Positions 1-64,000 are shown, counted from the stretch's first letter. The stretch is 64,000 nt of DNA from Paraphysomonas bandaiensis (GCA_965644295.1 CBFFRP010000079.1:62001-126000), one strand, 5' to 3'. Numbers and translations are program-made. The notes: generated from the sequence alone by a model not told the origin.

Positions 1-675
1 TAGTTGTGGTTTACCTCCGCCTAAGTTAGTAATTAATATACCATTGCTAATATAAACCTATGACTTCTATTTTCTATATGACGGGGTGCCACTCTCAAAA
101 ATATGGTAAGTCGAAATATTAAGATATTAAGTATAGATATAGAATGATGTACTTCTGCCATATAATCTAGCAACAGTACTACTCGCTGTAGGTTTTTATA
201 TACTTATTTATACAGATACGCAGTATATATTTTAATGATTTCACTAGATCCTTTTTCCTCTGTCGGTGGCCTTGCCTCTTCGCTTTTACAATATATAGAA
301 AGTTATCATACTTGCCCTCAATATAATGAATGACAAATGTTGAAAAATAGAAACTGACGAATTCTCACAGGCGGTCTCAAACAAAATTGAAATTCTAGGT
401 GACGGATACTCCGATCTTCTATCACCATCCCCGCCGAAGCTACTGTAGGAAGCAATTATGATACAAGAATAAGGATGAAGTAGTGTAAGTAGTAGTATGT
501 AGTATGAGATGAGAGGTAGATAGATAGTAGACTTTATCAGATCAGAAGATATAAGTATTAAGGCCAGATATAGGGTTAGAATGTATCGGAACAATCGATA
601 CATACGAATGAAACGGATGTTTGATGTTTATGGTTTATGGTAGCCCATAGAGAATTATGGTAGTATACATCTAGC

Positions 676-838
676 CCTGAAATCAACAGATGTCTGGTAT
701 ATATCAACATATCAACATTCTGCTATTCTGCTTGCTCACTGCGTTTGCTTTAAGTGATAGAGCGAAAGTTGTTGCACCTTGGCGCTTGCGGTGATGCACA
801 AGCAGCTTTCGTAGCGCGAAATAGTAGGATGATATCAG
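676..838 (+). mobile_element. Partial copy of dispersed SINE-like retroposon family A
   Basis: Contains the core GTTGCACCTTGGCGCTTGCGGTGATGCACAAGCAGCTTTCGTAGCG..TAGGAT, shared with 21361-21603(-), 22460-22650, 42096-42595 and 52800-53244(-). Confidence 0.7.
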
Positions 839-1543
839 TGATAAGCACTGTTAATAAATTGCTTTGCTACGTTACATCGTCTGACTCTTGCACGCTTATT
901 GCTAATAATAAAACATATGGGAGTAGGTGGTGGGATGTTTCGAATTTCTCTACAAAATTTCTGGAATAAGGTTGAGTGACACAGATTTTTATATATAGCA
1001 GAGAGCGAAAAAAGTGGGAGATTTCGTGAGTAAGAAGTACAGTTAAGTGTTGTGTGTTGCAAGAATGCTTTAGTGCTATTCCTATCCATGTTATCACCTG
1101 TGACCTGTGCACATAGAAAAGGATGATCAAGGAGACAGCCTCCCCCTCCCCTAGTTTTATTTTCGCCTTATCATTTCATTATTCATAAAATTCATATAAC
1201 ATTGATGAGTGAGTACATATACACAAGAAAAATAAAACTATCAGCCATGTTTACCCATTATTCTCTAGAGGGAAATCAATACAAAAAACAGAAAAAACTT
1301 AAAACGTCACATCTAGAGCGTAACTCCAACAGGCATAATATCAGCTGTAGGTATATGTTCACTACACCCGAATTCACAACTCCTTATATCAAAGCTGACC
1401 ACAATGAATTTATGACCACAAAACAATAAATCAACTGAATCACCCCAATTTCCGGACTAGTAGCATCGTCATTCAGTTGCAACAATGTATAGCACAAAAG
1501 ATAAATATCACACACTCTCCCTCCCGTATATGCACGTATCGAA

Positions 1544-4484
1544 CTAGCAGTGACTTTCTGCCATTAGGGCATCAAATAACTCAATGTTTAAAGGCTTTTC
1601 GAGAACATGATTGGCACCGCTCTCAAGGAAATAGTCCACATCTCCTGACATGACATTTCCTGTTACTCCTATTATTTTTAGTGATTTAAAACCCATCTCG
1701 CGAATTCGGCGCGTGGCTTCTGGCCCGTTCATCTGCATCAAAACCAAAATGAGATTGCAAAGTATAGGCTTCGTCGTATAGATATACACAATAACATTCG
1801 CAGTATCAATTTCATCATACACTTTTGAACATGTACACATAATCAACTTACGTTCGGCATTTGAAAATCCATCATGATGCAGCAGTAATGATCAGCAGCT
1901 GTAGTTTCCATCATCTTCAAGCAATCCACACCGTCTACTGCAGTGTCGCACTCGTATCCCCTTCTCGTCAAAATCCTAGTCAGTATTTTGCGATTGGACG
2001 CGACGTCGTCCACGACTAGAATTCTCAGGTGAGAAACAGCACATTGCGTGGACACTGGAACCACAGAGGATGTGGTCTTCGTGTTGGTAACAGAAAGAGT
2101 TGGAATCGGCGAATTCCGTACAGATAAGGCACTACACTGAGATGCGCTAGAAGAAATTGGCTTTGGCGTTGGCACAAGGGCATTCCGTACAACATCATTC
2201 TGAAAACGGTGGAGGGGAAATTCAATGTGAAAAGTTGTTCCCATACCAAGACCATCAGAGACAGCCCATATGGATCCATTATGCATTTCGACTATAGACT
2301 TCGATATCCACAGGCCAAGCCCACTCCCTTGCCCTGCTTGCAGCTCATTGGGGTTGAATTGTGCACCCTCCTTGAAAAGCAGTTTCTGGTCAGATTTCGA
2401 GATCCCTGCTCCATTATCGACAACGGATATGTGGAAAGAACCGTCCGGTCTGGCGTTAAGGTAAGAGATCACAGCACCATTGGCGTCAACACTGCTGTCA
2501 CTGGCGTCGATCTTCCATTTCACTTTTGGGGAACCCGAAGGAAACCATTCGCCTGACACTTGCACTACACTATTACGAGGACTAAACTTGAGAGAGTTTG
2601 ACACTACGTTCCTGATAACCTGGACACAGTAGCTCATGTAAGCAGATTACCACGAACGACAATATTACCGACAAGTTAAATAACAACGAACTATACATTG
2701 GGCATTATATATAGTAGTTACTCATAGCATACATATATGCGCACCTGTGCAATCCTGTTCTTATCACCCAGTACACAGAGTCGAGAGAGAGAACCATCTT
2801 CGTTGCCAGTTAACTGAAGAGATATGCCGGCTTCCTTCGCTTGAACTACAAATAAATTAACTGTACTTTGCAGGAGAGGCCAGATACACAGTGGCCGTCT
2901 GTCGATCTTCATCTGTCCCACCTCGATCTTATCGTACTGTAGAAGGTCGTTTAAAACAGTCACAGCCACCCCTGTACTATCTTGTATCTCATGGGTAAGT
3001 TGAACCAGTTCATTACACTTATTTGGTGGTAAAAAATCAGTGTTCAACTGCACCCCAGACCTAATACTATCAGTGCTATCTTGTGATCCTAAACGACTGA
3101 GTGGCTCCAATTCCTCTTCAAGTACGCGGAGGCCTAACTTCACCGTATTGAGGGGAGTTCGAATCTGTGTGCATCATTGTTAACGAAATATATCTTGCTA
3201 ATATAATGCACTCACCTCATGAGATACATAGCGCACAAATACTCGCTTCGCCTGTAAAACTTGTTCCTTTTCAGTGCTCTCTTTGTTTACAAAATAATCA
3301 TATGTTAAGAATAGACAAGAAGTGAAGATAATCACTGTTAAACTTATTGCAGTCGCCAGAATTGGGATATTGGTATGAAACTGATTATAGAACTTTTTCG
3401 TCGGATAAATAGTCATCGTATAATGTGCCTGAGTAGATGCCAGTGAATCAGATAAAACAGCAGGTCGGGAAATTCCCATAGAAGTGAACTCAGCATCGTG
3501 CAAGTCCCCCTCTCCTAACAACTGTGGAATGCCTTCAAGAAGTTCAAATGTATACGATTGTGTCTCCGACTGTATAACACAGTCTACGCCGTCGATACCC
3601 TTGGCCAGAATATTGTACATTGCCGTGTCCCATGAGAATGGAATGGATGTAAAGCCAACAACCTCATCGGGATTGTTACGGGGGTGGATAGGGCTATATA
3701 TAATGGTCGTTGGTCTGTATTCATCATCCCGAAGCAACTGAATCAAATCCGTCATAGCGGCACAGGTTTCAAATCCCTGCAGGCCACACTCATAGGCACT
3801 ATCAATTGCTTTCACTCTGCGCTCCTCGTGGTGCGAATTATACATCAATGTCTTGCTTGATCCATTCAAATAGTGAATCACAGGAGTAACGAATGTATAC
3901 TGAGAATGCTCCGTATATCCAGTAGTGTCATGATACCTAACAGGATGTTCTGGATCACTTTCATCAAATGAAAATACTCCAAACCCAAAAGAAGATGTTC
4001 CTGCATTAGGTGGAACAAGTGGATCCTGTTTTAATGCATATTCTGCAAATTTTTCAAATTTTTCAATATGATAATTATGTACTAATGGTAATATTTGAAA
4101 TTGTACATTAGCTAAACCTTCCATATCATCACTTAAATCTTGATAACCATTCATATATATATATGGCCATGTATCTTTATCAGGGTATGTTAAACTAGTG
4201 ATAGTTCCAATTAATTTAGATGCATATTTTGCACGTTTTAATGTTGAATTTAATTCAGAAAAAATTTCATATGATGCAGAATGAAACTGTGTATAAAAAA
4301 TTTTATGTTCAGATATCCATAAAATTTTATATGTAAATATTCCACTTGATATAATTAAAATAATAAAACAGATGCATAGGAGGATGCGAGAGATGTAGAT
4401 GTGTGAGGAGGTTGTATGAGAATGATTTGGGAGGTATGAAGAGAGTAGGGAGGTAATGAGAGGAATTGATGGTGTTGTTGACAT
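1544..4484 (-). CDS. Membrane hybrid histidine kinase (TM, extracellular CHASE-like sensor, TM, HisKA, HATPase_c, receiver); 3 introns
   Basis: H-box RYVSHE|IRTPLN (split by an intron at 3165-3215), N-box VIRNVVSNSLKF, G1 DNGAGI, G2 GSGLGL, and receiver ILVVDD...MDFQMP|MNG...KP. Two hydrophobic segments flank the sensor region. Start ATG taken at 4484 because the upstream ORF extension is TACA microsatellite. Confidence 0.9.
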
Positions 4485-4959
4485 GTAGAGAGATGAGGAA
4501 AGATGGAAGGAGGGGGGTAGATGTAGAATTAATGGAGTTATCAGAACAATTACTGTGTGAATGTGTATGTATATATATGTGTATATATATGTGTATATAT
4601 ATGTCTGTATGTATATGTATGTATGTGTATGTATGTGTATGTATGTATCGTATGAAGTGGTAAGATGTACGTATGTGTGTCCATATCCATCTATATCTAG
4701 ACATATATACGTACATATACATAGAGATCTCAAGAGAAAGTAGAAGTTTACTACAACTTTTTGTCCACTGACGATTGTTGAGTGTCAGAAAAGGGATTAA
4801 GGGATTTTATTACATGGACATCGTTAGATAAGGGACGAAAATCCAGATATTAAGATAAAAGTGGTGTATTTAGGGATAATAGAGGCATATTATGAATAAA
4901 AGAGGGGTATTTAGAGAAAATAAAAGGATAAAAGTGGGATATTTAACACATAGGGATGA

Positions 4960-5610
4960 AATAAATGTATGGAGGGATGAAATAGATGTTTTTTGGGATA
5001 AAAGTGGTGTATTAGGGATGAAATAGATGTTTTTAGGGATAAAAGTGGTGTTTTTAGGGATGAAATAGATGTTTTTAGGGATAAAAGTGGTGTACTAGGG
5101 TTAAAAGTGGTGTATTAGGGATGAAATAGGTGTTTTTAGGGATAAAAGTGGTGTATTAGGGATGAAATAGGTGTTTTTAGGGATAAAAGTGGTGTATTAG
5201 GGATGAAATAGGTGTTTTTAGGGATAAAAGTGGTGTATTAGGGATGAAATAGGTGTTTTTAGGGATAAAAGTGGTGTATTAGGGATGAAATAGATGTTTT
5301 TAGGGATAAAAGTGGTGTATTAGGGATGAAATAGATGTTTTTAGGGATAAAAGTGGTGTATTAGGGATGAAATAGATGTTTTTAGGGATAAAAGTGGTGT
5401 ATTAGGGATGAAATAGGTGTTTTTAGGGATAAAAGAGGTGTATTAGGGATGAAATAGATGTTTTTAGGGATAAAAGTGGTGTACTAGGGATGAAATAGGT
5501 GTTTTTAGGGATAAAAGTGGTGTATTAGGGATGAAATAGATGTTTTTAGGGATAAAAGTGGTGTACTAGGGTTAAAAGTATTGTTTTTAGGGGATAAAAG
5601 AGGGGTATTT
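4960..5610. repeat. 41-bp minisatellite (TAGGGATGAAATAGRTGTTTT + TAGGGATAAAAGTGGTGTAT), about 14 units with degenerate edges
   Basis: Directly visible tandem array; period 41 (e.g. GATGAAATAG at 5161 and 5202). Confidence 0.95.
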
Positions 5611-5890
5611 GCTACTGTATATAGATATCTGTAAACATACTCTGTATATATACACATACATATATACACATACAGGAGATCCATATATAAACACCACGCT
5701 CTCTCATCACACTCTCACTCATCTTCTCATACAGTAGCTTTAGATCCCATTCAACACATCTAGAAATCTCATTCATATGATTATTACATAAAATCAAATA
5801 AGGGACAGCAAACGACAATAAGGGACATACATCTCTCTCTTTCTTTCTTTCTTTCTATTAAGAAACATATACAACTATAGTTACTTACTT

Positions 5891-8286
5891 ATGGCATATA
5901 CACATACTGCATCAATACATGCATATCTTGGTCATGATATGGAAGATGTACATGAAAGAATATTCCTTGAATCTGGAACAGAGATTACATTGCCAGTATT
6001 ATATTTAGATGAAGTGATACTATTTCCTACTGAAACTTTACCATTACGTATAAAAAATATGAATTTAGTAAGTTATTTACGTACACGTGGGGAACAATCA
6101 AATGGATCAAATATTGGGGCACATCCTGTTATTATTGGTGTTATTGGTAGATATTTTATTGAAAATGATGGTACTCCTGTTATTCCATATGTGGGTACTG
6201 TGATTGAAGCTGTTGCAACAAAGTATGAAGGGGAGACAGCTGTGGTAATGGCTAAAGGAAGGTGTCGATTCCACGTTCTTTCGAGGTATATTGACAATGT
6301 ATACAACGTCGTCATGGTCCGTGGAAGAGTTCTCAGTGACGAGGTATGCACATTCTCTCCAGGTGCTTCTAATCTCCACAAAGATGAGTTTTATATGGTG
6401 GCCAACCCTCTACCTAGTTGGGTAAGTATGAAAAATAGTTTACAAAGTTGAAGTTTCCTTGCTACTTTTTATGCTCAGTAGTATTTCTGCTTACTGTTCG
6501 ACTCAGTATGCTAACTATGACTGTAGGTATACAAGTTTTATGACCCGTACCATCTTATGAATCGTGCGAAGGAACTACAACGTAAACTGGTAAACTATAT
6601 TTCAGAATACATTGTGTTACAGTGGTGCAGATTGTTAATGAATTGAGTTTCTAGTATTGAGTAGTCTTGAACATAAGTGTACTTTCCATAATCATTCTGT
6701 GTGTTATTTGTAGCACTCCTTCGACCACCATTCCTCTACCGATTCCCAGTCTTCTCGCACTATGAGTCTCAGTGACGAATCAGATGAATCCCAGGAGGAG
6801 TCTGGTGGCTATATGACTGCAGACGAAGGTGGAGGCTGTGTCACTGAAGCGTCAACGCAGAGACAGAGTGTATCGGAAGAACTAAAGGCAGATAGTGACA
6901 ATGATCGAGATGATAACAGTTACGATAACCTACTTGAGTGTGATGAGCGTATAGAGGACCCAGTGAATTATTCCTTTAGAGTTGCTGGTGATCTTGTTTT
7001 GCCTGACAGTGATCGCCAGAAACTTTTAGAAGCTAATGGAGTGGCTGATCGTCTCAGGTACCTCTTTTTCTTGTGTGTACCTGAAAGTATATCTATAATT
7101 GTATATACCTACATATATATGAAGGGATGAATGCATGATTAGTTTATAGGATTTTGTTAGTTGTTTGCCATGCAGCTTTTTCTCGGTGCTATAGTTTTAT
7201 TTTTTCGTATTTCATTCGTGTTGTGGGTGGGCAGGTTAATTGTTGATTATCTTGAGGATAAAATAGCATATTTTGAATGTCGCCACACTACAGGATCTAT
7301 ATATCCCGAAACCCCTTCTCGCAACGTTGATGAATCTGAGGAGGAATCAGTGTCATCTCCAAGTGGTATTTCTGCCTCACGATCTCGTGTGGGACCCGCA
7401 GGAGTGTTAGCGCTTCATTGTAAGGATTGCATGTCTGTGGTTGCGCGGGAGGATATGGTGTTTCAAGTACCTGGAGCCCAAGGAGCTGTTGGGGCGTATG
7501 TTAATCCACACGGGTATGCAAATCACTCGTTTTATGATTTTGCGATTTGTCTGTTTGCGTAGTAGTTATTAAATTCATGACAATGGTAGCTAGTCATTTA
7601 AAACGTCGCTAGTATTATTCCCGGGAGACGTACTATGAGATAGCTATATTTTGACGTTCTTATTTATTGTAGATGCGTGCACCAAACGGTGACTGTGAGA
7701 AAAATATTGCAGTCCAAGGTTTTGTGTCACGGGCGCCCAAGTAATGAAGACACGTACGTATTGTGTCTTTGCAGTGCACTATTAATTTGTGTATTTCATT
7801 ATATAATTGTTTTCCAGTTATATTTTTTGGATTTTTGTTTTGTGTTATCAGGCGTAGAATGCGTTTTGACGTGATACGTGCAGGTGGTTTCCTGGTTACT
7901 CATGGACAATTGCGTACTGTGGCAACTGCTACAATCATTTAGGGTGGAAGTTTACGCTGGACCCTGTTACTGACCCGGGAATAGACCAGTCAGTTTTGTG
8001 TAAGAGTTTCTGGTGAGAGACATTACCTTGTATAAGTATTCGCCAGACATTTACAACTCTATTTCAATTATTTTATGCACTTGCAACAGTACATTTTTTG
8101 AGTCCGTCGTTATACTCATTTTACTTTCACCTGTATTTTTTTCTTTTTGAATCACCTTGTGCTGGTTATAGGGGTCTGAGGAGGTCAGCTGTGTGCAGTG
8201 GGATTGCTTGTAGTAGTGATATGTCGGAAACTTCTTTTCACCCGGGGCGAAACGTTGCGGCATTTATAGAATCACTTTTCTCTTAA
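5891..8286 (+). CDS. CRBN: Cereblon homolog (LON-N domain, acidic insert, CULT/thalidomide-binding domain); multi-exon
   Basis: N-terminal HAYLGHDMEDV...LPVL...ILFPTETLPL. CULT domain with CKDC, YVNPHG, WFPGYSWTIAYCGNCYNHLGWKF assembled across GT-AG introns. Confidence 0.9.
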
Positions 8287-8712
8287 TCCTTTTTCCTCTA
8301 CTCATTGTATATAAGCACAAAATACGAAGCATTCACGTCTGCTGCAGCCATGACTAATATCAATGTGTATGCAATATTTTATATGATTTTATGCTGTTAA
8401 TAATATGACCGTCTTATATAGTATTCGGCTTCATGTCTTTGAGTACTATGTGTCAGAAGTTTAAGACAAAGACAAGCAATGAATGCATCACAACAGTTTC
8501 TAATCAATAAGCAGTGATACTAATTCTGCTACGACGAAGTGTCTGATATTTAGTGAGGTAATAAATGATTATTACACCGAACCATGATATAAGATATAAT
8601 ACTCTGTAATGCCAGTACTATAGAATAAAATTTTATTATCACGTTATGGCCAATACATATATCTTAACTCCACTATTTATAATAATAAAATCCTTCACGT
8701 GCATCACAAAAA

Positions 8713-11700
8713 CTACTTGGCTTTGTACCAACTATCGGCACATTTTGCATCAACTTCTAGTTTGACTACACAATACAAATTAGAAATAATATACAGAAAA
8801 AGTTCCGCGTACCTCTAAGCGGAGACAATCCAAAATTGTCAAAGGGGCTTTCCATGCATGACTTCACTTCAGCCATAGCCTGAAAAGAACAAATGAAACA
8901 CAGTGCAATATATATATCTATATCTTCAAACCTCCGCACTGCTCTCCTTTGGTCCTTCAAGTATCACCTCGTCATGAATCTGGAGTACGAGTTTCCAACC
9001 CAGCTTTTGCAGTTTCTCACTATCCCACAGCTTAAGCATAGCCATGATAACGACATCCGCAGCGCTGCCCTGATAATACATATGTTACGACCCGTAGAAT
9101 GTGACTTACATGCACTATTGAGGAATATCTACCTGTATCGGAGTATTGATAGCTGCTCTCATAGCCCTTCCAATTGCAGCTCTCATTGTACCACTCATTT
9201 CACTATCTCTATTTTGTCTCAGTGTCGCCTCTGGTAGATGACGACACCTGTGTATCCAGTATCCATATAACTCATTGACTTAGAAAGCAATAACGAAATA
9301 ACTCACCGTCCCATCAAGGTGCGGACATACCCAAAGCGTGTAGCGTGAGCTTTCATTTTCGTCTGCCAATTCTTTACCTGGCGTCCACGAATAGCATCAC
9401 TCTCAGTAGAAGATCATTCGGTTTGACGTACGTACCTCGGGTCTATCGGCATACCATGCTTCAAGAGTATCCGTAGCCTCTTCTTTCGAGATTCCCCTGA
9501 AAATAATGTTACATATGATATCAGAATATCATTTATACACACCAGTCTTGCGCGAGTCCATGAACTGTCTTCCCATACGCGATAGAAAAATTAAGTGTTT
9601 TAGCTTTTCGCCTCTCACTCGCATAAACATCTTTCACTAGAGGACAGGGAGGATCGCCCTACATTCAGAGGATCTTAACTCAACAACCAACGCAATATAT
9701 TCAACAATGTGTGACATTTCAGTCTATATAACTTTAACGTAGTACAGAAAAAAACACAAATATAACTTTAACAAATATACACATAGGCAGCGCCACTTTG
9801 TAATTGCACCTTCGAATAGTCCCATTCTAGCAAAACCTTCCCCGATTCCACTGCCTCTCGAATATATGGATACATACCCATCGCTGTACGACTGTGAAAG
9901 CACCCTCCTGACTCAAATGCTTGTAACATACTCTACAGTTTGCATAATTAAGATAGAATAAAATAAAATCTCCAACCTCGCATTGGGTAATATGAGCCAA
10001 CAAGCGCAACTCCAGCTGACCATAGTCCGCAACTATAAGAGCACATCCTTCCTCTGCAACAAACGCATCCCGAATCTTGTATTGGTCTTTCTCTAGTGCT
10101 GGCTGGTTCTGCAGATTAGGTCGACGTGCACTCAGCCGACCTGTCTCTGTGTTGAGATTCAGCGAGCAGTGCACTCGACTCTTGTCGTCAACCATTGCCT
10201 GAAAATCGAATATACGAAATCACACGTACAAAATATTCGTGACACAGTGATGTCACCTGCAACGGAACAAGAAAATTCGTAATCATTGTGTCCACTTGAG
10301 CTACTTTTGCTAATGCTCCTGCAACGAAACAGTTATAAATCACTTGCAAGGAGAGATTCTGTCAGCTACCAAGAGCTCGGCACCCCTCTTTTCCAATCTT
10401 ATCGTAAGCTTTTCCCCACACTGCATCTTTCTCTGAATAGTATTGGCATGAGTCCACAATTACATGCAGCATAACCTTTCTTACCGTCTCCGAATAGATC
10501 ATGTCCAGCAAGTTCCATCAACACATCTATTGATACTTTCGCAGCCCCTAAAGTCTATGGTAACTACATCTCAAAAAAGTCAATAATTAACAAACCGGAA
10601 GGAGTAAACGAATTAGGAGTAAGTCCGATGGTTTCAATAACCACTTCTGAATTCTTCTTAGGGGCCACTTGGGGTAAAAAACTTTCCTGAACCTTCCTAA
10701 CATTGACACTCTCATTGACTGGAGCAGTGCCATAAAGACATTCACGAATTCTCGCACGAAGCGTATTCCCATCGCCACTGATGTTTAATCCCCTAGAAAC
10801 CACGATTACATACACATCTCGCAAAACTTCGCATAATTAGACCCACATGGAGTTGCACACATCGCACAAATCATCATAGTCCATATCATCATAGTCGTCG
10901 GTGCTACTGGAGCTCACTTTCTGGTCATATTCTAACAGTCGGGCCACCAGCTCAGATTTCTTGCCAGTGGTCTGCAACGAAGTAAAAAGAAACGAAATAA
11001 AGCTTCTAACCGCAAACTTTACAAAATCTACCTGTAAGCCTCTGTCCTTAAGAAGTTTCTTCAGCTCTGCAACCAATTTGTCTATAACACAGAGCTGATT
11101 AACATGAAATAGTCATCACTGCAGTGCCATAACTACCAGCATAAGGATTGGAAGGTGCGCGGCCATCCGCTGGACTCAATTTGGGAACAGAATCATCATT
11201 GCTACTAGAGCTCTCTTTCTGGTCATATTCTAACAGTCGGGCCACCAGCTCAGATTTCTTGCCAGTGGTCTGCAACGAAGTAAAAAGAAACGAAATAAAG
11301 CTTCTAACCGCAAACTTTACAAAATCTACCTGTAAGCCTCTGTCCTTAAGAAGTTTCTTCAGCTCTGCAACCAATTTGCCTATAACACAGAGCTGATTAA
11401 CATTAAATAGTCATCACTGCAGTGTCATAACTACCAGCATAAGGATTGGAGGGTGCGTTGATATCGTCTGGATTCTCTGAACTACTTGAATTCTCCAACT
11501 AATAAAAGAGTTATACAGCCGTTTTTTACCAATACACTGCAATCACCATGAATGATTTCGTTGTACATATCAGCTCGCGATTTTTATAGGTCCCGAATAA
11601 TATTTGCTATACAAATAAGTTCAATACAAAGTGATAAAACTAAATCTGCTACCTGAATTTGCGACGTGCTTGCAATATTTAACAGGTGGGCATCCTTCGT

Positions 11701-13429
11701 AACGTGTTTAGCGGCCCATTCGATGAACATTTCCTTGTACTAACAATAGCAGCATTAAACTTCCTGGTAAATATAGTACGTGTTTGATAATGCCAACCTG
11801 AGCACGCTCTTCTCTAGCCTTCACTTCTGCCTGCTTCACATGACCCTCCGCATCCACCTTTCACAACAGAGCACTATTATCTACAACTACAGTAGACAAA
11901 AAGTACGCAAGGTCTTGCCACTGCGTTGCACCTTTACCTTGATTCCAGCACGCTCCATATCTGTCAAAAGCTCTCCAAATCTTCTCAAATACTGCATGTA
12001 ACTTATTATATATATAGTTATGTAGGATAAATGTGACTGTAAAAACGAATGCACAGCAACATACCAATTCGTAGTAGTCATACATAGTCCCCAAGACTAC
12101 GTCCTCTACAATCCATTTCTCCTCCATTAAATTCTTCTCAAGCGCATGATGAAGCCACCTATTACAATGCACATAATTTAGACTACACTCTATGCTCGGC
12201 AATGAAAAGTCTACATATTCCAAATAGAAGTGGTAATGCAACACGAGGACGTTCAATACATGCCACAAATAGAAAAAACGTGTACAATAATTAAAAGTAC
12301 TATACCAGGTGGCAACTGCATCTCGGGCCGAATATTTTATCCATAATTGGCGATGCGCTGGATCTCGCTGTAGTTCCCATACCGATGGTAGTGTCGTCAC
12401 CTATGTGGCAAGAACCACAGTTGCAATGACAAATTATGAGTCAAGACTTATAAATGGCAAATGTTAGCAAACATAATACATGGATCATTGTTGCCGAAAA
12501 ATATGTTGGGTACACGTGAAATATAAAGAACAAATATACATATACATTAAGTAAATACCTTCGATAATGTACCACTCTTAAGCTGCTTCGGTACACTAAA
12601 CAGTTTCTGTTCCACACCATTAAGAGTATCGTGGGACTGAATGAAAACTATAGATTACCTTCATGGGTATTTTAGAAAATCTGCTGTCCATTGGATACAA
12701 AAGGTTAGTGAGACTCTCAAGAGAATACCCTTTGTTTTTGCTGCCTATACACACTATATAAGAACTCAGACGACATTATCCCGTCCTGTACCTTCCGTTT
12801 TGTTGAGTGAACTATTCCACAAGCGGGCCATGTGCATAGTGTCTCCTACAAACACATCACATAAGTAATAAAAATATAAGTAATTAACATAAAATATTAT
12901 AAATATCAATACCTGCAAAACCCTTACAATCAATCCCTTCATTATACATGACATGTCGATCAAATCCATAATTATGCCAAACTTTTTTATATATCGGATT
13001 TTCAAACCATTCTTTAAATTCTTGAAGTATACCACATGAAGCATCAATGTTTTCTATCCATAATGTACCACCTTTACCATCCCCAAAATCTATATGAGGT
13101 CCACCATATATAGATACACATGTAACTTTGCCATGACCAACTGGACCTTGTGTATTAAAATCAATATCAGCAACTTCTGTATCACATGCCCATATTGTAT
13201 CCGTATGAGATGATAGAATTGATAATACATTTAACGCATCTTGTTTATTTAATATGTATGTGATGATATCATCCTCTGTATGTGTGATCTCAGCTAATGG
13301 CGTCGTTGATATGTCTTGGGAAGGTGTTTCTATATCATGAATATGTGTTGATATCATTCGTGTGAAAGAATAGGAAGGAGGATGATAGATGGGTCGGATA
13401 TGCCTTATGACACGATGTAATAACATCAT
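8713..13429 (-). CDS. Organellar family-A DNA polymerase (POP type; 3'-5' exonuclease plus polymerase) with SAP-domain insert; many introns
   Basis: Exo motifs ACDTEV, KVWHNYGFDRH and YSARDA. Pol motifs ETGRLSARRPNLQNQP, ADYGQLELRLLAH, RRKAKTLNFSIAYG, RAAINTPIQG and QIHDEV. C-terminus DAKCADSWYKAK*. The Arg-rich, acid-free N-terminus resembles a mitochondrial presequence. Confidence 0.92.
10902..11457. repeat. Intragenic tandem duplication (period 298 bp) of a SAP-domain module including its introns
   Basis: 10902-11159 and 11200-11457 are near-identical, including intron sequence. Each encodes YADKLVAELKKLLKDRGLQ|TTGKKSELVARLLEY. Confidence 0.92.
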
Positions 13430-14075
13430 ATGAGGGTATGTATATATATGTATGTATATATAAGTATGTATGTGTATGTGTATGTATGTATGTGTGTGTG
13501 TTATGGGATACTTCTTTTATATATCTTGAAGGGTCATTATATCAATAGATAGTATATATAATCCTATAGATGAAGTAGTGTAATGAATATACTTCTAGTT
13601 ATTAACGTACTATAGTGCTATTGTGGACTTCACTTCACACCTTTTAAACTGACCTCCACCACAATAATATACAGAGTATATGTGTTGGAAATATATATTA
13701 TTGAACACAACACATAAAAATTTGGGATATTAATGAGAAAACCCCCAATTTTCTATTTAATTTTCCTACAAAATTCATTTGTACACTCTGTCCCATGTGT
13801 ACCACAAAAGTAAAGATTTTAAACAATTAGGTTGTGCCTAAAACTTACTTTTTGGAAAACTCCCATATTTTTAGCTGTATATTGTTTTTTGATGTATATT
13901 TGTTACACAACGAAAAAAAGGCATTTTTTATGCTTAGTCGACTTTTTCTCCAATTGAAATTTCTTAAAAAGTAGAATTTATAATAATATAGCATATATGT
14001 ACTGTATGTATGTGTACATACTGTATCTTCAACCACCCCCTGTCGACGAGTGTGAAACTCGCTCTTCCACATACT

Positions 14076-14240
14076 CTGTAGGAATTCAGTCTGTGGGAAT
14101 AAGTCGATCCAGCAAAAAAGCCAGGCTTTTTTGATGCATGTTGTTTTTTGACGAATATATTTCATAGAAATAACGAAAAAAGGTCGATTTTTTTGCTGGA
14201 TCGACATATTCTGCTATTCCCACAGACAGAATTCCTGCAG
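14076..14240. mobile_element. MITE-like foldback element with 45-50 bp terminal inverted repeats
   Basis: CTGTAGGAATTCAGTCTGTGGGAATA..GTCGATCCAGCAAAAAA pairs with TTTTTTGCTGGATCGAC..TATTCCCACAGACAGAATTCCTGCAG. No TSD seen. Confidence 0.6.
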
Positions 14241-14407
14241 TGAGATGTAATAACAATCCAGTTTTCTACTAAAAAACCGGGTTTTGTGATAGTAATTACA
14301 GCGGAACAATCCAGTGGAATTTTCTCGGAAATGGACATTTCTAAGTCCCAGCATAGATATAGAAATAAAATAATTATTATTACTTACATTAATTGAAGTT
14401 ATTAACC

Positions 14408-14962
14408 ATGGATGCATACTACCAAGAAAATGAAGAAGGTGATGGATATATGAGTGAAGAGGATACATACTATCAAAGAGTTGTGACAATCGATGCATCA
14501 AATGAGAGCGAACTGGAGAAGTACTTGAACTATGCTAAAATAAAGACTGCCTACCATAAGAAAGGTTCTTCTATTATTGAATTAGCACCGATTGATGGAT
14601 ATAGAAGTGTTAAAACGGTTGATGATCTTGAGCCAGCTTTGAAACTAGTGCACTGTGATAACATTAAGAATCTGTGTATATCGCATCACATATCGTACAG
14701 AGCTCACAATGGGACGACTAACACGGCCACTGATTTGAAAAGAATGATTGAAGTTGGCACACACTTACCAGTGTTTACTACAGTCGTCAACATACAGAGG
14801 AAGGGATATAAGCGACTTGAGCTATATCATGTCGATCCCGAATTCAGTATCGTGCTTCCATCTCTTAAACAAAAGGAGGGAAAAAGCTTTAAAAATATTT
14901 TTCGCGACAAAGTTGAATGGATCAAAGCTGGAGGACATGGTGGCGCTGACGATATACCTTAA
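14408..14962 (+). CDS. Hypothetical intronless protein (184 aa), no recognised domain
   Basis: Uninterrupted ORF with protein-like composition in otherwise AT-rich non-coding DNA. Confidence 0.5.
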   Translation: MDAYYQENEEGDGYMSEEDTYYQRVVTIDASNESELEKYLNYAKIKTAYHKKGSSIIELAPIDGYRSVKTVDDLEPALKLVHCDNIKNLCISHHISYRAHNGTTNTATDLKRMIEVGTHLPVFTTVVNIQRKGYKRLELYHVDPEFSIVLPSLKQKEGKSFKNIFRDKVEWIKAGGHGGADDIP

Positions 14963-15066
14963 TTTAACCTTATAGTATCATCAGCGTCATGATAAATTGG
15001 GCGATGTGCTATATATTGTGCTTAAGAGATTAGAAAATATAATTAATTTACAATTAGAAATAGAGG

Positions 15067-15417
15067 TGAAGCTGAACAGATGTTCACCCGATGTTGCACG
15101 AATATTTTCTGACGTGCTTGAGATATTTACACCATTTTCATGAAAGTTTCTTTCTCTAAATAAGCATTGTGTGTTGCAAACTGCATCTTTAACATTTGGA
15201 AAATCTTAATCAACCAGTCAAATTTGTAGACTGGAGAACATATCATAAACAAATGAAGCTGAAAAGATGTTCACCCGATGTTGCACAAATATTTTCTGAC
15301 GTGCTTCAGCTATTACATCGCTCATTTTTATGAAAGTTTTTTTCTCTAAAATAAGAATTGCGTGCAGAAACTATATCTTTAATATACCTAACCCTAATCT
15401 TAATCAACCAGTCAAAT
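15067..15417. repeat. Diverged tandem duplication (period about 187 bp)
   Basis: TGAAGCTGAA.AGATGTTCACCCGATGTTGCAC...AATCTTAATCAACCAGTCAAAT occurs at 15067-15223 and 15254-15417. Confidence 0.85.
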
Positions 15418-16603
15418 GTGTTGAAATGCCTAGGCTCACTAATTTTGGTGTGAAAAACTAGTCAGAGTAATAAATAATTCAATATCTGTTTTCATTAATT
15501 GATGGCTAAGTAAATACAAAATACAATTAGCACTTAGTAACACTTACTTCTATTCACACTTAGTATATACATTATATAAAAACACTTACATTCGACACTT
15601 AGTAACCTTACGACACTTAGTAACACTTATTTCTATTCACACTTAGTATATACATTATATAACCATCTTGAATAGCACCTAGTCGACCGAGTTAATGAAT
15701 TATGTAATGTCTTTATTTTAAATCACTGGAGTATTGACTAGGTTTAAACACTATTTTTCGTATCACTAGGATATTGAACCAAATCGACGAAGTCTAATAT
15801 TAGGTCCCTTAAGATTTTCATATGTTTGCGAATTGCATGATACACGTGTGACATCAGTGATATGTTTGTACCTGATAGTTTGAATTGTCAGATACCAACA
15901 TAATTTCTCTTCTGTTCCATAATACTTCTTAGTTTAACGTTTCACAAATTTGCATTCATATACCTTCGCGATATTTCTTGTGTATCTACAATAGTTTGTA
16001 ACTAATCTTCGCGTAAAGAATATTTTATGGTTAGCGATTTATAGTTGTTCCTTCAGCTCACATCTGTAAGAAAATAACTTCGAAATATTAGTGTAGAAAT
16101 AGAATGGAATTAAAGATACTACTTTCTTATTACTCTATAGTACTAGAAATACTTCGTATAGTGTAAAAGTATCTGAAAGACAATGCAGGGAACACATATA
16201 TGAATATATAGAAGTCTACCAGTACACCAGGTCTATTTAATAGATCTTATCAGACACATTTCACAAGAGACCCATATAAGAAATAGAACTGTGATAACTG
16301 TGGAAAAATATAAGTGATGAAACACATATAATTATACCGTAGATATACATATGATCTGTGTATCCATATATATATACATACTCATATATAACTCAACAAA
16401 GTCTAATAATATGGCAATAAACAGAGTCTAATTATGATATGATAGATTGGTGAATACCCCCTTTATCTGCTAGTCACGAGATAGGGTTAGTAGCTCCTAA
16501 CACAACTGATATTTATATAGAGCTATCGGCAGTATATAAACTTGCCCTATATATGCATATGCATCATCTGTAGCTACGATTCGAAGTTCACATGCTATCT
16601 ATA

Positions 16604-16733
16604 CTGGGGGTGGTTGTGTGTGCGCATATCGATTTTATTGACATTAAAAAGTCACTTTTTTTCACTTTTCACTGAAAAAACGATGACTTTTCAAAGAAAT
16701 AAATGATAAAATCGATATGCAAACCACCCCCAG
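16604..16733. mobile_element. MITE-like element (family B) with TIR CTGGGGGTGGTT..GCATATCGATTTTAT
   Basis: Both ends are inverted complements. A second diverged copy lies in opposite orientation at 20241-20388. Confidence 0.7.
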
Positions 16734-16852
16734 CTCCATCTCACATTAATGTTGGGTATTTAGACTAATTTAACATAAAAATTCCTGGTATTTTAGAGAA
16801 AGTCCACAAAAATTGATCAACAACAAATCAAAAATCTATATAAAAAGTTAAG

Positions 16853-16925
16853 CACCGAACGTGGGGCTCGAACCCACGACCACAGGATTAAGAGTCCTGC
16901 GCTCTACCGACTGAGCTAGCCCGGC
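16853..16925 (-). tRNA. tRNA-Lys(CTT)
   Basis: GCCGGGCTAGCTCAGTCGGTAGAGCGCAGGACTCTTAATCCTGTGGTCGTGGGTTCGAGCCCCACGTTCGGTG: cloverleaf, A and B boxes, downstream T5 terminator. Confidence 0.97.
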
Positions 16926-17005
16926 AAGACATGAATAATAATAATTTTAGTATATATATATGAATAAATAATCAAAAATTGTGTAGAATATGGTCAAAAA
17001 GTGTA

Positions 17006-17078
17006 CACCGAACGTGGGGCTCGAACCCACGACCACAGGATTAAGAGTCCTGCGCTCTACCGACTGAGCTAGCCCGGC
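17006..17078 (-). tRNA. tRNA-Lys(CTT), identical tandem copy
   Basis: Same 73-nt sequence as 16853-16925, followed by a T5 Pol III terminator. Confidence 0.97.
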
Positions 17079-17408
17079 TTAGATATTATTCTCGTCAAAG
17101 TATGGCATATTTATATTTTAAAATTAAAATTGTGGTCATAAAGTGTACGATTTTGAAGGATTTTAAAATTTAAAATATACAGAGATACTTAAAAATAGCA
17201 GGTTTCTTATATATATTAGAGTTTTGGGTTGATTTTATCTTATAAATTGATTTTATCTTGGGTGTGTAAATTACTGTATATATGTACTCTAGATTACAGC
17301 AGAAAGCAGTAGGTGATGTACACAGCTATAGTATAAGTGTATGTATGTCATATGAAGTAGATGTCAAGTAGATATATATATATATACATATACTCATAAC
17401 TATAGAAT

Positions 17409-19339
17409 ATGAGTACATTACTTAGTGGATTATGTATATGTGCTACTGGTGTATCTTCTAAAGAAGAAAGACTTATAAAAGACATCACAAGAGAGTTAGG
17501 TGGACGATATGCAAGTGATTATACAAAATCAGTGACTCATCTGATAGTGAAGAGAGTAGGATCAAAGAAACATCAGGTAGATGAGAGAGTACACTGTGTG
17601 TGTATGTGTATGGGTGTAGATGTGTATATATGTGTGTATGTATATACATGCACATGTTTACTTATGGCTGTATATGTATATGTATGTATAGGTGTGTTTA
17701 CTTACGACTAATGTTTAATATTGCATCGTTGTAATGTATTGGTTTATGCAGTTGGCTCTCATCCATAGAATATACACCTTAAAGATACAGTGGCTGTTAG
17801 ATTGCAAGTCAGTATAGAGGCTTATATTCGTTTTTGTGTAATACATATATAGAACTCAACAGAATCGCCTGAATGAAGATGACTATAGAGTACAGCCTTT
17901 CACTGGTCTAACTATATGTGTTACTCAACTGGATATTGGTTAGATACTTTTCCTTCAATGACCCCTTCTCACTTATGTATTCCTGTAGATGAACGACAGG
18001 ATATAATGCGGCTTGTGGAAAGCAACGGCGGCGTATTCAATAGTTTCATGGAAGAAGGTAGATCGACTCACCTGATTGCGTTGAGACCTGAAGGTGAAAA
18101 GTACGATGCCGCTAGAGTGTGGAAGGGTGTACGAATAATTACCCCACAGTGGGCACGGGACTGTGCCGACAGACAAGGTACGTTTATACTAGTATTGCAG
18201 ACCATCAAAACACTCTTCCGTTGTTGTTGGTATATTTTATCCCTATGCAATCATATTGAAGACTACTGCTAACGACAGATTGGTGTGCACAGTGTGGCTG
18301 AATGAAACAGATTATCCAGTGCTGGCAGATGTAGAAGTCGAGCAGAAAAGGCGATTAACTGCGAAGCGCCAATCACTTATTCGACGAACTTCGTCTGCGC
18401 CTACTGCACGCGCCACTGCTCCCCCAGTTGTTAACAAGTCAACCGAGGAATTGTCTTTGCTTCACTCAGCCTTATGCGTTGATGGAGGAGAGCCTCCAGC
18501 GAAAGGTTTCTTTGCACAGGACAGTACAGTGACGTACAATAGAGGTGTTCTGCAAGGAGAAGTGTTTTTCATTTCTGGATTTTCACCGCAGGTTTTAGTG
18601 TATATTGTTCTGAAAGATGTGTATGCTAAGGTGTGTATGTCAGGTTCAAGTGCTGATTGTGCAATTGATATGCATTGGTGGGGGGTTTCGTCACCACATG
18701 CTGACGGAGAGAGTCACCCGTGTCATCCTCGGCTCTCGAGCGAGTGATACGCTTAGGAACAATGTGCGCATGCATCCCCTGCATCCCAAACCCATGACTT
18801 TGCGGTGGCTTATCCGCACTGTCGTGAGAAACTGGAGTCCATCTTGTGAGAAGTCAGTCTCCGAGATGCAGCAGCAAGATAGTTCATTGCAGGAGACCCT
18901 GAAAGATGATATCGATCATGTAGATACGAATACGAATGATAACACATCAAGTGCAATCACACCAACTGAAGATACTACGATAAATACAAGTAGTCGGGAT
19001 CAGTCCAATTTGGGTGTTGACAGAGATGGCTGGAAACTTCCACTGCCTGTCACGCACCATAGACAGGACTCTGCGAGTAAGTTATCTCGTTGGAAAGGGG
19101 GGCGAGGTAGAGATAGGGGGCGTGGGCTCAAGGAAGGTATATCTAATGAACAACGCCTGGTAGATCAAGGCGTTAACACACGAAAGAGAAGTCGAGAACT
19201 CACACAACTTCCCGAATCTGAGGTGAGTATTTATGATTTTGCAATAGTAATGTCATAATATGTCACCACTGGGGGTGTTAATTTTCAGGTAGTTGTGTAT
19301 GATATAGAAACGCCGGATGAACGATATTTTGATTGGTAG
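17409..19339 (+). CDS. Multi-BRCT protein, TopBP1/Dpb11-like; multi-exon
   Basis: BRCT1 LSGLCICATG...LGG...VTHLIV...W, BRCT2 PFTGLTICVT...NGG...THLIA...KY..A..W...ITPQW, BRCT3 LQGEVFFISGF...GGG. Last exon ESE|VVVYD. Confidence 0.75.
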
Positions 19340-20240
19340 TTGATTAGGTGTGCTCATACGACGTTCATGCTCTCTCTTTAGATGTGTATCATGTCCGTGT
19401 AGCATGTGATGCGATTTTAAAAGACTGCTATATTTGTAGATAAGTATAAGTATATTATTCATACAACATAAGCTGTTAACAATTACTCTACTCTTCAATA
19501 AACTATCATAATTGCTTAGAACTACAACTTACTGCTGACAATCGTCAACTCAACATTCCTGTTAGGTTTAGGTCTGATAGGTAAAAGTGATGATGGTGAC
19601 AGGAGACAGAATTGTATAACTGTAGGGGAGGATAGAAGCAAACCCCATCTAATCTCATAGAATTTCACATTATTTATGATTACTATAACCTCGGCATCTA
19701 GCCAAGCAAAACCTTATTTACTATAAAGCAAAACCAACACATATGAGTTAATACAAGTACATTATCCACTGTACGAGAAGATGTACAGTACTGACGTGAA
19801 ATATTCTGTATCCTCAACATCACCAATTGTACTGCATGCATGTCCTCTAGTAATGCAATACAATTCCATTGTATGTGCTATAGTTGACCTCTGTGTACAT
19901 ATAGTTGTGCTGTATGTAGATAGACACACTCCCCTAGCCAAGATAAGAAAATGTGGGTAAGAATATGTCCCATATCCCTAAAATCATATATTTTTAGAAG
20001 ATCTTTATGTATTGAAAATCGAAAAAGCTTGTTTTCTACAATAGGTGTGGAAAAAAACATTCACTTTTGATTTATTACAGTCTAAAACCCCCATTTTTAT
20101 ACCCCTGTATATTGTACGTACATATGCAGTATACGGACTGCCATATATACTCGTACGTACAGCAGTACATACATACACATACGTAGTGTATATATTAGTA
20201 TATATACATCTCGTATACCATGGGAATCCTACGAGTACTG

Positions 20241-20388
20241 ATATCGATTTCATCTATTTGTTCATCTTTTATTCATTGAAAAATCATCGTTTTTTCAGTG
20301 AAAAGTGGAAAAAATGACTTTTTAATGAAAAACGATGACTTTTTAATGAAATAAATGATGAACAATCGATATGCACAACCATCCCCAG
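20241..20388. mobile_element. Second, inverted and partial copy of MITE family B
   Basis: CATCGTTTTTTCAGTGAAAAGTG is the reverse complement of the interior of 16604-16733. Ends in ATCGATATGCACAACCATCCCCAG. Confidence 0.65.
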
Positions 20389-20497
20389 TGTACAATACAT
20401 ATGTGTATGCACATACATATATGCACATCATTTCATTGCAGTGTAATAAGTAACTTAATCACTTCCACTCTACTAATCAATACTATAATCATACAGA

Positions 20498-21335
20498 ATG
20501 GACCCACCTTCGATCTCTAAACCCCGTGAGGAACCAGACAATAGCGGTAGGTGATTAATATACAGTATCCTCTCTCATATATACAGAACTGCCGTATACT
20601 TGTCTCGATATCACATATAGAGCGATGCGCTGAGGAAGACAAGGACGCCAGCTCATCATCTAGTTCAGAATCAGACTCTGGTTCACATAAACGAAAAAGT
20701 CATAAAGACAAAAAATCGAAAAAGGTAAATTTCAATACGTGTATTCATATACTTTAATTCATATGGAACTATACGTGTATTCATATACTTTAATTCATAT
20801 GGAACTATACGTGTATTCATATACTTTAATTCATATGGAACTATACGTGTATTCATATACTTTAATTCATATGGAACTATACGTGTATTCATATACTTTA
20901 ATTCATATGGAACTATACGTGTATTCATATACTTTAATTCATATGGAACTATACGTGTATTCATATACTTTAATTCATATGGAACTATACGTGTATTCAT
21001 ATACTTTAATTCATATGGAACTATACGTGTATTCATATACTTTAATTCATATGGAACTATACGTGTATTCATATACTTTAATTCATATGTGTGTATGTGT
21101 TCAGCATAAGAAAGACAAGAAAAAGAAAGACAAAAAGAAGAAAGATCATAAAAAGAAGTCAAAGAAGAGAAAGAAAGAGAACGAATCAAGTGACGAATCT
21201 TCAGATGACAGTGATACGATTCGTAGTTCAATCACTGGAAAAAAAATTAAACGGCATATAGAACAAAGTTATAAGGATCGTATGAGCGCTATTGAACGGG
21301 CTGCTAAACGGCAATTTATGAACTCACAGTATTAA
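20498..21335 (+). CDS. Small Lys/Ser-rich, probably nuclear protein; 3 exons
   Basis: Exons join via GT-AG introns into MDPPSISK...SSSSSSESDSG..KDKKSKK|HKKDKKKK...RSSITGKKIK...RQFMNSQY. Confidence 0.7.
20736..21088. repeat. Perfect 36-bp intronic minisatellite (ACGTGTATTCATATACTTTAATTCATATGGAACTAT), about 10 units
   Basis: Head-to-tail identical units inside the intron at 20725-21104. Confidence 0.97.
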
Positions 21336-21360
21336 CTTGCTTTTACTATGCATAAGCATG

Positions 21361-21603
21361 TAGTGAATGTCTTATTATTAGCAATAGAAGTGTAAGAGTC
21401 AGAACAAATTTAGCAAAACAAATTAACTAACTAGTGTGTGACTCTGATATCTGATATCCTTCATTTTAACGCCACGAAAGATGCTTGTGCGTCACGGCAA
21501 GCATCAACGTGCAACCACGCAACCACTTTCTATTCTCTATCACTCAAACCAAACGCAGTGAGCAAGCAGAATGGTGACATACCTGACATGTGCTGACTTC
21601 AGG
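21361..21603 (-). mobile_element. 5'-truncated copy of retroposon family A
   Basis: The reverse complement carries the shared core hairpin and the 3' end CTATTGCTAATAATAAGACATTCA. Possible 9-bp TSD CATAA(G/T)CAT. Confidence 0.7.
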
Positions 21604-22104
21604 TACATAATCATATGCGCTTAATAATGTCGTGTGATGAGATTGGCAACTTGCACCACAAGATACTAGATATCACTCTTACTCGTACACAGTACACAAG
21701 TACACATGTCAATAGAAATATAGTCATAACATTTATTGTAATAAACAGTTTTTAGCTAGTAAATACGCGTTTAGTGTACGTACGCTTACTACACTGTGAT
21801 TAGAGTGTAAGAGTAAACTGCTGCCCAATTTTAGTACTTTTTATTTGTTACAACTCTCCAACTCTCTAGCAGCTATAGCTATATAATAGCTATAGTAAAC
21901 ATAGTTTCTAAATAGAATAGCTGCTGTGCTACAGTACTTTACTTTATATTTATCTCTTTAATTATCTTGCTTATGAACGAGTAGTAAGGTATGAAAACGC
22001 TATATCTGGATATAAACTTCCCGTACTACTCCACTTGGAACCACCACAATTAATGTAGTCTGTTTCCTTACATTGCTAAGTATCCGTAGAAGTAGCACCT
22101 AATT

Positions 22105-22651
22105 AAGTAGAAGTAGACGAACCGAGACTGGAACACCGCCCACCGCACATATGAACCCTACCAACCATACGCAAAGGACCATAGCACCGGACCGTATGAA
22201 ACCAACAGGCCCTAGACAACGGCGACGACGTCTCCGGCAACTCCACCTATGCCCAACGCCCAGACGGTGCATGGCGACACCGCCACATTCCACCACACCA
22301 TCAACCTCTCAGTAAACACATCTAGTGCTCGGAACACTCAGGACCTTAATACAGAACCCTGTACCTCAGAGCCAGGCGGAACCTTATCCCCCGGACAACA
22401 CGCGCCAGTGAGTCCTCAGACACACGAGCAGGGCTTAACTCACAAACAACATTAAGAACGGAAGTGGTTGCGCCTTGGTGCTTGCGGCGACGCACAAGCA
22501 GCTTCTGTAGCGCTAAATAGTAGGATAATAGAATTTGTGCTGATTAGTTATAGGTAGAGGTCTAACTAGTAGATCTAGCATTCAACTAGCCACTATATCG
22601 GAACGAGTTTTTAACGCCTATTGCTAAATAAAAAGACCTTCAATATATATA
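22105..22651 (+). mobile_element. Non-LTR retroposon insertion (GC-rich 5' part plus family A 3' tail) flanked by 48-bp direct repeats
   Basis: Direct repeats at 22057-22104 and 22652-22699 (3 mismatches). The 3' ~190 bp matches 42420-42595 and ends in TTCAATATATAT. Confidence 0.75.
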
Positions 22652-23530
22652 AGTCTGTTTTCTTACATTGCTAGGTATCCGTAGAAGTAGCACATAATTT
22701 AGGCTTATATTGTAACAGTAAAATGCGATACACGCAGTGTTGAATAGCTCAGCTCTATAAAATAGCTATAGATGAAGGCCAAGCTGCTATAAGTTGATGT
22801 ACAATGTCCAACAAACCGCTTTGTCATTGCTATTATTTTAATCCTGAAAAAGAAACATAAAATGTATTGGCGATTTGTGACTTGTGACGCACACAATATT
22901 AGAAAGTGACATTTTTAGTAATAAGACCTTCGTTAACACTTATATAGAATATTATATAATTATAAGAGTTACCATACTTCATTCATTGACATTCACCAAC
23001 TCTTTTTATCTCTGCTACACCAACCATTTCTAGTACGATCTTACATCGTCACTATCTTGTACAGTCAGTATATTTCAGTTTCATCACTACAATGGCTATC
23101 ATATTATTGGTTCTCATACTACAGCTAGCTACTACTGTATTCTTTGAGTAACGGATATAATTCTAATATCTTGGAAACTACAGCTTTTAATTGCTCACAA
23201 ACAGCAAAACTCAACACAAAATAACGTGAAAAATAATGGTGAGCAGAGTTGTACGATATTGTCGGTTACATTTGAATGCTCTAGCTTACAATTACATCAA
23301 ATATTCTTACATTACTTATAGGGAAACACAAATATAATGTTTTAGCTAAACCATAGTCTAAAGGAGCAACACCAAGAATTATTCACTAAAATTACTATTG
23401 CACTACCAATAGATATAGCATGCATTGACAAATACGCACAGTCATATAAGTTATATGAACGAGTTGTACCAAACGTGACATTCACAATCAACATATAGGG
23501 CTACAGTATACTCAATTATACTTTGTTGTG

Positions 23531-26158
23531 TCATTCTGACTCAGTATCGTTAATAATACTGACAAATTGTTCCATCTGGAAGGGTTTCGGTAGCACGTGA
23601 TCCGCACCACTACTCAAAAAATAATGGACATCATCGACCATGACGTTGCCTGTGAGTCCTATGATTGGCAGAGTGTATCCAAGTTTTCTTAACTCTTTCG
23701 TAGCATCTGGACCATTCATTATCGGCATCTCAAAGTCCATTAAAATACAATCAAATAAAGTTTCACCACAAGTAACAATACTGATACACTCCTGTCCATC
23801 ATGCGCCTCAATGCATCTAGCCCCCCGATTGCGAAGGGTGCGACATACCATTTTACGATTCGAGTTAGTATCGTCGACTACAAGAATGGTTTTACGCACA
23901 AGCTCCGTTCTGTCGGAGCGAGGAAATATATTTTCAGCGCTAGGTGATACGATAGGGTCAATTCTTCCAGCACTGAGGGCTCGACGAGAATCTGTAGCGC
24001 TGCGCTTGGTCAAAAAGACAGGTAGCTCAACGTAAAACGTAGAACCCTTTGATTCTCCCTCTGACGTAGCCCACATTCGACTGTATAAAAAAATTGGTGA
24101 GTAATCATATAAATACTCAACTCAAAAAAAACAAGTTACTCCTCTAATAACAGAGCACAACTTATATATCTAGACGTACACTCACCCGCCATGCATTTGA
24201 ACGATTTGGAAGGAAAGAAAAAGTCCAAGTCCACTGCCTTGCCCAGCTTGTAACTCGTTGGGCTTAAACTGCATGCCATCCCGAAAAAGAAGACGAAGGT
24301 TCTCCTTCGATAACCCGTACCCTGTGTCCTGAACAGCAATTATAACGTTTCCGGCACGAATTTCATCTGCTTCTTGGGGGCTCATAGAGCTCTCGTGTAG
24401 TAGTTCCTTGCTCTCTTGTGGAAAGTCTCTCCAGGTCACAGTAACAGTAACCCAGCCACCACAGTCAGTAAACTTAAGAGCATTTGACACAAGGTTTCGC
24501 ACAACTTGAGATAGCTTCATATAATCACCCAGCACAACTATTTTGTTATGATTATAAGTATAGTTCGCCTCAATTACAAACAGACTAGACATGGTGATAT
24601 TCTTTCGCAGGGCAATGTTCCTGAAACTACGAGTAACATCTTCCACCAGGTTCCATATTCGGACGGGGGTAGTACTCATGTTGAACTCACCTGCTTCCAA
24701 CTTATCAAAGTTTAGAAGGTCATTCAGCACGCTGACTGCAATCTCTACACCAGAGTGCATATCTCGCCTGAGCTCCACAGCATCTATAGGCTCCACTTCA
24801 CGATTCTTCAGTATGTTGTCTTCCATTAAATGTAGGCCAACAGCAACAGTATTGAGTGGTGTACGGATCTCGTGGGAAATGAAACGCACGAAGTCACGTT
24901 TAATCTTCAGCAAATGAAGTTTGGCGCGCTCTTCTGCTTTCACTAGGCTGTCATACGTGAAGAATATTACAGATGTAAAAATAATGAGGCCAACTGAGCC
25001 TAAGGAGGTGTAGAGTGGCTTGTAGGACAAATACTCCGCTGCAAACTCTGCCGTTGGATAGGTCTCCATTATATATACCGCGGAATCTTTAGCAAATGTA
25101 TTAATCATAATGGTATGCCTTGATCGAAGGCGCGAAAATTTTTTGTCATGATAATCCCCAGCACCCATATACCTTGCATTATTCTTCTCAATCGCAAATG
25201 AATGTAATTTTCCATTGCTACATGATAAAACAACAACAAGGGAAGCTCCTGGAGATACTTTTTTCAACTCACTTGCCCAATTGAAAGATACAAACGAAAA
25301 TCCCAGTAAGTCCCTTTCGTTATTGAGCGACACTATGGGGCGATATAAAGATGTTTCAGGGTTGCCGGATACGTCAGAGGTGAAATATGTCATGCTTGCA
25401 CAGGAGGAGTGTCCTTCCTCATAGCAATCAATAGATGAGTCCATTGCCTCCGCTACAACTGAAACGGACCGAGTATCAAGTAGGAGAATACCTGCCTGAG
25501 TACTAGACGCACCGACATTAAGTAGAGGCGCAACAAACTGCCTGGAGCTAAACGGATTATCGCCAGTAGCATGTCTCAGCGATAGGTCATCTGTTACGTT
25601 AAACACACCAGATATGTTGTGGTACGAAAATGCCTGCGTATACGAAGAAAGGAAAGGGTCCTTGGCAATATAATCGACAGCATAGGATTCAAAAGCTGCT
25701 TGTTGGTCTGGATACACAATAGGTACAACAGATATTGCAGAGCCCCCAGTTACAGCCAAGATATCTTCGGATAACAGATGAAAGTTTGGAATGGCGCAAT
25801 TAGGCCATATATCAGGGTCTGAATAATATGTTATTGAAAAAATCGCGGCTTCATCGGCTGAATGTTTATATTTGTCCAGAATACCATCCACAGATCTCTC
25901 CAAAGTAGTTGATATGGACGTGTAGTGGCTTTTAAAATTTTTCTCTTCGACATACGTAAAAAGTATATAAGAAACAGCACCGCATATAACAGCTGTTATG
26001 AAGAGAGATACAAGTACGAGTATACGAAGCACAAGTAATTGAGTTTTAGTTCTTCGAGTAGCAAGTGAATCTTTACAGTTCACAGTTTTAGCAGTGGACT
26101 GACTAGCAGTTGAACTGATTTCACTCTCCACACATCGATATTGACGACTACAAATCAT
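23531..26158 (-). CDS. Second membrane hybrid histidine kinase (TM, sensor, TM, HisKA, HATPase_c, receiver); 1 intron (24081-24185)
   Basis: RFISHEIRTPLN, VVRNLVSNALKF, DTGYG, GSGLGL, and ILVVDD...MDFEMPIMNG...KP. Confidence 0.93.
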
Positions 26159-27350
26159 TGTGATTATAGTGTATGGATGTTATCTAGTAGAATATATTTT
26201 ATTGTTGTAATATGTATGTATGGTATATATACACGTTGCATTACACTGTATATAAGACCATTGCATTCAATTGATATGATAACACACTAATATACATTGA
26301 GTGACTTCTCTTATCATATCAGATATGCAAAGAACATATTAGGGATAGGAAATCGTAAGGTTTATAGCCTCAGGGATAAGTGAGATCATCATCTTCCCTC
26401 ATTTAACTCGCTCATTCGAATATCGTATAGGCATTCTTTGTATATTTTTGTTGAAAGATGCCTCTAATATTGAGACAATAATTATCTGTACTCCCGCCGT
26501 AGTTGTATAGCAGTAATATAGAGAATATTTGATTCAATTTATTCCCGAAAAATAAGATACTGACTGCCGATACGACGTATGTATAGATGTCGTATGTATG
26601 GATACACGTAACTGTATATAGCAGATATGCCTATAGCCAACTGCCGTGTACATACACATACATACATACCTGCATACATGCATACAGGGGAATAGGATAT
26701 CAACCAGGAAAAACAAAATCCCAGGTTATTGTTTTTTGATGATCAATATATTTCAAAAACAACGAAAAAACAAGGATTTTCCCATAGAATATATACAAAG
26801 TACGTATGCAGATATCCACATACGATGATATAGGGACAAGGGGCAGAATACGCCCATAGTATTCCTGTATTCTCATTGTTGTAGCATAAAACCCATAATT
26901 TTATATAAAATCCCTGAATTCCTTCCTTCATACACTGTATGTCGGTGTGTATTTTCAGTCCAACCGTTATAGCTATATGTACAGCAATGATTGCCATGAT
27001 TGTCTTCTAATTACAGTGCTCAGTCACTTCTTTTTATTTAGAATATATCATTAGTGCTACTAAACAATAATGATCTTGACTGAAAGCAGCAGTGGTGATT
27101 CTTTTCATCATGAGTATACTAGAGGCTAGAGGATATGATGCAACTCAAGTTACTTAACACTGCTGTGTTAATGGAGAGCATATCGACGCAGAATTCAGCA
27201 GGGATGTCGGCCCATTAAAAAATAACAAGTAATAAGAAATAGCCTAAGTCATATCTAGATCACAGGTTCAATACCCGTTGATTTTGTGTGGCGGAGCTCC
27301 AGCAGCGAATTCAAAAATGTCACTCAATTATAAGCACTGCTTATTTGTAT

Positions 27351-28158
27351 CAGGGATAGGGAACAATATATTGCAATACTATTGTTAGATAGCGTTCCAT
27401 CAATAATATTGATGGATTTTTTAAACTGGTCCTACAATACAATTACAATATATTGCAATATATTGTCAATGTATTGCAATATATTAGTATGACTACTCAG
27501 TAGGTAAACACATCCGTAGATTTCATTTTTAGTAGTAGTCATTAAGATCACATGACAACCAAACCAACTGCTGCTTATAGCTACTAAAAATCCACCTCGT
27601 CCTCATCCTCTGACCTCGTCCTCATCCTCTGAGCCATCATCGGTGAGGTCAACATCAACATATTCATCCACAGAATTAATTGAAATATGCTAGTATCCGG
27701 CCAAAACTGTCGAATAGCTTTCAGAAACAACAGCATATTAAGTAGGATGGATACTTTTGCGAAACACTGATATAATATGTTTAGTTGCGCTGAACAGACG
27801 CTCCCATGTATTGGAAGTACATACCAGGGCCAGGCAACCGTTAATGACTCGTGGATCTGTACGTTTCTTAATATTTTGAGCTGACTGAAGATTTTTAGTC
27901 GCATTGTCAACATCAGCTTCATTATCCTTTGTAATGTTGTAATCAATTTCTCGGTTATTTATATCCATTTTGCACCCTACAGTTGAGAATCTTCTCTTAT
28001 ATGACTATCATAATATTGATTGCAATGTATTGCAATAGTATTGTGAGCTCTTTTAACAGAAACACTATTGATGGAATATTTGACCAGTCCACCAATCAAT
28101 ATATTTTACAATATATTGTACAATGTATTGCAATACAATATATTGTTCCCTATCCCTG
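27351..28158 (-). mobile_element. Internally deleted hAT DNA transposon
   Basis: TIRs CAGGGATAGGGAACAATATATTG and a perfect 8-bp TSD ATTTGTAT (27343-27350, 28159-28166). Subterminal TATTGCAATA repeats. Frameshifted hAT dimerisation-domain remnant TSNTWERLFSATKHI..RKS..P/LNMLLFLK..RQFW. Confidence 0.9.
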
Positions 28159-28423
28159 ATTTGTATACAGACCACTGCGTGTTATATATTTATTTTGCAT
28201 TGAAACAATGTAGTTTTGTATTCCGTATCAACCTATTGCCCGTAAAACTCACTACAAATGTTCTACTGCCTTAATACTAAAGGACGAAATCACATGTTCT
28301 GAAATAAGGTAGCTTTTAAGTATAACAAATTAAAACGTATGGATTAAAACCATACATAGAAGAAGTATATATGCTATATGTATCCTAGATATATATGCTA
28401 TATTACTCTACACTAGATATTAA

Positions 28424-30263
28424 TTAACTTTGTTGGAACTTAAATTTTCCAGAAAGCGGATCTATTTCTACACGAATACCTTGTGCTTGCAAAACAGGAT
28501 CCTGAAGTACCTCTTGAGGTTGCAGACTCTCTACGAACTCCTGATTTGCTCTATTTCCTTCACACATATTTCGCACACACATCAGGGCATATTCTCTTGA
28601 CAGTGGATTGTCAAAGTCCGTTGCGCAGTAGGATAGAATTACAGGCATGGCTCCAAGGTCTCTCGCAGCGTCCTGATATACAAGAGCAAATTATATTTAA
28701 TCATCATAGCAGAGTAAATAGTATCCAATGCTAATATCAACCTGAATAACCTCGAATCTGTAGGACGCGTTCATGATAAGAGAGAGACATGCTTTTACAA
28801 TTTCATGTGCGTAAGGAACGTTCCAATCATTCGAATCCATATGCAGGTTAGAGCTTCCTCCTGCGACAGAATAGTTATGCGCCACCACACCACAGATGTA
28901 AAATATACCTGGGATAGGATTTGATTTGCTCAGACGGTAGGCTGCCAAGAAACTCACACACAGCCGTAATACTCCGCTACTGAGTATGAGCTCTCTAATT
29001 GGTGCAAATATATTGGTATGCTTATCATGAGAATAGTTGAGCACAGACGACAGAGTTTGAATGCATGCTGGGGCAGCAGGGACACCATTCACCATTCTAA
29101 AAAAGTCTAGAACCTCCACTTCTTCCGCACTAGATGTTAAATGGGATGGAAATAATATCGAGGAAATGCATTTCACAATATCAATCATACAGTCTTCACT
29201 AGAAGAAGTGGTATCCAGAAAATGAGGGTCTTCTAGTACACCTTGTAAAACGTGAAGGTACACCACCTGATACAGTACTTGTTAAATGAACACTGTAGTG
29301 ACCAATAAATCGCAATTACTTTCAATCGCACCAGTAAAAATATAAAGACATATACACATAGATCTACTTCAATATACTATGAGACTATAATATGACCTAA
29401 CACTTGTTGTACAGTTGTAGTGCGTGGACAGAAACAATACCTGTTCATGCGTAAGCAGCAACCTTGGTGATGGCGCAGAGGAAATACTAGTAGTTTCCGC
29501 GGGTCCCACCAACTGGAGTAATCGAGGGAAACTTCCTCGCTGAGTAAGCAGCAGTACTGTCAAATGGAGCCACTCTAAAGCATCTCCATTACGAGGTTTA
29601 CCGGCCTCTGTACTACGCTTGTATGAATTTTCATTGCTCCCAGCGGTGAACTTTAGATCCATTACTGACAATACTATTTGGGCGCATAACTGCTTCGCTG
29701 GAATGATACCATTGATGAACATCACTCCTTTAATATATTCCAGATTTTGACTTACATTGCAGCATATCTTCTTGCCGACTATAGCTCTCCGGTACAGGCT
29801 TAGCAATGCAGTTATACACTACAGCAAGTGCAGCACCTAACGCACGATCTGACCGTACATTGACTGATATAGCTAATAATTCACAACATAATTTCACACC
29901 AAATTGAGACCAAAAGAGTGATGTAGATGGTTCGCCACATGCTGCAAGATTAGCACATAGTTGACATATACATACAACCATAAGCTGATACTCATCAGAG
30001 TTTATGTCCTTATTTTCTCTATAATGTCCCAAAACATCCATGCATGTTTGTATACCATTCTGAATAATAATATCTGAATTAGATGATGATCCACCACATG
30101 CATTCCTTAAACACTTGATCGCCATAGTAATATGCTGTATATCATATGAGTGATAGTTAAGATGAATGGAGCATATAATGGGAAGAATCTCATGAACTTC
30201 AATACGACCATGAGGAGTGAGACATTTATTTGATATGGAAACGAGATCTAGATCGCTATTCAT
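28424..30263 (-). CDS. ATXN10: Ataxin-10-like ARM-repeat protein; multi-exon
   Basis: C-terminal Ataxin-10 domain ILSYCATDFDNPLSREYALMCVRNMCEGNRANQEFV..L and N-terminal KCLRNAC. Start ATG at 30263. Confidence 0.85.
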
Positions 30264-30342
30264 GGTAAGAGAATGAAATGAATGGAATTTAAGAACACTC
30301 CAATCAACCCACCTATACATACACACCCACCCATGTATGTGT

Positions 30343-31476
30343 GTATGTATGTATGTATGTATGTATGTATGTATGTATGTATGTATGTATGTATGTATGT
30401 ATGTATGTATGTATGTATGTATGTATGATGTATGTATGTATGTATGTATGTATGTATGTATGTATGTATGTATGTATGTATGTATGTATGTATGTATGTA
30501 TGTATGTATGTATGTATGTATGTATGTATGTATGTATGTATGTATGTATGTATGTATGTATGTATGTATGTATGTATGTATGTATGTATGTATGTATGTA
30601 TGTATGTATGTATGTATGTATGTATGTATGTATGTATGTATGTATGTATGTATGTATGTATGTATGTATGTATGTATGTATGTATGTATGTATGTATGTA
30701 TGTATGTATGTATGTATGTATGTATGTATGTATGTATGTATGTATGTATGTATGTATGTATGTATGTATGTATGTATGTATGTATGTATGTATGTATGTA
30801 TGTGTATGTATGTATGTATGTATGTATGTATGTATGTATGTATGTATGTATGTATGTATGTATGTATGTATGTATGTATGTATGTATGTATGTATGTATG
30901 TATGTATGTATGTATGTATGTATGTATGTATGTATGTATGTATGTATGTATGTATGTATGTATGTATGTATGTATGTATGTATGTATGTATGTATGTATG
31001 TATGTATGTATGTATGTATGTATGTATGTATGTATGTATGTATGTATGTATGTATGTATGTATGTATGTATGTATGTATGTATGTATGTATGTATGTATG
31101 TATGTATGTATGTATGTATGTATGTATGTATGTATGTATGTATGTATGTATGTATGTATGTATGTATGTATGTATGTATGTATGTATGTATGTATGTATG
31201 TATGTATGTATGTATGTATGTATGTATGTATGTATGTGTATGTATGTATGTATGTATGTATGTATGTATGTATGTATGTATGTATGTATGTATGTATGTA
31301 TGTATGTATGTATGTATGTATGTATGTATGTATGTATGTATGTATGTATGTATGTATGTATGTATGTATGTATGTATGTATGTATGTATGTATGTATGTA
31401 TGTATGTATGTATGTATGTATGTATGTATGTGTATGTATGTATGTATGTATGTATGTATGTATGTATGTAGGTATG
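30343..31476. repeat. (TATG)n microsatellite, about 1.1 kb
   Basis: Near-perfect tetranucleotide tract between two divergently transcribed genes. Confidence 0.99.
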
Positions 31477-31589
31477 TACGGAATTTTCCTATTGGTCTGC
31501 TGTCGTATATGCAGCATTACGCATCACATGCATATATTCATATATATACCTACACATTCTATCATGAACTTCACCCTCTCTCACTTCAT

Positions 31590-34500
31590 ATGACATCATC
31601 CAATCTTTGGCTTTCACTTCCTCAAGATCTATCCAATGAAATCATTCAATATATCAACGACATTGACTTATATGGATACCTTCATTGTATAAGTAAACTA
31701 TGGCCAATACAACCCACTGAATCCTCATATTACACTGCCTGTCAACGTGTATATCTCACACAATCATATAAAAAACGTTTAATTCTTGATAATTGGGGGA
31801 CATGGAAGAGAATGTTAATGTTACGTTCAAGATTACGTACAAATGGATTATATTCGATACGTACATCGTATTTTAAACCACCTGTAAATGATGCATTTTG
31901 GGAAGAGAAACATCATCAGTTTCATGAGGTAATAGAATGGGATGTGATAGAGAAGTAAAGGAGTGTGTATGACTGCTATAGAGGAATGTATGTATATATG
32001 TGTGTGTTTATATGGATGTGTATGTATATATATGTGTGTATATGTTATATAGGGATGTTTATATGTCTATATATGTATATGGGATATATGTCTATATGTT
32101 ATATGGGATATATATATATGTCTATATATGTATATGGGATATATGTCTATATGTTATATGGGATATATATATATGTCTATATGTTATATGGGATATATGT
32201 CTATATGTTATATGGGATATATATATATGTCTATATGTTATATGGGATATATGTCTATATGTTATATGGGATATATGTCTATATGTTATATGGGATATAT
32301 GTCTATATGTTATATGGGATATATATATATGTCTATATGTTATATGGGATATATGTCTATATGTTATATGGGATATATATATATGTCTATATGTTATATG
32401 GGATATATGTCTATATGTTATATGGGATATATATATATGTCTATATGTTATATGGGATATATGTCTATATGTTATATGGGATATATATATATGTCTATAT
32501 GTTATATGGGATATATATATATGTCTATATGTTATATGGGATATATGTCTATATGTTATATGGGATATATATATATGTCTATATGTTATATGGGGATATA
32601 TGTCTATATGTTATATGGGATATATATATATGTCTATATGTTATATGGGATATATATATATGTCTATATGTTATATGGGATATATATATATGTCTATATG
32701 TTATATGGGGATATATGTCTATATGTTATATGGGATATATATATATGTCTATATGTTATATGGGGATATATGTCTATATGTTATATGGGATATATGTCTA
32801 TATGTTATATGGGGATATATGTCTATATGTTATATGGGGATATATGTCTATATGTTATATGGGGATATATGTCTATATGTTATATGGGATATATGTCTAT
32901 ATGTTATATGGGGATATATGTCTATATGTTATACGGGATATATGTCTATATGTTATATAGGGATGTTTATATGTCTATATGTTATATGGGGATATATGTC
33001 TATATGTTATATGGGATATATGTCAAAATGTTATATGGGGATATATGTCTATATGTTATATGGGGATATATGTCAAAATGTTATATGGGGATATATGTCT
33101 ATATGTTATATAGGGATGTTTATATGTCTATATGTTATATAGGGATGTTTGTATGTCTATATGTTATATGGGGATATATGTCTATATGTTATATGGGATA
33201 TATGTCTATATGTTATATGGGATATATGTCTATATGTTATATGGGGATATATGTCTATATGTTATATGGGATATATGTCTATATGTTATATGGGGATATA
33301 TGTCTATATGTTATATGGGGATATATGTCTATATGTTATATGGGGATATATGTCTATATGTTATATGGGGATATATGTCTATATGTTATATGGGGATATA
33401 TGTCTATATGTTATATGGGGATATATGTCTATATGTTATATGGGATATATGTCTATATGTTATATGGGGATATATGTCTATATGTTATATGGGATATATG
33501 TCTATATGTTATATGGGATATATGTCTATATGTTATATGGGGATATATGTCTATATGTTATATGGGGATATATGTCTATATGTTATATGGGGATATATGT
33601 CTATATGTTATATGGGGATATATGTCTATATGTTATATGGGGATATATGTCTATATGTTATATGGGGATATATGTCTATATGTTATATGGGGATATATGT
33701 CTATATGTTATATGGGGATATATATATATATGTTTATATATGTGTATATGTTATCTGGGGATGTTTATATGTGTTTATATATACATGTTATATAGGGATG
33801 TTTATATGTATATATATTTTGTATATATACGTGTATATTTATACTATATGTTATATTGGGATATATGTCTATATGTTATCTGGGGATGTATATATATATG
33901 TGTATACACATATGTATATGTTATATGGGGATGTTAATATGTGTATATATATGTGTACATGTTATATAGGGATGTGTATATGTATTCTATATGTTATATG
34001 GGGATATATGTATATATACATGGTATATGTTATATAGGATGTTTATATGTTTATATATGTGTTTTATACGTTTATTGTATATTTTTTGTTATATGGGGAT
34101 ATATGTATATGGGGATGTTTATATGTGTATATATATGTGTATATTTATATTATATGTTATATAGGGATGTGTATATGTGTATATATATGTGTGTCTATGT
34201 TACTTGGGGATGTTTATATATGGGATATATGTCTATATGTAATATGGGGATATATGTCTATATGTTTTATGGGGATATATGTCTATATGTTATATGGGAT
34301 ATATATATATGTTATATGGGGATTTGTATCTGTTTTACGGGGACATGTATATATATTATATATATACACTTTATGTATATGTATATTTTATATGGGTATA
34401 TATGTATATATAGAGATATGGTTGTGTATATATATTTTACGTGGAGATATATGTGGATATATATATATACAACGGTAATGGATGTGTATATATAGGATTA

Positions 34501-35479
34501 TATATATGTATATGCTATATAAATATACCATATTTTAAACCACTTTCTAATGATGCCTTTGGGAAAACACACCATTGGCTTCATGACATATGTGGTAGAA
34601 TATAGGAAGTAAATGGAGAATACGATGGACTTGTTATGAGGGGATTATATGTATATAGATATTGTATCGGGATATGTATGTATACATTGATAATATATAT
34701 GTGTATAAATGTGTTTATGTATGTGTGTATATAAATGGATTGTTTTGAGGGTTTACTATAGGATATAAGTGTATATATGTGTGGTGTATGGAGTGGTTTA
34801 TTTTAAGGAGATATATATGGAAGGGTGTTATATGCTACCATATGTGTTTGTGCACATATATTAGTGCCGTTGGTTAGCACTGTGTTAATTGCTATTTATT
34901 TAGGTGAAGTTTTTCAGGCATATGCGGTTTTTCAATGATGGTAGAGTACTGTACGCACTATGCAACAGTAGTCCGCGTGAATTCCACCGTGCGATGGAGA
35001 ATTTTAATGACTTTGGGGAGAAGGTATTCCATCGGTGGAATTTATACGTTACAGAATATATATCGTGGCATATATTTGTATATTTCTAGGTTGTGGCTGT
35101 ACTCCAGTCTATGTGGGTATTACTTTATGCTAATATGTATATGGCAGATACATGCTGGGTCATACATTCTTCGGGGAGATAACGTAGAGGTGAATGTAAG
35201 TAACTGCCTCAGGGTGCTTTCAATGAGGTTGATGCGCACTGATGAGTTTTGTAGGTCTCAGTGGGATACGCTAAACTAAAATTTAATCTTCAACTGAAAA
35301 ATTTATCAGCCGAAGTCGAGGGCGGGTACGACCATCAGTACGCGGGAAATCACAATGTCTTGACTTTAGTAAAACACTCCAGTTTGGTACTGCAAGGGGG
35401 CCAGGAGATTCCAGTCGTATATGAATTACCAGAATACCGAAATTTATTATTCCATAGGTATTGGTGGAGCGGAGGATAG
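31590..35479 (+). CDS. F-box protein, FBXO9/Hrt3-like; 4 exons, first intron 31929-34903
   Basis: N-terminal F-box LSLPQDLSNEIIQYI...CISKLW, then RSRLRTNGLY..H.|VKFFRHMRFFNDGRV, typical of the FBXO9 family. Confidence 0.8.
32080..34300. repeat. Intronic minisatellite, 24/25/30-bp variants of GATATATGTCTATATGTTATATGG
   Basis: Visible tandem array; homogeneous at about 32080-33720 and degenerate at both edges. Confidence 0.95.
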
Positions 35480-36649
35480 TGTAGCGGGGATGACTTATAT
35501 GTAATTAATACAGTATCTTATGTGACACTTGAGAATGGTAATATGTATTTTATCCCAATTTGGTCTCTAAAAAGGCTTTTTTTACCTGAATTTGACTCAA
35601 CAGAGCGCTCAGATATCCAGCTTCAGTATTTGGCTCAACAGAAGCTCAATTCTATCTTAATTCCTTTGTAACTATAATCACCAGTTACACCTATGAGTTG
35701 ACTTCACCTATTGCACACTATTAACTCACTTCCATTGCACAATATATATCACATCATATTGCAGAACTTAACATATCTCATATTATACACACATCACTCA
35801 AATAAGGTGCACTAGCAACTAGCAGATGTTAAGCATGTTGAGTATGCAGTACTCAACATAGAAATATAAGCCCACGTTCTGAGAGTATTGCAACTATACA
35901 GAGGATAGAGGATGATGAAACTGATGTTGGCCCCCTCATTAACATTACATATTACATACTATTGATTAGACAATATGAGTTTTCTTTGTGTTGACCTATT
36001 TCCTCCTACAGCAAGAAAGCTACACCTAGCTACACAATCTAGATATTAGGTTTTCCAACAGCATGGCGATAAACTGCAATTAAATTTAAACTAGGGGTAA
36101 AAGGAGTATCGTCTCTTGTCTGAATTATTAAACTCGGGTTTTTCGCCTTCGTTTCGAAGTTTTGAGCACGAGTTAAAATTTGTGGCCTCCTTAAAACCCG
36201 TGGTTAAATATATAGCTAAAAAGTATTCCATTGTGTTAACGTAATGGCGTTACGGTATGTAGCAGCTCATTGTTAAGTGTTAAGACAAAAGATGGTAGCT
36301 TCAGAAGTATGCGCTTAAACGACATGAGATGGATATATAATGTGGATAATTATCGCATTACCAACTTCATCACCCAGCTTTTTGACTGGTAATTTCCAGC
36401 AAACCGAAAAGGTAAGCCAGACAGCTACTGAAAAAAAAGTGGAATCTAACTACAAAACTTTCGACAACGAAACATGTACATGTTGAATGTCTAGCAGCTC
36501 TACAGATTTGTAGGGATACATGGCAATACATACGACATAGGTGAGAATCAGCTCATCGATAACGCATGCAATATAAACTCAAGCTTTACGTCAAAATATA
36601 TTGTAAGTGTAGCGAAATGTATCAAAATTGGTCGCCATTTGCTTCTCGA

Positions 36650-39046
36650 TCAAAATGAAGCAGAAACGGCAGCAGAGGTAACTGGCGGCTCAACAGCAGA
36701 TTTACAGTCTTTTTGGACTACCCCAGAAGTTCCGCGAGCGATATTTATTTCCATAGCACGCTCCAGCTCCTCGTTCGTAATCTGGAAGGCGAAACTTGGA
36801 CCATCTTCAGTTTCATTGACAGCCATAACTCCAATAGACGAACACAGACCCATGGAAGGAGACTTGACGTAGTGCTTATCATAAACAATTTTATTCATAA
36901 CACTCTCGACGGTTAAGGAAGTAGGAATATAAGCTGGAAGTCCGAGTGTCAGAATAGCATCATAATGCTTTTCAACACAAGCTGAATCACAAAGACCTCT
37001 CATAAGGGCAATCTCCGCACTCACACACATCCCAATTGCTACTGCCTCTCCATGGAGTAAAGGGGAATTGGTTGACCACGAGAGAGACTCAACAGCATGG
37101 CCTAGGGCATGACCATATTGGGGACACATTTCATTAAAATCTGAGTTGTGATAGTGGTCAAGAGTAGGCGCCTTGATTTCAATACAGTCCTTGCAAATCA
37201 TCTCCACATACTCTCCATCTCGGAAACAGTCCATGCCACGCTTACGAACAGGCTCCACGATTCTGTCTACCATCTCTGGCGATTGGCAGAAAGCATGCTT
37301 GATGGCTTCCGCAATACCGTTTTGAATGTGTCGGGTGCTGAGAGATGCTACACATTCGGGGTCAATCACAACCTTCGAGGCGGGATAATAGCAGCCCAAC
37401 AGGTTCTTCCCACGGGAATGATTCACCGCCTGCTTGAAGTCCAATGCAGCGTCAAGCATACCCATCGTAGTTGTAGTAAAATGCACTAAGCCAATACCAC
37501 GGTACAGCATACTGGCCAAAACTCCACAAAGGTTATTGACGACTCCACCACCGACAGATATAATACACGAATGCTTGGTGATTCCTTCCTTCAAAATTGT
37601 TTCAACACAATTGTTAAGAACAGTGGTCGTCTTGTAGGGCTCCACACTGGCTTCACCAGACTCATCAGAAGTCTCGGCAGGAATGACAACAGATTTGCAT
37701 GAGACTCCGGCCTTTTCCATAGCCTTAATGAAATTGTTCTCCACATCCAACACACGGTATACAATCTCATCGGTGACCAAATAGTTCTTTGAGTCTAGGC
37801 TTTCAGCAGGAAGAAGTTCACGGCAGTACTGATCAAGCTCCCTCATAACTCCTCTCTTCATAAAAATGTCACTCTCGAGTCTACGACCATCACGTCCAAA
37901 CGAATTCATATACACTCCACGATCATCCGTTGAGCCTGGCTTCATGAGAGGCTGATTAGGAAGCTCAGGATGAGCGATAGGCTCCGTGATACGTTCACGA
38001 CGGGAGTCATAAAGAGTAAAATCGAACCAAGGAACCTGAACATATCGGTGATGACGATCGAGCCCGTCTAGCAGTGCCATTTCATCGACAGTGAGGCACC
38101 AGTCAAGAATATCAATGTTAGACTGAATTCGGGAAGGGGTAAGACTCTTTGGGATAACACTAACACCACGTTGAATGTTCCAGCGGAGTGCAACCTGCCC
38201 AGGAGTGCGATTAAGAGCCTCTGCGATAGAAACGATGACAGGGTCCTCAAGGAGATTGAGGTCACCAGGGTTCTTGTAACCAGGCTTACCAAGTGGAGAG
38301 TACGCTACCACATGAATGTCATGTGATTGACAGTACTGCAACAAATCATTCTGAGCGAGGTAAGGATGCATCTCAATCTCATTGGTAATAGGCTTGATCT
38401 TACATCTATCCAAAAGTTGACCAAGTAGAATGTGATCAAAGTTGGAAACACCAAGGCTCCGAGTAAGACCTTTGCGAACAAGAGACTCCATGGCCTTCCA
38501 GGTTTTAGCGAGGGCTTCAATATCACACACATGAATAGCTTCATAGTTAAAGCCACCACCAAATTCGTCTGAGACACGAGCACCAGTACCCTTTTTCCAT
38601 TGAGACGGCCAATGCATCATATAGTTATCGATATAAGACAAACCAAGTCTTTCAAGAGTCCCTGTTAAAGCAGGTTCCACATCCTCAGGTGCATGATCAT
38701 CACACCATAATTTACTACATATAAAAAGATCTTCACGACATACAAGACCTTCTGCAATACATTCACGTATAGCTGTCCCAACTTCTCTTTCATTTTCATA
38801 GAGTCTCGCTAAATCAAAGTGACGATATCCACAACGTATAGCCTCTTTGACAGCTGCTGCAACTTTCTCATGATCAGTGAAGCTGTTAAATGTACCAAAT
38901 CCTACAAGTGGTGGAAGGATTCGATCAGATAATGAGATTAAACTCGATTGACTGCTTGAAGCTTTAATACTCCCTGATTCATAGTCAGATGGTGTACTAT
39001 CAACACTTGTTTCACTGTTATATCCATTCATATGCATGTCTTTCAT
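36650..39046 (-). CDS. Intronless fusion: aldo-keto reductase plus sugar-phosphate cyclase (DHQS superfamily, DOI-synthase-like motifs), 798 aa
   Basis: AKR: GFGT, catalytic D (RHFD), Y (LYENE), K (SKLW), H (MHWP), plus GVSNF and IPKS. Cyclase: GGGVVNN, YRG, TT, KQAVN, GKNLLG.YYP, and metal ligands AEAIKH, YGHALGH, LLHGEA. Confidence 0.9.
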   Translation of the reverse strand: MKDMHMNGYNSETSVDSTPSDYESGSIKASSSQSSLISLSDRILPPLVGFGTFNSFTDHEKVAAAVKEAIRCGYRHFDLARLYENEREVGTAIRECIAEGLVCREDLFICSKLWCDDHAPEDVEPALTGTLERLGLSYIDNYMMHWPSQWKKGTGARVSDEFGGGFNYEAIHVCDIEALAKTWKAMESLVRKGLTRSLGVSNFDHILLGQLLDRCKIKPITNEIEMHPYLAQNDLLQYCQSHDIHVVAYSPLGKPGYKNPGDLNLLEDPVIVSIAEALNRTPGQVALRWNIQRGVSVIPKSLTPSRIQSNIDILDWCLTVDEMALLDGLDRHHRYVQVPWFDFTLYDSRRERITEPIAHPELPNQPLMKPGSTDDRGVYMNSFGRDGRRLESDIFMKRGVMRELDQYCRELLPAESLDSKNYLVTDEIVYRVLDVENNFIKAMEKAGVSCKSVVIPAETSDESGEASVEPYKTTTVLNNCVETILKEGITKHSCIISVGGGVVNNLCGVLASMLYRGIGLVHFTTTTMGMLDAALDFKQAVNHSRGKNLLGCYYPASKVVIDPECVASLSTRHIQNGIAEAIKHAFCQSPEMVDRIVEPVRKRGMDCFRDGEYVEMICKDCIEIKAPTLDHYHNSDFNEMCPQYGHALGHAVESLSWSTNSPLLHGEAVAIGMCVSAEIALMRGLCDSACVEKHYDAILTLGLPAYIPTSLTVESVMNKIVYDKHYVKSPSMGLCSSIGVMAVNETEDGPSFAFQITNEELERAMEINIARGTSGVVQKDCKSAVEPPVTSAAVSASF

Positions 39047-39558
39047 GATGTTGTCGAAAAATATTGTATTTAAGAGTGTTTAATGAGCTGGTTGGTATGC
39101 AATCGTGTTACATTAAAATTATGATGTTGATGAGATCTTATACACGAAATCTATCTATTTATGAACCACACAAGCAACAGAATACAGAATTCATTTATAT
39201 CCAATCATTTCATATCAGAATATATTCTTATCCAATCATTTATTGAACATATCATGAGGAAGTGAAAAAAGTGAATAAAGTCATAGATATGGACATAAAT
39301 TGGACGAAAGATTCCTTCAAATTAACCAAAAAAGGAATCTAAGAATTCTAAATATCGAATCTCATATTCTGTATTCTGATATGTACGTATGAATATTATT
39401 CTAGAAATTTTATAGACCAATCCTTCATTATAGAAGCGTATCTTAAAGAGACACTCAGTTCATAGAGTTTGGGATCTACTTGACTGCAAGATTGCATTAA
39501 ACAAGATCAGATTCATATTCATTGTAATCTTGCAAGAAATTCATAAATTATTAAGATT
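39047..39558. promoter_or_regulatory. Putative bidirectional promoter of the two intronless enzyme genes
   Basis: 512-bp head-to-head spacer. TATCCAATCATTT occurs twice (39198, 39229); the inverted 12-mer CATATCAGAATA lies at 39211-39222 and 39372-39383. Confidence 0.55.
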
Positions 39559-41340
39559 ATGTCAAATTTAAGTGTTCATCTTTGTGTCACTAAAGATGTT
39601 GATGAAGTACATCAAGCAAAATGGTTGGAAATGGCAAAAGAATTATGTGAGAAATCTAGACAAGAAGATGGATGCATATTTTATACATTTGTAAAGAATC
39701 CATCAGTATCTACTCGATTTGTTATTATTGAAGAATGGGCATCACAAAGTCATTTAGAAGCACATTCAAAAACGGAACATTTTACACGTTTAGTTCCATT
39801 AATGGATGCAATCAGCTCAACTCCGTGTTTAGATATTTGCAATGAAGTTGATTTTAATATGCCTTCTAAAGGACATCCTGGTCGTATATTGGTATTATTT
39901 GACTCATCAACTTATTGTACGGAACGAATGGCGGAATTTATTGCTGAAGGTGTTCGTCAAGTGGGTTTGTTTGATGTACGTATTCGTGTTGTTCCTGGTC
40001 CTTTCAATACCTGGGATGCTAACCAGGAACAACGATCTAGTCACCCTGAGGCGACCTTTGAGGATGTATTATGGGCTGATGGTATTGCCTGTGGGACACC
40101 AACTAACCTTGGAGGCATCTCTTGGCGTATGAAGAAGTTCTGGGACGATTTCTCTCAGGCTGGTCACTTTGGTCGAATTGATGGCAAAGTAGCATGCTCT
40201 TTCTCCTCCCAGGGCGGGGCCGCTGGAGGTGCAGAGCTCGCCAATATGTCTATGAATCATGTCCTCATGAATTTTGGAATGTCAATAATTGGTATTACTG
40301 ATTATGTGGGATTTAAGTCTACTCTTCACTATGGAGCTGCATGCGCGAAAGCCCCACGTGACGACTATGACCAACTCGCCTGTCGCCGATTGGGTATCCG
40401 TCTTGCGGAGTTCGTGGGCCTATATCTACTTGGGTTTAAAGAGCTACATCCACTGCGTGCTACCAAGGCTTGGGACCACGAGAGGTGGGGTTATCCGGGC
40501 ATCCCATCTAAGACTGCGACTTTGGAAGATGTCAAGGAGCATGAGGCGGCCTGTCAACAGCGTCGCAACCTTACTTCTGCTGTTCTGAGCCGCAGATCTC
40601 CTTACGTGCCCCCAATTACCCAACCTACCCGCCGTGCACTCATATTTACTAAAATGTGTGATTTTGTTCATCATTCGACTCCAGCGGCGGCTTCATGGGT
40701 CCACCAAACGTGTACATCACTAGGACTTCAGGCTGTTGTGTCTGGAGACAGTTCACTCCTTGAGACTCCATCCACTACATTTGACCTTATAATCCTTGTC
40801 AACAACTCTGGTGAAATATTTGATGTTTCCAAGGAGACTTTGACAGCGCATGTTGAGGCCGGAAGAGGTGTTGTTGGAGTTCATGCGGCCCTGGCCTGCT
40901 TCCTTGATGGCAAAGACGCTTCCGGTGCCACAAAACTCGGCTCCACCACCAATGTCATTGAGTCTGTGTTTGGTGCTCATTTCCGTAATCACCCTCCAGT
41001 ACAGTCCGGTCAAGTGACAGTACATTCCTCTCGTGATACGCTTGGGGGTTTACCCACCATTCCAGACACATTCACCCATACGGATGAGTTTTTCAATTTT
41101 TCTCGTAACCCAGCTGATGATAAGGATTTAACTGTTATTGCATCGGTGGACGAAACTACGTACGAAGGAGGGCTCATGGGAGCTAAGCATCCGGTTGTGT
41201 GGCATCGTAGAGTTGGTGCGAACAAGGCTCCTGTGTTCTACTCAGCGCTGGGTCATTTTGATCATTTTTACAACGGCCTCGGGCCCAACTATGTGACGGA
41301 ATTTTTGAAAGCCGGCATTGAGTACTGTCTCGCGAATTAA
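39559..41340 (+). CDS. Intronless triple fusion: ABM/YgiN-like monooxygenase, WrbA-like flavodoxin NAD(P)H:quinone oxidoreductase, ThuA-like (class I GATase-like) domain, 593 aa
   Basis: ABM: SRQEDGCIFY...F.IIEEW.S..HLEAH..TEHF. WrbA: ILVLFDS...TERMAEFIAEG, ADGIACGTPTNLG, DGKVACSFSS.GG..GGAE. ThuA: LIFTK..DFVH, G.GVVGVHAA, DEFFNF..NP, GGLMG.KHP..W, FYSALGH. Confidence 0.88.
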   Translation: MSNLSVHLCVTKDVDEVHQAKWLEMAKELCEKSRQEDGCIFYTFVKNPSVSTRFVIIEEWASQSHLEAHSKTEHFTRLVPLMDAISSTPCLDICNEVDFNMPSKGHPGRILVLFDSSTYCTERMAEFIAEGVRQVGLFDVRIRVVPGPFNTWDANQEQRSSHPEATFEDVLWADGIACGTPTNLGGISWRMKKFWDDFSQAGHFGRIDGKVACSFSSQGGAAGGAELANMSMNHVLMNFGMSIIGITDYVGFKSTLHYGAACAKAPRDDYDQLACRRLGIRLAEFVGLYLLGFKELHPLRATKAWDHERWGYPGIPSKTATLEDVKEHEAACQQRRNLTSAVLSRRSPYVPPITQPTRRALIFTKMCDFVHHSTPAAASWVHQTCTSLGLQAVVSGDSSLLETPSTTFDLIILVNNSGEIFDVSKETLTAHVEAGRGVVGVHAALACFLDGKDASGATKLGSTTNVIESVFGAHFRNHPPVQSGQVTVHSSRDTLGGLPTIPDTFTHTDEFFNFSRNPADDKDLTVIASVDETTYEGGLMGAKHPVVWHRRVGANKAPVFYSALGHFDHFYNGLGPNYVTEFLKAGIEYCLAN

Positions 41341-41774
41341 GATATATTTCCCTCCTAGACAATACAAGTTAGAGCGCGTGCATAATGCAAAAGTGTGTGT
41401 ACATGAGCGAATGATTATCCATTTTAAGTAGAGTGCTGACGAAGTAGAACTTCTATTGCCTCGAATTTTGAGAAATATTTTAATCGTAATTCTTGTGTTC
41501 AGCACATATTAAGAAGATTTCTTCAAATTCATCTTACTAGCATATGTAAAATCATGATAGGCGGCTTAAATATGTAGAATGTAAACTGCCCACATTTGAG
41601 CACTAGGGCATTATAAATGTAAACACGCTTGCGAAAATCAGTCATAACAATCTTTACTCTGCTAAACAATCTCTCACATATATTGGTAGTGCTTCACGCC
41701 AAAGTATCGTGTTAGTAAGTACTTATTTACACTTTCATGTGATACCATCCTGATGAGTAAATAATAACGATATG

Positions 41775-41952
41775 CTTCAACAAAGTTGGACTCGCACCTC
41801 TTATATAACGTGAGCCGCATATATAGATATATTTTGTCAGCAGATAATATCAGATATAGATATCAGAGTTAAGCACTAGTTAGTTGAATTGTTTTGCTGC
41901 AAATTAATTCTGACTCTTACACGCCAATTGCTACTAATAAGCCTTTCACTAC
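41775..41952 (+). mobile_element. Internally deleted copy of retroposon family A
   Basis: Carries the family 5' end (CAACAAAGTTGGACTCGCACCT..CGTGAGCCGC) joined to the 3' end (GATATCAGAGTTAAGCACTAGT...ACGCCAATTGCTACTAATAAG). Confidence 0.6.
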
Positions 41953-42095
41953 AGCTATCCAATAATTATATTCGAATATTGTTGCACACACACACACTAC
42001 CGTTCCTCTCTATAATAATGCAATACTTGAATATTTCGCAAACATGTAGAGGTTTTCAGTTAGTTCTCTGCCATCGATCTTTAACATGTTATTGC

Positions 42096-42595
42096 CCTCA
42101 ACAAAGTCGGACTCGCACCTTTTCGTGGTGTTCTGGGGGATAAGTACCGGAGAGATTCTCTCTGGGAAACTAACGTGAGCCGCAAACATAGTCAGCAGAT
42201 ATTCTTCTGCCCACTCATAGCCGAATGCTTGTGTGATACAAGGGACACTAGAGTAAGTGTCACTTGTGTAGACGTCTTTGGGCCCTGACGAATAAACAGG
42301 CACCAGGGAATGGGCCCACCTCAAGGGCATCCGGGGCAGGGCTCACCTGAAGGGTAGTCGGGGTATTGGGCTGCCTGCTGAAGTCAAGCATCCGGGATGT
42401 TCACCTTGAGAACTCAGAGCGGAAGTGGTCGCACCTTGGTGCTTGCGGCGACGCACAAGCAGCTTCCGAAGCGTTAAATGGTAGGATAAAAGAAGTGTGT
42501 ACTGATTAGTTACAGGTAGAGGTCTAACTAGTTTGTCTAGCATTCATCTACTAGCTACTTTCAACGCCTATTGCTAATAATAAGACTTTCAATAT
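42096..42595 (+). mobile_element. Apparently full-length 500-bp SINE-like retroposon (family A) with 12-bp TSD
   Basis: Perfect direct repeat ACATGTTATTGC at 42084-42095 and 42596-42607. Homologous to 52800-53244(-); 3' tail shared with 22460-22650. Confidence 0.8.
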
Positions 42596-43477
42596 ACATG
42601 TTATTGCTCTTGCATCTTGAGCGCTGAGGTTAGACTGTATATTGACCACAGGTAATAATTAATAGTCAATTAATAGAAGCAAGCTGGAATCGATTATTGT
42701 TATAAATTGATACACAGCTCTCATACTGCCACATAATTATGCCAAAGTGTCTGTGCACATACATCATAGTTCTTCTATGCTATAATATACAGCTTAAGGT
42801 GCTACATGCTATATATAATGAAGCCAGCCAATTAATTGACAACATTTTCCAGTAATAATAATTGAAATTATTTGGCTGACTTAATCATTTTTAAAACCAA
42901 TTAATTTAATTATCTAATCCAATTAATTGCTATGCAAGCCTGGTAGTTAGGTAGTTAGGTGGTTAGTCCAGGTCAGTATTTCCGAGTATTTTTTATTCAC
43001 GCTAATTCCTCTAGTCTCTAGAGGACCACTAGTAGAAAATGTATAGTATGTAATACTGACAATGTGAATAAAGCAATAGTTGTAGCTTGCTGACTCTAGT
43101 GACTAGGAAATACTTCAAATACGCTTTTATTGTATATTAACGTGCAGAATTACATTAGTTAAAGTGCGACCAAAAACAAGAAGAATTCTTGGATATACTT
43201 CCAAGGTTCTACAGAATTACGGTACAATTGTATGGAATATAGGGCCTTTAAAATAGCAGTGGTAGTGTGGTAGTTATACTATCATGTCACAAGTCATCAT
43301 AAATTCACATACTTTATTAATACTTGTAACACTACAAGTAAACATTCAGCAGTCACATGACATACTATTAGAAGATATAATGATTACGCTGCCCCGTCAA
43401 TAGGGTTAGCTCACACGAACGATTAGATGTGGTAACTATATAATTGAAATCTAACACAACGAACTACAACAAGAAAA

Positions 43478-44903
43478 CTAGAAAGACGAGAGTCCTCCTG
43501 TACGAACCATGGGCACAGGGTGGCCAGGTGGTGCATTGGGTGGCTCGACATACGACACTGGAGAGTGAGGAACCGTTTGTCCAAAGTCCAAAGATGGAAC
43601 AGCTACACGGCTACCACCACGACTTATGGGGTCAACTTGAGGGGTGGATCGTCTAGATTCTGCTCGAGACGAGTTGTTACTCGGTCCATCCAGCCGACCA
43701 CTATTCGCTGCAGATAAAGTGACCTCAGACTTGTTCGGTGACATGGCTCCAATTCCAGGAGATGCTCCAGCAAGATTACGGGGCTGTGCGGAACCAACTC
43801 GTGTGTTTCCATCAGTCAGACGCGACCATACAGATGTAGGCCGCGCAGGAAGTGGTTTTAGGTTTACCTTCGTGCTGAATACCGGGTCGTACCCGCGATC
43901 TATAGTCTCATGCCAACGCTCATATGATATGCGATTCAGTCGGCGGCTGTCATCTAATTCCTCCTTTTCATGAGATATATCTTTCGTTCGTCGAAGGATC
44001 TCTTCGCGGCCTTTATATTTGCTCAATGACCGTTCATCGACAGATATGAAGTTCTCTGGGTGAGTCATTTCCTGGTTGATTATGTTGTACGTATTTCCTT
44101 CCGCATGTCGGACACTGCAACACAAAATTACACCCATATATAAAAAATAACAGTATGCATAAGTACACACCATGGCGGACGCATTTTCTCTTGGGATTCT
44201 TGTCGAGCCTTCACTTTCTTCTGTGTCTCTTCGCGATATATCCTTTCTTTTTCCGCATCATACATGGATACCTTAATCGGATCGTACACTCGAGTCCTCC
44301 AGTATCGCTCACGCATTTCATTAGCCACCTTTTCTTGGTCTTGTTGCGCTCGTTCCTCATCATTCTGGTTGTACTTATTGGATAATATATTAAAGTCGCG
44401 GCCACGATGAACGGTTGTTGTAGAGAAAACAGTGGCCGGCCTCCTGCATGCCATGTAAAAATCTTCGTCGAACTCGACAGGAGCTGCCTTGTGAAACTTA
44501 TTTTGGAAGTGACTTAGTATATTATAATCTCTTGTGCCGCGAACGCGACGATCTATTGTGATATTAGGTGCACTGTGACCCTTGTGTGTAATAATATTGA
44601 ACTTTTGTCCAGCCATTTTATTGTCTTTCTTCTTTACAGTGACTGTCTTTTGGAAATTTTCTTCCTTGATTGGATCCCTGTACTTCATCAGTATAGGATC
44701 AACCTCTCTTTCCATCGTTCTTCGCTGTATATATATAACATAACCTCACACACTATTTCATATAGAAGGTAACGAACCTCTAATAAGCCGATCTTTTGAA
44801 CAGGAGCCGCTTGTTCAGGCTTCCATGGTAATGTTTTCTTTGAAGCTTCATATGAACGAATGGTATCACCCCAGCTACTCTTCTCCTCATATCCCAAAGA
44901 CAT
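43478..44903 (-). CDS. Hypothetical protein with recurring (Y/F)N(I)I/YDP motifs; 3 exons
   Basis: Three ORF segments joined by short GT-AG introns. Motifs FNIITH, YNILSH, FNILSN, YDPI, YNIIN and YDPV. Confidence 0.7.
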
Positions 44904-45756
44904 TTCTTATGTATTTATGGTATTACACACTATCAAATGCACTGCTTTGTTGTATATTGAACTATGAAGCGTACACTATCTACTAGACAATACTATAGTA
45001 ATATATATCCACTATTACTACTATTCACAGCAAGTTTATGTTGTTGACATGAGCCTTATGAGCATGCAATAGTTAATAGCTATGGGTGGTATATATATAC
45101 ATACCCATCTGAGCGATAGACTCATACATACATGTACATATACATACATATACATACATACATATACACTAATTACAGTTGTAAATGACGGTTACACTGT
45201 AAACTATACTTTGATTTTATCCTTAAAAATTAGGATATTTATATAAATCCATAATATTAGACAAAAATGATTTATAAATGCATAGTTTTCGGGAAACCAT
45301 GAAATAAAAATCAGCTATTTTAGAGGCAGTTACACCTCAACCTGCCAATATGTGTTTTTCGATTGGAAATCCCTAATTTCTAGAATATAAAATCAAAATT
45401 ACTATTATTCTATACTAAATCATATGAGCTTAGTATTAAAATTCCTTGTTTTTAAGACTCTAAAATAAAAGCAAGCCTGTATATACTCTCATTGTGTACT
45501 GACTACGATGTACATAGCTTTCATATGCATATCTATTGCAGCCCAGCCCTCTTATAGTAAAGTGAAAGTATTCATAGATTGAACGAAGTATTAAAGTCAT
45601 AAAGTGATTAATTTGATCCAATCATATTATTGTATTAATATATTGAAGTTCAACCTAAATTTATTCTTTTATTGAATTCTATCAAGAAATTCATTTAATT
45701 AATAAATATTTTCATTCATACATACATTCATACATACATACCTTCATTATAATCTA

Positions 45757-48605
45757 ATGAGTATATCTGAAACTAAGTCAAGATATAAAGGTGATGTATT
45801 GAATTGTATTAAACATGGTCAAGGAAGATATGATTATCCTGGTGGAGTTTATTCTTATAATGGTTTATGGAATAATGGTGTGAAACATGGTAATCAGTGT
45901 AGTTTTATGATATCAAACTATAGTACATATGAGGGTGATATACAACATGGAGAGATTACTGGTAATGGTAAAAGGGTATGGATGGATGGTAGAGAGTATA
46001 CAGGTGAATGGAAAGATGGGGAAATGCATGGTAAAGGTGTATGGAAGAGTAGTGATGGGAAAGAGATTTATGAAGGAGAGTTTAGAGATAATAAACGACA
46101 TGGTAATGGTCATTTAAGATTATCTAATGGAGATACATATATGGGTGAGTTTGATACTCATAAATGTCATGGTAGAGGGTCATATTTGAGTGAACATTCA
46201 TTGTTTGTTGAATCGGATTATCAAAGTGGTGTGATGGAAGGACAATGCAATATACAATGGCATAAGACTGCTTCCTATGCTGGATCAGTAAGAAATGGCA
46301 TGTTGGATGGTTTAGGGCATTTTGTAACGCAAGATGGTGGATATGAATTTGAAGGTAATTTCCACGAGGGTTTCCCTGTATACGAGGTGGGTGGTGTCAG
46401 TGTGAAGCTTGATCGCGGAAAAGTGACCGAACCAGAGGCTGGCAAAAAGGACAAGAAGAAGAAGCCGGCTGGGAAGAAAGGCCAAAATGAGCCAGAGACC
46501 ATGGCATCTGTCCCTCCAGGTGGAGAAATAGGACAAGTAATAGTGGGAGTAAAGTATGATGATGATGGAGTGTCAGTTGCCACAGGAGGCAGCCAAACTT
46601 CACAAGAACCCACTGCTGGGGTGTGTATCCACCTTCCTAATGCGAATGAATTGCGGAGAAAATTTAACCTGCGAATGAGAAATTATATACCTCCTCCACC
46701 TCCGGGAAAAGGCGAAAGTCCTCCAGAACCTGATCCCGAGAAAGAACTCGGTGATATCGTCCCCCTATGGCGCAGGAATTTGACTTTAGAAGAGGCAGCA
46801 TGTGCATGGGATCGATTTCCAGTGCGTTGTTTGCGCTATGTGTCGGGGGTTAATATTCTGACAGGTATTGCATATTAGATACTGTGCGTGAACTATTGTA
46901 TGCGTATTTGTTGGGATATATGCTGCCTCTGTGAAATTATTATCTCAACTAAAGCGTTAACATCGCTGCAGGAGAGCAAGTTGTGGCAGAGGGTGATGCA
47001 ACACAGTTCATTCAACAGGAGTCAGGAATTATTGCTGCAAAAGTTCTAGCGGACTCAAATAGTAGCGTTTCTATTACACTACAACCAGTTGACATGGCAG
47101 GCGCAACCGAACTCTTGTCATTTATTGCAGATTTTCTTATTCAAGTAGCTTCTCTTGTTGACTGGTACGTGACCAAGGCTGTCTATGTTTCATACATATA
47201 CCTATATATGCCATAAGTAAATGGAGTTTTTCATTTCATAATGCTTCCATTATAGCAAAGAATCATTGGTCGAAGGGCAAGTTTACAGAGTCATCCCTGT
47301 GGTGTCGCTCTCCCATATGCTTGGCGGCCTGGAGGGGAAGAGCCGAATGGATCTTGTTCTGTTAGTTCCTGCAGAATATGTCCGCTCGCAGCAAGAAGAT
47401 GCTGAGGGCAGTGAAGAGGAAAAGAAGCCTGAAGAAGTGGTGTGGTCCAAGTGTGTGTGGGAATTGCGTCTGTGTCAAAAGCCTAATATGCCTCTTGCCT
47501 CTGAAAGCGACCAGTGTGGGGAAGGAAACCAAGCGTCCATTGCACAGGAAAATAGAGAAGATAATGGAACAACAGAAGGTGATGGAACAACAGAAGATAA
47601 TGGAACAACAGAAGATAATGGAACAACAGAAAGTAATGGAACAACAGAAGGTAATGGAACAACCGAACAAAACGGAACAGCAGAACAAAATAATGGCACT
47701 CCAGAGGAAGATATCACTGTACTGTCTCGATGGTCAGATGCGAGTTCATTTGACCCCTCAGCGTGGCACTCAATAGCACTTACTCTCCACAAGCAACGGG
47801 TTGATGCGTCCTCAGGGGAAGCTCCGTCTAGCCCTAGTTCTAGCTCTCTTGTGGAGCTCACAGTGGATGGAGCGGGTCGTATGAAGATGGAAGGGCAGTC
47901 AGCTGAAGGAACTGCTGCGGCGTGGTTACCCGAGCATTCTGCGGCTCCATCAGGTGTGTAAATGCATACTGCCTTTCAACAGCTGTTTATGTTGTGTCAC
48001 TATAACGTAATTCTTCTATTTTTGTTTATCTTTTTCTCATTCCAACATATAGAGGAGTCAGACTCTGTGAGTATGATCTATCGTGTTGGCTATGGGGCTG
48101 GATTCGGAGGGCTGGTCAAAAACATCGCAGTATGCACAAAGTAAGATATTTAGACTATGCAGTCTGCGCTCTATTAAAGTATTGTAACAGAAATGATCGA
48201 TGTGATCTACAAAAAGCAACGTCGTGTTTCTCAGAGCGAGATAGGCGTGAAAGAGAAATTAATGCCAGAATTGACTCCACTCTAGGTGAAAATTCTCCGA
48301 GTGGAGACGAAGAGAATCACGTCATACCTCCGCAGTTTGAACCCGTTGATTGTATTGAGTTTTTATCATGCGGTGGGAGGGCAGTTATTGATGGTCTCGT
48401 AGTACCTTCGAATACGCCGCCAGGAACGTATGTACTGGAAGTATATGATGTAATTGACGAGAAATGTGTAAAGCGAGAAGTAGATCCACAGACCCCGAGT
48501 GGTTCTTTTTCAGACGCAATGCAACGTGTAAAAGAGTTTTCTCGTGTAATTCCACTTGTAGGTAGTTCCAATATGACCTACAAAATCACTGTAAGTGCCG
48601 TATGA
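45757..48605 (+). CDS. MORN-repeat protein (MORN1-like N-terminus) with long C-terminal region; multi-exon
   Basis: About 8 MORN repeats (Y.GEW..G.MHG.G; YEGEF.DNKRHG.G). Downstream exons are linked by GT-AG introns. Contains a (E/D)NGTT coding repeat at about 47555-47700. Confidence 0.85.
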
Positions 48606-49090
48606 TACGACTTCATTTATATAGGTAGTAAATATTATTTGTGCTGATCTCAAAGTAATAAGGACATCTGTGTTCTTTCTGAAGTTTCATCCATAATAGA
48701 TCCAATGCATCATTGTTTATGTGTGTATTATTCATATTTCGGAAGCACATAATATTCAAGTAGTTCACAATATATATGTCCTATGTCCAAATTGCGAATT
48801 ATCTTTACTCTTTCATCTTCAGAGAAGAGTGTTGACCAGTAGTTTTTGCATGTTGGTAAACGATCAAATGCTGTAGTTAACGGCTTTAAAATTAGAACTG
48901 TGCGTAGGTGATGAATGCTGAAGCTAAATACAACTTTGTATGAAATTAAAGAAATACTACGAATTGCTTTACACAAACTGAAAAGTAGTGACTGTATTAG
49001 CTTGTGCCTCTCTCTTCAGCTCTTCAGTACTAGTTGTAGTTGTAGTTCAATATTTAGTACTGATGCTGTTGTAGAATAAAGAATAAAGAG

Positions 49091-49567
49091 CTAGCTACTA
49101 CTATACAAATTACAAATGATATACTTTATATGCATATGATGGCATAATTCATTGGGGGTAACATCAAAAACAACAGCTGAAGAATTGCTTGCATCAACTT
49201 GTCCTCGGTTCAGTTGATGTGGTTTAACTAAAACAACACTACCCGCCTGTAGGAGTTCCGCCCCATCGGTTGGAGAGTGAGAGATGAAAAATCTTTTCAT
49301 CCTTTCGTCTTGGTCTGTGAATGCTGCACTTGCTGCGTTACGTTTCGCCCTCTTGATAGAGTATTACCATGCTCATTAACCAATACTTCAACAGACTCGT
49401 TCGTTGAAGGCTCTGAGTCATAGTCCGCGACAACATTAATCATAGGTATCTTAGCTACAAGCTCTTCTAAATCCTCCGCTGTTTAGCGTTTGTGTCTCCG
49501 AAATGAGTAGATCACTAAGACCTTTTCTAGGATGTTGTTCAACCAGCAGCATGTAAGGAGTAGTGAT
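49091..49567 (-). pseudogene. Degenerate C-terminal fragment of a KRBA2/SCAND3-like (Ginger-type) integrase/transposase
   Basis: Broken frames read TPYMLLVEQHPRKGLSDL, then TAEDLEE, then R.AA.....Q.ERMKR...G..VLV......RG..D..N...VV, matching my recollection of the post-integrase region of these elements. Confidence 0.45.
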
Positions 49568-50588
49568 CTACCCTTTTCAGAGACACAAAGTAATAATAAT
49601 AAGACTTTATTGACATCACTCTCACACATTACACGAATATGATATACAGTCATGTAGCTGATGCAATCAGTTTCAACACTTATATCACAAATACTCCGAC
49701 ATGAAGAGATCGTGATATGATTTGATGAATATCTTCATACACCATCGTAATAATAGAGCCAAAACTTATATACAACAAGTGCGTATATGAGCATGCATTC
49801 AGATATTAGAAGAGCTTGTAGTAGGCTTGTACTACGAGACCAGTCATATCCATTATCTGTGTTTCATTCTTGTGATCGTTCATCAGTGACTCGACTCTTC
49901 GACTGTGAGTATCCACAGAGCTGAGGGTTCACACTCAGTCGAGTTGTTTTAAGAGATTTTCAGTTTTTATATATACAGCACCAGCAGCAGTTAGATATAG
50001 CGTAGTATTCTATATACAAGTCTAGAAGGAAAATACTTGTATAAGTAGGACCATATGTCCATATATGTACAATAGTATTGCTGCTCCTGCTGTATAGTGT
50101 GTATGACTGATTGGTGTATTTTCATTTATACAGTGTCTTTCTACACATAAAACTTCCAACCAATTTCTTGTGTGACTCAACTCACTCTATAGCTAGTTGA
50201 CTTATATAGTCATTCACTGTATTGAATTCCACTGACTTTACTTCTCATTCTTTAGTATAATTATACGTATATTTGAACATCTTATTCATATCACTTTCTT
50301 TACACTACTTTGTTCAACTTCATTCATTTCAACTTGAATTTCAAACTTTTTTACTTCATTAAACTTCCATATCCTTACTACACTAATCTACATATAACTT
50401 CCTTACTTCTATATTATATAACTTCAATTACTTTCTTATACTTCAATATAATTATCATACATATTATATATATATACATACATATTATACTTTCATTTTT
50501 ATACTTCAACTTCAATCTATAAAAACTTCTACTTCGTACTTCATCTACTTCTTCTACTTCTTACTTCGTACTTTTATGATAGTATAGT

Positions 50589-52338
50589 ATGGGTGGGATA
50601 GTATCAATACATACAAAGAATCATCTATATGAGGATGATGTACCTATAGATATAGCATGTTATATAGAGGAATATACACTATTAGGATTGAAATATACAC
50701 ATATCATTCAATTCTATACTATATTTCATCAGATATGTCTTGAGAATCAATGTGTGTCATCTATCCCTATACATGATCTTTTAATTCATTATTTTTTAGT
50801 TGAATATAATTCATTTACATCATTAATATTCACTAGTTTTGATGTAGATATTTATACAAATACAGACATTGATTTTGCAAGATTTATACAAGCAATATGG
50901 AATTATTGTACATTAGATGAGACTGGAATATGTGCTTGTGTATTTAATTTATATGATCGGCTTGATGAGGGATATATACATAAGAAAGATGTGTGTCGGA
51001 TGATACAAGAGTTATATGGATCAGACTATAAGATATGTGAAGAGGCAAGAATGTAAGTATTATGAGTGATATGTGAATGATATGAGGGTGTTAGGAGAGT
51101 GATCTGAGTATGCTATGAGTATTATGAGTGTTATATACCTGTGTTATGGGTGTTATATGAGTGATATGTGTGTTATATGAGGGTGATATGAGTATGCTAT
51201 GAGTGATATGAGTGTTATATGAATGTGCTATGAGTGATATGAGTGTTATATGAATGTGCTATGAGTGCTATATGGGTGATATGAGCGTGCTGTGAGTTTA
51301 TTATGATGAGTTATATTAGTGTAATATTGACTGATACTATCACAGTACTCAAAAGGAAATTGAAGAGAATCGTAGAAGACATATTGACTACGAGAACTTT
51401 GAAAAGCTCGCTGGTGCCTACCCTGCGCTACTGTATCCCGCGTTTGTGTATCAACATGTCTTAAGGAGTAAAGTGCTAGGTACTTTCTTGCCAGTGCAAT
51501 TCGTCATCTTGTGTGAATAATGCTTCTTTGTTGATAACGGTTTATGTCATCATAATGTGGCCTCTACTTGTTATAGGAGAGCGGTTTTGGAAGCCTTTGG
51601 AGACTGTGCGAGCACATCTAATGCCGTCAAAGCACATCAAGTATGTGCCGGTCCGTGTACTGTTGATGTCACGGACAGATCGACAAGCGATCAGAAGATA
51701 CGTTGAGAATAGGGAGCAAATAAGCGCCATGAAGATAGCTACACTGAGGTACTAGTTGTCACTCTACCCCTTGAATATTGCATGCGTATTAAGCATGAGT
51801 GTTACTTTTTCATAGTTTTGCTCGGCTCACTGTCATCTAATGCTTGTTTGTTGCAGAAGTATGAATAGTATGAAGCTTCCGTAAGTATTACATGTGGAAT
51901 TTTTGTTGCGCAATATACACTAATACCCTATCCCCTGAAATAATTTCACTATGCATCGCGATACCTTATGATGACGGTGACTCTATTTTCTCTTATTTTT
52001 CTTTTGCAGTCGTGATAGAAGAGGTAGTCAATCTGATGTGGAAAGCAGCACGAACGCCCCTTCTTCACCGTCCACGCAGTCACGTAGACGGCATTCGAAT
52101 GTCGGAAAGCATATGGACATGCATGGTACTCTTTTGTCCTCCATGTACAGGTTAGTTTCACAAACATTAAAACCATCATTTGTGTTGTAATCAGGCGCTG
52201 TGATTTGATTCCTGCAGAGATATAAAGCGTAGTTTGTCTGGTGCGGAGTTGAATCAACCATTTAACCTTCAACCGTCCCGCTTTAGATTTTCAGGTGACA
52301 AAGCGATATCGGAGTCAAGAGAAAGGTGTTATTCGTGA
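50589..52338 (+). CDS. EF-hand (calcineurin-B/recoverin-like) protein; 3' exon structure uncertain
   Basis: MG start (possible myristoylation), IDFARFIQAIWNYCT, FNLYDRLDEGYIHKKDV, and later exons YPALLYPAF..Q..LR.KVLGERFW. The first intron holds a degenerate TATGAG repeat (about 51058-51310). Confidence 0.7.
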
Positions 52339-52799
52339 ATTCTTCTCCAAATTCTAACCTAAATGAACACGCAGTAATGATAACTCCAGTGTGGACGCGA
52401 AGGAACCGACATCACGTAGACCGGATAACTACATGTAGGGTGCACCCAGTAGTGGTTTTGCTGTTCTGATGTTGTTTTCTTAGTTGGCTGTCGAAAGTAT
52501 TCACCCAATTGCGGTATTCCCTTTTGTCAAATACAAGTGTCGTCGGTGGGAGTACCAGCTCTACAAAGGTAAAGAAGCTGAAGAGTGTCCCTGTACTAGT
52601 TAGTCCGAAAGAAGGTTAATTCCTATACTCGCTGCTTTTAGCTGTCTACAGTTTTGATTTGAATTTATAGAAAACTGATAGTGTATAATATAGAGATTGC
52701 ATAACGTCATGAATAGAGTATTGTACAGGGAATATGTACCTAGTATATAATATATAATGGTAAGGGTACCTGTTGCAGATTTAGCATACCAAGTCATTT

Positions 52800-53244
52800 G
52801 GGAGTCAGAACTAATTTATAATTTAGCATTGCAATTTAACAAACTAGTGCTTAACTCTGATATCCTACAATTTTGCGCTATGAAAGCTGCTTGTTCGTCA
52901 CCGCAAGCACCAAGCTGCAACCTCTATCACTCAAACTAAACGCAGTGAGCAAGCGGAATGCTGATATTCTTGGCACCTGCTGACTTCAGGAGGCAGTCCA
53001 ATACCCCAGTTACCCTTCAGGTGGGTCCAATACCCCTGATGTCTGTTTACTCGTCAAGGCCCAAAGGCGTCTACACAAGAGACACTTATTAGTGTCCCTT
53101 GTACAACTCAAGCATTTGGCTATGAGTGAGAAGAAAATTATAGGCTGACTATATATGCGGCTCACATTAGTTTCCCAGAGAAACATTTCCGGCACTTATC
53201 CCCCAGAACACCATGAAATGGTACGAGTCCGACATCTTTGAGGG
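52800..53244 (-). mobile_element. Inverted copy of SINE-like family A
   Basis: The reverse complement aligns with 42096-42490 over about 400 bp and with the 21361-21603 subtype at its 3' end. Confidence 0.8.
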
Positions 53245-54586
53245 AGCTTTATTCATATACACTGCAAACGTTAAATAAGAATGTATGAGTAAAAGTATAC
53301 ATACGTTTCATGAATGACATGTTCGCTATTAAAATATCCTCATTTTGTTTTAAAATAATGTGTTTTGACCTGAATTGGGCTCAACATAACGCTCGTATCA
53401 GCACCGGGTATATAAAAAGACATTCAACTTCAACACTCGGTTCGAACAGACACTATCTTCTTCTATATTAATTTAGATAATGGCAGTCATTTAAATTGAC
53501 TTTATCATAACACATATATTAGGGAAAGCTCAATAATGAGCGAACAATCAAAAGAGGATAATCTAACACTCCACCCTTCGTCTGATGTAGATCATGAATG
53601 ATGTCACTGGAATTGATCTATCTTTATCGCCGGTACTTTTGAAAATACTTTTGTTGAAGAGTGAGTTCAAAAGCTACAATTGATGCTGAACGTGATTTGG
53701 GGCATTGGCACCCAATCCTTTCAGAGTAAGGGTCACGCCGTATATATCAGGATTATGTGTCTCATATCATGGTGCATGCACCATTTGAGCCATCTGCACT
53801 GGCAGGTGTTAAGCGTGATGATAACAAGTAGAAACAAGAAGCCTCGTGCGACTATTATTTAAAAATTTACGACTTTCAATAGTTTTGAACCTACAGTTTT
53901 GAACAATTGTCTTGCTCTAGGAAGCCACAGGCACTTTTTAAGAAAACTTTGGAATTTATTTAATTTAGCACAGTTGCTACTCCCTTATGTAGATACAATT
54001 GAGTTGTTGACAACGTACACAATGAACTTTTCTATTAATCAGGGAATAGCTATTTTCTCTCTGCCAGCAAGCTATAATCATTAAACATGATATTATCCGT
54101 ATACTAAACAGTAGATTTTCAAGATCATAGGGGTATGCTACAATAAAATTCAGAGAATAGGAGTATAGTCCCTTGAAATTATAAATATAACTTGAGTATC
54201 CTTGAATCCCAGAATCATGTATCAAAAGAGCTGACTTGGCATTATATTCGCTAAATACAGTATTTTCCACATGCACATACTTTCCAACCCGAATTATAGA
54301 ACTTTAATTATTTTAACGTAACTTATGCCACATATACAATGTACGATAACAAAAAATATGTTTATTTAGAGTCTATTATATTACATAAAATGATTTTAAT
54401 ATGATAGCGCAGTTTTAGTATGTACTTCTATGGATGATAATTTAGCTTAACAATACAAGACTGTAATCATGGCAGCAAAAATGACAAGTAAGAAGAATTA
54501 AATATGTGGTCAGATTAGTACTTCAGTAGCACATATTCTGCAAGTCCTGGACTGTATATACCCTATATATACAAAAGCATTTAGAT

Positions 54587-57500
54587 TCAATTCACAAACA
54601 GTTCATAAGGAGACCTGCCACCGACATTGTAGCCTACAGTAGATGTGTACAACGTCAGAGCCTCGTGCATGGTGCATTTGTACTCCAAACTATGTATTAC
54701 TGATTTAAATCGGTTATATATTCTCATAAATCGGTATACCTGATATGCATCGTCAGGATATTGAGAATTTGGGAGTATACTTGCTTTTGACACACACTTT
54801 CACCATCATCTTGCTCACTCAAGAAGGTTACAATTAACTGTCACATAATATGTTTACGGGATAGGCACAGAGCATTGTGATATCACCGTTTGCAGAATAA
54901 TGGACTTCGTGGCAGCAGTCTTATATACGCTTGCAGCCCCATCCATATCCCTTACAGTAACAGCTTTCTCCATAGCACTGTACATAGGATAATACTTTGA
55001 AAAATCATCAACAAATAAGCGTGCGATTACGTTTTGAGAGATGCCAAGGCTGACAGAATGCTATAGAAATATATTACTTAAAATCGATATCAAGTGAAAC
55101 GCTTACTCATTTGGGTCCGATATTTCAGCTCCACGGTGGGTTTTCATGCCGTTTAGAACAGCGACATTCTTTCTCGTAGCTATCATTTCTCGCATCGGAT
55201 TCGAAGATTCTAAAGTACAAAGCAGTTAATATAGTACACATCAAAACTGACAAGAATATATTATATACCGCTACAAGGTCCAGATTCAGAGCCGGTAAGA
55301 AACGAAGCCCAGAATGGCTGCAAAGTCGGCGAGGGGGTCTCATTTTTTTTTGAAGTGCTGTTAACATGTCAGACATAGGTAGTATATGCCTTAAGTACTT
55401 GTGACTTACGGTAAGAATACACTACTCTCATAATAGGGACCCAGTTTCCTGGATGTGCTCACTTTAGAATTAGACGTCTTCTGTCCTGTATCCTCATCGT
55501 CTAAAGCGTTCAGTATATACGTATTAATATGCATAATGATGTACAACTTAGGCATACCTGAGTCTTCGTCATCCGAATCCACGTAACCGCCATCAACTTT
55601 AGCTACTGACACCAAATCTACCATATCAGCACACACGGTAAAAAAACGTAAGTCATCATAATACCATATACTACCATGAGTCATTTTTGTCAGTACGCTT
55701 TCTGCCTTAATTCCACGCAGCTTTCCATCTCTAATCTGCAATGCAAAAGCTATCAAAGTTTGTTTGCACAGGATTCGTGTCTCCTACTCTCAGCATTATC
55801 AGTGCTAACGCTTTGGTCGCAGCTTCCAGCTGCACATAGATACGCATTATATATTTGCAACATGTCAATGGTTTAACTGACCTCTTGGACAGTATATTCC
55901 TCTTTCGGTGGCACTCTTCCAGTGGCCTGAGGTAAATATGAAAAGTGTCAGTATAGCGCGGTAAAGTCTATTACTAAAAGTGACCTGAAGGTATATATAT
56001 AGCACAGGTAGGCACATCAACATCAAAATTGGCACCATAGTCGCTGCATTACCACTGGCGATGCCGAGGCTATTGAATGCAGCATCGCTCCACTGTTACC
56101 GCACAATATTAGCGACGACAGGTTCTCATATATATAGTCTCAAATAATGCAGCATGACATACTTTTGCAGTACAGGAGTAATATTGTTCTTCGAGTGTCG
56201 TAGGGGGAGAAGTTACAAGTTTATTCCTAGCATATACCGCCCGTGTTATTGATATCATATGTTAATCACAATATGGGTACCAGTTTTCTATCGTAAAACT
56301 ATCTGTACAAGCCGGCTCGGTAAGCTGATAGTGAAAATCAGAGACACTCTTCAAGCCGTCATCGTAGATATTGAACATAAGAATTGAACATATGCCGAAT
56401 GATGTATTACAGAACTCATATGCAGTTTCTCTTTGGCTTTCAGTTAAGTATTGATACACAAACGGGTCTAATGAGACGTTGTACGCCATATCCGCTATCA
56501 TAAATGGCTCACTGGTCATTATGAACTCTACCATAGGAGTTAATTCATCAGTGTTGAAGAACAGCATTCCTAGTAAAAAGTCGTAAATGTTGCAGTAGCT
56601 GTTTTTATCGATCCCGTTAGCGCTATAATACCATTGTTAAAATTGGCTTAATAATCAACGGTGTATAACCTACCAGTAACATTTGACAGGTACAGCACTC
56701 GAAAAGGTCTCGAAATCACCAAAATGATTAAACAGCGGGTAAGTCAATATCTCTCCGACCTTTACCAGACAGAATGTTTTTGTCCCGATCGAGCCACAGT
56801 ATATGGGAGTCATATGTTCGTATCTATCATCGAAGTAAGATGCCATTTCAACAACAACTCCATTTTGAAGTGTGACGTTGTAATTGGATGACACCACTTG
56901 ATAGAGGGAGAAGAGATCAAGCATTCCCAGGTTTACCTAAGTAAATTGATCAAACACTTACAAACCACTAAAATATAAATAAACATTTTAGGTGGATTAA
57001 AAAGGCTTAGAACATACCGCATTAGCTGTCACTAAAGACCGCACATCCAGAACCACGTTAAATTCATCATAGTCGTAGTGGGCATCAAAACCTAAGAGTT
57101 CGGGTTCAATCGCAGACGTGCAGTTTTCACTCGTCATAAAATCAGCATATGAGTACTCAACGTACAGCTGTGCGTTAGAAACGTCGTAAGACGTCAATGT
57201 GCCTGACTCACATGTACCTTCCACAGATGCAACGTAGGCATCGAGGTAATCTCTGTTGAATACATCGGCAGGATTACCTGTAGAAAGTCAGAGACAATTG
57301 GTATATATCTAGACAACGTTCTGTCATTCGTACCAGTCATTTGAAATACATGTTGATCGCTCCATACCTCCCATGCCATCCAAACCATCAAATTGAAGGC
57401 TGCATCTTGAGTTTTCGCCACATTTCCCATGCGTTGCAGAGCTCCCTCTATATACCTCATCATTGACTTATATTCATCATCTGTGGCTTTGTAATTAAAG

Positions 57501-57892
57501 AGCTCTAAGCTATAAAGTGCATGGGAAAGAAGAAATCCATCGTCACCAGACCATACCCCATCTACTGTGCCGTACCATTTACCAGTATTCTCTTTCGGAA
57601 CCTTCTCACAGTTTCCATCATTAGCTTCTAATGATATAAAATGAGTCGATATCGCTGTTGAATATCCGGTATATATAAAATATACAAAACAAGTAGCTGA
57701 TAATACATATGCTAAACATCCAAATGTATACATATAGTTTGGTGGTAAATCTCTGATAGCATCTAATGGAATATTATCAATAAAAATTTCACGTAATTTT
57801 GATTGAATCCATTCTAAAAATGTTTTTTCTTCTTCAATTTGTTTTTCAACAAATGATTCATCAGCTTTTAATGTTTTTATACGTGGTGGCAT
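54587..57892 (-). CDS. Uncharacterised membrane protein: N-terminal TM, large Cys-containing loop, second TM, cytosolic tail; many exons, 3' end uncertain
   Basis: Start MPPRIK at 57892. TM1 MYTFGCLAYVLSATCFVYFIY; later hydrophobic segment LGIASGNAATMVPILMLMCLPVLYIYL. Successive ORF pieces are bounded by GT-AG. Confidence 0.65.
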
Positions 57893-58159
57893 GATTTGTG
57901 TATAGATAGAATGCAATTGCAGAGGTATGAAGGTTGTTATGTAAAGGGTTGATATGAGATAGAGAGAGAGTGTGATGCACTACCGATTGGTGTGAGAGAA
58001 GGAAATGCATGTCTATAGAGGATGGAGGAAGGAGGATGGAGGGGTATGGAGTGTACAGGCGGTGGGGGTGAAATTTACCATATGGCAAGATAAGATACTG
58101 TACATGTCCACATACATACACCCTATACAGAGTACCACATGCACACATGTACAGACACA

Positions 58160-58496
58160 TGTATGTATGTATGTATGTATGTATGTATGTATGTATGTAT
58201 GTATGTATGTATGTATGTATGTATGTATGTATGTATGTATGTATGTATGTATGTATGTATGTATGTATGTATGTATGTATGTATGTACAGACACATGTAT
58301 GTATGTATGTACAGTATGTATGTACAGACACATGTATGTATGTATGTATGTATGTATGTATGTATGTATGTATGTATGTATGTATGTATGTATGTATGTA
58401 TGTATGTATGTATGTATGTATGTATGTATGTATGTATGTATGTATGTATGTATGTATGTACATGTATGTATGTATGTATGTATGTATGTATGTATG

Positions 58497-58530
<34 letters not shown>

Positions 58531-58584
58531 TGTATGTATGTATGTATGTATGTATGTATGTATGTATGTATGTATGTATGTATG
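58160..58584. repeat. (TATG)n microsatellite with interruptions
   Basis: Visible tract between divergent genes. Confidence 0.98.
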
Positions 58585-58826
58585 TGTGTGTGTAGGTATA
58601 GCAGCAGTACGTATGTAGGTAGGTAGGTATCTATCCGTATTTCAGGGCGGATGAAGATACGTGATTCATGTATATATATATCTCTATGTCTATGTGTATC
58701 TCTATGTACATGTCGCTCTAGGTGTGTACAGTAGTATATACACATAGGAATATAGTCTCCTCTCTCTATATATACATACACACATACTTTAACAAGAAGA
58801 TATGATCATATAACACAATCATACAC

Positions 58827-60351
58827 ATGGGTCACGGTATTAGTACATTAACAATCTCACAACAAGTTGAATTAACAAAACAAATGCGTATAACATACAA
58901 TACATGTATATCTAACCACATGAATCCAGAGGACCTTAATAAGGCTCTATGTATGAGATATATGGATATATTGTCATCTATACAAGCATCTAATAAGAAA
59001 AAAACTTCAATAAATTTACATAAAAATGAAAAAATAAATAAAAGAATTATAAGAAGACGTTCATTTGAATCTTCTAAAGATACGAAGAAAACCTCAATGA
59101 AACCATCTCATAATACACACACACGTAACTCCAGTCATAATACCAGTCATAACTCCAGTCATAATAGAAGTTATAATAAATCTAATAGTAGTCATAATAA
59201 TGAGAAAAAAGGAAATCATTCATTAGTGAAATCGACATCTTCTCCTGTGATGAGTCCTCAATTAGGAGGGAATGAGAATGTGGAGGAAGACCATATTGCC
59301 GAAGAAGGTGTGTACATGTATTGCTATATGTATATATGCATGTATAGTCATTAGAGTTCATGTAGATAACTGGGAATCTGTAAAGACTCAACCAGTATGT
59401 GTTGTATGTGGGATAGTATTTTCCACAGAAACTGCATTAGAAAAGCACGTTAAATATTCGGTAAGTGTTATTCGTACAATTTGGTTTATCTGAGGAGAAT
59501 ATGCTAAGGATGTACATGCTGCCAATGTCGCCAAGCTTGCGGCATCCGATGGAAACAAGGTTGAGGACGTCGGATCAGAGCCGAGGGAACCAACCACCCG
59601 ATGTAAGGTGATGTACACTGGGAGCAAGTTTTTCTGGCGGACTGGTGACCACATTGATTTGCACATTTATCTTCATCTGGCACCCAACTGTATCGAAGTG
59701 ATTGCGTATGATGAAAAAGCGGATATCGAGCTTCCCCGGCTGTACCTTAAAGCAGAAGTACTTGCAGCCGGTGTTAATGAGGCTGCAATTCAAGCCAAGC
59801 TTAAGGAGTACAGGGCCAAGGCTACTATTCCTAAGAATTATGGGGGGAAGGTAGATATGCTTCCTGACCACGTGTTGCTGGAGGAGGAACGCCGCCAGGC
59901 TATGGCATCACATATACTAGGAAAGATACAAGTATCTGTGAGTTCAAATGGTGCAGGGGCTGATGTGAAGACCCTCTCTTATGCAGACAACCGGACATCT
60001 CCTGCCCTATTGCCAAGCAAACCCGATGACGTCATACCGGTAAGCGTGGCGCGACGACGGCAATCCTCTGATGCAGAAATACGCGCCTCGTTTGATCGGT
60101 TGGACAGTATGCAATCTGATGTACGTGAGATTACAGCCCGTGCTGAACGTATATTGCAGCTTCTGAATGGTAGCGTCAAAACGTTTGCAGATGCAACTAA
60201 GCTGAAGCGACAACTATCGAACGAAAATCTCCCGAGGCGACGGTGGAAGATGGCTATCCACAAAGTTATTCTACAAAATGAAGTGAAGCGAGTTACTGAG
60301 CATCTGCTCAGTTTTGGAGATAAATTCTATATACCTCCAACAGATGTATGA
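58827..60351 (+). CDS. Protein with a single C2H2 zinc finger and an unknown C-terminal domain; 3 exons
   Basis: CVVCGIVFSTETALEKHVKYS|DVH across an intron; long terminal exon ending at 60351. Confidence 0.75.
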
Positions 60352-61252
60352 CTCCGCAATTTGTGCGTCGTCGACTTGTATTCCTTGTATACGGTATATA
60401 CATGCTGACATTTGGATTGATAACAATTTTATTAACATTCATTATATGATATTCTTTGTACTGTTTATGATTTCAAACTTCAACTTATCTGTACTCTTCT
60501 TGATTGTGAAAGGAAATATACATTTGTATGTAGAGGGTAAGCGTGGGGAGTTTGTTGATATTTGATCACTGTTACTATTGAGCTGAAATAATTATTTTTT
60601 ACTGGATTTATTTGTTTATATCGATTGTTGACGTATTATATATGCTATATGCAGAGTAAACGACTAACGACGACTTGGTTTGAGTTCCTACCGTTTTCAC
60701 TAGTTTGTACATATCACCTTTATTCCTAAGTCGGGGTTGTGTGCAGTTTGTTAATTGTTAATCTTACAAGCTTCTGAAAAGTGATCTACTTGTTATCTTT
60801 GTAATAATTAGCATACTGCGTATTCACTCCAGCTGAACTACTTCAGGTAGATTTATATTTCTTCAATAAGTTTCGTTGGTCAACAACATACGCTTAAGCA
60901 TTCATTCTAAGTATATTTTATTCAGCATGTACTATTTCGTCACAAATAGCTACTAACACCTATAATGGGCCTCAAAGTTAAGCCCAAAGCAATTAGCATC
61001 AAGTAATCACATGATAATGGGGACGCATGTAATCATATTCATAATTGTATTAATTAATAAAGCAGTGAAGTAGTATATCATAATATTGGTATCAGGAGAA
61101 AAACTAGACTGTTCAATATCACACTTCAGTCTTGATTAACAATGAATAAAAAAAATCACATAAAATAAAAAAACTGTCTTCGTAAAAATCACACGGTGAA
61201 ACCAGATGCGCTACTGAGGGTCACCAGTACTAATTGTGAGCGGTCTAGCATT

Positions 61253-62409
61253 TCACTCTGTGAATGTTATTTGGACAGGGGGATAGCCCTGGAACCAGGG
61301 TACATTATTCAGAGTGCGGTTTACTTCGTCGATCTGGTGAGTGGTGATAAACATGCGAACATAACCACAGCCATCGTGCAAGGCTCCATCAGGCCGTCCC
61401 GTCAAGCGCAAGTTGAGCTCAGCTCCAACCACGTAGCCGTACGGAGAAAACGTATCGTACAGAACACGTATAGTGGTAAAGGAAGGAAGTCCCCTTATAT
61501 ACATAGAGACTTCCCTCTGTCCGGTGGCGAGAGTCATTGCGCGCGGTGAGGCTGGATCCACAAAGAATGGAGTGGGATGCGTAGGAGAAACTGCAGGTAT
61601 GGTCATATGCGGGGTTGGAATAAAGGGAACAGAAACGCTGACAGCATGCATCGGATAAGCTGGGGGAGCGAAGGTCCATGGTCGACCGGAAACTGGACTC
61701 AGAGCTGCTGGTAGACCTTCCAGTGGCACTTCTGGAATTTCCACACTTGCTATAGACATCATCGTATTTCCAGCTGACGGGGGAGGGCGTGCATAGTTGA
61801 CAGATATCCCCACTGCTGCACCGGGAAGTACCACCCCCTGCATACGTTGGAGGGCCGTCTGGCACTCCGAAGCAAGATTATACTCAATGAAAGCGACTCC
61901 TCTGGAGGTGATTCGGTCAGCCTCGAGAAGAAGTCGACATTCTATAATATCACCGTACTATGGCGTAGCAGAGCGTAACAGCAAGTAAAATAGGAATCAT
62001 AAGTACTACCTCAGAAAATACTTTTCGGACTTCCTCTTCAGAATAGGATTTCGGCAGTTGGGAAACATGCAGCTTTCTATTTTGGATATCTTCCGGTTTA
62101 CGTCTTGCTAAACTAACTTTCAGTTGTTTATTGCCTAATTCTAATCCATTTTTTGCTGATATCGCAGCTGCTGCATCATCAGCACAACTATATTTTACAA
62201 ATCCATATGTTAAACTTTCTCCTGTTTCTTTATTTCTTGCAACTTTAGCTTGTATAATCTCTCCATGTTCAGCAAACATATTCTATTATATACATACATA
62301 TACATCTATTAAACTAGTATTCATAACAGTATATATGGACCCTTACCCTTAAGCCTGCATCATCAATGTATCTTGGTAGATAATTAATAATAAGATTACA
62401 TTGATCCAT
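61253..62409 (-). CDS. ELAV/Sxl-like RNA-binding protein with three RRMs; 3 exons
   Basis: NLIINYLP...GESLTYGFVKY...A..AI...NG....KQLKVSLAR (RRM1), LHVSQLP (RRM2), MYIRGLP..GYVRM (RRM3). Confidence 0.85.
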
Positions 62410-63061
62410 GATGATAATCTACAGATATATATATATATAGAGGTGTGTGTGTGTGTATGGAGTTATCTATAGGATTATATGATAGAATAGATAGTTTAAA
62501 CACCTTCCCTCTTATTCAGTTATATCCTAATAAACTTTGTATAGGATGATAATGAATGAAGTGTTCCTTCTATTATTAAAGGAGTTGTAAGGTATGTGAT
62601 TACATGAGATGGTGTGTATATATCAACAACAATGAATACTAAGAAGGGGTCCGTATGTATATATGTACTGCTGGATATTAATGAGAGATGTTGTTAGGTA
62701 CGATCATTGAAGGTATATGATTGGTTTAAAAATCATGGATTTCTTGAAGAAATTAATTAAGATGAAATTATCGAACATTCTTTTATTGCAGTTACAAATT
62801 ACGTACGATGTAATATCTTCAAATGAATTTTATAACGTTTTTTCTTATAGAAAATCTAGTTTTTAGGAATTATCATGCCTACTTCTTGTGAAGAGTATGT
62901 ATAATAAGTGTCGAAAAGAGAAAAAATCCGGCGTTTTCAGTTATATTCCGTTTTTGATAATCAATAGAACGAAAAAAGGGTGATTTTACACCAATCTATA
63001 TTGTAGTCATTAAACCCCTTATTTGTATACATGTACATCTATGCTGTACTGTGGGTAGAGG

Positions 63062-63310
63062 TATGTATGTATGTATGTATGTATGTATGTATGTATGTAT
63101 GTATGTATGTATGTATGTATGTATGTATGTATGTATGTATGTATGTATGTATGTATGTATGTATGTATGTATGTATGTATGTAGGTATGTATGTATGTAT
63201 GTATGTATGTATGTATGTATGTATGTATGTATGTAGGTATGTATGTATGTATGTATGTATGTATGTATGTAGGTATGTATGTATGTATGTATGTATGTAT
63301 GTATGTATGT
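63062..63310. repeat. (TATG)n microsatellite
   Basis: Visible tract between divergent genes. Confidence 0.98.
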
Positions 63311-63460
63311 ACGTACGTTTGATAGGAACATATTCTTGCCTCTCTGTGTATGTATGATATGAGTATCTGTTCTATTGTATGATGTGTATGGGTATTCCTA
63401 GTGCCATATATCTGTATCTTAAAGGCATAATTCACTTCCAATCATAACATTATCAACACA

Positions 63461-64000
63461 ATGACATTCATATCAATAATCACTCTATCTCCCCATGGAG
63501 ATGATAATGAATCTGAGATCCTTACATACTTGCAAGCAGACTATACACGTGAATTACTCGCATCTAATTTAGGTGTCACTGCAGTGGAAATATCAAAAAT
63601 CACTATTAATACAAATAAAAAAATTGAAATCAGACAGTATATAGATAATCATGAGAAGTACAATGTATTTATATCCAATACATTAACTCTTTTAAGTAAT
63701 GCATTAGAAGAGCGATTTGTTGATACAAATAAAGCACATGAGATTGAAACATATACAGGAGAACGAATCCTTCGACAAGGAAATGAACAGACTCATATGG
63801 AATCTCATTCTTCTCATGCTCATGGGCATGGTCATGGTATTCAAAGGGATAAATCGAAATGGCCGGAATTAAAAAATAAACCACTTGATGAGGTTGTGAC
63901 AATTATTAAATCCGAACGGCCAGATTTGAAAGTTCTGGAAGTTCCTCAAGGTGCCATGGTGACGATGGATGTACGGATGGACAGGGTCCGTGTGTACCAT
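63461..64000 (+). CDS. Protein with C-terminal potato inhibitor I (MEROPS I13) domain, truncated by the window end; absent from the ORF track
   Basis: Open frame from ATG 63461 to 64000 ending KSKWPELKNKPLDEVVTIIKSERPDLKVLEVPQGAMVTMDVRMDRVRVYH. Confidence 0.85.
   Translation, partial: MTFISIITLSPHGDDNESEILTYLQADYTRELLASNLGVTAVEISKITINTNKKIEIRQYIDNHEKYNVFISNTLTLLSNALEERFVDTNKAHEIETYTGERILRQGNEQTHMESHSSHAHGHGHGIQRDKSKWPELKNKPLDEVVTIIKSERPDLKVLEVPQGAMVTMDVRMDRVRVYH

Follow-up and report, generated by a model that had tools for sequence, protein, structure and literature searches.

The synthase of 2-deoxy-scyllo-inosose (DOIS) starts aminoglycoside antibiotic synthesis. In the DOIS BtrC, Glu243 takes the C5 proton, and the E243Q variant is nearly inactive; 3-dehydroquinate synthase (DHQS) relies on the substrate phosphate instead. 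A 2026 review of the sugar phosphate cyclases lists DHQS, DOIS, EEVS, EVS, DDGS and DEIS, the last being the latest addition (PMC12904256). EEVS and DDGS, the sedoheptulose 7-phosphate (S7P) cyclases of gadusol and MAA clusters, offer a precedent for small eukaryotic cyclase clusters and fusions (PMC4426668, PMC7826186), and EboD is a C6 cyclase of bacteria and of certain algae (PMC12904256, PMC5133447) whose substrate is mannose-6-phosphate (PMC12904256).

We analyzed a 64,000-nucleotide stretch of Paraphysomonas bandaiensis DNA (GCA_965644295.1 CBFFRP010000079.1:62001-126000), hereafter the window, which carries another member of this superfamily. An intronless gene on the minus strand (36650..39046) encodes a 798-aa protein in which an aldo-keto reductase (AKR) domain is fused to a sugar phosphate cyclase domain. 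The AKR domain (38057..38902, minus strand; residues 49-330) matches PF00248 at 7e-52 and has aldehyde reductase as its best PDB match (2e-78). Both the Asp-Tyr-Lys-His tetrad and the NADPH-binding Lys/Arg that mark AKRs are present, and the tetrad (D78/Y83/K112/H145) is intact and kept across 57 aligned fusion sequences. The cyclase domain (36737..37900, minus strand; residues ~383-770) has the DHQS fold according to PF01761, PF24621 and a predicted structure, the two DHQ-synthase Pfam domains covering residues 468-725 above cut-off. A 512-bp spacer (39047..39558) separates the start codon of the fusion gene from that of a head-to-head partner gene (39559..41340, plus strand), which encodes a 593-aa protein with ABM, WrbA-like flavodoxin and ThuA-like domains.

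Expression was examined in contigs of four sequencing runs (RNA or presumed RNA) drawn from four studies; two of the runs are recorded as metatranscriptomes. Contigs from single runs crossed the fusion gene without joints (36343-39086 and 36382-39088). RNA contigs ended at ~39090 and restarted at 39512, leaving 39100-39511 in the spacer bare, and the partner gene was covered separately. Because the contigs are unbroken, the spacer is empty and the neighbor is covered apart, the fusion is real and intronless, and it is very probably transcribed. The spacer is probably a promoter shared by the two genes. An assembly artefact was ruled out by the RNA contigs and the many independent fusions found elsewhere, and bacterial contamination by the eukaryotic flanking genes and repeats, the contigs from polyA libraries and the nesting of the protein in a eukaryotic clade. 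A paralogue of the fusion gene lies on a second contig (G000:C431, L001 829-3210, minus strand), with 704 of 798 aligned residues identical (88% protein and 77% DNA identity); the partner gene was not found beside it within the available flanking DNA. Elsewhere in the window, two stretches (30340-31470 and 31965-34500), upstream of and inside an F-box-like gene region, hold a long (CATA/TATG)n array and its degenerate derivative with strong GC skew.

The original prediction held that the cyclase resembles DOIS rather than DHQS, on the strength of four motifs set against those of BtrC. All four are present in the open reading frame, and the BtrC motifs (GGGLTGN, SIKQAVN, GKNLVGFYYP and EYGHTIGH) are indeed those of 2d2x. 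GGGVVNN (residues 499-505; 37532..37552, minus strand) is the NAD-binding motif, with a DOIS-like Asn505 where DHQS has Asp. The segment LDAALDFKQAVN (37421..37456, minus strand) holds D532, the clade-specific D536, K538 and the DOIS-type Q539, KQAVN being residues 538-542, and GKNLLGCYYP follows at residues 546-555 (37411-37382). QYGHALGHAVE (residues 643-653) lies within NEMCPQYGHALGHAVE (37088..37135, minus strand), which aligns Glu639, Gln643, the metal ligand His646 and His650. The other two metal ligands, likewise foreseen, are Glu580 (37307..37309, minus strand), invariant in all groups, and His665 (37052..37054, minus strand). Near the C terminus, His725 (36872..36874, minus strand) replaces the Lys of the DHQS (DKK) and DOIS (DNK) motifs.

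The diagnostic position is that of Gln643 (codon 37120-37118). As anticipated, the aligned DHQS-type rows have Asn there (26/26), the DOIS-type rows Glu (35/35) and the EEVS-type references Asp; EboD-type references also have Asp, and one DDGS-type reference has Ala. Gln occupies this site in every homologue that covers it, within a set of 120, as well as in the paralogue, and the codon is unaltered in RNA contigs from four studies. Gln643 is therefore neither an error nor a chance variant. It is not the lone departure from DOIS that had been supposed, since the DxxE motif is also lost and three more residues are clade specific. DxxE (D232/E235 in BtrC) is present in 35/35 DOIS rows and in most DHQS rows; in the eukaryotic clade Tyr/Ser stands in its place, and an Asp (Asp636) appears one residue later. 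Four residues ahead of the diagnostic site, Glu639 sits where DHQS has its carboxylate-binding Arg (26/26 rows), which is gone in both DOIS and the fusion cyclase. This position is acidic (Glu/Asp) in 69/69 rows of the subclade and Gly or Ala in DOIS; Asp536 is likewise found in 69/69 rows of the acid subclade, with Gly in DHQS and Ser in DOIS. In a sister Gln subclade, DxxE is kept together with Gly or Ala at the Glu639 position (23/23 rows). This pairing points to Glu639, or to Asp636 one residue off the old site, as the substitute for the lost DxxE acid.

With both BtrC acids missing by register (Glu243 to Gln643, Glu235 to Ser635), the protein might be a natural E243Q, a catalytically dead or binding-only relic that serves the AKR as a scaffold or sensor. 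We regard this as very improbable. The residues of the metal, NAD and phosphate sites are invariant across eukaryotes and bacteria, the core kept throughout the clade comprising R516, D532, K538, K547, N548, E580, K583, K625, H646, H650 and H665; many members have no AKR to serve; and the cyclase is tandemly amplified in some genomes. The fusion cyclase itself bears the marks of the superfamily, namely the Glu/His/His metal triad, the GGG NAD motif and the Arg/Lys/Asn phosphate site, and we favor an active enzyme. A few degenerate relatives (P0131, P0202 and P0212) lack catalytic residues such as the metal Glu or His and are possible pseudo-enzymes.

Overall similarity separates DOIS from DHQS poorly. 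The closest PDB sequence was BtrC (2e-35), with DHQS next by a narrow margin (7e-34). A Foldseek search with the predicted structure (pLDDT 94.4) returned BtrC (2gru) first, at ~24% structural identity, and DHQS second, with TM ~0.8 to both. The modeled fold thus leaves the substrate undecided, as it fits BtrC and DHQS about equally.

The cyclase was placed by phylogeny in two trees, one of 168 rows and the other, a mixture-model tree, of 65 rows, with AroB, DOIS, EEVS-, DDGS- and EboD-type references; the DOIS rows are annotated rather than assayed, and BtrC, EVS and aminoDHQS are not among the rows. EVS and aminoDHQS lie near DHQS, so that the separation from DHQS-like rows bears on them indirectly. 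A DOIS-like superclade was recovered in both trees with support of 99-100 (SH-aLRT from quick searches, as for all values here). It splits into the Glu-bearing DOIS with a small Val group (94-98) and the Gln clade (97-99), far from which lie the S7P cyclases. The eukaryotic proteins form a single branch (97-99) among bacterial Gln proteins. Forcing this branch together with DOIS, with the bacterial Gln rows left out, was rejected by the AU test (p = 1.6e-5). On these sequence data, the cyclase is a member of a distinct Gln clade, sister to DOIS and outside all reference clades. The earlier claim of a distinct subfamily closer to DOIS than to DHQS is upheld by the trees, the AU tests, the fingerprint residues and the failure to find any further shikimate genes in the host (see below).

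The protein shares with DOIS (BtrC; PDB 2d2x, 2gru) the fold, the metal triad, the Asn of the GGG motif, KQAVN and the loss of the DHQS Arg, and the two are sister clades in both trees. It differs in having Gln for the catalytic Glu, no DxxE, Asp536, Glu639, His584 and His725; moreover, it is eukaryotic and fused to an AKR, and its clade is tied to a ketone reductase whereas DOIS is tied to an aminotransferase. By analogy it may work like a DOIS, but it is not a DOIS member, because it has neither the defining Glu nor the DxxE motif and falls outside the DOIS clade. EboD is also set apart by its grouping with the S7P cyclases, its DFGHW and GVKNG motifs, its plastid operon and an unrelated gene context. 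EEVS and DDGS differ by their distant clade and their methyltransferase or oxidoreductase partners. The fusion cyclase lacks the signature of these three types (Asp or Ala at the diagnostic site; SP or W after GH).

Database labels for clade members are automatic, either DHQS or DOIS. A divergent DHQS would account for the Pfam and TIGR01357 matches, for scores nearly equal to those of BtrC, and for the shared fold, cofactors, amide rather than acid at the diagnostic site and DK in the C-terminal motif. We consider this reading most improbable. The score against the TIGR01357 aroB equivalog was 193 bits, below the threshold of 305. The DHQS signature, Arg-x3-Asn-x2-His with Asp in the GGG motif, is replaced by Glu-x3-Gln and Asn, so that the carboxylate-binding Arg and the diagnostic Asn are both lost, and Gln stands for Thr after the Lys. 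AU tests rejected grouping with DHQS for the eukaryotic branch, bacterial Gln rows left out (p = 6e-10), and more weakly for all Gln rows (p = 0.027). The host also seems to offer neither a source of DAHP nor the downstream steps: exon-by-exon searches for five families (DAHP synthase I and II, DHQase I, EPSPS and chorismate synthase) gave no match in the host genome, the completeness of which is not given, while control genomes matched. The same exon-by-exon search recovered an intron-split myo-inositol-phosphate synthase, and a query with Salmonella AroB returned the two fusion genes as sole matches in the host. The shikimate genes are thus likely absent from the host, and the cyclase is best placed in the Gln clade. 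The host genome gave four near-identical matches to myo-inositol-1-phosphate synthase, three of them on one contig.

The clade is no peculiarity of one genome; it is widespread in protists and bacteria, and its partner gene is conserved. Eukaryotes and uncultured bacteria both contain homologues, at 40-68% identity. The eukaryotic distribution is patchy and takes in chrysophytes, diatoms (Nitzschia inconspicua, Chaetoceros GSL56, Cylindrotheca, Entomoneis), haptophytes (Prymnesium, Pavlovales, Chrysotila), pelagophytes, red algae, choanoflagellates, euglenids and amoebae, with Porphyridium, Rhodomonas, Norrisiella and Monosiga as further carriers. The closest named relative is that of Ochromonadaceae CCMP2298 (61% identity, 99 SH-aLRT), and Prymnesium parvum has three cyclase paralogues. 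AKR-cyclase fusions are found in many protists, and many other members of the clade have no AKR. Nesting of the eukaryotic branch among bacterial Gln proteins suggests a bacterial origin. Neither the clade nor the gene pair was described in the literature that we searched, a passing mention in a published tree being possible, and the gene cluster appears to be undescribed.

Other arrangements were seen among the relatives. A second group beside DOIS has Val, Leu or Met at the catalytic Glu site (P0190, P0205, P0207, P0208, P0216, P0230 and P0235), and P0190 carries a fused periplasmic sugar-binding domain. One chain, P0270, contains two cyclase domains. A contig from a marine eukaryote (L025, 1019-9410) carries three tandem AKR-less cyclase copies, each in a unit of 3.5 kb, with a retrotransposon-like RT alongside; an adjoining 115-aa open reading frame, considered as a partner homologue, proved unrelated to the partner gene.

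The bacterial context was assessed at six individual loci and all 26 bacterial-type metagenome loci (25 distinct) with downstream sequence. At all of them an SDR adjoins the cyclase or sits one gene off, and some encode nucleotidyltransferase-cyclase-SDR triple fusions. Most lie in surface-glycan clusters that also encode a kinase of APH or GHMP type, a nucleotidyltransferase and a transferase of CDP-alcohol or CDP-glycerol type; in a few, the additional genes are glycosyltransferases only. This layout reads as a path from ketone to polyol, polyol phosphate, nucleotide-activated polyol and glycan, and it supports a cyclase product that is a ketone reduced at once. One conserved cassette (L006-L010, L030, L069-L099), in uncultured bacteria including Patescibacteria, combines a nucleotidyltransferase-cyclase, an SDR, an APH kinase, a second nucleotidyltransferase and CDP-polyol transferases, and is a candidate for cyclitol-phosphate glycan modification. 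With their reductase, kinase, nucleotidyltransferase and CDP-polyol transferases, the bacterial glycan loci recall cassettes of the TarIJ/LicABC type. Those nucleotide-polyol activation cassettes handle ribitol or choline instead of a cyclase product, and the eukaryotic gene pair, unlike them, comes without any activation genes.

The resemblance of the bacterial loci to choline-phosphate-type decoration cassettes also bears on the substrate. Together with the charge reversal at a substrate-facing site, where all acid-clade rows have Glu/Asp for Arg, and the new invariant Asp, it could mean that Glu639 and Asp536 bind a substrate ammonium, the sugar being glucosamine-6-phosphate (an amino-hexose phosphate), or that the sugar is S7P, the product then being an aminocyclitol or a C7 cyclitol. 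We find this quite unlikely: the sister Gln subclade has the same cassette with Gly or Ala and DxxE, Glu639 is more simply explained as a relocated catalytic acid, and the S7P cyclases are distant in the tree. With four active-site differences from DOIS, the sugar may be another than glucose-6-phosphate, the substrate that we favor, just as that of EboD is mannose-6-phosphate.

In the partner protein, ABM spans residues 10-78, the WrbA-like flavodoxin 111-245 and the ThuA-like domain 359-589. The gene is single copy in the host genome. Within the ThuA-like domain, His, Asp and Glu residues are invariant; structurally it matched only uncharacterized proteins, giving no catalytic role for it or for ABM, and a ThuA-fold hydratase weighed as a precedent was not confirmed. 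In the literature, ThuA is tied loosely to 3-keto-sugar metabolism (PMC8121099). The range of the partner family overlaps that of the cyclase, with members in Entomoneis, Cylindrotheca, Prymnesium, Chrysotila, Aureoumbra and Pelagophyceae CCMP2097, and also in Rhodomonas, Norrisiella, Stereomyxa and choanoflagellates. The same head-to-head pair, with an adjacent sugar transporter, is present in N. inconspicua, and the pair and transporter recur in three further diatom-like genomes whose cyclases are 79-85% mutually identical. The transporter, of the MFS type, adjoins the pair in all diatom-like clusters (L041, L042, L051, L052, L059), not in the window. In Pelagophyceae CCMP2097, an AKR-less cyclase lies 0.8 kb ahead of an SDR-ABM-flavodoxin-ThuA gene, with an extended SDR first; the intron-containing genes of N. 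inconspicua and the pelagophyte were compared piecewise. Partners that begin with an SDR are known from Prymnesium, Chrysotila and Aureoumbra as well, and the cyclases of these three are among the matches listed without AKR. At several eukaryotic loci, as at the host paralogue, the partner was not adjacent within the flanking DNA examined.

Dehydration of an inosose leads toward aromatization, and the partner domains match models of the NAD(P)H:quinone oxidoreductase WrbA and ABM-family proteins, a combination suited to quinone chemistry. The pair might thus carry deoxy-inosose on, by dehydration and aromatization, to an aromatic or quinoid product of the benzenetriol/quinol type, the flavodoxin and ABM shuttling between quinone and quinol in the service of defence, redox or metal capture. 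This is unlikely in our view, as the ever-present AKR or SDR takes away the ketone required for aromatization, the WrbA models match below cut-off (75.7 versus 141 bits), the diatom clusters include a sugar transporter, and the bacterial relatives supply a polyol-phosphate route.

We rather propose, with somewhat better than even confidence drawn from the sequence comparisons, that an active NAD+- and divalent metal-dependent cyclase opens a two-gene route from a hexose 6-phosphate through a deoxy-inosose to a reduced deoxy-cyclitol that serves as a compatible solute. The substrate would be a neutral hexose 6-phosphate, most likely glucose-6-phosphate, and oxidation at C4, loss of phosphate, reduction, opening of the ring and its aldol closure would yield a 2-deoxy-inosose. 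Since BtrC E243Q is nearly inactive, such activity would rely on an altered mechanism. Without the DOIS glutamate base, phosphate loss would probably be substrate assisted as in DHQS, and the new acids Glu639, Asp636 and Asp536 would take over the role of the lost DxxE acid; for a clade with fixed Gln, the simplest course would be that of DHQS, taken on a substrate that, like that of DOIS, has no carboxylate. The fused AKR, or the partner-borne SDR in other lineages, would then reduce the ring ketone, and the ABM-flavodoxin-ThuA partner would act on an intermediate.

In a deoxy-scyllo-inosose, the hydroxyl opposite (para to) the ring CH2 is beta to the ketone, and one dehydration with two reductions (of both carbonyls) would give a cyclohexane-1,2,4,5-tetrol with a retained trans diol. 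As loss of the beta-hydroxyl and two reductions yield that skeleton, we tentatively name 1,4/2,5-cyclohexanetetrol as a possible end product. Nitzschia ovalis is reported to use this compound as an osmolyte induced by salinity, and it is also cited for Chaetoceros muelleri (PMC5334607); cyclohexanetetrol has been found in Isochrysis (PMC7998644). Nitzschia and Chaetoceros species carry the AKR-cyclase fusion, a match of metabolite and gene at the genus level only. A simpler but less likely variant is that cyclase and AKR alone make a quercitol (pentol), which would be scyllo- or vibo-quercitol. In yeast expressing BtrC, DOI is reduced to both of these (PMC7348060), and viburnitol has been tentatively annotated in P. 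parvum (PMC12303313).

In its fullest form, the proposal is that the head-to-head pair constitutes a complete, myo-inositol-independent route by which marine protists turn hexose 6-phosphate into 1,4/2,5-cyclohexanetetrol and related deoxy-inositol osmolytes, its first enzyme being a mechanistically new class of cyclase acquired from bacterial cyclitol-phosphate glycan loci; we advance it as a conjecture with a real chance of being right, though short of an even one. A 2026 paper guesses at myo-inositol as the source of deoxy- and dideoxy-inositols (PMC13490583), and no genes for the algal salt-stress solutes of deoxy-inositol type were found in the literature searched. Such deoxy- and dideoxy-inositols are known from measurements on diatoms, haptophytes and plankton symbioses, and the gene pair provides a concrete, two-gene, intronless candidate for their synthesis. 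If the proposal is true, the Gln clade would be a new class among the sugar phosphate cyclases, missing from the 2026 list (PMC12904256), and the ThuA-like domain would gain its first defined reaction. The clade would also bear on whether the DOIS glutamate is truly needed for hexose-phosphate cyclization, and its bacterial loci would point to an unstudied cyclitol-phosphate decoration of surface glycans. Its recognition would correct many DHQS annotations that falsely suggest that protists have a shikimate pathway.
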